Below are positions 1 to 64,000 of a stretch of 64,000 nucleotides of DNA, in pieces. Each line of letters begins with the position of its first letter. Position 1 is the first letter of the stretch. Location of the stretch: the NCBI GenBank assembly GCA_965218795.1, contig OZ244653.1, positions 3,584,001 to 3,648,000 on the forward strand. The letters run 5' to 3'. This DNA comes from a bacterium. GTDB lineage: Bacteria; UBA8248; JACPRG01; G963555815. The position numbers were made by a program, and so were the translations under genes. The notes beneath the pieces were generated by a model, which did not search any database, was not told the origin of the DNA, and was given only the letters and a program-made list of their open reading frames with translations.

Positions 1-258
1 GAGGAGGTGAAGAAATTCGTCCGCTTCGCCACCGACACCCAGCGGCTCGCGGATCAGGCCAAGTTCATTTCGTACGGCCCGGCACGCAAATCATCGGCCC
101 CGCTGATCGGCAAGCACGCGACATTGGGTATCGACATGAAGCCGCATATGCCGACCGATCCCAACAATGCCAAGACCAAGCTGCTCTACAATTACGAATT
201 CTGGGCCGATAACCAGGACGACCTGACCGAGCGATTTGAAGCTTGGCTTGTCAAGTAG
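1..258 (+). CDS. Polyamine/opine-type ABC transporter substrate-binding protein, C-terminal part (5' truncated by window)
   Basis: C-terminus ..EFWADNQDDLTERFEAWL resembles PotD/PotF-family SBPs; directly upstream of two permeases. Confidence 0.8.
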   Translation, partial: EEVKKFVRFATDTQRLADQAKFISYGPARKSSAPLIGKHATLGIDMKPHMPTDPNNAKTKLLYNYEFWADNQDDLTERFEAWLVK

Positions 259-329
259 AACCTGGCACAAGTCCGGGGTAGCGCGCGCTATCCCGGACTT
301 GCTCCGGTTCGTGGTCGATAGGGGAACTG

Positions 330-1598
330 ATGGCGGAAGCGGTCCAACAAACCGAAGAACTCTTCACGGCGGACGGCACGCCGCTCCGCGTGAGTCTGGC
401 GCGCGCGCTCAGGCGACAGAAGCTGCGCGCTCTGCTGCTTGTCGCCCCGCTCTTCGGCTTCATTTTCGTCACTTTCCTCATGCCGATCGGCGACATGCTG
501 TTTCGTTCGGTTGAGAATGAGATCGTCGGCGAGATTCTGCCGCGCAGCACCGGGCTATTGGCGGAATGGGATCCAGCCTCGGACAAGTTACCCTCGGAGG
601 AAGTCTTCGCCGCTCTGGTTGAGGATTTAAGGGAAGGCCGAAAAAACCGCACCATTACCCGTGTCGGCCGGCGTTTGAACTACGAATTGCCGGGAATGTC
701 GAGCCTGTTTCGCTCATCGGGACGGAAGGTGAGTCGGATGAACGAGCCCCCATTCAAGGAGGCGCTCATCAAGGCCAACAAGCGCTGGGGTCAAATCGAG
801 ACGTGGATGTTGATCAAGCAGTTTTCGCCGCCGCACACGGACGGCTACTTTCTCGCCGCGATCGACGCCAGGCGCAAGGTCGACGGCGAGATCGTACGCG
901 TCGGCGAGGAGGCGCGAATCTACCTGGCCCTCTTCGCCAGGACTCTGCGCTTGAGCCTCATCATCACGGTGATGACACTGCTGCTCGGCTTCCCGATCGC
1001 CTACTGGTTGGCGATCCTGCCGACCAGGACCTCGAACCTGTTGCTGATTTTCGTGTTGCTGCCGTTCTGGACCTCGCTTCTTGTGCGCACGACCGCCTGG
1101 ATCGTGCTCTTGCAACAGCAGGGCGTCATCAACGAATTCCTGGTCGCGATCGGCCTGGTCCATACCGACAGCCGCCTGGAGATGATCCACAATGAGCTCG
1201 GCACGATCATTGCGATGACGCATATCCTCCTGCCTTTTATGGTGCTGCCGCTCTTCAGCGTCATGAAGACAATTCCGAAGAGCTATGTTCGGGCCGCCGT
1301 GTTGCTGGGCGCGCACCCGTGGCTTGCGTTCTGGAAGGTTTACTTCCCGAATACAGGGCCGGGCATTGGCGCCGGAGCGCTTCTGGTCTTCATCCTGGCG
1401 ATTGGCTATTACATCACACCGGAGCTTGTCGGAGGCACAACGGGAACTTTCATTTCCAACCGCATTGCCCACCACATCTCATCGTCGCTGAACTGGGGTC
1501 TTGCCGCAGCGCTGGGCGTGATCCTGCTTGGCATCGTGCTCACCCTCTACCTGCTCTACGACAAGATTGTCGGCATCGACAATCTGAAGCTCGGTTGA
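330..1598 (+). CDS. ABC transporter permease, PotB-like, with a large extracytoplasmic insertion
   Basis: LLPFWTSLLVRTTAW and EAA-like loop (YVRAAVLLGA); several TM segments. Confidence 0.9.
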   Translation: MAEAVQQTEELFTADGTPLRVSLARALRRQKLRALLLVAPLFGFIFVTFLMPIGDMLFRSVENEIVGEILPRSTGLLAEWDPASDKLPSEEVFAALVEDLREGRKNRTITRVGRRLNYELPGMSSLFRSSGRKVSRMNEPPFKEALIKANKRWGQIETWMLIKQFSPPHTDGYFLAAIDARRKVDGEIVRVGEEARIYLALFARTLRLSLIITVMTLLLGFPIAYWLAILPTRTSNLLLIFVLLPFWTSLLVRTTAWIVLLQQQGVINEFLVAIGLVHTDSRLEMIHNELGTIIAMTHILLPFMVLPLFSVMKTIPKSYVRAAVLLGAHPWLAFWKVYFPNTGPGIGAGALLVFILAIGYYITPELVGGTTGTFISNRIAHHISSSLNWGLAAALGVILLGIVLTLYLLYDKIVGIDNLKLG

Positions 1599-1599
1599 G

Positions 1600-2454
1600 A
1601 TGGCTTCGCTGCCACCCTATCTCTCGACTCCGGAGCGGGTTTGGCATTACGGCTTCCGGATCCTGTGCGGTCTGATTTTCTTCTTCCTGATTTTTCCCCT
1701 GATCGTCGTGGTGCCGCTCTCGTTCAACGCATTGCCGTTCTTCACCTTTACCAAGGAGATGCTCGCCTTCGATCCGGCCGGCTATTCGTTGAAATGGTAT
1801 GCGGACTTCTTCACCAACCTGAACTGGCAGGGTGCGATTCAGAACAGCATCATCATCGCCTTCTTCGCGACCCTCCTGTCGATGACGTTGGGCACCCTCG
1901 CCGCGCTCGGCCTGTCGCGGCCGACCCTGCCTGGGAAAACGCTCATCATGAGCATCCTGATCTCGCCAATGATCGTGCCGCTGATCATCTCGGCGGCGGG
2001 CATGTTCTTCTTCTATTCCCGCATCGGCCTGCAGGGTACGCATATCGGCGTTATCCTGGCTCATGCGGCGCTTGGCACGCCGTTCGTGGTCATCACCGTC
2101 ACCGCAACATTGGTCGGCTTCGACAACAGCCTGATCCGCGCTGCCGCCAGCCTCGGCGCCTCTCCCGCGACCACATTCTTCAAAGTGATCGTGCCGCTGA
2201 TCCTGCCCGGCGTGATCTCAGGCGCGCTTTTCGCCTTTATCACCTCGTTTGATGAAGTGGTGGTGGTGCTCTTTGTCGGCAGCTTCAAGCAGCGGACGAT
2301 ACCGTGGCAGATGTTCTCCGGCATCCGCGAGCATATCAGCCCGACGATCCTGGCCGTCGCGACGATCCTGGTCCTGGTCTCAATTGCGCTCCTGGTGTCG
2401 GTGGAGTTACTGCGCCGGCGGGGCGAGCGCTTGCGCGGTATTCATCGGACATGA
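1600..2454 (+). CDS. ABC transporter permease, PotC-like
   Basis: GYSLKWY, LIRAAASLGA and FITSFDEVVV motifs. Confidence 0.9.
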   Translation: MASLPPYLSTPERVWHYGFRILCGLIFFFLIFPLIVVVPLSFNALPFFTFTKEMLAFDPAGYSLKWYADFFTNLNWQGAIQNSIIIAFFATLLSMTLGTLAALGLSRPTLPGKTLIMSILISPMIVPLIISAAGMFFFYSRIGLQGTHIGVILAHAALGTPFVVITVTATLVGFDNSLIRAAASLGASPATTFFKVIVPLILPGVISGALFAFITSFDEVVVVLFVGSFKQRTIPWQMFSGIREHISPTILAVATILVLVSIALLVSVELLRRRGERLRGIHRT

Positions 2455-2791
2455 CGGACATCGATCCGGATTTCCGGTCGAGCCCCCGGAGTGGACGTGA
2501 TCACGGACGTACCGGCGTCGTAGCTTTTCATGGCGATTTTTCAGGCCATTCTCCCGGTCTTCTTTGCAATTTCGAGCTTCGGCAACGGATCCGCCATGAA
2601 TGCCTTCGTACAGTCAGCTTGGCTTGACAATTTTCCCATTATCCTATTGGTTCGGGCACCAAGACCTACCGTTATGCTCACATCGACCGTCAGCGCCTGC
2701 GCCGTCGCCGCGATTCGCCTGCTCGCGCTCACCGGGCTGCCGGCGTAGCGAGGTGCTCGGCCCGGAGCGGGTCGACAATTCAGGCATGTTC

Positions 2792-2820
2792 TTGACAACC
2801 GAAGCGGGCCGACATAGGCT
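2792..2820 (+). promoter_or_regulatory. Sigma70-type promoter
   Basis: TTGACA-N17-TAGGCT, about 60 nt upstream of the AAGGAG-preceded ATG at 2882. Confidence 0.6.
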
Positions 2821-2881
2821 CGGTTTGCGTGTCAGGTTCCGAGTCGAATCAGGTTTGCTTATTGGAAAGGAGCTAAAGATC

Positions 2882-3382
2882 ATGAAGAAGGTGATTTCTA
2901 CACTGTTTGTATTTTTGGCATCCGTGAGCATGGCAAGTGCCGCCCAGTATTTGCAGGCATCCTCAACGATTACCCAGTGTCCGGGCAAGGCGCCCGAGAT
3001 CGTTAAAATGGATATAACGGATGCAGCCAATGGCCTTGCCATAAAAAACAACAAAATCACTGTGAGTGAAGCTGGAGCCTATCTGATAGTCGCTGCGCCC
3101 CAGGTTGGCCGCGAAGGTGGAGGACCTTTTGGTTGTTTTGACTTATGGCTGCGTGTCAATGGAAAGGATGTAGCGAATTCCAATGTACAGCTGTGTCAGG
3201 ATGCCGACAGCATGGCGAAAGACGTCATCATATCGCAGGGAATCGTCCCACTGAAGGCGGGTGATGTTGTAGAAGTCATGATGTCAGCCAATAACCCAAA
3301 GGCGAATATGTGCATTGAAGCTATCCAGCCGGCCGGTGAACCCTTGGTGCCTTCGATCATTTTCTCCATGATCAAGTATTGA
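2882..3382 (+). CDS. Secreted protein with a probable C1q/TNF-like (BclA C-terminal-like) beta-sandwich
   Basis: RBS AAGGAG; signal peptide MKKVISTLFVFLASVSMASA; patterns ITVSEAGAYLI, LWLRVNG, VPLKAGDVVEV; 4 Cys; visibly lower GC than flanks. Confidence 0.65.
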   Translation: MKKVISTLFVFLASVSMASAAQYLQASSTITQCPGKAPEIVKMDITDAANGLAIKNNKITVSEAGAYLIVAAPQVGREGGGPFGCFDLWLRVNGKDVANSNVQLCQDADSMAKDVIISQGIVPLKAGDVVEVMMSANNPKANMCIEAIQPAGEPLVPSIIFSMIKY

Positions 3383-3701
3383 AGTTTGAGAAAAATCTTG
3401 AGGCGGGTCTTCGGTGTGTGAGTCAAGCTACGTGATGAGCATCCCAGAATATCCGCATTGCTGTTGCGACATCGAATAGGGTTTTTCTCCTCAAGCCGCT
3501 CCAGAGGAGTGTTGGAGGTCGACCCGATACGCATGATGTGACAGGGAGTGAAGCCGGACGGAACCGCGCCGCCGGCACATCGCCCCGGCCATGCGTGGCG
3601 GTGGTAACGGATGACCGGGACAGCACCACAGCCGGTCCCATGATGCGCGTCGTGTGCGATTTCGTCACCGACCGCCTTTCTTCCTTTGGCCCTTCCTGGC
3701 T

Positions 3702-3756
3702 TGTCATTCCTGCCCCCGCCTGAAACTTTCGGGGACAGGCTGCAATGGGAATCCAT
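3702..3756. repeat. REP-like palindromic module GTCATTCC..CCCCG..CGGGGACAGGCTGCAA.GGGAATCCAT
   Basis: Near-identical copy at 47994-48047. Confidence 0.75.
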
Positions 3757-3873
3757 AGGTCTCCGTGTGCAAGCCCGCCTCCATGAAATTACTGTAGCGG
3801 ATCAGAAATCATTCAAAACGGCCCGGAAACGGGCGTGGATGGACTCTTTCTGATGAGCACCGATTCGGCTTGT

Positions 3874-3905
3874 CTGGATTCCTGCTTCCGCAGGAATGAC
3901 AGGCT
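3874..3905. repeat. REP-like palindrome CTGGATTCCTGCTTCCGCAGGAATGACAGGCT
   Basis: Copy at 47818-47849 with a compensatory T-A to C-G stem change. Confidence 0.8.
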
Positions 3906-4254
3906 AAGGCTGCGGCGGGAATTGATTAGAGGCAGACGGAGTTCCATTTTTGGGATTCCCGCCCCCGATTGAAGTAGTCGAGGGCACATGCTTGCGCCTA
4001 CCTGCGACAGGCAGGCCGCTCAAGCGCCGTCCGTTAAGAGAATCATGCAATGAGCATTCCACCATTCATTCGGTGAACTTATCTTGTATTTTGCTGTAAG
4101 GATTTGCAATTGGGCATTGAACTGATACGATTTTCTTTCCCTTTTGAAGCCGACAACGGAATCAATGGGATTCCAAATCGGTTTGAGTCATCTGGGGGCG
4201 AGGTTGATCATGCCCTGCGAACCCCATGAATCCGGTACGCTTCCTCCGGCCACT

Positions 4255-4283
4255 TTGAGTGGAAAGCCTGTGGGGGCTATACT
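4255..4283 (+). promoter_or_regulatory. Sigma70-type promoter for the radical SAM gene
   Basis: TTGAGT-N17-TATACT. Confidence 0.55.
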
Positions 4284-4396
4284 AAACAGCATGTGGCGCG
4301 CGGCCGCTTTTGGAAAGAGGAAGGCCCCCGGATCACGAGGGACGGAAACATCCTCCCGCATGCCGCCCATGTGATTTTTTCGACGGGAAACGTTTC

Positions 4397-5176
4397 GTGG
4401 CTTTCGAATTGCCCCCCCGCCTGTGGATCTATACGAATTACGATTGCAATTTCTCTTGTTCCTACTGTGTTGTCCGATCCCATCCAAAAGCCGAGTCTCG
4501 GGCGATTGAGTTCGATACATTTCGCCGGCTGATCAAAGAGGCTGTGGTTTTGGGATTCCATGATCTCTATCTGACGGGAGGAGAGCCCTTTCTCCATCCG
4601 GGATTTTTCGATCTCCTCGATTACGCGGTTCCCCGGATCAAGACGACGATACTGACCAATGCCACGGTCGTGACCCCGCGTCGCCTCGAGCGGTTCAAGA
4701 GTCTTCCGCCCGAGAATCTGAGTTTTCAAATCAGCGTGGATAGCGCAGACCCGGCCCGGAACGATTTTTTTCGCGGCTCAGGAAGTTGGGAACGGACAAT
4801 GGCCGGGGTGGGGCAATTGATGGAGTTGGGCTTTCGGCCGAAAATTGGCGGTACCGTGACTCCCGAAGCGGAAGGAGATGCTCAAGACTTCATGAAATTT
4901 TTTGCAGAACGGGGATTGGCTGAATCGGATGTCTTCCTCCGGCCGCTGATCAAGAGGGGATTCTCTTCACAAGGAAAGGAGTTGTTCGCAGACCGCGTTC
5001 TCCCGGAAGTGTGCGTCGACCGGGACGGGGCCTACTGGCACCCGTTGTCCACGGATTCGGATTTTCTTGTCACCCGCGAAATCTTTCCTTTCCATCGCGT
5101 GGTCGCCCTTTTCCATGAAGAAATGGCGCGAAGGGAGCGGGAAGGCATCGAGAGCCTTCCCTATCAGTGAGCCTGA
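4397..5176 (+). CDS. Radical SAM enzyme (Rv1681/MoeX-like), probable C-terminal selenocysteine at UGA 5168-5170; start GTG 4397 or TTG 4310
   Basis: LWIYTNYDCNFSCSYC (CxxxCxxC), LTGGEPF, ILTNA, QISVDS, AYWHP; ends CAG TGA GCC TGA followed by a SECIS-like hairpin. Confidence 0.85.
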
Positions 5177-5182
5177 GCCCCC

Positions 5183-5200
5183 CGGCTCCGGTCGGAGCCG
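5183..5200 (+). promoter_or_regulatory. Candidate bacterial SECIS hairpin (could also act as a terminator)
   Basis: CGGCTCC-GGTC-GGAGCCG; apical loop starts with GG, 19 nt after the UGA; followed by TGTTTT. Confidence 0.55.
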
Positions 5201-5480
5201 TGTTTTACCTCCCCCCGCCGTTCCCGGAAAGACAGGCTCCCGCTGAATCACCTGAGCGGGGAAGGGCGCTCAATGGGTTCTGAAACGAAAATCAATTGAT
5301 CTGCGGCGGGCAGGGTTGTAAGTAGTGATGAGGAGATGACGTAACTCTACCTTGGAGTGAGGCCGGGGAGCCGAGCGGAAAAAGAAAACCCAACGCCGAC
5401 AAGGTTCAGCAGCCCCGATGCCTCGAGCCCAGCGAGAATTTTTCAAGTCCTGATCAAGAGTGAAAACAGAGCTCAATTGG

Positions 5481-5506
5481 GCGCGGAAAAATCCCGCGCT
5501 TTTTTT
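5481..5506 (+). terminator. Intrinsic terminator-like hairpin in the helicase leader
   Basis: GCGCGG-AAAAATC-CCGCGC followed by T7, about 20 nt before ATG 5526. Confidence 0.55.
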
Positions 5507-5525
5507 GGGCGGATTGAACATCATC

Positions 5526-6800
5526 ATGGAGACAGCAGACCTGGTACTCTCTCAAACGGAACCGGTTCAACCCGGGGTTTCTGACCTGGAAGATTCATTT
5601 GAATCGCTGAGCCTTTCCGATCAACTGCTTCGAGCCGTCCGGCACGCGGGCTGGGAAAATCCAACACCGATTCAGAGCGAAGCCATCCCCGCGGCCCTGT
5701 CCGGACGCGACCTGATCGCCTGTGCCCAGACGGGCACCGGCAAAACAGGCGTGTTTGCGCTGACCATCCTGCAAAGAATGAAACCGGGCAAGGGCCCCCG
5801 GGCCTTGATCCTGACCCCCACCCGCGAGCTGGCCGTTCAGGTCTGTGAACATTTCGAGGCCTTGGCGAAATTCAGCAAATGCAAGGTCGTCCGTATTTAT
5901 GGCGGCGTGCGGATTGACCTGCAGGCGAAGCGGTTGTCCGAAGGGGTGGATGTGGTGGTGGCCACGCCGGGGCGCCTGCTCGATCACGTTCGGCGCAAGA
6001 ACGTTCATTTCAAGGGACTTCAGTTCCTTGTCCTGGACGAAGCCGACCGCATGTTGGACATGGGGTTTGCCCCGGACATCCGGAAGATCCTCAAGCTCAT
6101 CCCCCGAAAGCGCCAGTCGATGCTCTACTCGGCGACGATGCCGGTGGGAATCCGCTCCTTGGCGGGCGCCGCGCTTCACGATCCGCTGACGATCGAAGTC
6201 GGACGACGTTCGTCTCCTGCATCCGGCGTGGAGCACTCGGCCTTCGCCATTTCCAAAGTGATGAAGATGGATCTGCTTCTCCACATCCTGGAAAAGCGGG
6301 AGTACGATCGCCTGCTCCTGTTCGCGCGGACCCGGCAGGACGTCAACTCGCTGGGCCAGAAGCTGGCAAGGGAAGGCTTCTCGATGGACTTTATCCACTC
6401 GGATCGCCGCCAACGGGAGCGGGAAAAGGCGTTGTCCGATTTTCGGAAAGGCAAACATCAGATCCTGGTGGCCACCGACGTGGCGGCGCGTGGGCTGGAC
6501 ATCGAAGGCATTCAGTATGTGATCAACTACAACGTCCCTGAAAACCCCGAAGATTACATTCATCGAATCGGCCGGACCGGACGCGCGGAGGCCAGCGGCT
6601 GGGCCATCACGCTCGTGACCCTGGATGAGGAGCGTCAATTGGGAGCCATTGAGCGCCTCATCGGAAAGAAGATCGACCGCCACCGGGAGTCGGATTTCGA
6701 TTATGGCGATTTCGGCTACGTCCTGGATCTGGAAGACAAGCGGTCCGGCTCATCGGCCCCCTCCCTTCGGTCCCGGGGCAGGTCCTTCCGGCGTCGTTGA
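5526..6800 (+). CDS. DEAD-box RNA helicase (RhlE-like)
   Basis: Q motif, AQTGTGKT, PTRELA, TPGR, DEAD, SAT, ARGLD, HRIGRTGR; Arg-rich tail. Confidence 0.95.
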   Translation: METADLVLSQTEPVQPGVSDLEDSFESLSLSDQLLRAVRHAGWENPTPIQSEAIPAALSGRDLIACAQTGTGKTGVFALTILQRMKPGKGPRALILTPTRELAVQVCEHFEALAKFSKCKVVRIYGGVRIDLQAKRLSEGVDVVVATPGRLLDHVRRKNVHFKGLQFLVLDEADRMLDMGFAPDIRKILKLIPRKRQSMLYSATMPVGIRSLAGAALHDPLTIEVGRRSSPASGVEHSAFAISKVMKMDLLLHILEKREYDRLLLFARTRQDVNSLGQKLAREGFSMDFIHSDRRQREREKALSDFRKGKHQILVATDVAARGLDIEGIQYVINYNVPENPEDYIHRIGRTGRAEASGWAITLVTLDEERQLGAIERLIGKKIDRHRESDFDYGDFGYVLDLEDKRSGSSAPSLRSRGRSFRRR

Positions 6801-6878
6801 AGGTTTTTTCGCGTTACAAAACCTGAAAGAATGGATTGTATCCCGACGAAGCGGGCGCGCTCTCCCGGCCCGCTGGAG

Positions 6879-7057
6879 CCTGTCCCGAGTGCTCCTGTCG
6901 GGGGCGGGAATGACAGGCTCAGCCTTCATGAGCCCCGACACCGCCACCGCGGGCCTCCGGCGGCGGTTTTTTTACGCCTGGCCCAAGCCGTCACCCCGGC
7001 AGGCTTCAGGTCGGGGTCCACTATCCTGGACCCCCGATTTAAGCACTCGGGGGTGAC
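6879..7057. repeat. Intergenic REP-like palindromes
   Basis: GCCTGTCCCGA..TCGGGG..GGGAATGACAGGC (6879-6919) and CTGGACCCCCGA-TTTAAGCAC-TCGGGGGTGAC (7026-7057). Confidence 0.6.
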
Positions 7058-7265
7058 GATCTGGGGGCAGGCTTTAGTCGGAGGTTCCCCGGACACCTGT
7101 CCGAGGGAGAGGGCCGGGGGATGGTCGTCGGCCAGGGGATATCCTCGGGCCATCGGTCGGACAGCCGCTCGATCAGGCTCGCCGCCCGGCGCATTAGGAT
7201 GATCTCGCGCTGTGATGGAAGGGAAAGGATGAGCGCGCGGTCACCGAACTTTGCGCGCGGCCTAT

Positions 7266-7308
7266 AAAGAAAGGGAGCGGCGAATGGCTCACCGCTCCCT
7301 TTTCTCTT
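7266..7308. terminator. Bidirectional intrinsic terminator
   Basis: AAAGAAAGGGAGCGG-CGAATGGCTCA-CCGCTCCCTTTTCTCT. Confidence 0.8.
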
Positions 7309-7509
7309 GTTTTCATGCCGGGAATTTGGTTGACCCGGCCTACGGGCTACCGCCCGTATTGATCACCGCGTCAACAGACCGCCCATCCGAACATACGCGG
7401 CCGGCGAACGGATGGGCGAGGAAAAGGCAGCTTCAGAACCCTTTTCATTTGCAACAGCCCTTACAGTGTTGAGACCGCTTTTGAGGGGCTCGATCTTCCA
7501 GCCCTCTAT
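7266..7509 (-). ncRNA. Candidate structured small RNA (or small-peptide mRNA), family not recognised
   Basis: Five consecutive hairpins between a putative minus-strand promoter (TTCCCA-N17-TATATT, 7544-7516) and the terminator. Confidence 0.4.
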
Positions 7510-7621
7510 ACTGTCAATATATGTCTTTTCTGGATTGATGGGAAGACTTTTTTTGGCCGTCTCAACCTGCCGCGCCCCTTGTGGGGATCCTGCGCGGTTC
7601 GCACCGGGCGACGCCGTCGAG

Positions 7622-7837
7622 CTAATCCTCCTGGCTGTCCCGGTATTCCTCCAACCAGGCCATCTGAATGGCTTCGAGGATCCCCTCGTTGGATTCCTTC
7701 GGATTGTCGTCAAAATCCTCCAATTCCGTGACCCACCGGTGAAGGTCGATGAATCGGACAGTGAGGGGATCAGTATCCGGAAACCGCTCGAAGAGCTGGA
7801 TGCCGATTTCTTCGGATTCGTGCCACCCGAATTTCAT
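7622..7837 (-). CDS. iscX: Fe-S cluster assembly protein IscX (YfhJ)
   Basis: DPLTVRFIDLHRWVTELEDFDD..NEGILEAIQMAW; last gene of the isc operon. Confidence 0.93.
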   Translation of the reverse strand: MKFGWHESEEIGIQLFERFPDTDPLTVRFIDLHRWVTELEDFDDNPKESNEGILEAIQMAWLEEYRDSQED

Positions 7838-7839
7838 AT

Positions 7840-8259
7840 TCAGTGACTGTGGCCTCCGTCATGAGCGTGTTCGGCTTCGTGATGATGATCGTGATCGTGG
7901 TCATGGTCGTCCCCGTGCGAATGCCCCCCGATGATCCCCGGAGCATTCCGGTTGTGCATGGGGACCTCGATGATCAACTCCCCTTCGCCGGGACCCTCAT
8001 CCCCCAGGATGCACTGACAGCTGAGGCGGCTGGTCAGCGTGACGCCTGTCGCCTCGTCCAGCTGATCATCTTCTTCCTCGGTGGCTTCGGCGAAATGCTC
8101 CATGCCCTGCCGGACGATCACGTGGCATGTGCTGCAGGCGCAAAACCCTCCGCAGTTGCTGTCAATGAAGACACCGTTGTTGTTGGCCAGTTCGAGGATG
8201 CGATCCCCCTCTTCGGCCTCCACCGTGACATTATCGGGAACGAACGTGACCTTGTACAT
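7840..8259 (-). CDS. fdx: ISC-type 2Fe-2S ferredoxin with a His/Asp-rich C-terminal tail
   Basis: CGGFCACSTCHV..SRLSCQ; tail GGHSHGDDHDHDHDHHHEAEHAHDGGHSH. Confidence 0.92.
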   Translation of the reverse strand: MYKVTFVPDNVTVEAEEGDRILELANNNGVFIDSNCGGFCACSTCHVIVRQGMEHFAEATEEEDDQLDEATGVTLTSRLSCQCILGDEGPGEGELIIEVPMHNRNAPGIIGGHSHGDDHDHDHDHHHEAEHAHDGGHSH

Positions 8260-8307
8260 CTTGAATCTCACCCCCCCTTCGGGTTCGCCGACCGTCGCGC
8301 CGTTGGA

Positions 8308-10176
8308 TCATTCCTTCAAGAATTCTTCCAGGGCGTGATCCTTCACGGCGGCTTTCAGCGTGTGGTCCATCAGCGTCTCGGCGAGGTGCCGGGCGGCTTT
8401 GTCGAGTCGTTCCAGACAGGGTTGAATCGCTTGCCGCTCCTCGCCTTCGACGGCGTCTTCCAAGGCATTGACGGCCTTTTCAATATCTTCCTTCTCTTCC
8501 TCCGCGATGAGTCCGGCTCCCTGAGCGAGCGCCTTCCGGGTGGCGCGAATGACGGTTTCCCCTTCGGTTTTCGCTTCGATGAGCAGTCGGGCGTTCAGGT
8601 CCGATTCTGCGAAATCGAAGGATTCGCGGATCATCCGCTCCACTTCCTCGTCGGTCAGTCCGTATGAGGGCTTCACCTCCACCGACTGAACCTTTCCGGT
8701 TTTCTCGTCTCGGGCGGCGACGTTGAGGATGCCGTTGGCGTCGATCAGAAAATTCACCTCGATTCGCGGAGCCCCCGCCGGCATGGGTTCGATGCCTTTG
8801 AGCTGAAACCGCGCCAGGCTCCGGTTGTCCTCGACCCGTTCACGTTCGCCCTGGACGACGTGAATGTCCACGGAAACCTGCCCGTCGACGTAGGTGGTGA
8901 ATGCCTCGCGGGCGCTGGTCGGGATCGTGCTGTTCCGGGGGATCAGGACGCTCGTCACGCCGCCCATCACCTCGATGCCGAGAGAAAGCGGGGTGACGTC
9001 CAGCAATAAAACCTCCTGGACCACGCCCGCCAGAATCCCGGCCTGGACCGCCGCCCCCCGGGCGACGACCTCCCGCGGATTCAGTTCCGTGTGCGGGGTC
9101 TTTCCGAACAGGTCCTCGACCTTGCGGCGGACCATCGGGATCAGCGTTGTCCCGCCGACGAGTATCACTTCGCCCAATTCCGAGGCGGAAATTCCCGCGT
9201 CCTTCAGCGCCTGCCGGCAGGGGGGCAAGGTCCGATCCACCACGGGCGCCGCAAGGGACTCGAAGGTTTCCAAGGTGAGGGTTTCGCTGAAGGCTCCTCC
9301 ATCGGGAAGGGGCACCTCGACGTCCGCCCGCCCTCCGCCGGAAATCCGAATTTTCGCTCTTTCCACGGCGTCTTTGAGGGATTGCAGGAGGCTCCCGTTC
9401 TCGCTCACCCGGATTCCGGCGGCCTTCTCCACGGCCGGCCGAAAATGATCGATCAGGACGTTGTCGATATCATCCCCGCCCAGGTGGGAATCCCCGTTGG
9501 TGGACAGGACTTCGAAGATCCCCTCATGCAGCTTGAGGATGGAGATGTCGAAGGTCCCGCCGCCGAAATCATAGACGGCGATTAGCCCCTGCTCCTTCTG
9601 ATCGAGGCCGTAGGCCAGCGAGGCCGCGGTGGGTTCGTTGACGATTCGCAGGACTTCCAGACCCGCAATGCGTCCCGCATCCTTGGTCGATTGCCGTTGG
9701 CTGTCGTTGAAATAGGCGGGGACGGTGATCACGGCTTTCTTCACCTCCCGGCCCAGCCGGCTCTCGGCCCGCTCCTTCAGCTTGCGCAGGATCAGCGCGG
9801 ACAGCTCGGGCGGGGTGTATTCCTGATCCCCGACGCGTACCTGGATAACCGAGCCTTCGCCGGAGGAAACCTCGAACGGCAGGTACGGGAGGTCGTCCCG
9901 GATGTCGGCGAAGGATCGGCCCATGAAACGCTTGATGGAGGAGATCGTCCGGTCCGCCCGTTCGATGGAATGCCTGCGCGCCTCATCGCCAACGGTGATC
10001 CCGTCTTCAGCAATACCGATCACCGACGGGAGAACGGCATTGCCTTCCTCATCCGGAATCACTTGCGGCTCGCCTTCATCCATATAGGCGACTACGCTCT
10101 TCGTGGTTCCCAGGTCGATTCCAATGATGGATTCCGGACCGCTGGGGCCGGATCCGCTCAGGCTGACGTAAGGCAA
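8308..10176 (-). CDS. hscA: Fe-S chaperone HscA (Hsp70 family)
   Basis: [32 protein letters not shown]; isc context. Confidence 0.93.
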
Positions 10177-10838
10177 CTCATCGCCTCCGCAATGTCGTTC
10201 ACGGCGTTCTGCACGTATTTTCGCTGGGCGAGGAGCGAACGGAGCTCTTCAACAATCGCGCCCGTACCCTCCCCGGCGTCCCAGCGGGAAAACAGGTCGT
10301 TCAGGCCGTCTCTCAAAGCCGTCTCTTTCTCCTCAAACCGGCTCTTGTCGTTCTCCAGGGGTCCGGCCAGCTTTCTTTGTTCCTCTTCATCCTGTTCCAT
10401 CCTGAAATCCTGAAGCCTTTCATTGAACTCGAAGACCTCCTCCAGCAGTTCCTGGGGCGGCGCGGCGGCAATCTCCTGATCAGAACCCTGGGCCAGCTTG
10501 ACCAGATATTCCGCACGGGTGAACGGCTCCCGGAGCGTCCGGTAGGCCCGGTTCAGGGTGGCCGAAAGCTCCAGACTGAGTTGCTGCTCGTACGGACCGG
10601 CGCCCTGGAAAAAATCGGGATGGTACTTCCGGCTCAGCTCATAGAAGCGACGCTCCAGATCCTCGCCGTCGATGGTCAACCGCCGCGAAAGCCCCAGGAT
10701 GCTGAAAAAATCCGTCTTCGGTCCCGCGGGCTGGATTTTTGAGCAGTGCTCACAAAAGGGACCGGGCTCCGTCTCCCGGCTGCAGTTCCAACAGAGACTC
10801 TTGGTCGATTCTCCGGAAGCCGGGAGCGCTTCGCTCAT
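10158..10838 (-). CDS. hscB: Co-chaperone HscB with an N-terminal CxxC..CxxC domain
   Basis: CWNC..CEHC..IQP, J-domain [16 protein letters not shown]. Confidence 0.92.
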
Positions 10839-11032
10839 TCTTCGAATCCCGTCCTCGTACGTGCGGACGGCACAGGCTTCTCCGTCCTCGCCGATAGCAA
10901 AATCGCCCTTCAAAAATCAAGGGCCTTCCCGGGGGCTTCTGGCGCGCCCCTGTCCGGAAAGGCCCCGGTATTGTTGACATTCGATTGTCGGACTCCGGTC
11001 TGCGGACCGAAAGGACCGCGCCCGAACGGGTC

Positions 11033-11356
11033 TTACGCCGTAAAAGAACTGCCGCAGCCGCAGGTCCGTTTGGCATTCGGATTCTCGAACCGGAATCCGC
11101 CGCCGAGCATGGAGTCCTCGTAGGTCAGCGTTGTGCCTCCGAGGTAGAGAAGGCTTTTCATATCCACGACCACTTTGATGTCGTCGATATCTAAGACCTT
11201 GTCCTTTTCCTTGATCTCGGAATCAAAGCCCAACGTGTAGGACAGACCTGAGCAACCTCCGCCCTGGATGCCGACCCGAAGGGCGTATTCCTCGAGATCC
11301 TGATCTTCCTGGAGTTTTTTCACCTGCTGAATTGCGGCGTCCGTCAGGGTGAGCAT
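11033..11356 (-). CDS. iscA: A-type Fe-S carrier IscA
   Basis: GGGCSGLSY, NPNAKRTCGCGSSF. Confidence 0.95.
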   Translation of the reverse strand: MLTLTDAAIQQVKKLQEDQDLEEYALRVGIQGGGCSGLSYTLGFDSEIKEKDKVLDIDDIKVVVDMKSLLYLGGTTLTYEDSMLGGGFRFENPNAKRTCGCGSSFTA

Positions 11357-11398
11357 CCTTACCCGCCTCCTTATCAATGGCTCCATTCGGCCCCGCCG

Positions 11399-11806
11399 TT
11401 ACGAGACCGCGCTCTGGCTTTCCGTTTCAGACTTCTTTTCCTTGTAATCCTTGACCGCCGCCCGAATGGCGTCCTCCGCCAAAACCGAACAGTGAATCTT
11501 GACCGGAGGGAGACTCAACTCTTCCACGATATGCGTGTTCTTGATCTCCAGGGCCTCGTCCGGGGTCTTTCCCTTCATTATCTCCGTGGCCAGGCTGGAG
11601 CTCGCAATGGCGCTGCCGCAACCGAAGGTCTTGAACTTGGCGTCTTCGATCTGGCCTTCGTCATTGACCTTGATTTGCAGCTTCATGACGTCGCCGCATT
11701 CGGGGGCGCCGGCCAAGCCGGTGCCGACTTCCGGGTCGGACTTGTCCAGGCTTCCCAGGTTTCTGGGATGGTTGAAGTGATCCACAACCTTGTCGCTGTA
11801 AACCAT
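11399..11806 (-). CDS. iscU: Fe-S scaffold IscU
   Basis: APECGD, FGCGSAIASS, LPPVKIHCS. Confidence 0.97.
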   Translation of the reverse strand: MVYSDKVVDHFNHPRNLGSLDKSDPEVGTGLAGAPECGDVMKLQIKVNDEGQIEDAKFKTFGCGSAIASSSLATEIMKGKTPDEALEIKNTHIVEELSLPPVKIHCSVLAEDAIRAAVKDYKEKKSETESQSAVS

Positions 11807-11851
11807 ATCGACGCTCCTCGATCGTCTCGTTGGGTGTGTGGTGGAACGCCT

Positions 11852-13066
11852 CTAGTGTTCGCCCCACTCGATGGCGCTCAGGTCGATCCCCTCTTTCGCC
11901 ATTTCGTACAATGGGCTCATCTCGCGCAGGCGGTCCACAACTTCCACGACCCGCCCAATCGTGTAATCGACTTCCTCTTCGGTGTTGAACCGCCCCAGGC
12001 CGAAACGAAGGGAGGAGTGAGCCAGCTCGTCCCCCCGCCCGATGCCCTTCAGAACGTAGGACGGCTCCAACGTGGCGGACGTGCACGCCGAACCGGAGGA
12101 AACGGCGATCTCATTCAGACCCATCAGCATCGACTCGCCTTCCACGTAGGCGAAGCTCAGATTCAAAGAGTGAGGCAGCCGTTCGGCGGGGTGTCCGTTC
12201 AGGTGGACTTCCTCCATCCGCTCGGTGATCCCGCTGTGCAGCCTGTCCCGGAGGCCGATCAGCCGCCGGCCTTCCTCTTCCATCCCTTCCGCGCAAATTT
12301 CGCAGGCCTTGCCCAAACCGACGATGCCCGACACGTTCAGCGTGCCGGAGCGCATGCCGCGCTCATGGCCGCCGCCGTCGATCATCGGGGCCAGCCGGAC
12401 CCGGGGTTTTTTCCGCCGGACATAGATGGCGCCCACGCCCTTGGGGCCGTAAAATTTGTGGGCGGAGAGGGAGAGCAGGTCGATGTTCATGGCCTGGACG
12501 TCGACGGGAATTTTTCCCACCCCCTGCACGGCATCGGTGTGAAACAGAACGCCGCGCTCCTTGCAGATTTTGCCGATTTCGGCGATGGGGTTGATGGTGC
12601 CGATCTCGTTGTTGGCCAGCATGATCGAGACCAGGATGGTGTCGTCCCGCAGGTGCTCGGCGACTTCGTCCGCCGAGATCCGCCCGTACTCGTCGGGCTC
12701 CAGGTAAGTGACCTCGAAGCCTTCCCGATCGAGCGTCTTGGCGCTGTCGAGGATGGCCTTGTGCTCGATCTTGCAGGTGATGATGTGGCGGCCCTTCTCT
12801 TTGTACATGGCGGCCACGCCCTTGAGGGCGAGGTTGTCGGATTCGGTGGCTCCGCTGGTGAAAATGATCTCTTTGGGGTCGGCGTTGATCAGCGCGGCCA
12901 CTTGGGCCCGGCTCTCATCCACGGCCTCCTCGGCCCGCCATCCAAAGGCGTGGTTGCGGCTGGCCGCGTTACCGAAATCCTTCAAAAAGTAGGGCTCCAT
13001 GGCCTCCAAGATCCGCGGGTCAACCGGGGTGGTGGCATGGTTGTCCATGTAGATGGGCAGTTTCAT
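11852..13066 (-). CDS. iscS: Cysteine desulfurase IscS
   Basis: [28 protein letters not shown]. Confidence 0.97.
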
Positions 13067-13491
13067 TCCTCGACTCCAACCGGGTTTTGGCTCATCTCCG
13101 CCAGCGAGATGCCGTCCAGCAGTTCGAAAAGCCTTTTTTGCAGTCGCTTGATGGGGTCCCGCATGGTGCACTTGTCCAACGCGGTGCAGGGGTTCGCCGC
13201 ACTCTCGTCGAAGCAACTGGCAATCCTCAACGGACCCTCGAGGGCCAACACGATGTCGGCCACGCTGATTTCGCCCGGGTGGCGGGCCAGTGTGTACCCT
13301 CCGGCCGGACCCGCGTGCGAAACGACCAAACCATCCTTCGCCAGGCATTGCATCGCTTTCGCGAGCAATTCCACGGGAAGATCGTAATGCGTTGCAATTT
13401 CCCGCGCATTGCTCAACTGCTCCTCCTCCAAAGAGGCCAAGTGGCTAAGCGCAAGGATCGCGTAATCGGTCTTTTTCGTCAGACTCAACAT
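13063..13491 (-). CDS. iscR: Rrf2-family regulator, IscR-like
   Basis: [16 protein letters not shown], three C-terminal Cys; first gene of the isc operon. Confidence 0.85.
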
Positions 13492-13499
13492 GGAATTCT

Positions 13500-13524
13500 A
13501 TATCCGACTGATATTGTCGGGTAT
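13500..13524. promoter_or_regulatory. IscR type-1 operator
   Basis: ATATCCGACTGATATTGTCGGGTAT versus consensus ATASYYGACTRwwwYAGTCRRSTAT; overlaps the predicted TSS. Confidence 0.85.
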
Positions 13525-13553
13525 AATGTAGCCCCTTTGAATCCAAGTGTCAA
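13525..13553 (-). promoter_or_regulatory. Sigma70 promoter of the isc operon
   Basis: Minus strand TTGACA-N17-TACATT. Confidence 0.8.
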
Positions 13554-13584
13554 GGGAATCGCGGCCGGCGCTTCAAAAGACTCC

Positions 13585-14568
13585 TCAACCCCCGATGGCG
13601 CTCATTCCCCGGTCGGGCTGGACGAACTCCATCTGGCCGATCAAGTGGCCGGGTGTTTTCGTCAGGACCACGTTTGCGAGCCACTCCGTGATTGCCTCAT
13701 CGTCCGCGGCATGCCGGAGCAACGTCTTGATATCGTGCTCGGTCGTCGAAAACAGACAGGTGCGGATCATGCCGTCGGCGGTGAGCCGGATCCGGTTGCA
13801 GGTGGCGCAGAACGGCTCGGTGACCGTGGGGATGACCCCCACCTCGCCCTGACCGTCCTTGTACCGGTATTTCGTGGCCGGGTCGTGGGGGTTGTCCCGC
13901 GCGAGCTCCAGCTCCCCCACCTTTTCGAGCCCCTTCAGGATTTCCTCCGCCGGGAGAACCTTCTTCATTTCCCACTTGTGCTGGGCGTCGAGCGGCATGT
14001 ACTCGATGAAACGGACGATATGCCCGGTCTCGCGGGCCCACCGGCCGAAGTCTTCGATTTCGTCGTGGTTGAACCCGTTGATGGCCACGGCGTTGATCTT
14101 GATGGGCTGGAAGCCCGCCTCGACCGCCGCCTGGATGCCGTCCAGCGTCTGCCGGAACATGTCCCGCCGGGTGATCTCCAGGAATTTCTGGGGATTGAGC
14201 GAATCGAGGCTGATGTTGATCCGGCGAAGCCCGACGGCGTAGAGGTCCCTGGCCAGTTTGGGCAGCAAGACCCCGTTGGTGGTCAGCGCCAGGTCCATGT
14301 CCGGGTTGATATCCAGCATCAGGCGGATGAGCTTGTCGAGCTCCTTGCGCAGAAGCGGCTCACCGCCGGTCAGGTGATAGCTGTCAAAGCCGAGAGCGGT
14401 TGTGATCCGAACAACGCGGGCGATCTCTTCAAAGCTCAGGATCTTCTCTTTCGGGAGCCAGACCATTCCCTCTTCCGGCATGCAGTACTGGCAGCGGAAG
14501 TTGCACTGGTCGGTCACCGAGATGCGGAGGTCGTTGTGCTCGCGCCCGTATGTGTCGTAAAGCCCCAT
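13585..14568 (-). CDS. moaA: GTP 3',8-cyclase MoaA
   Basis: LRISVTDQCNFRCQYC, FCATCNRIRLTADG..CLF, C-terminal MSAIGG. Confidence 0.96.
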   Translation of the reverse strand: MGLYDTYGREHNDLRISVTDQCNFRCQYCMPEEGMVWLPKEKILSFEEIARVVRITTALGFDSYHLTGGEPLLRKELDKLIRLMLDINPDMDLALTTNGVLLPKLARDLYAVGLRRINISLDSLNPQKFLEITRRDMFRQTLDGIQAAVEAGFQPIKINAVAINGFNHDEIEDFGRWARETGHIVRFIEYMPLDAQHKWEMKKVLPAEEILKGLEKVGELELARDNPHDPATKYRYKDGQGEVGVIPTVTEPFCATCNRIRLTADGMIRTCLFSTTEHDIKTLLRHAADDEAITEWLANVVLTKTPGHLIGQMEFVQPDRGMSAIGG

Positions 14569-14608
14569 CTGCCTGAGTCTCGGTTGAGGGTGGCGGCGGA
14601 TCCCAATC

Positions 14609-14640
14609 AAAAAGGCCGGTGCCCCATGGAGACGCCGGCC
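14609..14640 (-). terminator. Intrinsic terminator in the moaA leader (riboswitch expression platform)
   Basis: Minus strand GGCCGGCGTCTC-CAT-GGGGCACCGGCC-TTTTT. Confidence 0.7.
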
Positions 14641-14664
14641 CGGCGAACGGAATCCGCTGGCCCG

Positions 14665-14766
14665 CGTTCTCCTTTCCAAGCACGGGAGGCTGGACGGTCA
14701 CCCCTCCAACCCTGTCGGCCCTGGGGTCATGGCCCATCCGCCATGCACCCGCGGGCTCGGAGAACG
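14665..14766 (-). ncRNA. Moco/Wco (Tuco) riboswitch, P3-lacking variant
   Basis: Minus strand CGTTCTCCGAGC..GGGCCGACAGGG..GCCTCCCGTGCTTGGAAAGGAGAACG; P1 closes; upstream of moaA. Confidence 0.85.
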
Positions 14767-14966
14767 GCAATGCTGTCATTCAACGTTCGTCTATTCAATA
14801 TACGCCGGTGTTCCCAGGGGTCAAGGAGGATCGGACGTGAGAAAAACCTCCTCCAGGCGTCCACGGGGAAGCGCGTCCCGGCAAAACGGCGTTTGAGGGG
14901 GGACGGCGACCAAGGCTTTGGAGATGACGCGGCGTCTGAGCGCGACGACCGGTTCGCGTTGATTGC

Positions 14967-14978
14967 GGGGGGGGGGGG
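14967..14978. repeat. G12 homopolymer
   Basis: Direct reading; intergenic, just past the 3' end of the R-M remnant. Confidence 0.9.
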
Positions 14979-14997
14979 AGGAGGCGGAATTGCCCGA

Positions 14998-15494
14998 CTA
15001 AGCCAGCAGCAACGCCAGCGTTTCGACCCAGCTTTTCAGATTGCGCTCGGCGAGCGCCTTGTCGGTCAGTTCCTTATCGGAGTGCGCGACATAGGTGTTG
15101 CGGAAGTCATTCACCTTCGTGATGTGATCCAGCAGTTTCTGCGCTCCCGGCAAACGGAACGACTCGCGGACGGCGGCGAACACGCCGTCGAGTTCCGTGT
15201 CGTCGTTCAGCGCATAATCAAGGCACGAGCGCAGCAAGCCGAGCACGGAAAGCGGGTTTCCGTACACCAGCCCACGCTTCAGGTTTTTCGCCATGTTCTG
15301 ATAGTGGTTGCGTGACCTCCTGTCCACGTCCTCTAGGTACGGATTGAACCAGTTTTCCTGATCAAGCCGGTTTGTGGGAACCTTATCGCGTAAAAGACTT
15401 AGGATCATCGCCTTGGAGGCCTCATCGAACGGACCCAGTAATGTATTGAAGACGGGAGAGAAGTTCGGAGCGTCTTCCTTGCGCTCGAAAAACC
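14998..15494 (-). pseudogene. C-terminal fragment of a probable type III restriction (Res) protein with a HEPN-like domain
   Basis: Frame is open up to the junction (FFERKEDAPNFSPVFNTLLGPFDEASKAMILS..); Rx4-6H motif RNTYVAH. Confidence 0.55.
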
Positions 15495-15807
15495 GATGTA
15501 GATGAGACTGATCGCCCCCTTGAACTCCTCAAGCAGCGAGGCCATCACCAGCTTGTTGTCGCCCCAGATCAGCCGATTCCGAAAATCATCCCGGTGGGCC
15601 TTTCCCTCATTGAATATCGAACCCTGCGCCTCGGCGCGCGCGCGGCTCGTCAATCGTCTCGATCTTCTGGAGCGGCATGGCGAGGCCGGCAGTATTGACC
15701 TCGCGGCGGTTGCCGAACTCATCGTATTTCCCCTCCCAGACCAGCTCGGTTTTCATCCGCGAGAGCGGGTGCGGGTTATCGGGGCCGAAGGCTGTGTTGT
15801 CGCTCAT
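15495..15807 (-). pseudogene. N-terminal fragment of a type III Mod DNA methyltransferase, frameshifted and truncated
   Basis: KTELVWEGKYD, NRLIWGDNKLVM..ISLIYI, broken exactly before the DPP(F/Y) motif; frameshift in a (CG)n run at about 15633-15644. Confidence 0.8.
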
Positions 15808-15899
15808 TGTGAATGGGTCTCGTTTGTTGGAGGATTCTGACGGCCTGGGTGAGATTTCATGAGGCGCCGTCCTTCAACATAACACGCTCTCCGCAATCC

Positions 15900-15929
15900 T
15901 TGACACGGCTTTGGCCCCGATTCTAGAAT
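15900..15929 (+). promoter_or_regulatory. Sigma70 promoter of the folD operon
   Basis: TTGACA-N18-TAGAAT. Confidence 0.65.
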
Positions 15930-15978
15930 CTCTGTCTTGAAACTCCCCAATGGACCTTTCACCTTTGCAGGAACCGTC

Positions 15979-16845
15979 ATGCCGGCGCAAATCTTGAGCG
16001 GTAAGGAGATCGGAGAGTCCATCCGCCAGGAGCTCAAAGCCGAAATCGACGGGATTTCGGCGGGCGGCGGCGGGAGACCCAAACTGGCCGTCGTCCTGGT
16101 CGGGGACGACCCCGCCTCGCACGTCTATGTCCGCAACAAGGAGAAGGCCTGCGTAAAGGTCGGCATCGAAACCGGGGACTGGAAGCCTCCCGCCGACATT
16201 TCACAGGACGAGCTCATCGCCCACGTCGACAGGCTCAACGAGGATCCGGCGGTGAACGGCATCCTGGTTCAGCTTCCGCTTCCCGATCACATCGACGAGG
16301 CGTTCGTCCTAGAGCGGATCCTGCCGGAAAAGGACGTCGACGGCTTCCACCCCTGCAACCTGGGCCAGTTGGTTCTCGGGGCCGACGTCCTCGCGCCGGC
16401 CACGCCCTCGGGCGTCATGGCCATGCTCGACCGTTCGGATATCGAGATCCTCGGGAAGAACGTGGCGATGGTCGGGCGCAGCCGGATCGTGGGCAAGCCG
16501 CTAGCGGCCATGTTCACCAACCGATCCGCCACCGTGACCGTCTGCCACAGCAAGACCCGCGACCTCAAGGAGGAATGCCGCCGGGCGGACATCGTCGTCG
16601 CGGCCATCGGGCGGGCCCGGATGATCGACGCCGGGTACGTCGGCGACGGCGCCGTGGTCATCGACGTGGGCATCAACCGGGTGGACGACAAGCTGGTCGG
16701 CGACGTGGATTTCGATTCGGTCATCGGCAAGGTCAGCGCCATCACGCCGGTTCCCGGCGGGGTGGGTCCGATGACGATCGCCATGCTGCTGCACAACACC
16801 CTGAAGGCTTTCAAGCTCCAGACGAAGGCCGGCGTCGTCTCATAA
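15979..16845 (+). CDS. folD: Methylene-THF dehydrogenase/cyclohydrolase
   Basis: YVRNK, GILVQLPLP, KDVDGFHP, TPVPGGVGPMT. Confidence 0.97.
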   Translation: MPAQILSGKEIGESIRQELKAEIDGISAGGGGRPKLAVVLVGDDPASHVYVRNKEKACVKVGIETGDWKPPADISQDELIAHVDRLNEDPAVNGILVQLPLPDHIDEAFVLERILPEKDVDGFHPCNLGQLVLGADVLAPATPSGVMAMLDRSDIEILGKNVAMVGRSRIVGKPLAAMFTNRSATVTVCHSKTRDLKEECRRADIVVAAIGRARMIDAGYVGDGAVVIDVGINRVDDKLVGDVDFDSVIGKVSAITPVPGGVGPMTIAMLLHNTLKAFKLQTKAGVVS

Positions 16846-16859
16846 TGGAGCCCGTCTAA

Positions 16860-18251
16860 ATGGCTCTGCCGGACCTGTTGGACTCCGCTCAGCGGCAGGT
16901 CTACACCGTCTCCGCCCTCACCCGCGAAATCCGCGATCATCTCGAGTCCGGCTATCCCGACGTCTGGGTGGAGGGGGAGGTTTCCAACCTTCGCCGACCG
17001 ACTTCCGGGCACATCTATTTCACGCTGAAGGACGAAAAGGCCCAGCTCCGGGCCGTTCTCTTCAAGATGTCCGCCGCCTTGCTTCGATTCGATCCGGAAG
17101 ACGGCCTCAAGGTGCTCGTTCGCGGTCGGGTCACCGTGTACGAGCCGCGGGGCGAATATCAGTTCTCGGTCAGTCACGTCGAGCCCATGGGGCTGGGACC
17201 GCTCGAGCTGGCGTTCCAGCAGACGCGCGAGCGCCTGGAAAAAGAGGGCCTGTTCGACGAGGGCGGGAAACGGCCTTTGCCCTTCCTGCCGGAACGGATC
17301 GGGATCGTCACCTCGCCGACCGGGGCGGCGATCCGGGACATGCTGCGCGTCCTCTACGATCGGTTTCCCGCCTTGAAGGTGCTGATTGCGCCGGTGCGGG
17401 TGCAGGGGGCGGGGGCCGCGCGGGAGATCGCCGAGGCCATTGAAAATCTGAACCGACAAAAAGACGTCGACGTGATCATCGCCGGGCGCGGCGGCGGCTC
17501 CATCGAGGACCTTTGGGCCTTCAATGAAGAGGCGGTGGCGCGCGCCGTCTTTTCATCCCGCATCCCGGTGATCAGCGCCGTCGGCCACGAAATCGACTTC
17601 ACCATCGCCGATTTCGTGGCCGACGTTCGGGCCCCCACGCCGACCGCCGCGGCCGAGATGGCCGTGCCGAAGGTCGAAGCCCTGGCGGACCGGGTCGGAG
17701 AACTGGACCAGCGTCTGGCCTCCAAAGTGGCCGCCCGAATCCGGTCCCACCGCCGCGACCTGAGCGCCCTGCTGGAACGACGTCCCTTCCGGCGGCCGGT
17801 TTCGGTGATCCATGAATGGCAGCAGGAGGTGGACGACCGGGTGGGGGAACTCGTTGCCGCGGTGCGCCGGAACCTGTCGGTCGGCCGTCTCAGCGTGGAT
17901 TCGGCTTCCCGCCGACTCCTGACCGCCGCGCCCAGGGAAACGGCGGCCCGGCTCCGGACGCGGGCCCTGGCGCTTCAGCAGGCCCTGGTCCGCTCGGTGT
18001 CCCACCGCGCCCTCCTGACGCGGGAGCGTTTTTCCGCGCTGGCGCATCGGCTGGATGCCGCCAGTCCCCTGTCCGTTTTGGGGCGGGGGTTTGCCCTCTG
18101 CAGGCAGCTCCCGGATTTGAAAGTCCTGAAGAATGCTTCGGCCGCTTCGAAAGGGGGCGACGTTCGCGTCGATCTAGCCCGCGGCCATTTGATCTGCGAC
18201 GTGAAGGAAGTCCATCCCAAGGAGGGGATTTTTGAAAGAACCGAGCTTTGA
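16860..18251 (+). CDS. xseA: Exodeoxyribonuclease VII large subunit
   Basis: GHIYFTLKD, RGGGSIEDLWAFNEE, GHEID, PTPTAAAE. Confidence 0.97.
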   Translation: MALPDLLDSAQRQVYTVSALTREIRDHLESGYPDVWVEGEVSNLRRPTSGHIYFTLKDEKAQLRAVLFKMSAALLRFDPEDGLKVLVRGRVTVYEPRGEYQFSVSHVEPMGLGPLELAFQQTRERLEKEGLFDEGGKRPLPFLPERIGIVTSPTGAAIRDMLRVLYDRFPALKVLIAPVRVQGAGAAREIAEAIENLNRQKDVDVIIAGRGGGSIEDLWAFNEEAVARAVFSSRIPVISAVGHEIDFTIADFVADVRAPTPTAAAEMAVPKVEALADRVGELDQRLASKVAARIRSHRRDLSALLERRPFRRPVSVIHEWQQEVDDRVGELVAAVRRNLSVGRLSVDSASRRLLTAAPRETAARLRTRALALQQALVRSVSHRALLTRERFSALAHRLDAASPLSVLGRGFALCRQLPDLKVLKNASAASKGGDVRVDLARGHLICDVKEVHPKEGIFERTEL

Positions 18252-18489
18252 AGAAGCCATGACGCGGCTGGAAGAGATCATCCAGCAGCTGGAGGACGGG
18301 GAGGCGGAGCTGGATCAGACCCTTTCGCTGTTCGAGGAGGGGGTCAATCTCTCGAAGCTCTGCCACAGGCGGCTGGAGTCGGCAGAGAAAAAAATCGAGC
18401 TTCTCGTCAAGAAAGAGGGAAAGAAGCTGGAGCGGCGGCCCGTCGAGGATGACGGGGAGGAACTGCCGCTCCTGGAGGAGATCGAATAG
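18232..18489 (+). CDS. xseB: Exodeoxyribonuclease VII small subunit
   Basis: SFEEAMTRLEEII..LFEEGV. Confidence 0.95.
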   Translation: MKEPSFEEAMTRLEEIIQQLEDGEAELDQTLSLFEEGVNLSKLCHRRLESAEKKIELLVKKEGKKLERRPVEDDGEELPLLEEIE

Positions 18490-18542
18490 TCCGCCCTTCT
18501 CTCTATGGAAGAGGGCGGAGAGACCGTTTCGCCGGAGCTCCC

Positions 18543-19439
18543 GTGAGCTCATTCGATCTCAATGGGTATATGAAGGAAAAAGCCGCCCTCGTGAACGAGC
18601 GGCTGGAGGCGTTCGTCCGCGGAAAAAGGGATGAGAACGGCCTCTACGAGGCGATGGAGTACAGCCTGATGGCCGGCGGCAAGCGGCTCCGGCCCATCCT
18701 GGCGCTGGCGGGCGCGGAGGCCGTCGGGGGAGACGCTGCATCCGTTCTCCCGTTTGCGGCCGCGCTGGAGTTCATCCACACCTATTCGCTGGTTCACGAC
18801 GACCTCCCGGCCATGGACGACAGCGACACCCGCCGGGGCCGTCCGACCAGCCACAAACGGTTTGGCGAAGCCGCGGCCATTCTGACGGGGGATGCCCTGC
18901 TGACGCACGCCTTCGAGCTGATGGCTGATCCGGCTCAGACCGGGGATCTCGCCCCCCGGCAGGTCCAGAAGGTGGTGTGCGAGGTCTCCCGAGCCATCGG
19001 GGTGGAAGGCATGATCGGGGGCCAGGCCGCCGACCTCCGGTTCATGGGCGTCCAGCCGGGAGCCGACGATGTGGAATACATCCATCTCCGGAAGACCGCC
19101 GCCCTGATCCGGATATCCGTGTGGGGGGGCGCGGTATTGGGGAACGCGTCGGACTCCGAGGCGGATTCCATCGGCCGTTACGGGCAGAACGTCGGATTGG
19201 CATTTCAAATTGCGGATGATATATTGGATGAAACGGGCGATTCCACGGTGCTGGGAAAGACTGCGGGGAGCGACCAGGAAGCGGAAAAGGCCACTTATCC
19301 GAAGGTTTTCGGTCTCGATCAGTCCCGGAGCCTCGCCCAGGCGCTTGTGGATGCGGCGCTGGAGGAGTTGTCCGGGTTCGGTGAGGGAGCCGAGCCTGTC
19401 CGGAGCATCGCCCATTTCATCGTCGCAAGGGAATTTTGA
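18543..19439 (+). CDS. ispA: Farnesyl/geranylgeranyl diphosphate synthase
   Basis: GGKRLRP, SLVHDDLPAMDD..RRG, FQIADDILD. Confidence 0.95.
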   Translation: MSSFDLNGYMKEKAALVNERLEAFVRGKRDENGLYEAMEYSLMAGGKRLRPILALAGAEAVGGDAASVLPFAAALEFIHTYSLVHDDLPAMDDSDTRRGRPTSHKRFGEAAAILTGDALLTHAFELMADPAQTGDLAPRQVQKVVCEVSRAIGVEGMIGGQAADLRFMGVQPGADDVEYIHLRKTAALIRISVWGGAVLGNASDSEADSIGRYGQNVGLAFQIADDILDETGDSTVLGKTAGSDQEAEKATYPKVFGLDQSRSLAQALVDAALEELSGFGEGAEPVRSIAHFIVAREF

Positions 19440-19584
19440 CCATGCCGAATCTGATCAGGCCCCCGCAAATCCGATAAGACGGCGGGCGGTTCGAACCCCG
19501 CCTCTGCATCCGTGACCGGGGGATCCTGCAAACCCATCGTTCTGCTTACTGCAATCGGCGCGCTGTTTGGAGGCCTGATTCAAA

Positions 19585-21534
19585 ATGGAAATTCTGAACA
19601 CCATCGACAGCCCCGAAGACCTTCGCCGCCTCACGGTCCCTCAGGTGGAGCAGTTGGCCGCCGAGGCTCGCGATGAGATCGTTCGGGTCACGACGACCGT
19701 CACCGGAGGCCACCTGGGCGCCAACCTGGGCTCGGTGGAGCTGACGCTCGCCCTGCACTATGTGTTCGACACCCCCGAAGACCAGCTCGTATGGGACGTC
19801 GGTCATCAGGTGTACACCCACAAGCTCATTACGGGAAGGCGCGAACGGTTTGAGACCATCCGGCAGTTCGAGGGGTTGTACGGATTCACCAAGAGAGGCG
19901 AAAGCCCCTATGACATCTTCACGACGGCGCACGCCGGAACGGCGATCTCCACGGCTTTCGGACTGGCCGAGGCCCGCGACAAGCAGGGGCGGAAACACCG
20001 GGTCATCGCGGTGGTGGGAGACGGCGCGATGACCTCGGGCATCGCGATGGAAGGTCTCAACAACGCCGGCGCCTCCGACACCAATTTCATCATCATCCTC
20101 AACGACAACAAGATGTCCATCGCTCCGAACGTTGGAGCCTTTTCCACCTACCTCAACCGGATCATGACCGGCCATCTGTTCGTGCGCCTGCGGAAGGAGT
20201 TCACCAAGCTGCTCAAGCAGATTCCGGGAATCGGCAACACGGCGGTGAAGGTCGCCCGCAAGCTGGAAGAGGCCGCGAAATCACTGCTTTCTCCGGGGGT
20301 CGTCTTTGAGGAGCTGGGATACAAGTACATCGGCCCCCTCCAGGGGCACAACATCGGCGCGCTGGTTCAGACTTTCGAGAACATCAAGGATTTCGAAGGT
20401 CCCTTGCTGGTTCACGTGTTGACCGAGAAAGGCAAGGGCTGGAAACCCGCCGAAGATGATTTCCTGAGAAAGCACGGGGTGTCCGCGAAGAAGCCCGCAC
20501 CCCCGGACAAGGGGAACGGAAAGGTTGCGCCGCCCTCGTATACCGGCGTGTTCGCCAAAGCCATGATCAAGCTGGCCGATCGGGACGAGCGCATCATCGG
20601 AATCACGGCGGCCATGCCGGACGGCACGGGCCTCGACAAGTTCAGCGAGGTCCATCCGGATCGGTGCTATGACGTGGGCATTTCGGAGCAGCACGGCGTG
20701 GCCTTCGCCGCCGGCCTGGCGGCCCAGGGGCTGAAACCCGTTGCGGCGATCTATTCCTCATTTCTCCAGCGGGCGTACGACCAGATATTCCACGACGTCT
20801 GCCTCCAGAACCTGCCGGTCACCTTCGCCCTGGACCGGGGAGGGGTCGTCGGCGAAGACGGACCCACCCACCACGGCGTTTACGACATGACCTATCTGCG
20901 GGCGTTCCCGAACATGGTGATCATGTCGCCCAAGGATGAGAACGAGCTTCAGCACATGCTTCATACCGGCATCGAGCATCCCGGACCCGCGGCAATCCGC
21001 TATCCCCGGGGATCGGGCCTGGGGGTTCCGCTGGACGAGGAATGCCGTCTTCTGGAGATCGGCAAAGGCGAAATCCTCAGGGAAGGCGATCATGTCGCGT
21101 TGTTGGGCATCGGCCGGCCGGTTGCTCCCTCTCTGCAGGCGGCCGAGCTTCTGGCCGAAGAGGGGATCGAGGCCACCGTCGTCAATATGCGGTTTGCCAA
21201 ACCCGTGGATGCCGATCTCGTCCGCACCCTGGCCCGGAACGTGAAAAGACTCATCACGCTCGAGGATCACACCCTGTGCGGCGGATTCAGCAGCGCCGTG
21301 TTGGAGACCCTGGCCGATCAGGGGTTGTTGCGCAGCACCCGGGTCCTTCGCCTGGGAATCCCGGACGCCTTTGTGCCTCACGGGGCGCCGAAGATCCTCA
21401 TGAAGCTCATCGGGATTGACCCGGACAGCATCGTGGAAGCGGCGCGGGAGTTCATCAACAACTCCCGGTTCCACCAGCATCAGCCCGAGATTGCAAGGAT
21501 GGCGCTGGATGGGAAGAAGGCGGCGGCTCGATAG
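19585..21534 (+). CDS. dxs: 1-deoxy-D-xylulose-5-phosphate synthase
   Basis: GGHLG, WDVGHQ, GDGAMT..NDN, DGPTHHG, IRYPRG. Confidence 0.97.
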   Translation: MEILNTIDSPEDLRRLTVPQVEQLAAEARDEIVRVTTTVTGGHLGANLGSVELTLALHYVFDTPEDQLVWDVGHQVYTHKLITGRRERFETIRQFEGLYGFTKRGESPYDIFTTAHAGTAISTAFGLAEARDKQGRKHRVIAVVGDGAMTSGIAMEGLNNAGASDTNFIIILNDNKMSIAPNVGAFSTYLNRIMTGHLFVRLRKEFTKLLKQIPGIGNTAVKVARKLEEAAKSLLSPGVVFEELGYKYIGPLQGHNIGALVQTFENIKDFEGPLLVHVLTEKGKGWKPAEDDFLRKHGVSAKKPAPPDKGNGKVAPPSYTGVFAKAMIKLADRDERIIGITAAMPDGTGLDKFSEVHPDRCYDVGISEQHGVAFAAGLAAQGLKPVAAIYSSFLQRAYDQIFHDVCLQNLPVTFALDRGGVVGEDGPTHHGVYDMTYLRAFPNMVIMSPKDENELQHMLHTGIEHPGPAAIRYPRGSGLGVPLDEECRLLEIGKGEILREGDHVALLGIGRPVAPSLQAAELLAEEGIEATVVNMRFAKPVDADLVRTLARNVKRLITLEDHTLCGGFSSAVLETLADQGLLRSTRVLRLGIPDAFVPHGAPKILMKLIGIDPDSIVEAAREFINNSRFHQHQPEIARMALDGKKAAAR

Positions 21535-22318
21535 CCTGCTGGTCGATAGAGGTCTGGCGCCGACCCGCGAGCGGGCCAAGGCGCTGATTCTGGCCGGGGC
21601 CGTTGAGGCGGGAGGCCGTAGAGATCTGAAGCCCGGCACCGCTGCCGAACCCGATACTTCCATTCGAATCCTTTCTGATCCCATACCCTATGTCAGCCGC
21701 GGCGGCGTGAAGCTCGATCACGCGCTGAAGGCTTTCGGGCTGGATGTTTCCGGCCGGGTGTGTCTGGACGTGGGCGCCTCGACCGGCGGTTTCACCGACT
21801 GTCTGCTCGCAGTCGGGGCGTCGGCGGTTTTCGCCGTCGATGTGGGGTGGGGCCAGCTCGATTGGGGCCTTCGCAACGATCCCCGCGTGACGGTTATCGA
21901 AGGGGTCAACGCGCGAGCCCTGTCCGTAGAGGATCTGCCGGCCCGGCCCGACTTCGCGGTGGTGGACGTCTCGTTCATTTCCCTGCGGCTGATCTGGCCC
22001 CCCGTCGCCGCGGTGCTGAATCCCGGGGGATGGATTCTCTCGCTGGTCAAGCCCCAGTTTGAAGTCGGAAAGGGGGAGGTGGGTAAGGGCGGCGTGGTCC
22101 GGGAAGCCTCCAAGCACGTCTCCGTCCTTGCGGGGCTGGTGGAATGCTGCGGGGCCGGCGGGCTGGCCGTGAACGGGGTGATCGCTTCCCCCATCACCGG
22201 GGCCAAGGGAAACGTCGAATACTTCCTGCTCCTCGATCCGGAGGGCGGCCGGAGCCGGGTGACCCTGGATGAGTTGGAGACAACGGTTTCGGAAGTCATG
22301 AGCGGGGGCGTTGCATGA
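21509..22318 (+). CDS. tlyA: TlyA-family rRNA 2'-O-methyltransferase
   Basis: S4 domain, YVSRGGVKL, DVGASTGGFTD, LVKPQFE. Confidence 0.95.
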   Translation: MGRRRRLDSLLVDRGLAPTRERAKALILAGAVEAGGRRDLKPGTAAEPDTSIRILSDPIPYVSRGGVKLDHALKAFGLDVSGRVCLDVGASTGGFTDCLLAVGASAVFAVDVGWGQLDWGLRNDPRVTVIEGVNARALSVEDLPARPDFAVVDVSFISLRLIWPPVAAVLNPGGWILSLVKPQFEVGKGEVGKGGVVREASKHVSVLAGLVECCGAGGLAVNGVIASPITGAKGNVEYFLLLDPEGGRSRVTLDELETTVSEVMSGGVA

Positions 22319-22605
22319 CCGAGGCGGACGAACGGAAGGCCCGCGGGATCATTCGCCGGTCGACCGTCTCCGCCGCGGTGGCCGAGGCCGCTCCCGGACC
22401 CCTCGGGGGGATTGCGGAGGTTCCCGTTCTTCAGACCAGAATGCTCGTGGAGATGAGCGAGGTCTTCGGCCGGCCGCTCCGGTTGAAAGAAGCCAGAGAC
22501 CTGGTCGGCCTGTTGGGCGGGGCGACGGCCTTTCGCTATCTGTGCCGCAGGTTCGCGCTACGGGCCTGTCGGGCCTTTCCTCCTCCAAGCAGGGGGTTTC
22601 TGTGA
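22315..22605 (+). CDS. Small hypothetical protein, weak DUF697-like
   Basis: Translationally coupled ORF; ..SAAVAEAAPGP..VLQTRMLVEMSEVFG pattern. Confidence 0.45.
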   Translation: MTEADERKARGIIRRSTVSAAVAEAAPGPLGGIAEVPVLQTRMLVEMSEVFGRPLRLKEARDLVGLLGGATAFRYLCRRFALRACRAFPPPSRGFL

Positions 22606-22946
22606 AACAGTTTCTCTTCGGGATAGCGGCGTTCGCCTTGGGGCAGAGGGCCCTGCGATACTTCCGCTCGCGCAGGGCGAAAGGGGACGCAGGGCGAGGC
22701 GACTCCGGCTTCACTCGGAAGCCGGGATGGGCGCAGGTGATAACCGATTTTGAACACGAGGTCGGCGCCCTCAAGCTGGAATGGGAAACGGGGGCGAGAA
22801 CCAAGAAAGACTACCGCCGCGCCCTCGACGACCTGGAAGATAAGTTGAACGCCCTCCGGGAGGAGATAACCGAGGAAACCTACCGCCGCGCCCTCGCCGG
22901 CCTGGAAGATCGGTTGAACGCCCTCCGGGAAACGTCCGTCGAATGA
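22602..22946 (+). CDS. Small membrane-anchored protein with a duplicated C-terminal helix
   Basis: GTG overlaps the upstream stop; hydrophobic N-terminus; YRRALxxLEDxLNALRE occurs twice. Confidence 0.55.
   Translation: MKQFLFGIAAFALGQRALRYFRSRRAKGDAGRGDSGFTRKPGWAQVITDFEHEVGALKLEWETGARTKKDYRRALDDLEDKLNALREEITEETYRRALAGLEDRLNALRETSVE
22811..22930 (+). repeat. Intragenic direct repeat with a 69-bp period
   Basis: CTACCGCCGCGCCCTCG..CCTGGAAGAT..GTTGAACGCCCTCCGGGA at 22811 and 22880. Confidence 0.9.
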
Positions 22947-23542
22947 TTCCAGACGGTCTCGGACCCGCGCTCTGGGTCCCTCCCCTGGCGGGGGCGCTCA
23001 TCGGGTATGCAACGAACTACCTGGCCATCTGGATGTTGTTTCATCCGAGGGCCCCGATCCGGGTCCTGGGACGGCCGGTCCCTTTTTCGCCGGGCCTGAT
23101 CCCGCGTGAGCGCGGGCGCCTGGCCGAAGCCATCGCCGAATCCGTCCAGCGGGAGCTTCTCTCCGGCCGGGAGCTGGTTGATTTGCTGAAGGATTCCTCC
23201 CTCAAGCGGCAGGCGGTGAGGACCGTCGGCGATCTGGTGGATGACAAGTTGAAGCCGTTTCCCCTTCCCGAACCCCTTCGTTACCAAATCAAGCTCCTGC
23301 TGGCCCGTGAGGTGGTGAAGCAGGTCGACGCCTTTTTCGAGGAGCGAGCCCCGCACGTCGCCGAAAGCCTGGACGTGAAGGGAGCCGTCGCGGGTAAACT
23401 GAACCAGATGGACCTGGCCGAGATCGAGGCCCTGGCGTACCGCGTCTCCGGCCGGCATCTTCGATTCATTACCTGGTTCGGCGGGGTGATCGGCCTCCTG
23501 GTCGGATGCTTCCAGGCGCTGATCATCCTGTGGCTCAGGTGA
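22943..23542 (+). CDS. DUF445-family membrane protein
   Basis: GALIGYATNYLAIWMLFHP..GLIP, LRFITWFGGVIG. Confidence 0.85.
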   Translation: MIPDGLGPALWVPPLAGALIGYATNYLAIWMLFHPRAPIRVLGRPVPFSPGLIPRERGRLAEAIAESVQRELLSGRELVDLLKDSSLKRQAVRTVGDLVDDKLKPFPLPEPLRYQIKLLLAREVVKQVDAFFEERAPHVAESLDVKGAVAGKLNQMDLAEIEALAYRVSGRHLRFITWFGGVIGLLVGCFQALIILWLR

Positions 23543-23556
23543 AGGGGACCCGAAGC

Positions 23557-26500
23557 ATGGTATCGAATGCGGGCGGCCGCCTGACGGTACGGACCGGTCC
23601 TTTCCATCCTGATTTGGAGCGTGGTCTTCAAGAGATTCTGGAGTCCCGGCTGGCATCCATCCGGCAGAGCCGCCGGCTGAGTCCCTGTGCGATTGTCTCG
23701 CTCTCCGGGGAAATTCGCCGGTATCTGAAACACCGAATCACCCTCCGGTGGCGGATGAGGCTGGCCGGCGTCCACTTGTTGACGGCCGATTCCCTGAGCC
23801 GGCGCATCGTGGCGACGGCGCCCGCCGGACAAATCAGCCGGAGAGTGGACGACCTGGTCCTGGCGGACCTGGTGCGGGATGCCGTCTTGAACGAAAAATT
23901 TCCGTCCGAGTGGAAAGACCTCGTCCGGTCTGCCGGAGGCGCCGCCGCTCTCCTGAGAACCCTGCGGGACCTCGAAGAAGCGCGGATTCCCCCCGAGGCC
24001 GGACAGCGGGAGCCCGTGCTGCGTCTTCACCGCTCGTATCAGGCGGCGCGCAAGCACCTGGGGCTGGGGACTCCGACCGATTCTGTGGAGGAAGCCATCC
24101 GGGTCGCCCATGAATCCCGGTTCCTCCAGTCCCTCGAAAAAATCGTCTATTACGGCTTTTACGATCTGACGCAGATCCAGATGGACCTGTTGGCGAAGGT
24201 GTCCGCGCTCTGTCCGGCATCGGTCCTCTTCCCTTGCGTGGCGGATCACCGGGCATACGGTTTCGCCAACGAGTTCCTGGAGGAGCTCCGGGCTCGATTC
24301 AAGGACATGGAAATCCGGCCGGCCGCGGACCCGGGGATACCCGGTCGTGCCGAGGGTGGCGGGAGCGCCCCGTTACGGTCCGCCATGGGCCGTCTGTTCT
24401 TGGAGACCCGGGCTGACGGTTCCTTCGGCATCGCCGGGGATTCGCTGCGGTTTTTCACCGGCTCGGGACCCGAGGCCGAGCTGGAGACCGCCGCAAAGGA
24501 GATCCTCCGCTGGACGGAAGAGGGGCTCGACTTCAGCGGGATGGGTATCATCGCCCGCGACCTGAGGCCTTATCTTCCATTTCTCCATTCGGTTCTCACG
24601 GCCCACGCCATCCCTTTCCGGACGCCCGAAAAACTGCCGGTCTCCCGACTGCCCTGGGCAAAAGCGCTGGGGGCGCTTCACCGGATCCTGGCCGAAGGAT
24701 TTCCCAAGACGGACGTTCTCGAGTGGACGAGCTCGCCATATTCCGCCTTTCGGGAAGAAGAATCCACATCGGATCATTCCGTCCGGTCGGCGTTGCGGCG
24801 GTCCGGCGCAATCCGCGGCCTGGATGATTGGAAGAAGCTCGCACAGGCCTCCCCGGCGGAATTGGCCGGCTCTCTCCATCCGGGCGCGGAGGGTCAAGCT
24901 CCGGAACCCGAGGATGTCAAGGAGGCCTTCCGGCGGTTTCAGAGGCCCCTGCAGCGTCTGATCGAGGCCGTCGGGCGGTTTCCCGCGAGGTGCGAATGGA
25001 GCGGCTTTATCGATGCCTACAGGACGCTCCTCCGGGAAGTGATGATTTTCCCCGTTATGGAATCAGAAGAGGCGGCCGATCTCCGGACGGTTGACGTCGA
25101 ATCCGGCTGGAGGTTGATCGAAGACGTCCTCGAATCCGTCGGCATCAGAATCGGCATCAGAAAAGGAGCCGGGCAAGAGGTCGAAGCCGCGGATTTTCTT
25201 TCAGTCGTGGATGAGCAGCTTGCGGCCCATGAGGTCCCGTATTGGGATTTTACCCATCCGGGCATTGAGGTCCTGAACGCGCGCGATGCACGGGCCAAAC
25301 AGTTCGCCGCGGTCATCGTCATGGGTCTTCAGGAAGGGGTCTGGCCCCGGAGGGAAAATGCGGACCCGTTTCTCGGCGAGGGCATGAGGGAGCGGTTGTC
25401 GAAGAGGTTCTCAGTCCGTCTTCTGAAGGGACCCGAAGGTGTCGAGGAGGAACGGTTGCTCTTTATGCTGGCGCTCACATCCGCGGAGCGATACGTCACG
25501 CTGACATGCCAGCGGTCCGGGGAGGACGGCCGGCCGCTGGTCCGCTCGTGGTACGTGCACGAAGTCGCCCGCGCTTTGGGACATGAAGACGGCAGCCTGC
25601 CGTCGGAGATCCATGTCCCCCGCCGTCTCGACGAACGAATCGGAAATCGGCTGTTTGCCGAACACCTTTGGACCCCCCAGGAATGGAGCGCGCATCTGGC
25701 GGCCAATCGGCAGGACTCATCGGAATTGTCGAGAATCCGGGGGATCCCGGCGGAGTTCTTGAATCGCGGTTTCGACGCCGGTCTTCGACTGGACCGCCTG
25801 GGGGAGACGTTGACGGACCGGGACGGCATGACAGGCAGGCTCCCGGACCTGTGGGAAAGCCTTCGCGGCCGGGGATTCGCGCCGACCGCGCTGGAGCAAT
25901 ACGCGCGGTGCCCGTTCCGATTCTTCGCCGAATACGCCCTCGATCTGGAGGAATTGACGGATCCGGAAGAATCCCCCGGGTTGGAAGCAGTGGAAATGGG
26001 CCGTCTTCTCCACCGGATTTTCCAGCGGTTTTTCAAGGAGTGGTCATCCGGTCGGCCGGACGATGCGCAGGAGCTTCTCCGGGAAGTCATCGAGTCCACC
26101 CTGAAGGCTTACGAGGAGAAGGTCCCGGTCGGTTATCCGCTTCTCTGGAGTCGGACCCGAGAGGAGATCCGATCGCTCGCGGAGCTTTATATTCTGGAAG
26201 GGTTGGGGTCCCTGGCGGAGAGCGGATACCGGCCCGTGGCGTACGAGAAATCGCTCGAAACGACGCTTCTGGACGTGCCGCAGTTCCCCTCCTTCCTCCG
26301 CGGGGTCAAGATTCGGGGCCGTCTGGACCGGATCGACCGGCGGGAAGGAGAGGCGGGGATCGAGATCCGCGTGGTGGATTACAAGTACCGAAGCGGGTCG
26401 AAACCTTCTAGGGGAAAACTGGAGCAGGATGCCCTGCGGGGGTCGAGACTTCAGCCGCCCTTCTACGTCCTGCTGGCCGAAGCCCAGGAGCGCGATGCAA

Positions 26501-26820
26501 AGGCCAGCGCGGAATTTCACTACCTTGCGCCCCATTGGCCCGAGCCGGCGGACCGCCGGGACGCCTTCCCGGCCGGGCAGTGGCGGCAATCGCCGTGGGC
26601 GGGGGAAATGGCAAAGTCCCTCGCCGCCATCTTGGGGGGCATTCGCGACGGGCACTTCTACATCATCCCGAAGGACGGCGAATACGGTCACTGCGCGACC
26701 TGTTCCTATCAGGTCCTTTGCCGGAGGAACCACCGGTCCACCCGATACCGGCAGAAGGCGGACCCCCGGACCCTTGCCATCGAGGGCCTATCGGAAAAGA
26801 AATGGCCGCCGAAACAATGA
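23557..26820 (+). CDS. addB: AddB-like inactive helicase / Fe-S PD-(D/E)xK nuclease
   Basis: EERLLF, PTALEQYARCPF, RGRLDRID..VVDYK, CATCSYQVLC. Confidence 0.85.
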   Translation: MVSNAGGRLTVRTGPFHPDLERGLQEILESRLASIRQSRRLSPCAIVSLSGEIRRYLKHRITLRWRMRLAGVHLLTADSLSRRIVATAPAGQISRRVDDLVLADLVRDAVLNEKFPSEWKDLVRSAGGAAALLRTLRDLEEARIPPEAGQREPVLRLHRSYQAARKHLGLGTPTDSVEEAIRVAHESRFLQSLEKIVYYGFYDLTQIQMDLLAKVSALCPASVLFPCVADHRAYGFANEFLEELRARFKDMEIRPAADPGIPGRAEGGGSAPLRSAMGRLFLETRADGSFGIAGDSLRFFTGSGPEAELETAAKEILRWTEEGLDFSGMGIIARDLRPYLPFLHSVLTAHAIPFRTPEKLPVSRLPWAKALGALHRILAEGFPKTDVLEWTSSPYSAFREEESTSDHSVRSALRRSGAIRGLDDWKKLAQASPAELAGSLHPGAEGQAPEPEDVKEAFRRFQRPLQRLIEAVGRFPARCEWSGFIDAYRTLLREVMIFPVMESEEAADLRTVDVESGWRLIEDVLESVGIRIGIRKGAGQEVEAADFLSVVDEQLAAHEVPYWDFTHPGIEVLNARDARAKQFAAVIVMGLQEGVWPRRENADPFLGEGMRERLSKRFSVRLLKGPEGVEEERLLFMLALTSAERYVTLTCQRSGEDGRPLVRSWYVHEVARALGHEDGSLPSEIHVPRRLDERIGNRLFAEHLWTPQEWSAHLAANRQDSSELSRIRGIPAEFLNRGFDAGLRLDRLGETLTDRDGMTGRLPDLWESLRGRGFAPTALEQYARCPFRFFAEYALDLEELTDPEESPGLEAVEMGRLLHRIFQRFFKEWSSGRPDDAQELLREVIESTLKAYEEKVPVGYPLLWSRTREEIRSLAELYILEGLGSLAESGYRPVAYEKSLETTLLDVPQFPSFLRGVKIRGRLDRIDRREGEAGIEIRVVDYKYRSGSKPSRGKLEQDALRGSRLQPPFYVLLAEAQERDAKASAEFHYLAPHWPEPADRRDAFPAGQWRQSPWAGEMAKSLAAILGGIRDGHFYIIPKDGEYGHCATCSYQVLCRRNHRSTRYRQKADPRTLAIEGLSEKKWPPKQ

Positions 26821-29800
26821 AATCCATCCCGGTGGAAGCGGGTCTGCGGGATGCGACCGAGCGGGAGAAGGCCGTCACGACGTTTGAACGCAATGTGGTG
26901 GTCACCGCGGGAGCCGGAACGGGCAAAACCGCCCTCCTGACCGCGCGGCTTCTCCGTCTCCTTTTTCGAAGGGATCATCCGGCCCAGCCGGACCAATGCG
27001 CGGCGCTGACGTTTACGAACAAGGCCGCCGGGGAGATGGCCGATCGTCTGCGCGATTACCTGGAGAGGATCATTCGATGGTCCTCCGCGGGGGGCCCTTC
27101 CGGCGAGAGCCAAGGCGTCGCCGCCGGAATCTATCGCTCCATCGTTGAGCGGTATGGATGGACGGAGGAAGCGTTGGGGCGGCGCGCCCGCGAGATTCTC
27201 CGGGGAATCGAGCAAACTCCCATCTCCACCTACCACGGGTTCGCCGCCCGGCTCTTGAGGCGGTACCCGCTGCAGGCCGGCGTGGACCCCTCCTTTCAGG
27301 AGGATGACGGAACCGTCTTCGATGAACGGTTCGAGCGCGATTGGCAGGCTTGGCTGGCCGATGAACTGGGTGAACGCCCCTCTCGAAAGGAATTGTGGGA
27401 GCGTGCGCTGGACGCATTCCATCTGGAGGAGCTCAGCAGCCTGGCCGGAAAATTGTGCTCGGAGATCCTTCCGCTGGATGAGCTGGAGCGAGCCCTGCGC
27501 GACGGCTCGCTGTTTGAAGTGGATGAGGAATGGCTGGCGGGGATTCTGGAAGAAGCGGAGAACCTGATCGCGCAGTTCCCGGACATAAGAAGAAAAGTCC
27601 ACAAGCATACCGAGGCGGCCTTTCGGATCCTGCAAGGGGTTCGGGACGGGAAGGATGAAGCCGGTCTCCTGGAACACCTCGATGCCATCCGCGAAGGATC
27701 CCGGAGCAAGACCCGTGATTTGACGGATGAGGACTATGAGTCTTGCCGGCGGGTCATCCGGATTGCGGAGGGGCTCGCTTCGCTGGACCGGAGGGCCCTT
27801 GAAGACGCCCTGACCGCCGTCCTCCCGTTCTCACGCAAGTTCAGGGAGGATTTCATCCGGATGGGATACCTGACCTTCGATGCCCAGCTGGCCCGGGCCC
27901 GCAACCTCCTCCGCGATCACCCCGACGTCCGGGGGGAGCTGAAACGGCGGATTCGCCATCTCCTCCTGGACGAATTCCAGGATACCGATCCCATTCAATA
28001 CGAGATCGTCTTCTACCTGGCGGAGGAACCGGAATCGATTGCGGCCGACTGGCGGGAGGTTCGCCTGGAGCCCGGCAAGCTCTTCGTGGTGGGCGACCCG
28101 AAACAATCCATCTACAAGTTCAGGGGGGCGGACATCGAGGCCTACACCGCCCTGCTTGAGGATATTCTCGATGAGCCTCCCATGCGGCTCAGCGTGAATT
28201 TCCGAAGTCACGATCGGCTGGTCGATGTGGTCAACGGGGTGTTCGGGGCATTGCTTCAGGAGAAGGAGAAGATCCAGCCTGTGTATCATCCCGCCCATCC
28301 CCGCCCGGACGCACCGGCCGCGCTGGACGCCCAAAAGGTCGAGGTGCGGGTCGTCGGGCCTGGAGGCGGCAAGTTATGGAATGCGGAAGAAGCGGCCCAC
28401 TTCGAAGCGCGCGAGATCGCCCGGTGGATTCGGGAGGACCTGGTCCACGTGGAGAAAATCCCGGACGCCGGAGGGCGGATCCGCGCGATGGAGTACGGTG
28501 ACATCGCCCTCCTTTTCCGCAAGACGACCGGCATCGGCTCGTACATCGATGCCTTGCGCGAGTGGAGCGTTCCCTATCTGGTCGAATCCGCGCGCGGTTT
28601 CTTTGAGACGCAGGAGGTCACGGATTTCCTGAATCTCCTCGCGGCTCTCGCATTCCCCGAGGACCGCCTCGCCCTGGCGGGGGTCCTCCGCTCGCCCCTT
28701 GGGGGCCTGACGGACAAGGAACTTTTGGAATGGTCGCAGACGGATGGGGAACCGGCAAAGAATTCGTCCAAGGCCGAGGCCGTCATCCGGCGGCTCGATC
28801 ACCTTCGCAAAGATGTTCAACGGTTGCCGGTTTCGGAGGCCCTCGATAGGATCCTTCAGAGGCTTCCAGTGTTGGAAACCGCGGCCCTCCTCGCCGGCGA
28901 GCAGGGGAGGAGCAACGTCCTGAAGGTCCGCTCGATGGCGCTCGATCGGGAAGGCCGGCTGGGCACGAGCTTCTCCGGGCTCGTGGACTGGCTCCGGAGC
29001 CGGGCGCGGGAGGCGCGGGACGAAGGAGAAAGCCCCCTGGCCGAGGAAAACATCAACGCCGTCCGGCTGATGACGGTTCATAAGGCGAAGGGACTGGAAT
29101 TTCCCGTTGTGGTTCTGGCGGGGTTGCAGGCGGGCGGGCGGCACCCGAAGTCCCGAGTCGATGTCCGCCGGGAAACGTCGTCCGGCGCCTGGGGGCTCAG
29201 AATCGATTCCGTCCAGACGCCACGGATGGTTCGGGCCGACGACCGGGACGTAGACCTCGAGGGCGCAGAAGAGCGGCGGCTGTTCTATGTCGCCGCAACG
29301 CGCGCTCGGGAGCGCCTTGTCTTCTCCGTCGCCCTGAGACACCACCAGGGCGGGAAGCCGGCCAAGGCGGAGGGGTTCCTCGCCCATTTGAGCGAGGCCC
29401 TCGGGCTGGATACGCGCTTATCGCAGGAGGACGCAATCCCCGCCGGCAGCGGGCGGATTGCCCGTGTTGCTGTGCCGCCTCCCGGGACCGATGTCAACGC
29501 AGAGGCGGCCGCCGGACCGGTCGCCACGCCGGCCGGGTTCGAGAAGGCTTGGCTGGACCGGGTGGAGAGAGTGAGGAAGCTTCGAGGTCAGGTGGCGGAA
29601 CGCCGCCCTTCGGAGCTGGACCTGGAGCGCCGGGAGACGGCGGAGATTCTGCATCAGGGCAACGCCGATGACCGGGCCGCTCTCATCGGCCGGGTTGCGC
29701 ACGCCGCATTGGAATCGATCGACTTCGCGGCTCCTCGGAATAAGCTCGAAGCGATTGTGGAAAGGTCCCTGGCGGAATGCCGGGTGGACCCGGAGGGGAA

Positions 29801-30227
29801 GGAGGACCGGGAGATCCGTCAGGAGGTCCAGTCCATGCTGGAAGGATTCTTTGCATCCGCCGGTTTCCAGGAGAAAATCCAGTCCCACGAAGAATTGGGC
29901 CGGGAGGTTCCCTGCCTTCTATCGCATGAGGCAGGTGAAGGATTTGAACAGGCGGTCGAAGGCCGAGCCGATCTGGTCTTGAGAGATGGGAAAGGGATCC
30001 TCGTCGTGGATTACAAGACGGCTGAAGTGTCCGTCTCGGAAGCGGGATCGAGGGCTTCCGACTTCACGGCACAAGGCGCGCTCTATTGTCGGGCCGTCTC
30101 AGAAGCGTTCGGTGAGGAGCCGGTCCGGTTCGGCGTGGCTTTCCTCAGGCCCGGGGTCATCGAAATATTGCAGAGTGAGGATTTGATCCCAGGTTCCGAC
30201 AAAGCTGTCGAAAAGAGGATCAGGTGA
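26817..30227 (+). CDS. addA: AddA-like UvrD helicase-nuclease
   Basis: AGAGTGKT, LTFTNKAA, DEFQDT, VGDPKQSIY, TVHKAKGLEF, YVAATRA, GRADL..VDYKT. Confidence 0.9.
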   Translation: MKSIPVEAGLRDATEREKAVTTFERNVVVTAGAGTGKTALLTARLLRLLFRRDHPAQPDQCAALTFTNKAAGEMADRLRDYLERIIRWSSAGGPSGESQGVAAGIYRSIVERYGWTEEALGRRAREILRGIEQTPISTYHGFAARLLRRYPLQAGVDPSFQEDDGTVFDERFERDWQAWLADELGERPSRKELWERALDAFHLEELSSLAGKLCSEILPLDELERALRDGSLFEVDEEWLAGILEEAENLIAQFPDIRRKVHKHTEAAFRILQGVRDGKDEAGLLEHLDAIREGSRSKTRDLTDEDYESCRRVIRIAEGLASLDRRALEDALTAVLPFSRKFREDFIRMGYLTFDAQLARARNLLRDHPDVRGELKRRIRHLLLDEFQDTDPIQYEIVFYLAEEPESIAADWREVRLEPGKLFVVGDPKQSIYKFRGADIEAYTALLEDILDEPPMRLSVNFRSHDRLVDVVNGVFGALLQEKEKIQPVYHPAHPRPDAPAALDAQKVEVRVVGPGGGKLWNAEEAAHFEAREIARWIREDLVHVEKIPDAGGRIRAMEYGDIALLFRKTTGIGSYIDALREWSVPYLVESARGFFETQEVTDFLNLLAALAFPEDRLALAGVLRSPLGGLTDKELLEWSQTDGEPAKNSSKAEAVIRRLDHLRKDVQRLPVSEALDRILQRLPVLETAALLAGEQGRSNVLKVRSMALDREGRLGTSFSGLVDWLRSRAREARDEGESPLAEENINAVRLMTVHKAKGLEFPVVVLAGLQAGGRHPKSRVDVRRETSSGAWGLRIDSVQTPRMVRADDRDVDLEGAEERRLFYVAATRARERLVFSVALRHHQGGKPAKAEGFLAHLSEALGLDTRLSQEDAIPAGSGRIARVAVPPPGTDVNAEAAAGPVATPAGFEKAWLDRVERVRKLRGQVAERRPSELDLERRETAEILHQGNADDRAALIGRVAHAALESIDFAAPRNKLEAIVERSLAECRVDPEGKEDREIRQEVQSMLEGFFASAGFQEKIQSHEELGREVPCLLSHEAGEGFEQAVEGRADLVLRDGKGILVVDYKTAEVSVSEAGSRASDFTAQGALYCRAVSEAFGEEPVRFGVAFLRPGVIEILQSEDLIPGSDKAVEKRIR

Positions 30228-30315
30228 TTCGCGTTGATTTTGTCCCTATTTCGATCTTCCTTATGACTCACGACCCGGACTCGTTGGCCGATCTTGGATC
30301 GTTGCGTTGACGGCG

Positions 30316-31389
30316 ATGGAATGGATGGAAGGATACAACGTCAAGGACTTCTCGGAGGCCGACTTTCAGGCGCTTTCGGATTCTCTTGGCGTGCCTGAAT
30401 ATCGGGGCCGGCAGATCGCCTTGTGGGTTTTCCACAGAGGCGCGGTTTCTTTTGATGAAATGAGCGACCTTCCCAAGGGCCTTCGAAAGACGTTGAATGA
30501 AAACTTCGCCATCAGCAGGTTGAATCTCCTTTGCGCCCAAGCCTCCAAAGATGGGACGCAGAAATTTCTTTTTCAAACTTCGGGGAAAAACGAGGTCGAA
30601 TCCGTTCTGATCCCGGACGGAAAGCGCCGGACGCTCTGCATCTCGACACAGGCCGGGTGCCGGATGGGTTGCACCTTTTGCGTGACGGGAACCCTGGGTC
30701 TGATGGCCCAGCTATCGGCCGCCGATATCGCGGATCAGTTCCTCGAAGCGGGGAGGCGATCAGCCGAATCGATCTCCCACGTCGTGCTCATGGGGATGGG
30801 CGAACCGCTGGACAACTATGACAACGTCGCCCGGGCCATACGGACGCTGACGCATCCGGAATGGGTCGGGCTGTCCCCCCGGAAGATCACCCTTTCGACC
30901 TGCGGGCTGGCGCCGGCTCTGAGCCGCTTCAAGACGGAGTTCCCGAAGGTTCGCGTGGCCGTGTCGCTGGGGGCCCCGGACGATGAACGGCGCGACCGCC
31001 TCATTCCGGTCAACCGGCGATATCCTCTGAAAGCGCTGATGGAGACCTGCCGAAAACTCCCGCTACAGCCGCGCGAGCGGATCACCTTCGAGTATACCCT
31101 GATGAAAGAGCTCAACGATTCGGAGAAGGACGCGCGGCGTCTGGCCCGGCTCGTCCACGGGATCCGGTGCAAGGTGAATCTTCTCCCGTTCAACCCGTCT
31201 CCGCTTTTGAGCTTTGAACGGCCGACGGACGAGACCGTAGACCGGTTTGCGCGGGTGCTCCTCTCCAAGGGCCTGACGGTGACGGTCCGCAAGAGCCGGG
31301 GGCTGGATATCGATGCGGCCTGCGGGCTTTTGGCGGCGCGCCCGCCGGTTCAACCCGTCGCCGCGCACAGCGTCGAATCCGCCGATTGA
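30316..31389 (+). CDS. rlmN: 23S rRNA m2A2503 methyltransferase RlmN (start uncertain, 30307-30325)
   Basis: CISTQAGCRMGCTFC, MGMGEPL, DIDAACG. Confidence 0.96.
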   Translation: MEWMEGYNVKDFSEADFQALSDSLGVPEYRGRQIALWVFHRGAVSFDEMSDLPKGLRKTLNENFAISRLNLLCAQASKDGTQKFLFQTSGKNEVESVLIPDGKRRTLCISTQAGCRMGCTFCVTGTLGLMAQLSAADIADQFLEAGRRSAESISHVVLMGMGEPLDNYDNVARAIRTLTHPEWVGLSPRKITLSTCGLAPALSRFKTEFPKVRVAVSLGAPDDERRDRLIPVNRRYPLKALMETCRKLPLQPRERITFEYTLMKELNDSEKDARRLARLVHGIRCKVNLLPFNPSPLLSFERPTDETVDRFARVLLSKGLTVTVRKSRGLDIDAACGLLAARPPVQPVAAHSVESAD

Positions 31390-31471
31390 ATATCGGAATT
31401 CCGGGGGTTTTTTCCAAGACGCCCCCAGACCCTCGGTAGGGCGGGCTACCAGCCCTCCTTTCCGGTGAATG

Positions 31472-31519
31472 AAAGTTTTTGAGGGGGGTTTGAGGGGACA
31501 ATTTTCAAAATGCCCTCCC
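31472..31519. repeat. Intergenic palindromic repeat, family B
   Basis: AAAGTTTTTGAGGGGG..GGGGACAATTTTCAAAATGCCCTCCC; related copy at 49772-49824. Confidence 0.7.
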
Positions 31520-31645
31520 AGTTTACGCGCTTGCATGCCTGCTCATCAAGCTGTCGCATGGACGCGCGCCACAGAAGGCCATGATTCTGAGAAAGATTCT
31601 CATTCGCGAAATAGCCGGCGCGCAAATGCCCAAAAAGGCCCCAAA

Positions 31646-31674
31646 TTGACAGGTGTTGGACCGTGCGATAAATT
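31646..31674 (+). promoter_or_regulatory. Sigma70 promoter of coaD-aspC
   Basis: TTGACA-N17-TAAATT. Confidence 0.65.
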
Positions 31675-31707
31675 GATCTCCTTTTCCGAGTCTCATCGAG
31701 GGAATTC

Positions 31708-32199
31708 ATGAACAAGTGCGTGATTTATCCCGGTACGTTCGATCCCTTGACGAACGGCCATTTGGACATTGTCGTCCGGGTTCACAGCCTGTTCGAACGG
31801 GTCGTGGTGGCGGTTGCCGACAACCCTTCGAAAGCGCCCATGTTCCCGATCCCGGAGCGCCTGGATCTCATCCGGGAGGCCGTGGCCGATTTGCCGAACG
31901 TGGAGGTGGATACCTTTGAGGGGCTTTTGGTGGAATACGCCACAAAAAAATCATCGAAGGTGATCATCCGGGGTCTTCGGGCGGTCTCCGACTTCGAGTA
32001 TGAGCTTCAGATGGCCCTGATGAACCGATGGCTGAACCATGAAATCGAAACCTTCTTCATGGCGCCGAGCGCTGAATTTTCCTTTCTCAGCAGCGGGTTG
32101 GTTAAAGAGGTGGCCTCCTATGGAGGTGAAGTGCGAAATCTCGTCCCCGATTGCGTGGGCGATGCCCTGGAGAGGAAAATTTCGGGGGGCTCGAAGTAG
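31708..32199 (+). CDS. coaD: Phosphopantetheine adenylyltransferase
   Basis: YPGTFDPLTNGH, RGLRAVSDFEYE. Confidence 0.97.
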   Translation: MNKCVIYPGTFDPLTNGHLDIVVRVHSLFERVVVAVADNPSKAPMFPIPERLDLIREAVADLPNVEVDTFEGLLVEYATKKSSKVIIRGLRAVSDFEYELQMALMNRWLNHEIETFFMAPSAEFSFLSSGLVKEVASYGGEVRNLVPDCVGDALERKISGGSK

Positions 32200-32232
32200 C
32201 GCAGGGGCCGCGGCGGCCCAAGGGTTGAATCG

Positions 32233-33468
32233 ATGAACGCGAAATCAGGAGCGGGTGAGCGGGCTGCTCGTAATTTCAGGCTGTCCGAGCGCATCGGCGC
32301 GGTGAAGCCTTCCGCCACCCTTGCGATCACCGCGATGGCTCGGGATCTGCGCGCCCAAGGGGTGGACGTCATCGGTTTCGGGGCGGGCGAGCCGGATTTC
32401 GACACCCCCGAAGCCATTGTCCACGCCGCGGTGGAGGCGCTCCAGGAGGGGTTTACCCGATACACCGCCTCGAGCGGGATCCCTGAGCTCCGGGCGGCCA
32501 TCGCCAGAAAGCTCGAGCGGGACAACAACGCGATCTATCAGCCTGAGGAAATCGTCGTTACGGTCGGCGCCAAACAGGCGCTCTATTCCATCTTTCAGAT
32601 CCTGTTGGACCCCGGCGACGAGGTCATTGTGCCGGCGCCGTATTGGGTGTCCTATGTGGATCTCCCCGCCCTCGCGCACGGGACGCCCATCGTCTGTCCC
32701 CTGGATGAAGAGAACGGTTTCGACCTGGACCCGGACGGGATCGAGCGGTGCCTCAGCCCGGCGACCCGCGCGGTGATCGTCAATTCGCCTTCCAATCCGA
32801 CGGGCGCGGTGTACTCGCGCGGTGCCGTGGAAGCCGTGATGGAGCTGGCCATCAAGCACGGGCTCCTCGTCATCACGGACGAGATCTACGAAAAGATCGT
32901 CTACGGGGGTGCGGAGGCCCTTTGCCCTGCCGGATTGGGCAATGACGCGTGGGAACACACCCTGGTGGTCAACGGTTTCTCGAAGGCCTATGCCATGACC
33001 GGCTGGCGGCTGGGATTCGTGGCCGGTCCCCGGGCCGTCATCGACGCGATCGGCAAGTTTCAGACCCAGGGCACGAACAACCCGACCTCCTTTGTCCAGA
33101 AGGCCGCGGTCGTGGCCATGGACAGCCCGGACGAAGTGTTCGCCCCCATGGTGGAAGAGTTCCGGAAGCGGCGGGATTACATGGTCGGCGAGTTCAACAA
33201 GATGGACGGCGTCTCCTGTTTCGTCCCCCAGGGCGCATTCTACGCCTTCCCGAACGTGGGCGGGCTCTTCGGCAGGAGCTCTTCCTCCGGCCCGATCGAA
33301 TCCTCGGCCCAACTTTGTGAATACCTGCTGGAGGAGGGAAAGATCGCCGTCGTACCAGGCAGCGCCTTCGGCGCCGAGGGTTTCGTCCGGTTCTCCTACG
33401 CCACCTCCATGGAAAACATCCGAGACGGGATGGAGCGGATGGCCGACGCCATTTCCAAGCTCAAGTAG
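32233..33468 (+). CDS. aspC: PLP-dependent aspartate aminotransferase (class I/II)
   Basis: GEPDFDTP, NSPSNPTG, DEIY, SKAYAMTGWRLG. Confidence 0.9.
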   Translation: MNAKSGAGERAARNFRLSERIGAVKPSATLAITAMARDLRAQGVDVIGFGAGEPDFDTPEAIVHAAVEALQEGFTRYTASSGIPELRAAIARKLERDNNAIYQPEEIVVTVGAKQALYSIFQILLDPGDEVIVPAPYWVSYVDLPALAHGTPIVCPLDEENGFDLDPDGIERCLSPATRAVIVNSPSNPTGAVYSRGAVEAVMELAIKHGLLVITDEIYEKIVYGGAEALCPAGLGNDAWEHTLVVNGFSKAYAMTGWRLGFVAGPRAVIDAIGKFQTQGTNNPTSFVQKAAVVAMDSPDEVFAPMVEEFRKRRDYMVGEFNKMDGVSCFVPQGAFYAFPNVGGLFGRSSSSGPIESSAQLCEYLLEEGKIAVVPGSAFGAEGFVRFSYATSMENIRDGMERMADAISKLK

Positions 33469-33490
33469 CGTCCCCGGCGGGAGACCCTCC

Positions 33491-33679
33491 GTGGCCACGG
33501 TCCTCTACCTCATCGGCCGAATGCTCCAGCTTTTGGGTCTGGTCTACCTGGCCTGGGCCGTTTATCAGGGCATCGCCCTCGAACACGGCGGCATGGCCCA
33601 GGAATACAAGTGGTTCGGAATCGGGATCGGTGTCTTCTTCGTCGGCCGGCTGATGGAGCGGCGCTGGGGAACCAAATGA
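33491..33679 (+). CDS. Small two-TM membrane protein
   Basis: GTG start after GGAG; two hydrophobic segments; stop overlaps the next ATG. Confidence 0.7.
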   Translation: MATVLYLIGRMLQLLGLVYLAWAVYQGIALEHGGMAQEYKWFGIGIGVFFVGRLMERRWGTK

Positions 33680-34872
33680 GCGCCTCCCGGCGTGACGTCA
33701 TCGTGGTCGGCGCCGGGCCCGCGGGTTCGACCGCGGCCAGACGACTGGCCCTCGCGGGCCGGGACGTCCTCCTGCTCGAGAAATTCGAGCTGGGCCGGCG
33801 AAAGTCCTGCGCGGGCGGCATCAGCCCCCGCGCCGCAAACGCCCTCGATTTCCCCATCGATTCCGTCGTCGAGCACCGGGTTTCCGCTTACACATTCTCT
33901 TACCGGGCCCGGGCTTTCCACGCCCCTGAATCAGTCGATGTGAACATTTCGATGGTTAGACGCTCCCGCTTCGACCGGCTGCTCGCCGAGAAGGCGGCTG
34001 AGGCGGGCGCGGAGGTCCGCCCCCGGTGTCCCGTGGAGGAGGTGCGGGAGGAAGGCGGGGGCGTCGCCGTTCGAACGGGGGACAAATGGCATCGGGCCTC
34101 GGCGCTGATCGGGGCCGACGGCGCGACCGGGGTCGTCGGCCGCTTGCTGAACTTGGCCCGAAACGTGCGGCGGGGCGCGGCCGTCGAGGGAGAAGTCCGG
34201 GTCCCCGCGCTCCAGCTTCTCACAGCGCAGGGATCCATCCAGTTCGATATGGGGGCCCTGCCCGGCGGGTATCGGTGGATCTTTCCGAAAGGCGATCACC
34301 TCAACGTCGGGTCGTGCACGACGCAGGAAAAGGTGAGGACCGTCAAGCCCTCCTGCCTCGAATTTCTGGAGCTTCATCCCGTTTTGAGGGAGTATTCCGA
34401 CCTCACGATGACGGGGGCGCCCCTTCCCTGCCTGAATGCCCCCTGCGCGCTCAACACCCGTCGGGCGGTGGTGTGCGGGGATGCGGCGGGACTGGTGGAT
34501 CCTCTGACGGCCGAAGGGATCCAGTACGCCATCGAGAGCGGCGTCCTGGCGGCCGAGACGGTGGACGGGTTCCTCCGCGGCGGCCAATCCCTGGACGTAT
34601 ATACCGAACGGGTGATCCGCACGGCGTTCGTCGAGATCTCCATCGCGGAGAAGTTCGCGCGCCTGCTCTTGAACCACCCTTACGCGAGCTTCCAGGTGGG
34701 GGTGCGCAATCCGAAGGTCAACGCCCTGTTCGCCGACGTGGTCTCCGGACGCAAGAGCTACCCGGAGATCTACGGCGAGATCAAACGGCGATTCTCCCGC
34801 CGGTTTCGTTTCGCGCGGTTCCTTCTTTCCGCCCGGTTTTATGGATCACCGCATTCATCAGCGATCCGGTGA
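33676..34872 (+). CDS. Geranylgeranyl reductase-family FAD oxidoreductase
   Basis: VVGAGPAG, KSCAGG, RSRFD, GADG, YRWIFPKG, GDAAGLVDPLTAEGI. Confidence 0.9.
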   Translation: MSASRRDVIVVGAGPAGSTAARRLALAGRDVLLLEKFELGRRKSCAGGISPRAANALDFPIDSVVEHRVSAYTFSYRARAFHAPESVDVNISMVRRSRFDRLLAEKAAEAGAEVRPRCPVEEVREEGGGVAVRTGDKWHRASALIGADGATGVVGRLLNLARNVRRGAAVEGEVRVPALQLLTAQGSIQFDMGALPGGYRWIFPKGDHLNVGSCTTQEKVRTVKPSCLEFLELHPVLREYSDLTMTGAPLPCLNAPCALNTRRAVVCGDAAGLVDPLTAEGIQYAIESGVLAAETVDGFLRGGQSLDVYTERVIRTAFVEISIAEKFARLLLNHPYASFQVGVRNPKVNALFADVVSGRKSYPEIYGEIKRRFSRRFRFARFLLSARFYGSPHSSAIR

Positions 34873-34995
34873 ACCTCTATTCCTTTGGGGGACATTTCGG
34901 GCGCTTGCGCGCCCGGCATTTCGCGGAGGCGCGTTGCCTCCCAAAAGGCCCCAAAATTCTTTGGCGTTCTTGATTCATGCCATAATGAATTCGTC

Positions 34996-36111
34996 ATGCG
35001 GATTTCGTACTTGAGTCATTTTTCTTGTCCGACCTCACGGGCGAAGAAGGCGGGGCGCTGCGGAGGCCGGCTCGCCGTCCAGCCGGGCGAGATCCCCACG
35101 CGGCTTGCGGACAGCGACGAAGACGAACTCCTCGAAGGCAACGTGATGTGCGAGCGTTGCGACGCCTGGTATCCGGTTTTGGGAGGCGTCCTGGTCCTTA
35201 CGCCCAGGGCGAGGCTGTATCTGGGCGCACGGTATTCATCGATGATGGGGTTCGCGGGCGTCCATGCCTGCCTCTCGGATAACGCCCGCCAATGGCTTCT
35301 CGATCAGCACTTCGACCTCTACGAAGTGTCGAAAAAGCAGGACACGGTCGATTCCAATTCGGCCCTGCATTACGAGAATCTCTTGGACCTGATGGAGCGC
35401 GCGCCTCTCCCGAAGAGTTTTCGGGCTTTCCTGGAAGCGTGGGACGGAAAGTCGCCCTATGACCTATTGTCGGCGATGGGCCTCGAACACCAAATGGTCC
35501 GGGAGAAGGAGTTCGAGCGAAGCTTCAACGGACTCGCGGTGGATGCGGGGTGCGGGGCCGGGGGGCTGGTGCGCCGGCTGGCCGACCACTTCGAACGGGT
35601 CATCGGGGTGGACCTTTCCTTCAGTTCCGTCCTGATGGCGCGCTCGATCCTGCTTCATCAGCCGAGACCCTGCAATCAGCATTTCATCCGCACGGAGCGG
35701 GACGCCTTTCAGTCCCGCGACCTGGACCACGCCCGCCGCTCCAATGTCGAGCTGGCGGTCGGGGACGTCACGGTCCTTCCGTTCGGCGACGAGGCGGCCG
35801 ATGCGGTGGCGAGCGCGAACATCGTGGATATCGTTCACCCGCGTACCCCGCTCTGGGAGGCCGCCCGGGTGATTCGGAGGGGCGGTCAGCTGCTGTTTAC
35901 GGATCCCTTCAAGATTGCGGCGGGGATGTATTCGGCCACGTCCCGTCGTCCATTGGAGGACGCCAAGAAATACCTGGCCTCGCTGGGCCTACAGCCAGTG
36001 GAAGAGCACGACTACGTGCCGTGGGTCTGGTATCGCTACAAGCGCCACGTGCAGATCTATTTCAACTACTGCGGGGCGTTTCGGAAGGGGGAGAAGCCGG
36101 AGGAGCCTTGA
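34996..36111 (+). CDS. Class I SAM methyltransferase with an N-terminal Trm112-like Cys domain
   Basis: FSCP..CGGRL..EGNVMCERCDAWYPVLGGV; VDAGCGAG, GVDLS, GDVTVLPF. Confidence 0.8.
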   Translation: MRISYLSHFSCPTSRAKKAGRCGGRLAVQPGEIPTRLADSDEDELLEGNVMCERCDAWYPVLGGVLVLTPRARLYLGARYSSMMGFAGVHACLSDNARQWLLDQHFDLYEVSKKQDTVDSNSALHYENLLDLMERAPLPKSFRAFLEAWDGKSPYDLLSAMGLEHQMVREKEFERSFNGLAVDAGCGAGGLVRRLADHFERVIGVDLSFSSVLMARSILLHQPRPCNQHFIRTERDAFQSRDLDHARRSNVELAVGDVTVLPFGDEAADAVASANIVDIVHPRTPLWEAARVIRRGGQLLFTDPFKIAAGMYSATSRRPLEDAKKYLASLGLQPVEEHDYVPWVWYRYKRHVQIYFNYCGAFRKGEKPEEP

Positions 36112-36178
36112 AGGATCGTTTCAGGGAGCCATTTCAAGCGCGCATGCGCCACCAAAAGCCTCCAGGGAACTTCTTGCA

Positions 36179-36345
36179 AACACCTGGATACTTCAGCCGG
36201 GTTTCCTTGTTTTCCATCAGGTCGGCGGACTGGCCTTCGTAGCGGATTCGGCCTTTCTCGATGAGGCAGGCCCGCTGGATGATGCCCAGGGCCAGTCCTC
36301 GTGTTTTGCTCCAACTCAGGACGAACGGGGCCAATCGATGTTTTT
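36179..36345 (-). pseudogene. Remnant of a LivF-type ABC ATPase C-terminus
   Basis: EQNTR and LALGIIQRACLIEKGRIRYEGQSADLMENKETRLKY.GV lie in different frames; no N-terminus. Confidence 0.7.
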
Positions 36346-36440
36346 CTATCGATTGATAACAGTTTGAAATCATGACCCGAACCGCGGCGGAACTCAGATC
36401 AGGCGCCTGTGGTTCAAGACGAGCCGAACAAAAGGTTGGG

Positions 36441-36469
36441 TTGAAATTTGGTTCTCCGCGTATTAAATT
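36441..36469 (+). promoter_or_regulatory. Sigma70 promoter of ilvE
   Basis: TTGAAA-N17-TAAATT. Confidence 0.55.
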
Positions 36470-36538
36470 CACTCGGTTAGATGGAATCCAGAGGATTTGC
36501 GGGTCGCCCCTTTCCAACAAAAATCAGGCATTCAGCGA

Positions 36539-37450
36539 ATGGAGCCAGCCAAAGAAATCTGGATGGACGGTCAGTTTGTGGATTGGGACGACGCGAAGAT
36601 TCACGTCCTGACCCATACGCTCCACTACGGCCTGGGGGTCTTTGAAGGGATTCGGTGTTACCAGACCTCGAAGGGCTCGGCGGTATTCCGTTTGACCGAA
36701 CACATGGATCGGCTCTATCGTTCGGCCCACATCGTCGGGATGGAGCCGAACGTCCCTAAAGAGGATGCGCACCAGGCGACGCTGGACCTGATCCGGCGGA
36801 ACGGGCTCAATGCCTGTTACATCCGACCCATCATGTTCCTGGGTTACGGAACGATGGGCGTCAGCAACCTCAACGCACCGGTGCATTCAGCCATCGCGAT
36901 CTGGGACTGGGGCGCTTATCTCGGAGAGGATGGTCTGGCGAACGGGATTCGGGTCAAGATTTCCTCCTTCACGAGCCACCACGTCAACAGCTACATGACG
37001 AAATCGAAAACGTGCGCCAACTATGCCGTCTCCCAAATGGCCAAGATGGAAGCCGTCCGGAACGGTTACGATGAAGCCATCATGCTGGACGCGGAGGGAA
37101 CGGTCGCCCAGGGGTCGGGCGAGAACATCTTCATCGTACGGAACGGGATGCTCAAGACGCCCCCCCTCGTGGGTGTGCTCGAAGGGATCACGCGTGATGC
37201 GGTCATTCAGTTGGCGGATGCTCATGGCCTGGAGACGAAAGAGGAGGCGTTCGCCAGAGACGAGCTCTACATTGCGGATGAAGCCTTCTTCACCGGAACG
37301 GCGGCCGAGATCACCCCGATTCGCGAGGTCGACAACCGACGGATCGGGTCCGGGCAGCCGGGGCGGGTGACGAAGACGTTACAGGATTCCTTCTTCCGGG
37401 CCGTTCGGGGGGAGGATGAGGCTTATGAGAAATGGCTGACCTTCGTATGA
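36539..37450 (+). CDS. ilvE: Branched-chain amino acid aminotransferase
   Basis: [35 protein letters not shown]. Confidence 0.96.
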
Positions 37451-37524
37451 AAAGGCGCCTTGACGGTTTTCAGGCTCGGAAGATGAGGTCTGTTCATTTT
37501 CCGAAGCGTTGGAGGTGAAAGAAA

Positions 37525-37863
37525 GTGCCCATCTATGAGTACTCATGCTTGGAATGCGGGCATGAATTTGAAAAGCTGCAGCAGGTTTCCGATTCGCCGG
37601 TCCGCAAGTGTCCCTCCTGCGGCCTCCTGAAGGCCCGCCGGATGATCTCGCGGACATCGTTTGTTCTGAAGGGGGACGGCTGGTACGTGACGGATTACCC
37701 CTCCAAGGATCGAAAGGCCGCGATGAAGTCCGAGTCCGGCGCCGGCAGCAACGGGGACGCCGCGAAATCCTCCGAGAAGGCCACCGCCGTCAAATCAGGC
37801 GGGTCCGACACAAAGTCTCCGACGAAGACCAAAAAGACCAAGTCCGAATCCAAGACCTCCTGA
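37525..37863 (+). CDS. FmdB-family zinc-ribbon protein
   Basis: PIYEYSCLECG..CPSCG..FVLKGDGWYVTDY; low-complexity tail. Confidence 0.9.
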   Translation: MPIYEYSCLECGHEFEKLQQVSDSPVRKCPSCGLLKARRMISRTSFVLKGDGWYVTDYPSKDRKAAMKSESGAGSNGDAAKSSEKATAVKSGGSDTKSPTKTKKTKSESKTS

Positions 37864-38058
37864 GCGTCTATCCGCCCCCCGGGCCTGAAGTTTTCCTTGG
37901 TCCTGTGAACGAATTTTTGCTTGATTTCCATCGGGCCGACTGATACCATTCATCTACTCATCACCTATCCTCCTGGGGTGAATCTCGTCCAAGCGACCCA
38001 TTTTGTAGAGGGGTCCGGTGCCCGTTTTCAGACGGCACGGAATGAGAGAACTGTTGCC

Positions 38059-38703
38059 TTGAGTTCCCCTGTTGCTGAGCGCATCCTGATATCGGATCCC
38101 GACGAGGGTTCCCGCGCCGCAATTGAAGAGGCATCCAAGCTCCTCGATGTATCCCCCCACACGTGTGAAAACGGAGCCGGTCCCGACGAGTTGAGGGGGC
38201 AACGTTATCTCCTGGCCTTTGCCGCCTTCCCGAACGATGCCTTTTTCGTCAATGCAGGATTTCGCGCGGGCCTGTCCAGGCTCGTTGTCTTAACGACCCC
38301 CGCGGCCAAGTCGAAGGGGTTCGAAACCGTCGGCGCCGACGCTTTCGGTTTTCTCACCAAGCCTTTTCAGCCGGAAGAGGCGTGCGCGCTCATTCGTCGC
38401 GCGCTGGAGCTGAAAAAAGTGCAGCGGGAGTTGAACCGGCTGCGTTCTTTGGAGAGCCTGTCGGAAGCCATGATGGACAGGCTTCGAAATGTCGTCCGCA
38501 AGTCCGACCCCTCGAAGAAGGGGGATGTGTTTGATTTTGTGAAAAGGTGCGTGGAGAAGCCTTTGTTGAAGATGGTTCTCGAAGAGACCGGTGGAAATCG
38601 TCTCAAGGCCGCCAATGTTCTGGGAATCAACCGAAACACCCTCCGCACCCGGTTGCGGGAGTTGAGAATCGAGCCCCATCGTCTGTCCCGGTCCAACAAG
38701 TAA
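38059..38703 (+). CDS. Fis-type HTH regulator with a degenerate receiver-like N-terminus (start uncertain)
   Basis: ILISDPD..GADAFGFLTKPF; VEKPLL..TGGNRLKAANVLGINRNTLR. Confidence 0.75.
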   Translation: MSSPVAERILISDPDEGSRAAIEEASKLLDVSPHTCENGAGPDELRGQRYLLAFAAFPNDAFFVNAGFRAGLSRLVVLTTPAAKSKGFETVGADAFGFLTKPFQPEEACALIRRALELKKVQRELNRLRSLESLSEAMMDRLRNVVRKSDPSKKGDVFDFVKRCVEKPLLKMVLEETGGNRLKAANVLGINRNTLRTRLRELRIEPHRLSRSNK

Positions 38704-38927
38704 CCGGATCATCGTTGAAATTCGTCCGATTGGCCCGGCCTGGATGTTCCGGTCCGTCCGGTTGCTCCTTCAGGGTGCCGCTTCACGATCATCCGATTCT
38801 GCTTTTTGCTGTTTTTTTGTCCGAATCGACTGAAATAATGATGCGAAAGGCCTGGATTTTTCTGGTCCCTGAGGATCACCGTCCGGATGGACGAAGGCGT
38901 TACCCGAGTCGAGGGTGAGATTCAACC

Positions 38928-40133
38928 ATGAAGGCAATCATTCTGGCGGCGGGGGGTGACAGCCTGCCCCCGTTCACCTCCACACGTCCCAAGCCGATGC
39001 TCCATCTGAGCGGTCACTATCTGCTGGAAAGCGCCATCGAGTATCTCAGGGCCGCCGGAGTCATCGATCTCGTCCTCGTGGTGGGCTATCGGAAAGAGCG
39101 AATCGTCTCCTACTTCGGCAACGGAAGTGAGTTCGGAGTCCGGATCAGCTACGTCAGCCAGGAGGAGGACCTCGGGATCGGCAACGCGTTGCTCCAGGCC
39201 GAGAGCCGCATCAATCCGGGTGAATACTTCCTGCTGGTGTACGGTGACGTGGTCACCACCGGGAACATCTATCTGGAAACCATCCAGGGCTTCAATTCCT
39301 TCCGGGCTCCGGTCGCGGCCATCTGCCTGACGCCTGAGTCGGAGACGTTCGGCAACGTCTACCTGGACAACGAAATGCGGATCACCCGCTTGGTGGAGAA
39401 GCCCATGAGGGGGGGGTTGGGCAACTATGTCTTGGCCGGCGTGTTCATCCTGCCCCATGGGTTTTTTGAGATATTGAAAGAGGCTGGAGCGGATATGGGG
39501 AAGGCCCTGGACGATTTGATTCAGATGAACGGTCTGCACTCTTCCATATGGGAGCAGGACTGGATCGATGTGCGAACTCCTTGGGATATCCTGCGGGCCA
39601 ACCGGATGATGATGGATACGTGGCACCAGGCCATCGTGTCGGATACGACCCAGTTGAAGGGCTGGGTCCACATCAACGGCCCGGCTCATATCGAGGAAGG
39701 CGTGGAGATCCTGTCCGGCACCGTGATCGAAGGGCCTTGCTACCTTGGGCAAGGCAGCTTCGTGGGCAACAATGTGCTGATCCGCCCATACACCTGCATC
39801 GGGCCGAATTCGATGATTGGGTACGGTGTTGAGCTGAAGAACTGCGTCCTGTTCAGCGGCGCCCGCGTCGGCCGGCTCTCCTTCATCGGAGACAGCGTGG
39901 TCGGCGAAGGGGTCCACTTCGGATCGGGGACGGTGACGGTCAACGTCAACCTGGACGAGACCGATGTCAAGGCTGCCATCGGCGGAGAGGATGTCGAAAC
40001 GGGGATGACCAAGGTGGGATCGTTCATTGGCGACGGCTCCCGTATCGGGGCCGGGAACACTCTCCTGGCGGGTACGGTCATCCGCAACGGCAGCATCATA
40101 TCTCACCACGGAACGGTGTCCCGGGAGGTGTAA
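38928..40133 (+). CDS. Sugar-1-phosphate nucleotidyltransferase plus LbH acyltransferase (archaeal GlmU-like)
   Basis: KAIILAAG, TRPKPML, YGDV, VEKP, hexapeptide repeats, IGDSVVG. Confidence 0.85.
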   Translation: MKAIILAAGGDSLPPFTSTRPKPMLHLSGHYLLESAIEYLRAAGVIDLVLVVGYRKERIVSYFGNGSEFGVRISYVSQEEDLGIGNALLQAESRINPGEYFLLVYGDVVTTGNIYLETIQGFNSFRAPVAAICLTPESETFGNVYLDNEMRITRLVEKPMRGGLGNYVLAGVFILPHGFFEILKEAGADMGKALDDLIQMNGLHSSIWEQDWIDVRTPWDILRANRMMMDTWHQAIVSDTTQLKGWVHINGPAHIEEGVEILSGTVIEGPCYLGQGSFVGNNVLIRPYTCIGPNSMIGYGVELKNCVLFSGARVGRLSFIGDSVVGEGVHFGSGTVTVNVNLDETDVKAAIGGEDVETGMTKVGSFIGDGSRIGAGNTLLAGTVIRNGSIISHHGTVSREV

Positions 40134-40136
40134 GCG

Positions 40137-41957
40137 ATGTGCGGGATCTCAGGCGTCGTCGGTCAGAAACCCGTCGCCGCCGATCTGTTTCAGTGCGTTC
40201 GCAACCTGGAATACCGGGGATACGATTCGTGCGGCGTCGCCCTTATCAACAACGGCGGGATTGAAGTCCGGAAGAACGTCGGGACGGTGGACGAGGTCAA
40301 CGCCTTGGAGAGGTTGACGGAGATCGACGGGGAGATCGGTATCGCCCATACCCGTTGGGCGACCCACGGTAAGGTCAGCCGGGAAAACACCCACCCCCAC
40401 ACGAGCGCCTCCGGGAACATTGCCGTCGTTCACAACGGAATCATCGCGAACTACCGCGCTCTTCGGGAGCAGTTGCAGGGCAAGGGCCATGCCTTTCATT
40501 CCGAAACGGACACGGAAGTCATTCCCCATCTGATTGAAGATATCATGGGCGGCGGGCTGAATCTGGAAGACGCCTTCCGGCGGGCCGTCCGGGAGTTGGA
40601 GGGGAGCTTCGCCGTCGCCGTTCTCGCGGTTTCCGAGCGCGACCGGATTCTCTGCGCCAAGAAAGAGAGCCCCCTGGTCCTCGGCATCGGGGATTCGTGC
40701 AACTTCGTCGGATCCGATTTCAACACATTCATCGATTTCACCAAGCACGCAATCGTTCTGGACGACGGAGAGATGGCCGTGGTGATCCGGGACGGCTTCA
40801 CCGTCAAGGATTTCCTCACGGGCCGGACCATCCGAAAGAGCGTCATGGAGATTCAATGGGACGCCGAGATGTCCAAACGCGGGGGCTACCCTCACTACAT
40901 GCTCAAAGAGATTTACGAGCAGCCCCGGACTGTCAAGAACGCTCTGGACCTCGACCGCAAGGAGCTCCGCCGCCTGGCCCAGGCCATCGATTCCAAAAAG
41001 AGGACGTACCTCATTGGAACGGGGACGACCTATTACGTCAGCCTGTCGGGCCAGTATCTGTTCTCCCGGTATGCCGATCGGTTCCTCCCCGCCGTCAGCA
41101 GCGACGAATTTCGCGGGCTGGCCCAGTCGGATGCCGACACGTTCATTCTGGCCGCCTCCCAGTCCGGGGAAACCTATGACACGCTGAGCGCATTGCGTTA
41201 CGCCAAAGAGCGGAACGCGGCCTCGGCGGCGATCGTGAACGTGATGGGTTCCTCCATCGCCCGAATGGTGGACCAGGTCATCCTTCAGGACGCCGGGCCG
41301 GAGATCTGCGTCCTCAGCACCAAGGCGGCCATTTCCCAAATCCTGATTCTCTGTCTGACCGCGCTGGAGTTGGGAGAATTAACGGGGCATCTCTCCTCCG
41401 TAGAGGTGAACGCGCTACGGGAGGAGATCGGCTGTCTCCCCGACCTGATGGAAGCCATTCTCAATGAACGGTCCGGTTTCATCCACGGGATTGCCCACCG
41501 CCGGATGAACCGGAAAAACTGGCTGTATCTGGGAAGGGGGATCTACTATGCCATTGCCATGGAAAGCGCGCTGAAGATGAAGGAGGTCACGTACCTCCAC
41601 GCGGAAGGGATGCCCGCGGGCTTCCTGAAGCACGGAACGATCTCCCTGATCGACGACCAGATGGCCTCGATGCTCTTCGTCCCGCCCCCGAGGGCGGGTG
41701 AGTTGTATTCCCTCTCACTGAGCAGCGCGGAGGAAATCAAGGCCCGGGGCGGGTACGTGCTCGGCGTGCACACCGAAGGGGACAAAGAGGCCGAGGAAAT
41801 CTGCGACGAGTCGATCGCGCTTCCGTCCGGACCTGATGTGGTCAACCCCTTTCTCCACCTTCTCGCCGGCCAGTTGTTCGCCTACTTCACGGCCACAGGC
41901 CTGAAGCGCAACATCGACCGTCCCCGTTCGCTGGCCAAATCCGTCACCGTTGCTTGA
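40137..41957 (+). CDS. glmS: Glutamine-fructose-6-phosphate aminotransferase
   Basis: MCGI, EYRGYDS, HTRWATHG, SQSGET, LKHG, PRSLAKSVTV. Confidence 0.96.
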   Translation: MCGISGVVGQKPVAADLFQCVRNLEYRGYDSCGVALINNGGIEVRKNVGTVDEVNALERLTEIDGEIGIAHTRWATHGKVSRENTHPHTSASGNIAVVHNGIIANYRALREQLQGKGHAFHSETDTEVIPHLIEDIMGGGLNLEDAFRRAVRELEGSFAVAVLAVSERDRILCAKKESPLVLGIGDSCNFVGSDFNTFIDFTKHAIVLDDGEMAVVIRDGFTVKDFLTGRTIRKSVMEIQWDAEMSKRGGYPHYMLKEIYEQPRTVKNALDLDRKELRRLAQAIDSKKRTYLIGTGTTYYVSLSGQYLFSRYADRFLPAVSSDEFRGLAQSDADTFILAASQSGETYDTLSALRYAKERNAASAAIVNVMGSSIARMVDQVILQDAGPEICVLSTKAAISQILILCLTALELGELTGHLSSVEVNALREEIGCLPDLMEAILNERSGFIHGIAHRRMNRKNWLYLGRGIYYAIAMESALKMKEVTYLHAEGMPAGFLKHGTISLIDDQMASMLFVPPPRAGELYSLSLSSAEEIKARGGYVLGVHTEGDKEAEEICDESIALPSGPDVVNPFLHLLAGQLFAYFTATGLKRNIDRPRSLAKSVTVA

Positions 41958-42069
41958 GCCTGTCCGCGAAGGGCCGGGGAAGATCGACCCGTCCCGCCGG
42001 ATGGACCGTCGGGCAGGCCGGATGTTCCTTGCTCGAAAACCGATATCTTTGCGGGGCTGAGACCGGGAC

Positions 42070-44148
42070 GTGATGGACCGACCTTTGCGTCTGCAGGGGA
42101 CCGATGGGATTCGCGCCGCCGTGGGTCCTGATAATGAAGCGAGCCGGCGGGATCCCCTGGGAACCTACCTGCGGACCGGACGCCTGACTCCGGCTTTCGC
42201 CACACTGTACGCCCGGGCCTTTGCGGAGGAGGAGACATCCCCCGGGGAGGAAGTCATTGTCGGATGGGACCCCCGGGACCGCGGCGGAGATTTCACCAAG
42301 GCGGTCGTCGGAGGCGTCCTCCAGGCCGGTCGCAGGCCGGTCGTTCTGGGAACCGTTCCGACCCCCGCCGTCCCCCTGCTCATGATCCGGCGGAAGTCCA
42401 ACGCCGGGATCATGGTGACGGCCTCGCACAACCCCGAAAGCCAGAACGGACTCAAGCTCTTCCTCGGCCCCCTCGCGACCAAGCTCTACCCGGCGGATGA
42501 GGAGCGGCTGACCCGGAAAGTGTACGACCTGGGTGGAAGTCCGGCCCGTTCGTCCTCGGAAGGAGAGCCTTTGCTGAGGGAGGCCGAGGCACGGAGAGCC
42601 TTCATCGATGACTCCTGCGACCCGTTCAATTCCTGGCTGCCCGAACCCGTCCCAGGCGGGTCCGGCGCAGCCGAGGGACCCTTGGCGGATCTTCTGCTCG
42701 TGGTGGACGCCGCGGGGGGAAGCATGGCGGGTTTGGCCGCCGATGTCCTCCGCCGCCTGGGGGCCGGCGAAGTGGTTGAAGTGAACGGCACCGGCGCCCC
42801 GATCAACGAGGATGGGGGGGTGGTCGATCTGGAACAGGTCCATTGGGTCGACGCCGATTGCCGAAGCGACGCCGGCAAGGACTTCAGCCGACACGCGGGG
42901 GTCGCCGCCTTGATCGAGGCCGCCGGCGGATGCCGCCCGGAGCTCCTGTCCGGAAAGCGTTGGGCCGCGGGCGCGGTTTTTGACGGCGACGGCGACCGCG
43001 CCGTTCTCCTGTTCTACGATCCGTTCAGCGAAGGGGCTGCGGTGCTGGACGGCGATCGGGCCGCCCTCCATATGGCGAGGTTTCTGTCGGACGCGGACCC
43101 GAATGGCTGGAAGGGGACCTCGTATGTCAATACGGTGGACAGCGACCTGGGTGCGGCGGCGGCCGCATCGGAGTTGGGGTTTGCGCCCGCGCTCTCGGCG
43201 GTCGGAGACAAGTGGTTGCTCTGGCGCGCGGGACTGGCCTGCGCCCGCGCAGGGGCCGATGAGGCGGGGGGGGCTTCGGGATCGCTGGGAGCGTTGGAGG
43301 CGGGAGAGGGCGACGCCCGCGCGCTCGCCGCGTATCTGCGGGATCTGAGCCGGGAGCCGGCCGATGCCTTGCTGACCCCCGGAAGGATCCCCTTTGCCCT
43401 GGGGAGCGAGGCGTCGGGCCATCACGTGACCCTGGGGCGCACGCAGGTCGACGGAAACTTCTCTCCCGTATTCGCCGGCAACGGCCTCAAGGCGGCGACA
43501 AACACCCTTGCGGCGATTCGGGCGCTCTCCATGGGAAGGTCCGTCGGCGAGTGGGTCGAGGCGGTGTGCCGACCTTACCCGACGGGGTATCGAAAAACCT
43601 ACTACGCCTTTTACACGGACCGGGAGAAATTCGCGCCCGGGACCGATGCCTGGCGCAAGATGGAAGAGCTTCTCCCCCGGACGTGCGAATCGAAGTTGGG
43701 GAAGCGCTGCCGGTCCCGCCGGTTGAGAATCTCCGAAGACCCCGGCATGCTGTATCTCGCGCTGGAGGATGCCGAGGGCGTTCAGCGGGCCGCGGTTTTC
43801 GTCCGGAATTCCGGGACGGAGGAACGGACGGGCGTGACGGTCCAGGGCGTTCCGGGCGAGGCGGCGGCTCTGGATGAAATCGGAGAGACTGGCCTCCGCT
43901 CTCTCCTCGCGGACCTCAAGCGCGGCGGCCATCCGTACGCTGAGGCGGAGAGGGAGATATTGGGACGGCTCACGGGCGGAACGTTAAGCGTCGAGGAAGC
44001 CGGAAAAGAGGTAGGGAAACATGTAGAGGTCCGGCGACTGTTCAAGGAAATGAAGCGCCAGGGCCTGATTCTCGTGGAGGGCGGGACCGTTGCCGCAACG
44101 GACATCGGTCGGTGGTACGCGGAGAATGCGGCGGCGCCGTCAGGGTGA
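42070..44148 (+). CDS. Expanded phosphohexomutase (GlmM-like)
   Basis: GTDGIR, TASHNP, FDGDGDR, GSEASGH, VRNSGTE; 692 aa with insertions and a C-terminal extension. Confidence 0.85.
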   Translation: MMDRPLRLQGTDGIRAAVGPDNEASRRDPLGTYLRTGRLTPAFATLYARAFAEEETSPGEEVIVGWDPRDRGGDFTKAVVGGVLQAGRRPVVLGTVPTPAVPLLMIRRKSNAGIMVTASHNPESQNGLKLFLGPLATKLYPADEERLTRKVYDLGGSPARSSSEGEPLLREAEARRAFIDDSCDPFNSWLPEPVPGGSGAAEGPLADLLLVVDAAGGSMAGLAADVLRRLGAGEVVEVNGTGAPINEDGGVVDLEQVHWVDADCRSDAGKDFSRHAGVAALIEAAGGCRPELLSGKRWAAGAVFDGDGDRAVLLFYDPFSEGAAVLDGDRAALHMARFLSDADPNGWKGTSYVNTVDSDLGAAAAASELGFAPALSAVGDKWLLWRAGLACARAGADEAGGASGSLGALEAGEGDARALAAYLRDLSREPADALLTPGRIPFALGSEASGHHVTLGRTQVDGNFSPVFAGNGLKAATNTLAAIRALSMGRSVGEWVEAVCRPYPTGYRKTYYAFYTDREKFAPGTDAWRKMEELLPRTCESKLGKRCRSRRLRISEDPGMLYLALEDAEGVQRAAVFVRNSGTEERTGVTVQGVPGEAAALDEIGETGLRSLLADLKRGGHPYAEAEREILGRLTGGTLSVEEAGKEVGKHVEVRRLFKEMKRQGLILVEGGTVAATDIGRWYAENAAAPSG

Positions 44149-44160
44149 CGAGGGAGAGGA

Positions 44161-44955
44161 ATGAGCAATCGGCCTGAAACCCGGCCCGGATTTTATTTTC
44201 CGGGGGACGACGACCCATGGGTCGCCGGGCTTTTCCGCGATACCGAACGGGTTTGGGAGGGGGTTCCCCGAATTGCCGGCGCCATCGATGAAGTGATCGC
44301 CGAAAGCGAGGCCCCGGCCGGGGCGGTACCGCCCGGAATCGGGCTCCACGACGGGATGATCACCGCCGACGCGCTGGTTCGGGTTTCCGAAGATATCCTC
44401 CTGCCCGAGTTGCGGATCCTGATTCGGGCGGGGGCGGTCCTGGAGCCGGGCGTCCTGATCAAATCCGGCGCCCTGGTCGGCGAAGGAGCGGAGCTCCGCC
44501 AGGGGGCGTACCTCCGCGGGGATGCGATCATCGCCGGCGGCGCCATCGTCGGCCATGTGAGCGAGGTCAAGAATTCGGTCTTTTTCGCCGGCGCGGAGGC
44601 CGGGCACTTCGCCTACGTGGGGGACAGCATCCTGGGCCGGCGCGTCAACCTGGGCGCGGGGACCAAGCTGGCCAATCTCCAGCTCAGGACGCCGAAGCAG
44701 AAGGCCGGGGACGCTCCATGCTCCGTCACATTGTCCGCGGACGGATCGATCCTGGACACCGGCCTGCGCAAGCTCGGAGCCATCCTGGGCGACGACGTGG
44801 AGATCGGATGCAATACCGTCACCTCGCCCGGAACGCTGGTCGGCCCCCGCACCTGGATATATTCGACCACGACGGTCCGGAAAGGTTTTTATCCGGCCGA
44901 TGCCATCATCCGCCCCGAGTCGAGAGACCTGGAAACCATCCCGAAGAAGAAGTAG
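44161..44955 (+). CDS. Stand-alone LbH acyltransferase (GlmU C-terminal-like)
   Basis: RQGAYLRG, EVKNS, HFAYVGDSILG, NLGAGTKLAN, RKLGAILGD. Confidence 0.85.
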   Translation: MSNRPETRPGFYFPGDDDPWVAGLFRDTERVWEGVPRIAGAIDEVIAESEAPAGAVPPGIGLHDGMITADALVRVSEDILLPELRILIRAGAVLEPGVLIKSGALVGEGAELRQGAYLRGDAIIAGGAIVGHVSEVKNSVFFAGAEAGHFAYVGDSILGRRVNLGAGTKLANLQLRTPKQKAGDAPCSVTLSADGSILDTGLRKLGAILGDDVEIGCNTVTSPGTLVGPRTWIYSTTTVRKGFYPADAIIRPESRDLETIPKKK

Positions 44956-44962
44956 CCCCTCC

Positions 44963-47260
44963 GTGCATTCCTACCTCGAAGGTCTGACGGATCAGCAAAG
45001 AGAAGCCGTGCTCCACGAGGGCTCCCCCCTGCTCGTCCTTGCCGGGGCGGGATCCGGGAAGACCCGTGTGGTCACGCGGCGCATCGCCCGTCTGATCACG
45101 GAGGGCCTCGCGCGGCCCCAAGAGGTTCTCGCCCTGACCTTCACCAACAAGGCGGCGGGGGAGATGCGGGAGCGCGCCCTGCGCCTCCTGGCGGGTGAAG
45201 ACGGGGAGTCCGTCGGGAGAGCCGGTGCGCGGGGAGGCGATCGAGGGGACGCGGATCCCGCTCCGGCCCGTCTGCTCTGGGTCTCGACCTTCCATTCGGC
45301 CTGCGCCCGGATCCTCCGGTACGACGGCAAGGCCCTGGGGCTCGAGCCCGATTTCACGATATATGACGCCGCGGACAGCCTGGCCGCGATCACCGCGGTC
45401 GCCTCCGACCTGGGAATCAACCGGGATCTCTACGCCCCCCGCCTGCTCTTGTCGGTGATCCGCAGGGCCAAAAGCCAAGGGATCGGACCGGATCAGTTCG
45501 AGGGCCTGGGTTTCGGCGTGGACGCCAAGGTGCGGCAGGTCTACCCGGCCTATCAGGCCCGCCTTCGGGAATCGGGCGCGGCCGACTTCGACGATCTGCT
45601 CTTCATGACGACCCGGCTGTTCGAGGAACATACCGATATCCTGAATGCTTACCGGGAACGCTTCCGCCGGATTCTGATCGACGAGTACCAGGACACCAAC
45701 GGCGCCCAGCACCACCTCCTCAAGCTCCTGGCCGGGCAAGGCGGGAACCTCTGCGTGGTGGGGGATGAGGACCAAAGCATCTACAAATGGCGCGGCGCCG
45801 AGGTGGAAGGGATCCTTCAGATGGAGCGGGCCTACCCGGGAACCCGCGTCATCCGTCTGGAGAAAAACTTCCGGTCATCGGCCGCCATCCTTCGCGGGGC
45901 CGCGGGCGTGATCGGGCGAAACCGCCGCCGGCGGAACAAGGCCCTCATCCCCACGCGGGAAGCCGGCGAGAAGCTGGTCCTCTATTCGGCCCTGGACGAT
46001 GGGGCCGAGGCGGAGTACGTCGCCTCCAAAGTGATTGACATCCGAAGAGGGCCGGGCGACCCGTCCGGACCGAGCAGCACGGCGGTGTTTTTCCGTACGC
46101 ACGCCCAGTCGCGCCCGTTCGAGGAGGCCTTCCGCCGCCACCGCATCCCGCACCGCGTGGTGGCCGGGCTCCGTTTCTTCGACCGGAAGGAGATCAAGGA
46201 TGTCGTTTCCTATTGCAAGGTCCTGGTGAACCCAAGGGCCGAGGACGCGCTCCTGCGGATCATCAACGTTCCGCCCCGCGGGATCGGCGGGACGACGGTC
46301 CAACGGCTGAAGGAGGCCGTCCGGGAGACCGGCCGGTCGATTTGGGACGTCATCGCCCGTCCGGGCGAGGCGGTTCGTGGCTCGGCCAAAAGCCGGGTGG
46401 CGGATTTCCATGAACTCATGGCGCGATTGGCGGAAGAAGCCGTGCGCCTGCCGGTCGTGGACCTGTTCCGGAGCCTCCAGGTCCGGACGGGGTATGCGGA
46501 GTTTTGCCGCGAGACGGGCCGGGAAGCGGTCTTGAAGGAGTTTGCGGATTCCCTGGAGAAGTTCCAGGGCGAATGGAAATCGGACGCCGCCCCCCGGCTG
46601 CGGGATTATCTGGACGAGGCCGCTTTGCTGAGCGACATCGATACCGTCGAAGGCCAACCCGGGGGGGAAGTCCTCCTCATGACCCTTCATGCGGCCAAGG
46701 GCCTTGAGTTCGACACCGTTTTCCTGACCGGCGTGGAAGAGGGTCTCATCCCCCACAGCCAGTCCCTGCGGGCCGCGGAGGGCGATATCGAGGAAGAGCG
46801 CCGCCTCTTTTACGTTGGGATGACCCGCGCGCAAAATCGACTGATCCTCACCCGGGCGCTGACGCGAACCCTGTACGGCCAAACGCGCTCTCATCCGGAA
46901 TCGGTCTTCCTGTCCGAAATCCCGGAGGATGTTCTGACACGGGAGGGCGGGGAAGGCCGCTTCGGGCAGAAGGCCGCCTTCTCGGATGCGGGAGGGGATG
47001 GGCGGCGGCGGAGGCCGAGGCGTGGAGAGGAGCCCGCCGGGCCGCGGGGAGGTCATTTTTCAGGGCAGGCGGAATCCGAGGCCCGAACGTCGTCGGCCGG
47101 GCAATGGAAGATGGGGGCCCGTGTCCTTCACGACACCTTCGGGTCGGGGACGATCGTCGAGAGCCGGGGCTCGGGCGACGAGCTCTGCGTCACCGTCCGC
47201 TTCGCGACCGGGACGAAGCAGCTGATGATCAAATACGCGCCGATGCGCATTGCGGGCTAG
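44963..47260 (+). CDS. pcrA: ATP-dependent DNA helicase PcrA/UvrD
   Basis: AGAGSGKT, DEYQDTN, VGDEDQSIY, TLHAAKGLEF, EERRLFYVGMTRA; C-terminal Tudor-like domain. Confidence 0.93.
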   Translation: MHSYLEGLTDQQREAVLHEGSPLLVLAGAGSGKTRVVTRRIARLITEGLARPQEVLALTFTNKAAGEMRERALRLLAGEDGESVGRAGARGGDRGDADPAPARLLWVSTFHSACARILRYDGKALGLEPDFTIYDAADSLAAITAVASDLGINRDLYAPRLLLSVIRRAKSQGIGPDQFEGLGFGVDAKVRQVYPAYQARLRESGAADFDDLLFMTTRLFEEHTDILNAYRERFRRILIDEYQDTNGAQHHLLKLLAGQGGNLCVVGDEDQSIYKWRGAEVEGILQMERAYPGTRVIRLEKNFRSSAAILRGAAGVIGRNRRRRNKALIPTREAGEKLVLYSALDDGAEAEYVASKVIDIRRGPGDPSGPSSTAVFFRTHAQSRPFEEAFRRHRIPHRVVAGLRFFDRKEIKDVVSYCKVLVNPRAEDALLRIINVPPRGIGGTTVQRLKEAVRETGRSIWDVIARPGEAVRGSAKSRVADFHELMARLAEEAVRLPVVDLFRSLQVRTGYAEFCRETGREAVLKEFADSLEKFQGEWKSDAAPRLRDYLDEAALLSDIDTVEGQPGGEVLLMTLHAAKGLEFDTVFLTGVEEGLIPHSQSLRAAEGDIEEERRLFYVGMTRAQNRLILTRALTRTLYGQTRSHPESVFLSEIPEDVLTREGGEGRFGQKAAFSDAGGDGRRRRPRRGEEPAGPRGGHFSGQAESEARTSSAGQWKMGARVLHDTFGSGTIVESRGSGDELCVTVRFATGTKQLMIKYAPMRIAG

Positions 47261-47325
47261 GGCTGGCCAAATGTGTCCTTCGGCTGTTACATTATGAGGG
47301 TAACAGAACTCTGGAGAACCCGGCA

Positions 47326-47613
47326 TTGGAATTAACCAGGGAACAGATCGATCACATCTCGCAGCTCGCGCGGCTGAACTTCTCCGAGGAAGAGCGTGAG
47401 CAGTTCCGGGAACAGCTCGCCGGTATCCTCTCCTATGTCGGGATGCTGAATGACGTCGATACGGCGGACGTCGAGCCGGTGACGACCGTCCTTCCCCAGG
47501 TGAACGTCTTCCGGGAAGACGAGGTCCGCAAACCGCTCCCGCAGGAAGATTTTCTCTCGCTCGCCCCCTCGGCCGATCACGGCCACTACAAGGTCCCGAA
47601 AGTCATTGAATAG
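47326..47613 (+). CDS. gatC: Asp/Glu-tRNA amidotransferase subunit C
   Basis: TREQIDHISQLARL..VFREDEV..YKVPKVIE; TTG start. Confidence 0.92.
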   Translation: MELTREQIDHISQLARLNFSEEEREQFREQLAGILSYVGMLNDVDTADVEPVTTVLPQVNVFREDEVRKPLPQEDFLSLAPSADHGHYKVPKVIE

Positions 47614-47772
47614 AGAGAGCGGGCACGGCCTGCTCCGGTTTCGCCGGGCACAGGCGTTGGATTCATGTAAGATACCCTCCTCCAGCCCGGCTTCGGCGCC
47701 TTGAAGGCGCCGCAAAACGCTGAGGCCTGTTGCCTCCAGAATGTCCTCTCACCCTTTTTGGTCTTGCCCCCC

Positions 47773-48165
47773 GGAAAAACTTTGGAAATGATACGCTTGA
47801 CTGGTCAGGTCTTTTTTCTGGATTCCCGCTTCCGCGGGAATGACAGGCTGTTGTACGTGGGCCTCGTTTGTCATTCCTGCGCAAGCAGGAACCCACTCTC
47901 CGACTGAAACACTCGGGGACAGGCTCCGCGGGAATGACCCCCGCCTGAAACCGTTGGGGCGGGGGCGCTGGGGGACCGGCATGGTTCTGGTGATCATTCC
48001 CGCCCCCGACTCAAGCCTTCGGGGACAGGCTGCAACGGGAATCCATCTCGACGGAGAAATCGACTTACGCGGCGCCTGACGATCTCGAGGCGCGGTACGG
48101 GTCTACGGCAATCTCCGAAGAATGATACCCCTGGCTGGTCAAGCGTATCATTCCCAAAACTTTCC
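47773..48165. mobile_element. MITE-like element with ~36-bp imperfect terminal inverted repeats enclosing REP-like units
   Basis: 47773-47809 GGAAAAACTTTGGAAATGATACGCTTGACTGGTCAGG versus reverse complement of 48130-48165 GGAAAGTTTTGGGAATGATACGCTTGACCAGCCAGG. Confidence 0.6.
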
Positions 48166-48666
48166 TTTCGCTGCGCAAGTGGCGGTGTATGCCTGTGCCT
48201 GGGTCGCAGTCTGCGGCAATCTCGCGGCGGTGTCCCCTTGTGGCTGACTCTGGGATGGCCGCATGGGTGACGGGCTTCGGCTTCATATACGCCTGCCTGG
48301 ATGACGACTTCGACCGTTCAGAGGAGGTGCGCGCTCCATCCCCGCGCGGTTCGGCATTGCAAGCGCCCTGCGGCTCTCCGCAATTCTGCATCCCGTCACC
48401 ATTTTTCCTTTCTCGAGGCGGGCAGATCGGGTAACCTTGGGGAATCTATTGGATTGGCTGGCGGGTAGCGGGATTCTGGTCTGTGAGCATCTCCTGGCGA
48501 GGCTCACCGATCTGTCGCGGGCAAATTTTTTTCGTTCTTTGACCTGAACGCCTGGTTCAGTGTCGTCGTCGGGTTGGGGGTGGTCGCTGATGTCCTCTGG
48601 CGTTCGCATGGGCGAAAAGACCTCCGATGGGGAAGGGGGAAGAGGTTGAGATTCCGTGGATTGGCC

Positions 48667-49605
48667 GTGAGACTGGTCGTGCTGTTCTTGATGGGCGGCA
48701 CCGGATTACTGTTGAAAGCCGGAGTGGCCCGGGGCGCGGAGAAAGAGATTCGCCTGGGCATCCTGCCCATTGTCGACGCGCTTCCCTACATCATCATCTC
48801 CGATAAGGGGCTCGACCGGAAACACGGTTTCCGGTTCATCACCTTTCCGTTCCAGAGCGCGCTGGAGCGGGACGCGGCGCTGACCTCCGGTTCCGCCGAT
48901 GGCGGCCTGAGCGATATGATCACGGCCACTGTCATGGTCTCGCGGAATGTCGACGTCGCGGTCGCCGCGCTCCTTCTGGGCGCGGTGGGGAAGGAAGGCC
49001 CGTTTTACATCCTGGGGTCCCCCAAGGGCGGCCCGGCGACCTTGAGCGCGCTGAAGGGCATGCCCATTGGGATTTCCTCGAACACGATCATCCAGTACGT
49101 AACGGACCGCATGCTGCAGGCCAGGGGATTCGGACCGGACGATATCAAGACGGTAGAGGTCAAGAAGATCCCTTTGCGGTTCCAGATGCTCATGACCGGC
49201 CAGATCGGAGCCGCGACACTGCCCGATCCGCTGGCAACGCTCGCCATCGCCAAAGGGGCGAAGCCCCTCGCCAACGATGTCGCTGACAACCTGTCCCAGT
49301 CCATCACCATGTTCACCGGCCGGGCCATCCGGGCCAAGACGTCGACGATGAAGGCCTACGCCCGCGCTTACAACGAGGCGGTGGACGCGATCAACGCGGA
49401 CCCCGATTCCTGGAAGGGCCTCCTCGTCAAGAAGGCGCGTCTCCCCAAGCCCATCCTGAACAGTTATTCCGTGGTCCCGTTCCCGAGGATTCAGCTCCCG
49501 TCGCGGGAGAAGGCGGAAGACGTCATCCGGTGGGCAAAAGGGAAAAAGCTCCTGAAGGATCCCGTGACGTACGAGAAGCTGACTACAAAGATCCTGTTGG
49601 ATTGA
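48667..49605 (+). CDS. NitT/TauT (SsuA/THI5-like) ABC substrate-binding protein (start uncertain)
   Basis: Signal-like N-terminus, IRLGILPIVDALP, FQSALERDAAL, AATLPDPLAT. Confidence 0.85.
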   Translation: MRLVVLFLMGGTGLLLKAGVARGAEKEIRLGILPIVDALPYIIISDKGLDRKHGFRFITFPFQSALERDAALTSGSADGGLSDMITATVMVSRNVDVAVAALLLGAVGKEGPFYILGSPKGGPATLSALKGMPIGISSNTIIQYVTDRMLQARGFGPDDIKTVEVKKIPLRFQMLMTGQIGAATLPDPLATLAIAKGAKPLANDVADNLSQSITMFTGRAIRAKTSTMKAYARAYNEAVDAINADPDSWKGLLVKKARLPKPILNSYSVVPFPRIQLPSREKAEDVIRWAKGKKLLKDPVTYEKLTTKILLD

Positions 49606-49771
49606 GTGGCTCCCAAGAGCGGGAAAACCCAGGGAGATTCTTGGGGAGGCAACGTACCTCTACTGCGATTTCGCATCTCACCGATAATTGTTTCCGTTCC
49701 GCGCTTGATCCACACGCAGCCAGCCAATCCGCCCTTCACCGCGAGCAGGCCGCGTCGCAGGCGCGGCCGTC

Positions 49772-49824
49772 AAAAGTTTTTGAAGGGGGCCACAGGGGGA
49801 ACCATTTTCAAAATGTTCCCCCTG
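49772..49824. repeat. Intergenic palindromic repeat, family B
   Basis: AAAAGTTTTTGAAGGGGG..CAGGGGGAACCATTTTCAAAATGTTCCCCCTG. Confidence 0.7.
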
Positions 49825-49902
49825 ACTGACGAACTTGCTTTCAAACCTTGATGTAGACACCCTGCTCTCCCTGTTTTTACTGTGGAACTATCCGTTGAAT
49901 CC

Positions 49903-50652
49903 ATGATCCAAGTCGAGCATCTCTCCTTCGCTTACGGTGATCATCCCGTCCTGGAGGACATCACCTTTTCCGTGCCCCCTGGGGGCAGCCTGGCGGTCAT
50001 CGGACCCTCCGGGTGCGGGAAGACCACCCTGCTCTACAACTTGGCGGGCCTGCGGACTCCTGTCGCCGGCCGGGTGAGGATCGGCGGGGCCTTGATCCGC
50101 GGTCCGCGGGACAAAACCGCAGTCATTCTCCAACACTACGGCCTCTTCCCCTGGAAGACTGTTTTCGAAAATGCCGCCCTCGGACTCCGGATTCGCGGGA
50201 CGCCAGCCGCGGGGCGCATGCAGCGGGTCACCGCGATCCTCGAAGAACTGGGAATCGCCGCCCTTCGGGACCGGTATCCCAGCCAGATCTCGGGCGGTCA
50301 GCGGCAGCGCGTCGCCATCGCGCGCGCCCTGGCTATGGACCCCGACCTGTTGATCATGGACGAGCCGCTCTCCTCATTGGACGCCCTGACCCGTGAGGCG
50401 CACCAAAACCTCCTGCTGTCGCTTTGGCGGGAGAAGGGAATGACGCTGGTCCTCGTGAGTCACAGCATTACCGAGGCGGCCTACCTGGGCCAGCAGGTTG
50501 CGATTCTGTCCGACGGGCCGGCCCGGATCAAGGAAATCCTCGACAATTCCCGCGTGGGCGAGGAAGACTACCGGAGCCACCCGGACTATCACGACATCTG
50601 CACCCGGCTTCGGGGTCTGCTGAGAGGAGCGATGGATGAGGCGGTGGGTTAG
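49903..50652 (+). CDS. NitT/TauT ABC ATP-binding protein
   Basis: GPSGCGKT, LFPWKTV, ISGGQRQR, MDEP. Confidence 0.93.
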   Translation: MIQVEHLSFAYGDHPVLEDITFSVPPGGSLAVIGPSGCGKTTLLYNLAGLRTPVAGRVRIGGALIRGPRDKTAVILQHYGLFPWKTVFENAALGLRIRGTPAAGRMQRVTAILEELGIAALRDRYPSQISGGQRQRVAIARALAMDPDLLIMDEPLSSLDALTREAHQNLLLSLWREKGMTLVLVSHSITEAAYLGQQVAILSDGPARIKEILDNSRVGEEDYRSHPDYHDICTRLRGLLRGAMDEAVG

Positions 50653-51373
50653 GTACCTCTTGACGGCGGCTGTGTTGATCCTCTTGTGGGAGCTGGTGGC
50701 GCTGGCCCTGAAGAACGAGGCGCTTCCGGAGCCCTGGCGGGTCGTGATTCAGTTTTTTGCTCTCCTTGCCGCCGATCTCCCCGTGCATTTCGGCGTCAGC
50801 GTCTATCGGGTTGCGGCGGCCGTCGTGTTCGCCGTCGCCGCGGGCCTGCCGCTGGGTCTGTTGATGGGCCGTCTCCCCAAGGCGGACGCCTACATGGCCC
50901 CCGCCGTCTACCTGACCTATCCCATCCCGAAGATTGTCCTCTTGCCCATCATTCTCCTGTTTTTGGGACTGGGGGACGCGTCGAAGATCGCCGTGATCGC
51001 CCTCATCCTGTTTTTCCAAATCCTGGTGACTGTCCGGGATGCAGTCCGCGGGATCGACGAGGAGTATTTCCTGTCGGTCCGCTCGCTCAACGCACGGGGT
51101 TGGGATGTCTTGCGGCACGTCGTCCTGCCCGCGACCGTGGCGGAGCTCCTGACCGCCCTTCGGATCAGCGTTGGAACATCGGTGGCCGTCCTGTTCTTCG
51201 TCGAGACCATCGGCGCCCGCCGGGGTTTGGGCTATTTCATTCAGGACGCCTGGGCCCGGGTGAATTATCAGGAGATGTACGCGGGCATTCTCGCCATGAG
51301 CCTTCTTGGCGTTTTCCTCTACGAGGTTCTGGAACAGGCCGAAAAGCGGGCCTGCCGCTGGAAGCGAGTGTGA
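50636..51373 (+). CDS. NitT/TauT ABC permease
   Basis: YPIPKIVLLP, SVRSLNA..VVLPA, TM segments. Confidence 0.92.
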   Translation: MRRWVRYLLTAAVLILLWELVALALKNEALPEPWRVVIQFFALLAADLPVHFGVSVYRVAAAVVFAVAAGLPLGLLMGRLPKADAYMAPAVYLTYPIPKIVLLPIILLFLGLGDASKIAVIALILFFQILVTVRDAVRGIDEEYFLSVRSLNARGWDVLRHVVLPATVAELLTALRISVGTSVAVLFFVETIGARRGLGYFIQDAWARVNYQEMYAGILAMSLLGVFLYEVLEQAEKRACRWKRV

Positions 51374-51634
51374 GAGAACGGCTTTGCGGCCCCCTGAATC
51401 TTCCGAAGCGATGCAATAATTTGCGAGGGGCGCTTTTGGAAGGTGACGCCCCTCTCTCGCAACAAGGTTTCTTGGCAAAGTAACAGAGTAACAGGTGGAC
51501 CCGCCTCCACATCGTAAAAAGACCCGTTCTCCCATCGTGCGCTGCTCGCACGATTCGGAGAACCACGCATTCCGCCCTGCCCTGCTGGTCATGGACGGCC
51601 TAAATCACCTATAATCAACGAATTGCGCCATAAA

Positions 51635-51661
51635 TTAGCACTCCGTCCTGGGGAGTGCCAA
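51635..51661. promoter_or_regulatory. CIRCE element (HrcA operator)
   Basis: TTAGCACTC-N9-GAGTGCCAA, one mismatch to consensus; 19 nt downstream of TATAAT (51610-51615). Confidence 0.88.
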
Positions 51662-51922
51662 TAATCTCTTGATTCATGTTTGCGGATCGATTATATATTC
51701 TCTCAAAGGATTGAGGGTAAAGCGGGATCGGGTCATGCCTGTGGGGTGAGGCGCTCAAATGGTCTGATTCGATGTCCTTTATCCGAATCGAAGAATTAAA
51801 AATTTCTAATCTCATTGCTGATCTCCCCGTTGGACCTAAGTATCGGGGAACTCGGAAAGACTCGAGGCGGCGTCTTTCGGGACGTTCGTCCATTTGAAGA
51901 TGAGCACAGGGGAAGAACTGGC

Positions 51923-53314
51923 GTGCGCCGAACCTTAAGGAACCTTGCCTTTGCAGGTATTGCCGCCGCCACGATCCTGGCGGCCGGGACCGGGTCGGCC
52001 GAGAAGCGGCCCGACAGCTTTGCTGATCTCGTGGAGCGTCTGAAGCCCACCGTCGTCAACATTCAGGTGACCATCGTCCAGCGGGGGGGCAGCCCTTTCC
52101 AAAGGCGGAGCCCCTTCGGCGGGCGACCCGACGATCCGTTTGAGAAGTTTTTCAAGCGCTTCTTCGGCGATCAGCCCCCACGCGAGTTTCGAAACCGAGC
52201 CATCGGCTCCGGGTTCATCATCAGCCCGGACGGATACATCGTCACGAACAATCACGTGGTCGAGAGGGCCAACGAAATCAAGGTCAAGCTGGACGACGGG
52301 AAGGAATACAAGGCGAAGCTGATCGGCCGAGACCCGAAAACCGATCTCGCCCTCATCAAGGTCGAGCCGAAGAAATCCGTGCCCTTCACGGAGTTCGGTG
52401 ATTCCGATGAGTTGCGGGTCGGCGATTGGGTGATGGCGATAGGAAACCCGTTCGGCCTGTCCCACACCGTCACGGCGGGCATCGTGAGCGCGAAAGGCCG
52501 TGTCATCGGGCAGGGGCCGTATGACGATTTCATCCAGACCGACGCCTCGATCAACCAGGGCAACTCGGGCGGACCTCTGTTCGACACGAAGGGTAAAGTG
52601 GTGGGAATCAACACGGCCATCATCGCCGGGGGAACCGGTATCGGATTCGCGATTCCCGCCAACATGGCCAAAAAGCTCATCAATCAGCTTCGGGAAACCG
52701 GCACTGTGGTGCGCGGTTTCCTGGGAGTCCGGATTCAAAACCTGACCCCGCAGCTGGCCAAGCGTTTCGGTACGGAGAAGGCCGAAGGGGCCCTGGTTTC
52801 CGACTTGACGAAAGACTCCCCCGCCGCCCGGGCCGGCGTTCGGCAGGGAGATGTGATCGTCGAATTTGACGGCCTGAAGATTCAGAACGTGTCCGATTTG
52901 GTCCGGAAGGTCGGTGCGACTGCGGTCGATAAGACGGTGAAAATGAAGGTGTTGCGCGAGGGGAAGGGAAAGGTCCTGGATGTCAAGGTCGGCAAGCTCG
53001 CCGAGGAGCCCAGTGCGGTCGCGTCGGTCGGCACCCCGGGAAAGTTGGGCCTGACGATTCGCCCGGTTCCCGCTGAGCGGGCCACTGAGCTCGGACTCAG
53101 AGCCGGTCAAGGCGTCCTGGTGACCGAGGTGGTTGCCGCAAGTCCTGCCGCCCGGGCGGGGATCCGCGCGGGCGACATCATTCTGGAAGTCAACGGGAAG
53201 GCCATTCGGGTGCTCGCCGACCTCAACGAGGCCGTGTCCAAGGGCAAGGAGGACCCGCTATTTTACATTCAGCGGGGCGAGAGCAAACTGTACACCGTCG
53301 TCCCCAAGGGGTGA
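51923..53314 (+). CDS. degP: DegP/DegQ (HtrA) serine protease with two PDZ domains
   Basis: GSGFII, TNNHVV, DLALIK, QTDASINQGNSGGPL. Confidence 0.93.
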   Translation: MRRTLRNLAFAGIAAATILAAGTGSAEKRPDSFADLVERLKPTVVNIQVTIVQRGGSPFQRRSPFGGRPDDPFEKFFKRFFGDQPPREFRNRAIGSGFIISPDGYIVTNNHVVERANEIKVKLDDGKEYKAKLIGRDPKTDLALIKVEPKKSVPFTEFGDSDELRVGDWVMAIGNPFGLSHTVTAGIVSAKGRVIGQGPYDDFIQTDASINQGNSGGPLFDTKGKVVGINTAIIAGGTGIGFAIPANMAKKLINQLRETGTVVRGFLGVRIQNLTPQLAKRFGTEKAEGALVSDLTKDSPAARAGVRQGDVIVEFDGLKIQNVSDLVRKVGATAVDKTVKMKVLREGKGKVLDVKVGKLAEEPSAVASVGTPGKLGLTIRPVPAERATELGLRAGQGVLVTEVVAASPAARAGIRAGDIILEVNGKAIRVLADLNEAVSKGKEDPLFYIQRGESKLYTVVPKG

Positions 53315-53328
53315 GAGGGTCTTCGGTC

Positions 53329-53841
53329 ATGAACATTCCCGTCCGGGAGCCTCAAGACGATACAGTCGCGCGTCTGGCGCCGGAACCCTGTGGAGAGTCG
53401 GAGCTCTGCGTGGACCTCAAAGACGCCTATCTGGAAGAAAAGATCCTGTCCCAGCAGCTGGAAGCCCTTTCCGGTTCCACGGAGGCGGGCTGGGATCACC
53501 CACATGCGGACCGGGTGTCGTCTCTCGCAACCGAGGATGGGGCCCACATTCGAGCGCTGTTGGCGATTTTGGCTGAACTGGATACATTCCCGCCCGAGCG
53601 TCCGGAGACCGCGCATCCGCTGCCGCCGAAGAGATCGGGCGTTCGCACAATCCTCCAGGCGTCCATGGATGGCAAGAAAGATCTGGAAATCCGATACATC
53701 CGCGCGGCCTCTCTGGCCGCCGTCGAGGGGCGTAGAGCTTTGGCCTCCCGGCTGGAAGGCATCGCGGATGAAGAGGCGCGGGGCCGGAGGAATCTGCTTC
53801 AGGTCCTCTCGCGGTTCCCTGCGAATCAGCCCGAGGATTGA
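53329..53841 (+). CDS. Hypothetical protein, probable ferritin-like four-helix bundle
   Basis: Helical pattern AYLEE..LATEDGAH..IRY..IADEEARG; coupled to its neighbours. Confidence 0.5.
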   Translation: MNIPVREPQDDTVARLAPEPCGESELCVDLKDAYLEEKILSQQLEALSGSTEAGWDHPHADRVSSLATEDGAHIRALLAILAELDTFPPERPETAHPLPPKRSGVRTILQASMDGKKDLEIRYIRAASLAAVEGRRALASRLEGIADEEARGRRNLLQVLSRFPANQPED

Positions 53842-53843
53842 GC

Positions 53844-54920
53844 ATGGTCCGAAACGCCGCCAAGACCGACGCCCCTGCGGCGGAACCCAAGGTGAACGGG
53901 AAGAAGAAGGCCGAAAAAGGGGAACGGGTACCTCGGGGAGGCCGGCAGGCAACGGGCGCCGCGGCGGCAAGGGCCCGGCGGGCTGTGAAACCCGAGGAGG
54001 TTCCGGTCCGGAAGGATCCGACCCGGTCTCTGATCGCCGCCGCGCTCCGATTGGCCAAACAGCTCGATATCGACGCCGTGTTCATCTACGCTCAATCCAT
54101 TTCCCAGGCGCCCAGCCTTTTTCAATTGTTCCAGGACGGTCCCAGTCTTCTGCTGATCGCGAGGAATGATGATGAGGAGGCGATGTGCAAGGGGCACTCC
54201 AAGAAGATCATTCGCGTTCCGGATATCAACCTGAGCCGAATGGACCAGGTCAAGCTGGCGGTGGTGATGGCCCTGACCGATCGGATGCTGAACGTGGGAG
54301 ACCGCATTCTGTGTCTGGTGGGGCGGGTCAACCGCCACACCTCCGACACGCTCGTCGTATTGGATGTAGGCGATGAGTTCGAGACCATGAATCTCCCCGG
54401 CCAGTTGTCCCGTTCCAAGGAGATCGACTCCAAGGTCTTTGAGGCCACCCTGAGGATGGCCCTGGAGTTGGCGAACGAGGGCCGGGAGGGAAGGCCGATC
54501 GGCTCCATCTTCGTAATTGGGGACAGTGAGGAAGTCTCGCGCTACTCCCGGCAAACCATCATCAATCCGTTCGAGGGCCACCCCGAATCCCGCCGGAACA
54601 TCCTGGATCCGCATCTGCGGGAAACGGTCAAGGAGTTTTCCACGCTGGACGGCGCGTTCCTGATTCGAAAAGACGGCGTTCTGATGGCCGCGGGCCGCCA
54701 CTTGAACGCCGCCTATAACGGCGACGGTTTGCCCTCCGGCCTGGGGTCCAGACACGCCGCCGCCGCCGCCATCACGTCGGTGACCAAAGCGCTGGCCCTC
54801 ACCATCTCGGAATCCACGGGAACCGTGACGGTTTTTCGCGGCGGCGAGGTCATGATGACATTGGAGAGATTTCGGCAGGCGCCCAGCCTGGCCGAAGGGG
54901 AAAACAATCTGGACCCGTGA
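53844..54920 (+). CDS. Diadenylate cyclase, DacZ-like (N-terminal alpha/beta domain plus DisA_N/DAC domain)
   Basis: EGREGRPIGSIFVIGD, INPF, KEFSTLDGAFLI, GLGSRHAAAAAIT, ISESTG. Confidence 0.88.
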   Translation: MVRNAAKTDAPAAEPKVNGKKKAEKGERVPRGGRQATGAAAARARRAVKPEEVPVRKDPTRSLIAAALRLAKQLDIDAVFIYAQSISQAPSLFQLFQDGPSLLLIARNDDEEAMCKGHSKKIIRVPDINLSRMDQVKLAVVMALTDRMLNVGDRILCLVGRVNRHTSDTLVVLDVGDEFETMNLPGQLSRSKEIDSKVFEATLRMALELANEGREGRPIGSIFVIGDSEEVSRYSRQTIINPFEGHPESRRNILDPHLRETVKEFSTLDGAFLIRKDGVLMAAGRHLNAAYNGDGLPSGLGSRHAAAAAITSVTKALALTISESTGTVTVFRGGEVMMTLERFRQAPSLAEGENNLDP

Positions 54921-55007
54921 TACCCGCCGGGCGCTTGAGGCCCGGGCGCGGCGTTCGCATTCACCCGTTACACGGCCTTTGAGCCCTGGTTGGGGAGGAC
55001 AAACAGA

Positions 55008-56642
55008 ATGGCAGTCAAAGAATTGGCATATGAACAGCAGGCCCGGTCCGAAATTCTGTCGGGCATGGATCAGTTGACGCGCGCCGTGGAGGCCACGCTG
55101 GGGCCGGCCGGTCGAACCGTGATCTTGGGAAGGAAGTGGGGCTCACCGCTGGTGACCAAGGACGGAGTGACGGTTGCGAAAGAGATCGACTTGCCCGAGC
55201 CCTTCGAGAACATGGGCGCGCAGATGGTGAAAGAGGTGGCCAAGAAGACCAACGACGACGTCGGAGACGGAACGACGACGGCCACCGTCCTGGCCGAGGC
55301 CATCTACCGCACCGGGCTGAAGTACGTTTCGGCCCAGGCCAATCCCGTGGACATCAAGCGCGGGATCGATGCCGCCGTGGAGACGGTGGTGGGCGAGCTC
55401 AAGAAGCAAAGCCGTCGGATCTCGGGGACGGAGCGAATCGCCAAGGTGGCCGCGGTGTCGGCCAACGGCGAGGAATCGATTGGGGAGATCATCGCAGCCG
55501 CCATCGACAAGGTCGGACGGGACGGTGTGATCACCACCGAGGAAGGCAAGGGGATCGAGATGTCGCTCGAGGTGGTCGAAGGGATGCAGTTCGATCGGGG
55601 CTATCTCTCGCCTCATTTTGTGACTCACCCGGACCGTTTGGAATGCGAGCTGGAAGACGTGTCCCTGTTGATCCACGAGAAGAAGATTTCCAATGTGAAC
55701 GAGCTTCTGCCCATCCTCGAGAAGGTCTCCGCATCTGGAAGATCCCTGCTGATCATCGCCGAGGATGTGGAGGGCGAAGCTCTGGCAACCTTGGTGGTCA
55801 ACAAGCTGCGCGGCACCCTGAAGATCGCAGCGGTCAAGGCGCCGGGTTACGGCGATCGCCGCAAGGAGATGCTGGAAGATATCGCGGTCCTGACGGGCGG
55901 ACGGATGATCACCGAGGATCTCGGCATCAAGCTGGAAGCGGTTCCTTTGGAAGACCTCGGCCGGGCGAAACGCGTGCTGATCGACAAGGAGAACACCATC
56001 GTCGTCGAGGGTGCGGGAACGGCCCGGGCCCTGAGCGGACGGTGCGCGCAGATCCGCGCGCAGATCGAGGAAACGACCTCCGAATATGACCGCGAGAAAC
56101 TTCAGGAACGCCTCGCCAAGCTGTCCGGGGGCGTGGCGAAGATCCTGGTCGGCGCGGCCACCGAGACGGAAATGAAAGAGAAAAAGGCGCGGGTGGAAGA
56201 CGCGCTGAACGCCACGCGGGCGGCGTTGGAGGAGGGTATCGTGGTCGGCGGCGGTGTGGCGCTGGTCCGCGCCGCCGCCGACCTGGGCTTGCTGGAGCTG
56301 CCGGGCGATCAGAACTACGGCGTAAGAGTGGTTCAGGATGCGCTGGGCGATCCGCTTCGGATCCTCGCCGAAAATGGGGGTTATGAGGGTCCCGTGGTCC
56401 TGCACGACGTCAAGAAGAAGAAGGGCGCGGTGGGCTTCAATGCGGCCACCGGCAAGATGGAGAATCTTGAAAAGGCCGGGATTGTGGATCCCGTCAAAGT
56501 GACCCGCTCCGCGCTGCAGAATGCGGCCAGCCTGGCGGGTGTCCTTCTGACGACCGAGTTGCTGGTGACGGAGAAGCCCGAGGATGAAGAGGATGAAGAA
56601 GGCGGCGATCACTCCCACGGCGGCCACGGCCACGCCCACTGA
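55008..56642 (+). CDS. groEL: Chaperonin GroEL with an acidic, His-rich tail
   Basis: [38 protein letters not shown]; tail [15 protein letters not shown]. Confidence 0.97.
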
Positions 56643-56701
56643 TCCCCCAGGTAAGAACCCTCTCCCGATGACAGGGTGACGGGTGGGAAGGAACAGCGTG
56701 C

Positions 56702-57649
56702 ATGATTCAGGTTGAGAATCTGACGAAATTCTATGGGCCCGTACCGGGGATTGAGGGCGTGACCTTCGGCATCGAGCCGGGGGAGATCGTGGGATTCCTC
56801 GGCCCCAATGGAGCGGGGAAGAGCACGACCATGCGCATCCTCACCTGTTATATGCCCGCTACCTCCGGAACGGCGACTGTGGGCGGGTTCGACGTCTTTG
56901 AATCCCCGCTGGAAGTCCGCCGCCGGCTGGGCTACCTGCCTGAAAACGTCCCCATTTACCTGGACCTGACTGTTCGGGATTACCTGAACTTCGTCGGCGA
57001 TCTCAAGGGGATGGACCGTAAGAAAAAGAGGCACCAGATCGACAAGCTCATCCCTCTCACGGGGATCAAGGAGGTCGAGAACCGGATCATCGGCAACCTC
57101 TCCAAGGGGTACCGCCAGCGGGTCGGTCTCACCCAGGCCCTGCTGAACGACCCGGAGGTGCTGATTCTGGACGAGCCGACGACGGGCCTGGACCCTAAAC
57201 AAATCATCGAGATCCGTGACCTCATCCGCGACCTGGCGGGAAGCCGGACCATTATTCTCTGCACGCACATCCTGCCCGAAGTCAGCATGACGTGCTCACG
57301 GGTCATCATCATCAACAAGGGCCGAATCATCACCCAGGATACGCCCGAGAACCTCACCCGGCAACTTCAGCGGAAATCCCTGGTGGAGATCGAAGTGGAG
57401 GGGCCGGTCGAGCAAGTCCGGGACAAGCTCCAATCGGTTCCGACGGTGGTTTCGGTTTTCCCGCAGCGGAGACCTGCGGACGGTTCGGGCTCGACCCTCT
57501 TCCATGTGGAAACGGATCCGGATACCGATATGCGTCGCGACCTGGCGGCCGCGGTGTGCGGGAGCGGGTGGGGGCTGATGACCCTCAAGCCCGTCTCCAT
57601 GACCCTGGAAGACATCTTCGTCCAGTTGGTGACGGAAGAAGAGCACTAG
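56702..57649 (+). CDS. ABC-2 ATP-binding protein (GldA-like)
   Basis: GPNGAGKST, GYLPEN, LSKGYRQRVG, DEPTTGLDP. Confidence 0.92.
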   Translation: MIQVENLTKFYGPVPGIEGVTFGIEPGEIVGFLGPNGAGKSTTMRILTCYMPATSGTATVGGFDVFESPLEVRRRLGYLPENVPIYLDLTVRDYLNFVGDLKGMDRKKKRHQIDKLIPLTGIKEVENRIIGNLSKGYRQRVGLTQALLNDPEVLILDEPTTGLDPKQIIEIRDLIRDLAGSRTIILCTHILPEVSMTCSRVIIINKGRIITQDTPENLTRQLQRKSLVEIEVEGPVEQVRDKLQSVPTVVSVFPQRRPADGSGSTLFHVETDPDTDMRRDLAAAVCGSGWGLMTLKPVSMTLEDIFVQLVTEEEH

Positions 57650-57712
57650 GATTGACCCGGAAGATCCGGTCCGTCGGCTCTTTGCGGCGGATTGACGGAG
57701 GACGTTTTCAGC

Positions 57713-58483
57713 ATGAGAAACATTTGGGCCATCTATAAGAAGGAATTGCGGCTCTATTTCCATTCGCCCATCGCGTATGTCGTCTTAACGATTTTTCTGG
57801 TCCTGATGGGCTGGCTGTTTTACAGCAACATGGCCTTTTTCAGCCGGATCAGCGTTCAGGCGGTCCAGAACCCCCGCCTGTCCAGCCAGCTGGATGCGAC
57901 CGACGCGATCTTTACGCCGCTCATCGGAAACATGACCATCATCCTGCTGTTCATCATCCCGGGATTGACCATGAGGCTGTTTGCCGAAGAGAAAAAGCAG
58001 GGGACGCTGGAACTCCTTTATTCCTATCCGGTCCGCGACGGCGAGGTATTGTTCGGCAAGTTCTTCGCGTGTTTCACGGTCTTCCTCATTATGCTGGCTC
58101 TCACGGCCTTGTATCCGATCCTGATCGGCGTGTTCGGCTCGCTGGAAATTCGGCCGGTGCTCGCCGGTTACCTGGGGGTTCTCCTGCTTGGGATGACGTT
58201 CATCTCGGTGGGGGTGTTGATGTCTTCGTTGACGTCCAATCAGTTGGTGGCGTTCATCCTCGGCTTCGGGATCCTCCTGTTTTTCTGGGTCCTCGGGTTC
58301 GCATCAGCCTATCTGGACCCGAAGATGGCAGCCGTGCTGGATCACGCCTCCCTGATCCAGCATGTGAACAATTTTTCCCGGGGGCTCATCACCACCCGCG
58401 ACCTGATCTACTATGTGAATTTCAGCGTCTTCTGTCTGTTCCTGACCGTCCAGGCGCTGGCCTCTCACCGATGGAAAGGTTGA
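57713..58483 (+). CDS. ABC-2 permease (GldF-like)
   Basis: KELRLYFHSPIAY, TMRLFAEEKKQGTLELL, SSLTSNQ. Confidence 0.9.
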   Translation: MRNIWAIYKKELRLYFHSPIAYVVLTIFLVLMGWLFYSNMAFFSRISVQAVQNPRLSSQLDATDAIFTPLIGNMTIILLFIIPGLTMRLFAEEKKQGTLELLYSYPVRDGEVLFGKFFACFTVFLIMLALTALYPILIGVFGSLEIRPVLAGYLGVLLLGMTFISVGVLMSSLTSNQLVAFILGFGILLFFWVLGFASAYLDPKMAAVLDHASLIQHVNNFSRGLITTRDLIYYVNFSVFCLFLTVQALASHRWKG

Positions 58484-58489
58484 TCCGTC

Positions 58490-60061
58490 ATGAATAAGGA
58501 GCGATTTCCGCTGGTCGTCGGATCCCTGGGGATCCTGCTTTTCTTGATTGGGATCTTCGGGGGCGCCATCGAAGGGCGATTCGGACTGCTCTTTCTCACC
58601 CTTGTGCTGGTGGGTCTGGCCCTGTTCCTGGTTTTCCTGTACCTGGCCGGGACCATCGTGCGCGTCTGGATGAACCGGCGGTCCACGCGGTACGGCACGA
58701 ATCTGGCCGTCATGGCCCTGGTGGCCTTCGCCGTCGCCATCTTCATCGAGACCCTCTCCTACAGTCATTACAAACAGTTCGACGTGACCGGGGACCGGCT
58801 GAATTCCCTGTCCGCGCAGACCCTCCAGATTTTGAAAGGGCTGGAGAAGGACGACGAGAAAGTCCAGGTCGTGGCCTTCGTCCGTGACAGCGATCGAAAG
58901 GGGTATCAAGACCTGCTGGACCTGTACGCCTATGTCACCGACCGCTTCCAATACGAAATGGTCGATCTGGACAAGAACCCACTGCTGGCCAAGAAGTTCG
59001 ATGTCCGGGCGTACGGCACGCTGGTCTTTGAATCGGGCGAGAACCGCCAGAAGGTGGAGCTCGCCACCGAGCAAAACATGGCCAACGCGATCCTCAAGGT
59101 GACCCGGACGGCCAAGAAAACCGTCTATTTTCTGAAAGGCCACGGCGAGGGGGACATCAGCAGCACGGAGAAAGACGGCTTTTCCCAGGCCAAACGGGCC
59201 ATCGAGCTCGAGAACATGGTAGCGAAGGACCTGGTCCTTCTTCGGGCCAACGTCGTCCCGAAGGACGCCTCCGTCGTCGTCCTTGCCGGACCCCGAAAGG
59301 CCATCACCGAAACCGAGCAGAAGATGCTGGACGATTATGTCCGCAAACGCTCGGGAAGCCTTCTCCTGCTCATCGACCCGCAGACGGATTCCAGGCTGGG
59401 GACTTTCCTGAAGCCTTACGGAATCGTTCTCTCCGGTGACATCATCGTGGACCGGCTGAGCCGGCTGTTCGGAGCCAGTGAGCTGACGCCCGTCGTAACC
59501 CAGTATGCCAAGCACAAAATCACGGAGGGATTCAACTCGGCCTCGTTTTTCCCCCTGGCGCGGTCCGTGCAGATTGCCGGGAAAGACGAGCTCCCCAAAA
59601 AGGCGAAGGCCGAAATCCTGGCCCTGACGGGGCCGGGGAGCTGGGCGGAGACCGATCTGGAGAAGCTGGGAAAGGGGGAGGCCGAGCTGGATGAGGAAGA
59701 GGAACTGAAGGGGCCGATCCCCGTCGGCGTCGTTGTCGAGTATGAGACCAAAGAGGCGAATCCTTCAGAGGGCGATCTCGGCCAGCGGGCCCGGCTTGCG
59801 GTCTTCGGAAACTCGCGGTTCGCCAGCAACGAGGTGCTGGGCGCCTCGGGAAACCGGGATCTGTTCATGAACAGTCTGAGCTGGCTCGCCCAGCAGGAAG
59901 ACCTCATTTCCATCCGTCCCCGGGCGCGGCAGGGAAGCGGACCCATTTTCCTGTCGGCCGCTCAATCGCGCGCCATCTTGATCATTCCAGTGTTCGTCCT
60001 GCCGGGGCTGGTCCTGTTGTCCGGGGCGGCCGTGTATCTCCGGAGGAGAAAGAAGCATTGA
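58490..60061 (+). CDS. GldG-family ABC auxiliary protein
   Basis: FDVTGDRLNSLSAQT, VYFLKGHGE, NRDLFMNSLSWL; N- and C-terminal TMs. Confidence 0.88.
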   Translation: MNKERFPLVVGSLGILLFLIGIFGGAIEGRFGLLFLTLVLVGLALFLVFLYLAGTIVRVWMNRRSTRYGTNLAVMALVAFAVAIFIETLSYSHYKQFDVTGDRLNSLSAQTLQILKGLEKDDEKVQVVAFVRDSDRKGYQDLLDLYAYVTDRFQYEMVDLDKNPLLAKKFDVRAYGTLVFESGENRQKVELATEQNMANAILKVTRTAKKTVYFLKGHGEGDISSTEKDGFSQAKRAIELENMVAKDLVLLRANVVPKDASVVVLAGPRKAITETEQKMLDDYVRKRSGSLLLLIDPQTDSRLGTFLKPYGIVLSGDIIVDRLSRLFGASELTPVVTQYAKHKITEGFNSASFFPLARSVQIAGKDELPKKAKAEILALTGPGSWAETDLEKLGKGEAELDEEEELKGPIPVGVVVEYETKEANPSEGDLGQRARLAVFGNSRFASNEVLGASGNRDLFMNSLSWLAQQEDLISIRPRARQGSGPIFLSAAQSRAILIIPVFVLPGLVLLSGAAVYLRRRKKH

Positions 60062-61866
60062 ACGTTCGTCTGACCGCAACCCTGGCCGTCGTCCTGGCCG
60101 TTCTGATCACCGCCTACGTCTGGTCACTCCGCGTGGACGAGGAGCGGAAAGAAGCCGAGAAGCGGGAGGCCAAAGTTGTCCGGATCGATTCCGACAAGGT
60201 CGTGGCCATCGACCTGCGCCCGGCGAAGGATCAAGACAAAGCCTCAGCGCCGCTCTCACTGATCAAGGAAGGCGGCGTCTGGCGTCTCACCGTGCCGCTG
60301 AAGCTGCGGGCGGACTCCAGGGCGGTCGATGATATTCTCAGCTCCATCGGGGAGATACGGAGGAGCCGGGTCATACAGGAATCCGCTGAGGATATCTCCG
60401 CCTTCGGGCTGAAGCCGGCCAAGCTCACGGTTCAGTACAAGCTGGATGGCGGGGAGCAGGGCAAGCTGCTGTTCGGCGAAGAGAGCCCCTCGGGCGAGGG
60501 CGTGTACGCCGCGGTCGAGGGAAGAAGCACGGTCTACCTCCTCTCCAAGCGCGCCCGCAGCCCCTTTGAGAAGTCCCTCTATCAAGTCCGAGACAAGACC
60601 GTTCTCCGCCGCCCGCGCGGGGAAATCGGGCAAATCATCTTCGAGCGGGATGGGAAGCGGTATTCCCTCCGAAAGGCGGGCCCGGACAAGTGGGACATGG
60701 TCGAACCCGTCGCGGCGCCGGGGAATATCGAGACGGCCAACTACGCGCTGGGCCTGACCGTTCAAGGCAAAGTCCAGAAGTTCGTCAAGGAAAACCCGAC
60801 CGCTGAGGATTTGAAGAAGTTCGGCCTGGATCCCCCCAAGATTCGGATGACCCTCGCGGACAAGGACGGGAAGAACCCGGACGTCTTCATTATCGGCGGT
60901 CAGGAGGAGGGTACGAAGAACTATTACGCCCGCAAGGAAGGAAGCGGCCCCTTGTTCACGCTGGAGCGGTTCAGCGTGGAGGACCTGCCCAAGAAGCCGT
61001 TGGAGGCCCGCAAGCGTTGGATCTTCGATTTCGAGAAGGAGTCCGTCGTCAAGGTGGAGCTCGAAAGCCCTGCCGGGAAGGTCACCATTCGGCAACTGGG
61101 CAAGAAGGATGAGTGGGAAGTCGAGGGCGCCGACGGCAAGCTGCCGGGCAATGACCGCCGAATCAGCGATATGCTCTGGGACATCAAGTACGCAAAGATC
61201 GCACACTTCTACGATGAAGGCTCCGACAAGCCGGACACATCGCTGGTCGATCGGGTCACTCGAAAGGTCGCCCTGTACGTCGAGGGCCGGGAAGACAAAC
61301 CGCTCCGTTTCACCGTCGGGCAGCAGGGCCCTTCCGACCCTGCCCAGAAAGATGAAGAGGACCGGGAGCGGTGGTATGCCCGCAGGAATGCAGACGGCAA
61401 AATGTTTCTTCTGACCCGGGACAGTGTCAACCGGATCAGCAAAGGGGTATGGGATTTTCAGGAGCGAAAGGCCCTGAGCTTCGGCTACCAGGACGTTGCG
61501 AAGCTGGATTTCATCTATCCGAAGGAAAAGGTGGAAATCGAAAAGGATGGCCGCCGGTGGAAGATGGTCAAACCGCTGGATGAGATCGCCGTCGGTGACA
61601 AACTGGACTTTATTCTCAACGAGATTCATTTCATGGAATTCGAAAAGATCGTCAAAGACGAAAAACCCGATTTTGCCTCCGTGGATCTTGGGTTGCGCGT
61701 CACGTTGAAGGATGGGAAGAAACTCCCGCTGCTCCGGCTCGTTCGAGACAGGGAAAAGAAGATCGCCTACGTCAGCCGCGGGAAAGAATCCAGGGTGTAC
61801 GAGATCGAGGACCGGTTCCTCGACAATGTTCCCAAGAGCTACAAGGGATTCCTCGCCAAGGAGTGA
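60058..61866 (+). CDS. DUF4340 domain protein with about three repeats
   Basis: N-terminal TM; repeated W-x-[LM]..P, FGLxP and Y-A-R units. Confidence 0.8.
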   Translation: MNVRLTATLAVVLAVLITAYVWSLRVDEERKEAEKREAKVVRIDSDKVVAIDLRPAKDQDKASAPLSLIKEGGVWRLTVPLKLRADSRAVDDILSSIGEIRRSRVIQESAEDISAFGLKPAKLTVQYKLDGGEQGKLLFGEESPSGEGVYAAVEGRSTVYLLSKRARSPFEKSLYQVRDKTVLRRPRGEIGQIIFERDGKRYSLRKAGPDKWDMVEPVAAPGNIETANYALGLTVQGKVQKFVKENPTAEDLKKFGLDPPKIRMTLADKDGKNPDVFIIGGQEEGTKNYYARKEGSGPLFTLERFSVEDLPKKPLEARKRWIFDFEKESVVKVELESPAGKVTIRQLGKKDEWEVEGADGKLPGNDRRISDMLWDIKYAKIAHFYDEGSDKPDTSLVDRVTRKVALYVEGREDKPLRFTVGQQGPSDPAQKDEEDRERWYARRNADGKMFLLTRDSVNRISKGVWDFQERKALSFGYQDVAKLDFIYPKEKVEIEKDGRRWKMVKPLDEIAVGDKLDFILNEIHFMEFEKIVKDEKPDFASVDLGLRVTLKDGKKLPLLRLVRDREKKIAYVSRGKESRVYEIEDRFLDNVPKSYKGFLAKE

Positions 61867-61998
61867 CCGCCTGGCTTGCGGTTTTCAAGGAGCTTTCAGG
61901 AAAGGAACCCTTGAGCTTTCCCGCGGGAATTCCCCCGAATGAAAACGGCGGAACTTCCGAAAAGAATAGAAAGGAACTGGGATTCTTTTGAGTGGGGC

Positions 61999-62027
61999 TT
62001 GTCGGACCAGACGGGAAGTTATATATT
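61999..62027 (+). promoter_or_regulatory. Sigma70-type promoter
   Basis: TTGTCG-N17-TATATT. Confidence 0.5.
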
Positions 62028-62127
62028 TTCCTGAGTCGGGTTCGGAGGCATGATGGAGAAGCCAGCCGGTTTCTTCAAGAATGCAGGGTCGACAACCTAG
62101 TGTCTGAGAGGGAAAGGAAGCCAAACC

Positions 62128-62613
62128 ATGTGGGATGGGCTGAAACCTGGACCTCAATATGAGCAATTGAGCCAAGCCATCATCCAGGCCATTCTCTCCT
62201 CGTCGGAGGTTCAGGCCCTGGTGGCGGATCTTCACGAGAAGGGCGGTCTCGAAGCGGAAGACATCGTCGCCTTGGCCCTGCGCTTCCCGCCGCAGGGGGG
62301 GCTGGAGGCCAAGGTTGAACTCATGCGACGGAGCGAAGGCGAAGAATCCGGGGAGCCGGTGGAAGAGGAAGCGGGCGCGATGGATCTGGAAGAAGAATTC
62401 TCCGGGCAGGACACCGATTCCGGGTTCAAGCCCAGGGGCTCCATGAATTCCCGATCGCCGAACGAAATCGCTTTTGAGAATTTCCTCCGAGATCGGTTCG
62501 ACAGCGAGGCCTGGATGAAGAAGGTAGGCATCCGGTTTTTAAAGGGGAAAGATTCAGGGATTTTTCTCAACGAAGGAGAATCCCCGATGGAGGAATCGGA
62601 GCAACCCGGCTGA
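62128..62613 (+). CDS. Acidic hypothetical protein
   Basis: 161-aa ORF with RBS AAGGAAG, its own promoter and a terminator. Confidence 0.6.
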   Translation: MWDGLKPGPQYEQLSQAIIQAILSSSEVQALVADLHEKGGLEAEDIVALALRFPPQGGLEAKVELMRRSEGEESGEPVEEEAGAMDLEEEFSGQDTDSGFKPRGSMNSRSPNEIAFENFLRDRFDSEAWMKKVGIRFLKGKDSGIFLNEGESPMEESEQPG

Positions 62614-62658
62614 AGGCAATCTGCGCCAAACCGAGCGTTGACGATATTAAGAGACGAT

Positions 62659-62694
62659 ATAAGAAAGGGACCCGGATCCGGGTCCCTTTCTTAT
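62659..62694. terminator. Perfect 36-bp palindrome, bidirectional terminator
   Basis: ATAAGAAAGGGACCCGGATCCGGGTCCCTTTCTTAT between convergent genes. Confidence 0.85.
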
Positions 62695-62747
62695 TGCGCG
62701 AATCTGTTGCAAGGCGATCGCGAGAGCGCCGCGCCCGTCCCCGAATG

Positions 62748-63092
62748 CTATTTCTGGACGACGATCCTTCCCTCCATCGAAGGATGGATGGAGCAGTTGT
62801 ACGTGTACTCCCCGGGATTGGCAAACGTGATTTTCATATTCCGCCCCTGGCTGAGAGATTCGGTGTCGAACGCTCCCTTTGCCGCCCGGGTTGCGGTGTG
62901 CGGGACATCGTCCCGGTTGACAAAAAGCACCGTATCTCCGGCCTTGATTGTCAAACTCGCCGGGGAGAAGGCGAAATTCGCAATGATGACCCTGTGCTCA
63001 GCCGCTCCGGACGGGGAAGCCAGCCCCATCAGCAGGCACAGGCAGACCGCCGCCATTCCCATCAATCCCGAGACGAACCTCTTGTTTCGCAT
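62748..63092 (-). CDS. Secreted cupredoxin (amicyanin/plastocyanin-like)
   Basis: Signal peptide, FAFSPASLTIKAGDTV, PHT, YNCSIHPSM type-1 Cu ligands. Confidence 0.9.
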   Translation of the reverse strand: MRNKRFVSGLMGMAAVCLCLLMGLASPSGAAEHRVIIANFAFSPASLTIKAGDTVLFVNRDDVPHTATRAAKGAFDTESLSQGRNMKITFANPGEYTYNCSIHPSMEGRIVVQK

Positions 63093-63266
63093 CTCCGTTA
63101 GCCCCTGATCGGAGGTTTCGTTTTCAGGCGGCTGTGGGCCGCCCTGTTGAGGCAGCTTCATTCCGCGAACGTTTCAAGGGAAACTTTATTCCTCGCCTCG
63201 CGAGGACAAATCCGGCCAGGAAAAAGTTCGCTTCTCTTGATGAGTCCGGCGATTCCTCCGGCCGCG

Positions 63267-64000
63267 TCAGACCGTGACGGCCCCCTCCGACGCCGAGGAG
63301 ACAAGCTTGGCGTACTTCGCCATCACCCCGCTGGTGTAATGGGGCTCGGGCGGAGCCCACGCATTCAGGCGGGATTGGATCTCCTCATCGGAGAGCGCTA
63401 CCGAAAGCTTGCGGTTGGGCACGTCGAAATGGATGGTGTCGTCGTCCCGGACCGCCGCAATCGGGCCGCCGTTGGCTGCTTCGGGGGCAACGTGACCCGC
63501 CATCAACCCGTGGGTCGCGCCCGAGAACCGTCCGTCCGTCAAGAGCGCGACGGATTCGCCCAGTCCCTCCCCGATCAAAGCCGCGGTGACGGCGAGCATC
63601 TCGCGCATGCCTGGGCCTCCTTTGGGGCCCTCGTACCGGATGACCATGACGTCCCCGGGCCGGATCTCCTGGCGGGTGACCGCCGCAAAGGCGTCCTCCT
63701 CCCGATCGAACACGCGCGCCGGTCCTTCGTGGGTCAGCTTTTTCTTTCCGGCGATCTTCATGATGCAGCCATCGGGGGTCAGGTTGCCCTTCAGGACGAC
63801 GAGACCTCCGTTTTGCGCGAGCGGCGCGTCCAGGGAAGCCACCACGTCCTGCCCCGGGGTCTCCTCGGCGCCCCGGGCCTCCTCCCCGATGGTTCGGCCG
63901 CTGACGGTCATCTCGTTTTCGTTCAGAACGCCCGCGTCGAGCAGCCTCCTGGCGATCAATGCGGTTCCGCCCGCGGCGAACATGTCCGTGGCGACGTACC
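63267..64000 (-). CDS. ilvD: Dihydroxy-acid dehydratase, C-terminal part (truncated by window)
   Basis: [35 protein letters not shown]. Confidence 0.95.

Follow-up and report, generated by a model that had tools for sequence, protein, structure and literature searches.

Does the first UGA at the end of a bacterial radical SAM gene terminate translation, or does it encode selenocysteine (Sec)? This question is raised by a gene in a 64-kb stretch of bacterial DNA, the whole of which is referred to here as the window. From a GTG at position 4397, a start which agrees with the N-termini of close homologues (MAF(E/V/Q)L), a frame of 257 codons runs to the C-terminus ...ESLPYQ (last codon CAG, 5165-5167). 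It is closed by a TGA, followed at once by a GCC codon and a second TGA. A preliminary description of this DNA had reported that layout, together with a hairpin whose G-led apical loop begins 19 nt after the first UGA, and every one of these elements was confirmed at its position. It is very probable that gene 4397-5176 encodes a 259-residue radical SAM enzyme with a single cluster and a penultimate Sec, the hairpin acting as its SECIS. The features of the locus are collected in Table 1. The promoter candidate listed there is a pattern match only, with one found where 0.4 were expected in shuffled sequences.

Table 1. Features of the radical SAM gene and its flanking sequences, in window coordinates.
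Feature	Position	Strand	Remarks
Tentative sigma-70-like promoter candidate, 5' of the gene	4255..4283	+	Consensus scan, 9/12 matches; 17-nt spacer
Radical SAM (seleno)protein CDS	4397..5173	+	259 residues; C-terminus Y-Q-U-A (translation with TGA=U)
CX3CX2C, radical SAM [4Fe-4S] cluster-binding motif (Cys17/Cys21/Cys24)	4445..4468	+	Invariant in 50 sequences; inside the PF04055 match
UGA, very probably read as selenocysteine (residue 258)	5168..5170	+	Aligns with invariant Cys; TGA in 29/29 Sec-type sites
Ala259 codon GCC (5171-5173) and proposed true stop TGA (5174-5176)	5171..5176	+	Codon variation and stop variation across sites
SECIS-type hairpin, 3' untranslated region	5183..5200	+	Located 12 nt past the UGA; 7-bp stem; GGUC apical loop at 5190-5193
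T-rich tail 3' of the hairpin	5201..5209	+	Hairpin and tail flagged by terminator scan; 5 T in 9 bases

The encoded protein belongs to the radical SAM superfamily, as established by its match to PF04055 (E 3.4e-22; 79.8 bits against a cut-off of 29.5). Its best NCBIfam match was found to be NF049973, the Rv1681 family radical SAM protein ('MoeX' in mycobacteria), at 254.8 bits, or 255.3 bits when the two extra residues are included, and the next family followed at 71 bits. The window protein resembles this equivalog family in its radical SAM core and C-terminal extension, and also in ending with the aromatic-x-Cys-Ala motif (aromatic-x-Cys-small in general), whose last Ala is reached by the profile. 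In the window protein and the Sec-type relatives tested, however, Sec would replace the Cys and the N-terminal region is missing. The first ~70 positions of the 326-position profile are absent, as the match begins at position 73, and close homologues have their start where the window protein does. The scores also fall below the cut-off of 380 bits. The window protein and the Sec-type relatives tested reached 255-302 bits (279-302 for loci L007, L016, and L023); genuine Rv1681-family members (L049, L035, L027, and L051) scored 443-535 bits. The name of the NF049973 family carries no mention of selenium.

The AlphaFold2 model of the protein has a pLDDT of 93.9, and its C-terminal tail (residues 251-259) is modeled with confidence, at a mean pLDDT of 89. 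A fold search with this model returned only radical SAM structures with generic cores, including SuiB, anSME, and the epimerase EpeE. By sequence, the closest solved structures are BlsE, SkfB, DesII, and viperins. A paralogue of MoaA (GTP 3',8-cyclase) was considered and rejected: TIGR02666 gave 54.9 bits against a cut-off of 284, and no Mob_synth_C domain was found by Pfam. The window does contain a true moaA, on the minus strand at 13585-14679. Upstream of this ordinary moaA, which is followed by an isc-hsc cluster, there is a Moco riboswitch, the sole Rfam match over the whole window at the gathering threshold. A second selenoprotein gene, such as one for formate dehydrogenase, was sought around the riboswitch and was not found, the ordinary moaA occupying that place.

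For comparison of the C-termini, 80 loci were fetched, of which 28 proved to be Sec-type and 38 Cys-type, 11 belonged to other radical SAM families, and 3 ran off their contig. The Sec-type loci consist of three close relatives of the window gene (L001-L003) and loci from Chloroflexota. In all 28, [FY]-x-TGA is separated from a further stop by a single codon, or by two codons in 3 loci. Across the 29 sites that include the window, the first stop is invariably TGA; UAA or UAG in orthologues, which the preliminary description had held to speak against its reading, is absent. The second stop does vary (20 TGA, 5 TAG, and 4 TAA), and at that frequency of TGA an unbroken run of 29 would have a probability of about 2e-5 (0.69^29). 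The codon 3' of the UGA specifies Gly at 20 sites, where all four Gly codons are used, and Ala at 6, where all four Ala codons are used, and Ser-Lys is found at the other 3. Because the variation is confined to synonymous positions, the codon between the two stops looks translated.

The Cys-type homologues provide the other half of the comparison. All 38, genuine Rv1681-family proteins among them, end in [FY]-x-Cys-[AG], with V or I appended in 11 (CA in 26 loci, CAV in 9, CAI in 2, and CG in 1). The endings FPCA and FHCA, which the preliminary description had named for proteins of this kind, turned out to be real: FPCA is found in Mycobacterium persicum locus L049 and FHCA in L051, both of which score above the Rv1681-family cut-off. 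In a 50-row alignment, the UGA of 26 rows falls in one invariant column with the Cys of the other 24, as the preliminary description had anticipated, and this is the sole invariant Cys column outside CX3CX2C. The gene thereby presents the pattern by which a bacterial selenoprotein is recognized, namely an in-frame UGA matching the Cys of homologues, accompanied by UGA orthologues in other organisms. As judged by this comparison, the UGA stands in for the Cys that is invariant at the C-terminus of Rv1681-like radical SAM proteins.

In a phylogenetic tree the Sec forms fell together in one clade (support 97/90), in which L004 was the only nested Cys form. L001-L003 and the window protein were grouped together with support of 100/100, and this window clade lies inside a Chloroflexota clade. 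Comparison of the sequences indicates that a clade comprising Chloroflexota and the lineage of the window switched to Sec, and that both the [FY]-x-[U]-[G/A] tail and a SECIS with covarying stems were retained. By its GroEL, the lineage of the window is nearest to MAGs labeled Nitrospinota. The nested position of the window clade is also compatible with acquisition by transfer, and this bears on a different explanation, in which a genome that has lost Sec decoding retains the gene as a Sec-type relic. The UGA at 5168 would then terminate translation or leak via a near-cognate tRNA, and the enzyme would either work without its last two residues or be inactive. In agreement with such a relic, the window yielded no gene for Sec machinery: selA, selB, and selD were absent from the 59 window ORFs scanned (51 in NCBIfam at E≤1e-10 and 8 in Pfam), and no tRNA-Sec was found in the 64-kb window or in 30 related loci. 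Nor were SelA, SelB, or SelD detected in 25 Sec-type loci, where 96 of 142 ORFs in the 300-720 aa range were scanned (NCBIfam, E≤1e-70); most of the 46 ORFs left out of that scan had already been scanned with Pfam or overlapped the gene. Since the stretches scanned make up a small fraction of each genome (about 1% in the case of the window, from a genome with a longest contig of 5.17 Mb), sel genes missing from them are uninformative either way. Chloroflexi are known to possess selenoproteins and tRNA-Sec (PMC1794560, PMC5389517).

What makes the relic unlikely is the state of the locus in its nearest relatives. Each of the four members of the window clade has preserved the UGA, an Ala codon after it, the second stop, and a hairpin with complementary stem, although their proteins are only 57-66% identical, and retention at this distance indicates continued selection. 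In these four members the Ala codon is GCC, GCA, GCT, and GCC, the loops are GGTC or GTTC, and the stems differ yet remain complementary.

The hairpin itself is relevant to the alternative that UGA 5168 is an ordinary stop, that the protein ends in ...PYQ, and that the hairpin is merely an intrinsic transcription terminator. In the window its arms (5183-5189 and 5194-5200) form a perfect stem, with a free energy of -12.8 kcal/mol and a loop that opens with G-G. According to the Fig. 2 legend of a recent review, the bacterial SECIS (bSECIS) consensus consists of a 3-9 nt loop, a 4-16 bp stem, a G in the first two loop positions at 16-37 nt from the UGA, and an MFE of ≤-7.5 kcal/mol (PMC13188914). 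The window hairpin agrees with this legend in all four respects, with its 4-nt G-G loop, 7 bp, distance of 19 nt, and energy. It also lies wholly 3' of the stop TGA, which bears out the proposal of a SECIS outside the CDS. Taken alone, the structure is unexceptional, as an ordinary stop would have it: the region folds with an MFE of -16.6 kcal/mol (z = -1.75), 9 of 200 shuffles fold equally well, and consensus-type hairpins follow 40 of the 1983 TGA triplets in the window (2%) at 16-21 nt and 159 (8%) at 16-37 nt. By itself, then, the window hairpin is within chance, and its significance comes from comparison with the relatives. A permissive Rfam scan of 5120-5260 returned four chance-level matches and no SECIS family. 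An ordinary stop would further be in keeping with TGA being the commonest stop in this genome (25/37 genes), and a terminator with the flagging of the hairpin and its T-rich tail by the terminator scan.

In the relatives, the hairpin was found to behave as a SECIS would. All Sec-type relatives carry it at the same distance from the UGA, and the stems covary. Over 28 aligned hairpins, 89.2% of cells are paired, compared with at most 54.8% when the pairing is slid. Covariation is seen in 5 of 6 pairs, with both sides changed in 30 cells, and none of 500 shuffles matched the observed percentage paired, number of cells changed, or covariation score. Other measures were less exceptional, the number of pairs changed on both sides being reached by 67 of 500 shuffles and that of further pair types by 78 of 500. 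When the bSECIS consensus was applied strictly, 20 of 28 Sec-type sites passed, all at a spacing of 16-21; the 8 others fail the energy test, in which only perfect stems are counted. None of the 38 Cys-type genes passed at that spacing, and 4 did so when any allowed spacing was accepted.

Covariance models gave a consistent result. A model of the UGA with its hairpin matched only the 28 sites in 1.30 Mb and none of the ends of Cys-type genes. When the model was trained on Chloroflexota sites only, leaving the window clade out, positions 5168-5209 of the window ranked first in 126 kb (18.2 bits, E 0.051). Elsewhere in the window clade this model recovered L002 weakly (13.1 bits) and L001 very weakly (9.0 bits), and missed L003. 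The Chloroflexota loops are mostly CGUGC or GUU.

A terminator does not account for these observations. The T-rich tail is present in 1 of 28 homologous tails, that of the window, and none of the 27 other Sec-type sites reaches 5 T in 9 bases, yet distance, loop, and pairing are kept with compensatory changes. An ordinary stop also fails to explain why a first stop that is never TAA or TAG precedes a variable one, why the codon between them is conserved as an amino acid, why homologues have an invariant Cys at the exact position, and why Cys-type genes lack such a hairpin at that spacing. This alternative is consequently very unlikely, although in its own genome the window hairpin may also function as an intrinsic transcription terminator. 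Still further behind, and readily dismissed, is a genome-wide reassignment of UGA to a standard amino acid (Trp or Gly, under codes 4 or 25), which has nothing in its favor except the in-frame UGA itself, while code 11 leaves the 37 family-matched window genes intact and UGA is the normal stop of 25, the true end of the gene is the TGA at 5174, and the aligned residue in homologues is Cys. The main proposal of the preliminary description, that the UGA specifies Sec in place of a C-terminal Cys, is accordingly supported by the alignment, by stop usage, and by comparison of the hairpins.

Radical SAM selenoproteins and terminal Sec residues with a SECIS past the stop codon are both known already. 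Radical SAM families with Sec in some members and Cys in others have been described, and in the CUAEP-tail family the residue is located in the C-terminal tail (PMC13188914; Haft and Gwadz preprint). The window protein is distinct from these families: TIGR04167 gave 44.5 bits (cut-off 300), and neither TrsS nor NF040546 appeared in its best 25 matches. The motifs differ as well, GxxU and CU being characteristic of those proteins, whereas a lone U within [FY]-x-U-[G/A] is found here. In DUF466 (KCU-star) proteins of Campylobacterales, Sec is at the very C-terminus and the SECIS lies past the stop, and these proteins were for this reason missed by standard searches (PMC4607533). They are unrelated and ~70 residues long with Sec last, after a Cys (CU), in contrast to the penultimate Sec without neighboring Cys in the window protein.

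The SECIS of E. coli fdhF (fdhH-type) has in common with the window hairpin a short GC-rich upper stem, a small apical loop with G followed by G/U, and a fixed short distance from the UGA. The fdhF-type element is located in coding sequence, whereas that of the window is in an untranslated region and is unmatched by the Rfam SECIS models. A parallel in position is found in an engineered system. Rat thioredoxin reductase 1 (TrxR1), which ends in Sec498-Gly499, was made in E. coli from a construct with an engineered 17-nt bacterial-type SECIS, on which the insertion of Sec depended (PMC3834832). The mammalian TrxR tail (Gly-Cys-Sec-Gly) and the tail of the window protein both have a penultimate Sec, one small residue, and then the stop, and the window locus, with U-A-stop followed by a hairpin with GGUC loop, would be the natural counterpart of that construct. 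The engineered TrxR SECIS of Arnér et al. from 1999 reportedly has a GGUC loop as well and is placed after the stop codon.

The preliminary description had gone further and likened the tail to the mobile Sec arm of thioredoxin reductase. This likeness holds for the position of the residue but not for a redox pair. In TrxR a vicinal Cys and Sec form a selenenylsulfide on a flavoprotein; in the window protein Sec would be preceded by [FY]-x, and over 50 sequences no adjacent or other conserved Cys is present outside CX3CX2C with which a selenenylsulfide could form. A TrxR-type Cys-Sec pair was for this reason rejected and, with no partner Cys, the redox chemistry cannot equal that of TrxR.

Under the Sec reading of UGA 5168, a ribosome arriving at this codon would encounter the hairpin 12 nt downstream, which would serve as a bacterial SECIS and bring in SelB carrying Sec-tRNA(Sec). 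Sec258 and Ala259 would then be incorporated, and translation would terminate at UGA 5174. With lower confidence than the Sec reading itself, a role can be proposed for the C-terminal Cys or Sec, which beyond the cluster motif is the sole conserved thiol or selenol. This residue would probably move into the active site and act there as a one-residue redox or hydrogen-atom donor, resolving the radical that 5'-deoxyadenosyl generates on the substrate. Such a part is played by conserved Cys residues of the active site in epimerases of the radical SAM superfamily and in related enzymes. A nucleotide-linked or lipid-linked sugar is the probable substrate. Neighboring genes in the Chloroflexota loci include members of TIGR04282, GT2, NUDIX, and GT87, and a second radical SAM/SPASM gene is among the clustered genes; the window gene lies outside the glycosyltransferase cluster seen in Chloroflexota. 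A fuller proposal can be offered only tentatively: the short Rv1681-like radical SAM enzymes of many Chloroflexota lineages and of the lineage of the window might constitute an uncatalogued selenoprotein family, in which a lone penultimate selenol on the C-terminal tail would take a direct part in the radical chemistry, either donating a hydrogen atom to a substrate radical on a nucleotide- or lipid-linked sugar or serving as its selenyl-radical carrier.

The catalogues and literature searched did not list this family as a selenoprotein, and a description may be present in Haft and Tolstoy 2025 (mSystems) or in the NCBI model text. NF049973, Rv1681, and MoeX do not occur in the available text of the 2026 review (PMC13188914), and radical SAM is unmentioned in the deep-Sep paper (PMC12013277). 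For Rv1681/MoeX, the literature search returned only papers on tuberculosis diagnosis, biomarkers, or vaccines, as judged by title. In the databases the proteins are cut short by gene callers, as had been predicted: two residues are missing from 117 of the 120 closest proteins, which stop at [FY]-x. The lost residues include the sole conserved Cys-type residue outside the cluster motif. Because the last two residues have been removed, 'full-length' database proteins, whether expressed or modeled, would lack the probable catalytic residue. Moreover, since only one or two residues follow Sec, alignment-based selenoprotein searches are defeated by this arrangement.

The Sec reading of the gene brings a radical SAM family into the bacterial selenoproteome and provides a natural, widespread example of a SECIS that lies entirely behind the stop codon. 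The alternation of Sec and Cys marks the C-terminal Cys of the uncharacterized Rv1681/MoeX family as redox- or radical-active, which gives a starting point for its function. If a catalytic lone selenol is indeed present, this would be the first radical SAM enzyme whose catalytic selenol or selenyl radical can be compared with natural Cys counterparts, the mycobacterial Rv1681 proteins included.

The frame of the radical SAM gene ends with a TGA followed by a single codon and a second TGA, and a hairpin lies past the second stop, outside the coding sequence (see table). This ending and the hairpin loop 19 nt on are exactly as given in the preliminary description, which had proposed that the first UGA encodes selenocysteine (Sec) in place of a conserved Cys, with the hairpin acting as a SECIS element.

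Features of the window around the radical SAM gene and the moaA-isc region
Feature	Position	Strand	Remarks
Radical SAM frame	GTG 4397 to ...ESLPYQ, TGA 5168-5170, GCC, TGA 5174-5176	+	Read from the sequence
Hairpin	5183-5200	+	Perfect 7 bp, GC-rich; 4-nt loop GGTC at 5190-5193, starting 19 nt past the first TGA
iscR (Rrf2), iscS, iscU, iscA, hscB, hscA, fdx	7840-13491	-	Downstream of moaA, same strand
moaA	13585-14679	-	Radical_SAM and Mob_synth_C
Moco riboswitch	14653-14774	-	Rfam RF01055, 50 bits; precedes moaA

A protein-level search returned 1746 relatives. Among the 120 closest that were listed, 117 stop right after an aromatic residue plus one residue (FT in 54, FQ in 24, YQ in 16, FR in 16, and others in 7), while the remaining three comprise the tails ...FHCG and ...YHCGVV and one fragment. 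Such endings indicate that gene callers have shortened the family, as had been anticipated, by two residues, or by three in a few relatives. Among 50%-identity representatives, an exhaustive search found 43 proteins at E<=1e-30, of which 7 end in aromatic-x and 13 in aromatic-x-Cys plus one or two residues, the rest being fragments or having garbled ends. The database representative P0128 (565 aa) has the domain at residues 304-537, and very long open frames lie upstream of the Cys-containing gene in some actinobacterial loci, such as L026 (8558-10780, 741 aa) and L040 (8138-10798, 887 aa); these may be fused forms or merely long GC-rich open frames.

At the DNA level, a scan of species-representative genomes gave 80 loci, in each of which the match frame was read to the first stop and past it. 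The layout [FY]-x-TGA, one codon (two in 3 loci), and stop, here called Sec-type, was found in 28 loci: the three closest to the window gene (L001-L003, 57-66% identical to its protein) and 25 with labels such as Chloroflexota or Thermomicrobiales. Another 38 loci, here called Cys-type, end in [FY]-x-Cys-Ala/Gly, with an extra V or I in 11, and belong to Actinomycetota, Dormiibacterota, Gemmatimonadaceae, Polyangiales, and in one case (L004) Chloroflexota. A further 11 are different radical SAM families, and 3 run off contigs. In L078 (around 2549), a radical SAM gene from another family also ends in TGA-GCC-TGA; judging from the sequences of its relatives (L069, L073-L076, L079, and L080), which have varied stops and no aligned Cys, this looks like a coincidence.

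With the window included, all 29 sites have TGA as their first stop; UAA and UAG were sought there in the orthologues and none was found. The second stop is TGA in 20 sites, TAG in 5, and TAA in 4, and at this rate the chance of 29 straight TGA is about 2e-5. Between the two stops stands Gly in 20 sites (GGG 9, GGA 6, GGC 3, GGT 2), Ala in 6 sites using all four codons, or Ser-Lys in 3 (AGT-AAA or AGC-AAG). The intervening codon varies at synonymous positions only and so behaves like a translated codon. Across an alignment of 50 sequences (24 Cys-type and 26 Sec-type, the latter with TGA read as U) the UGA/Cys column never varies, which bears out the proposed exchange of Cys for UGA; outside this column, Cys is invariant only at the three cluster ligands.

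The protein itself was recognized as a radical SAM enzyme by PF04055 (E 3.4e-22), with the CX3CX2C motif at residues 17, 21, and 24. A longer version of this frame opens at TTG 4310; the GTG start is supported by the N-termini of close homologues, which read MAF(E/V/Q)L. By far the top NCBIfam match was NF049973, the 'Rv1681 family radical SAM protein' (called MoeX in mycobacteria), with 255 bits, the runner-up family scoring 71 bits. Genuine members, from Mycobacterium persicum (L049), Gordonia (L035), and loci L027 and L051, scored 443-535 bits, and their alignment reaches the final profile position, which is the closing Ala of FPCA or FHCA; these are the tails named in the preliminary description. 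Scores were 249-302 bits for the window protein, for the three additional Sec-type proteins examined, and for two more Cys-type clades, all of which lack the first ~70 profile positions. Since its score is below the membership cut-off of 380 bits and the N-terminal positions are missing, the window protein is a shorter sister to the Rv1681 family and a non-member by NCBI's criterion. MoaA was rejected as an identity: the TIGR02666 score is 54.9 bits vs 284, Mob_synth_C is missing, and the window has its true moaA elsewhere. The longest moaA ORF (TTG 14679) overlaps the Moco riboswitch, so that the true moaA start is probably further in. Upstream of the radical SAM gene, a 260-aa ORF at 2600-3382 (+) has an internal signal-peptide-like stretch (MKKVISTLFVFLASVSMASA...) and no family match in Pfam or NCBIfam.

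The window hairpin folds with -16.6 kcal/mol (z = -1.75, equalled in 9 of 200 shuffles) and on its own proves little. Wherever the sequence downstream of a Sec-type site is long enough (28 sites), there is a hairpin of 5-10 bp with its loop starting 16-21 nt past the UGA. In a MAFFT alignment, 89.2% of the cells of a 6-bp helix are paired vs 36.7-54.8% with the partner slid by 1-3 columns, and five of the six pairs changed on both sides (30 cells). The percentage paired, the cells changed, and the covariation score were each matched by 0 of 500 column shuffles, and two coarser covariation measures by 67 and 78 of 500. Consensus criteria for bacterial SECIS (bSECIS) elements were taken from the Fig. 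2 legend of a 2026 review (PMC13188914), and a strict version of the test admitted perfect stems only. The window hairpin agrees with all four criteria, and 20 of the 28 sites passed the strict test, the failing 8 being 5-bp stems above the energy limit. Cys-type genes passed in 4 of 38 cases at any allowed spacing and in 0 of 38 at 16-21 nt; for all TGA triplets in the GC-rich window, the background of consensus-type hairpins was 8% and ~2%, respectively. A UGA-plus-hairpin model searched against 1.30 Mb matched its 28 training sites, with no other match below E 0.48 and none at any Cys-type gene end. An independent model, trained on 24 Chloroflexota sites only and searched against 126 kb (the window and L001-L003), gave its top match at window 5168-5209 (18.2 bits, E 0.051) and its second at the L002 site (13.1 bits); the L001 site scored just 9.0 bits and the L003 site was missed. 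No Rfam SECIS family matches the hairpin.

The hairpin might instead act only as a terminator, and a simple terminator scan does flag it, with a T-rich tail at 5201-5209 (5 T in 9 bases). This tail is confined to the window, all 27 other sites having <5 T, and in several Sec-type sites the next gene begins a few bases past the hairpin, which argues that the conserved element is not a terminator. The window hairpin may double as one. A genome-wide reassignment of UGA is contradicted by 37 window genes with strong family matches: the standard code reads all of them intact, and 25 end in TGA; the recoding is therefore local, as expected for Sec. No tRNA-Sec, selA, selB, or selD was found in the window or in the fetched flanks of the relatives, stretches of ~1% of a genome. 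Selenoproteins (PMC1794560) and tRNA-Sec (PMC5389517) are described as present in Chloroflexi. The interpretation of the UGA as Sec is supported, and UGA 5168 very probably encodes this residue. Near the Sec-type gene of L014 lie two trimethylamine-methyltransferase (MttB-like) genes (13605-16535, -), one of which reached 422 bits against the cut-off of 525 for the pyrrolysine-type model TIGR02369.

A maximum-likelihood tree of 50 sequences, covering 26 of the 29 Sec-type and 24 of the 38 Cys-type, was built after the final five residues had been trimmed; L022, L045, and L059 were left off for truncation or frame breaks, and 14 Cys-type rows for set size. The Sec forms share a single clade (support 97/90) with L004 as the sole Cys form inside, and the Sec/Cys label needs two changes. 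The window gene groups with L001, L002, and L003 (100/92, 100/98, 100/100) within the Chloroflexota Sec clade. For the window GroEL (54990-56639, +), the nearest named records (77% identity) are MAGs with a Nitrospinota label, other records standing at 84-85%. This nesting, together with the GroEL affinity, suggests that the Sec-type gene was transferred between phyla.

Within ~3 kb of 23 Sec-type genes surveyed, the neighbours include a family-2 glycosyltransferase (8 loci), DUF2064 (7), a DsrE-like protein (6), another radical SAM/SPASM protein that reaches no NCBIfam cut-off (6), GT87 (4), and NUDIX (3). The only DUF2064 copy tested (L015) belongs to TIGR04282, named by NCBI an arsenosugar-biosynthesis glycosyltransferase (189.7 bits vs a cut-off of 134). 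In many Chloroflexota loci (L006, L007, L008, L013, L015, L016, L017, L019, and L021) these neighbours recur as a cluster around the Sec-type gene, together with 220-260 aa proteins without a family match. The window gene is outside such a cluster and shares with L001 and L002 a downstream DEAD-box helicase and then an isc-hsc cluster. Both loci, those of the two closest relatives, keep the gene order of window 4397-10176 (radical SAM gene, DEAD-box helicase, hscA on the opposite strand); of the two, only L001 has a 2Fe-2S ferredoxin between helicase and hscA, L001 also has iscS and moaA further on, and L002 has iscS.

A confident AlphaFold2 model, with the 50-row alignment as input, reached pLDDT 93.9 and pTM 0.91, residues 251-259 averaging 89. 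Sequence matches to solved structures were weak and limited to the core (BlsE, E 1.4e-9, then SkfB, DesII, and viperins), and fold matches (TM up to 0.66) comprised BlsE, SkfB, SuiB, anSME, viperins, DesII, and the epimerase EpeE. The substrates of several of these enzymes are nucleoside-linked or nucleotide-linked sugars, and in some radical SAM enzymes an active-site Cys is the hydrogen-atom donor. The window protein could be a radical SAM enzyme with a single cluster whose substrate resembles a sugar nucleotide, with the tail Cys or Sec supplying a hydrogen atom or electron to complete the reaction; this catalytic role is proposed with much lower confidence than Sec itself. The preliminary description had compared the tail to the Sec arm of thioredoxin reductase (TrxR). 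The likeness is one of position, and a TrxR-type centre is ruled out by the lack of an adjacent Cys or any other conserved Cys in the 50-sequence alignment.

The 17-nt bacterial-type SECIS used to make rat TrxR1 in E. coli has, in our reading of its printed sequence, a GGUC loop and a place behind the stop codon, as reportedly also described by Arnér et al. in 1999. Rat TrxR1, ending in Sec498-Gly499, was produced in E. coli from a construct with this 17-nt SECIS (PMC3834832), the bacterial DUF466 proteins place Sec at the very C-terminus and the SECIS beyond it (PMC4607533), and the table of the 2026 review lists TIGR04167/ArsS and TrsS as radical SAM selenoproteins (PMC13188914). A radical SAM selenoprotein family with a CUAEP/CCAEP tail has also been described (Haft and Gwadz preprint). 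NF049973, Rv1681, and MoeX are all absent from the available text of that review, and the works retrieved on Rv1681/MoeX concern, by their titles, only tuberculosis diagnosis, biomarkers, or vaccines. The literature searched, of incomplete coverage, contained no mention of an Rv1681-like family as a selenoprotein. The finding is one more case of an already known kind, a Sec/Cys family whose Sec is C-terminal and whose SECIS lies in the untranslated region. Its practical weight comes from the databases, which hold the truncated form almost exclusively.
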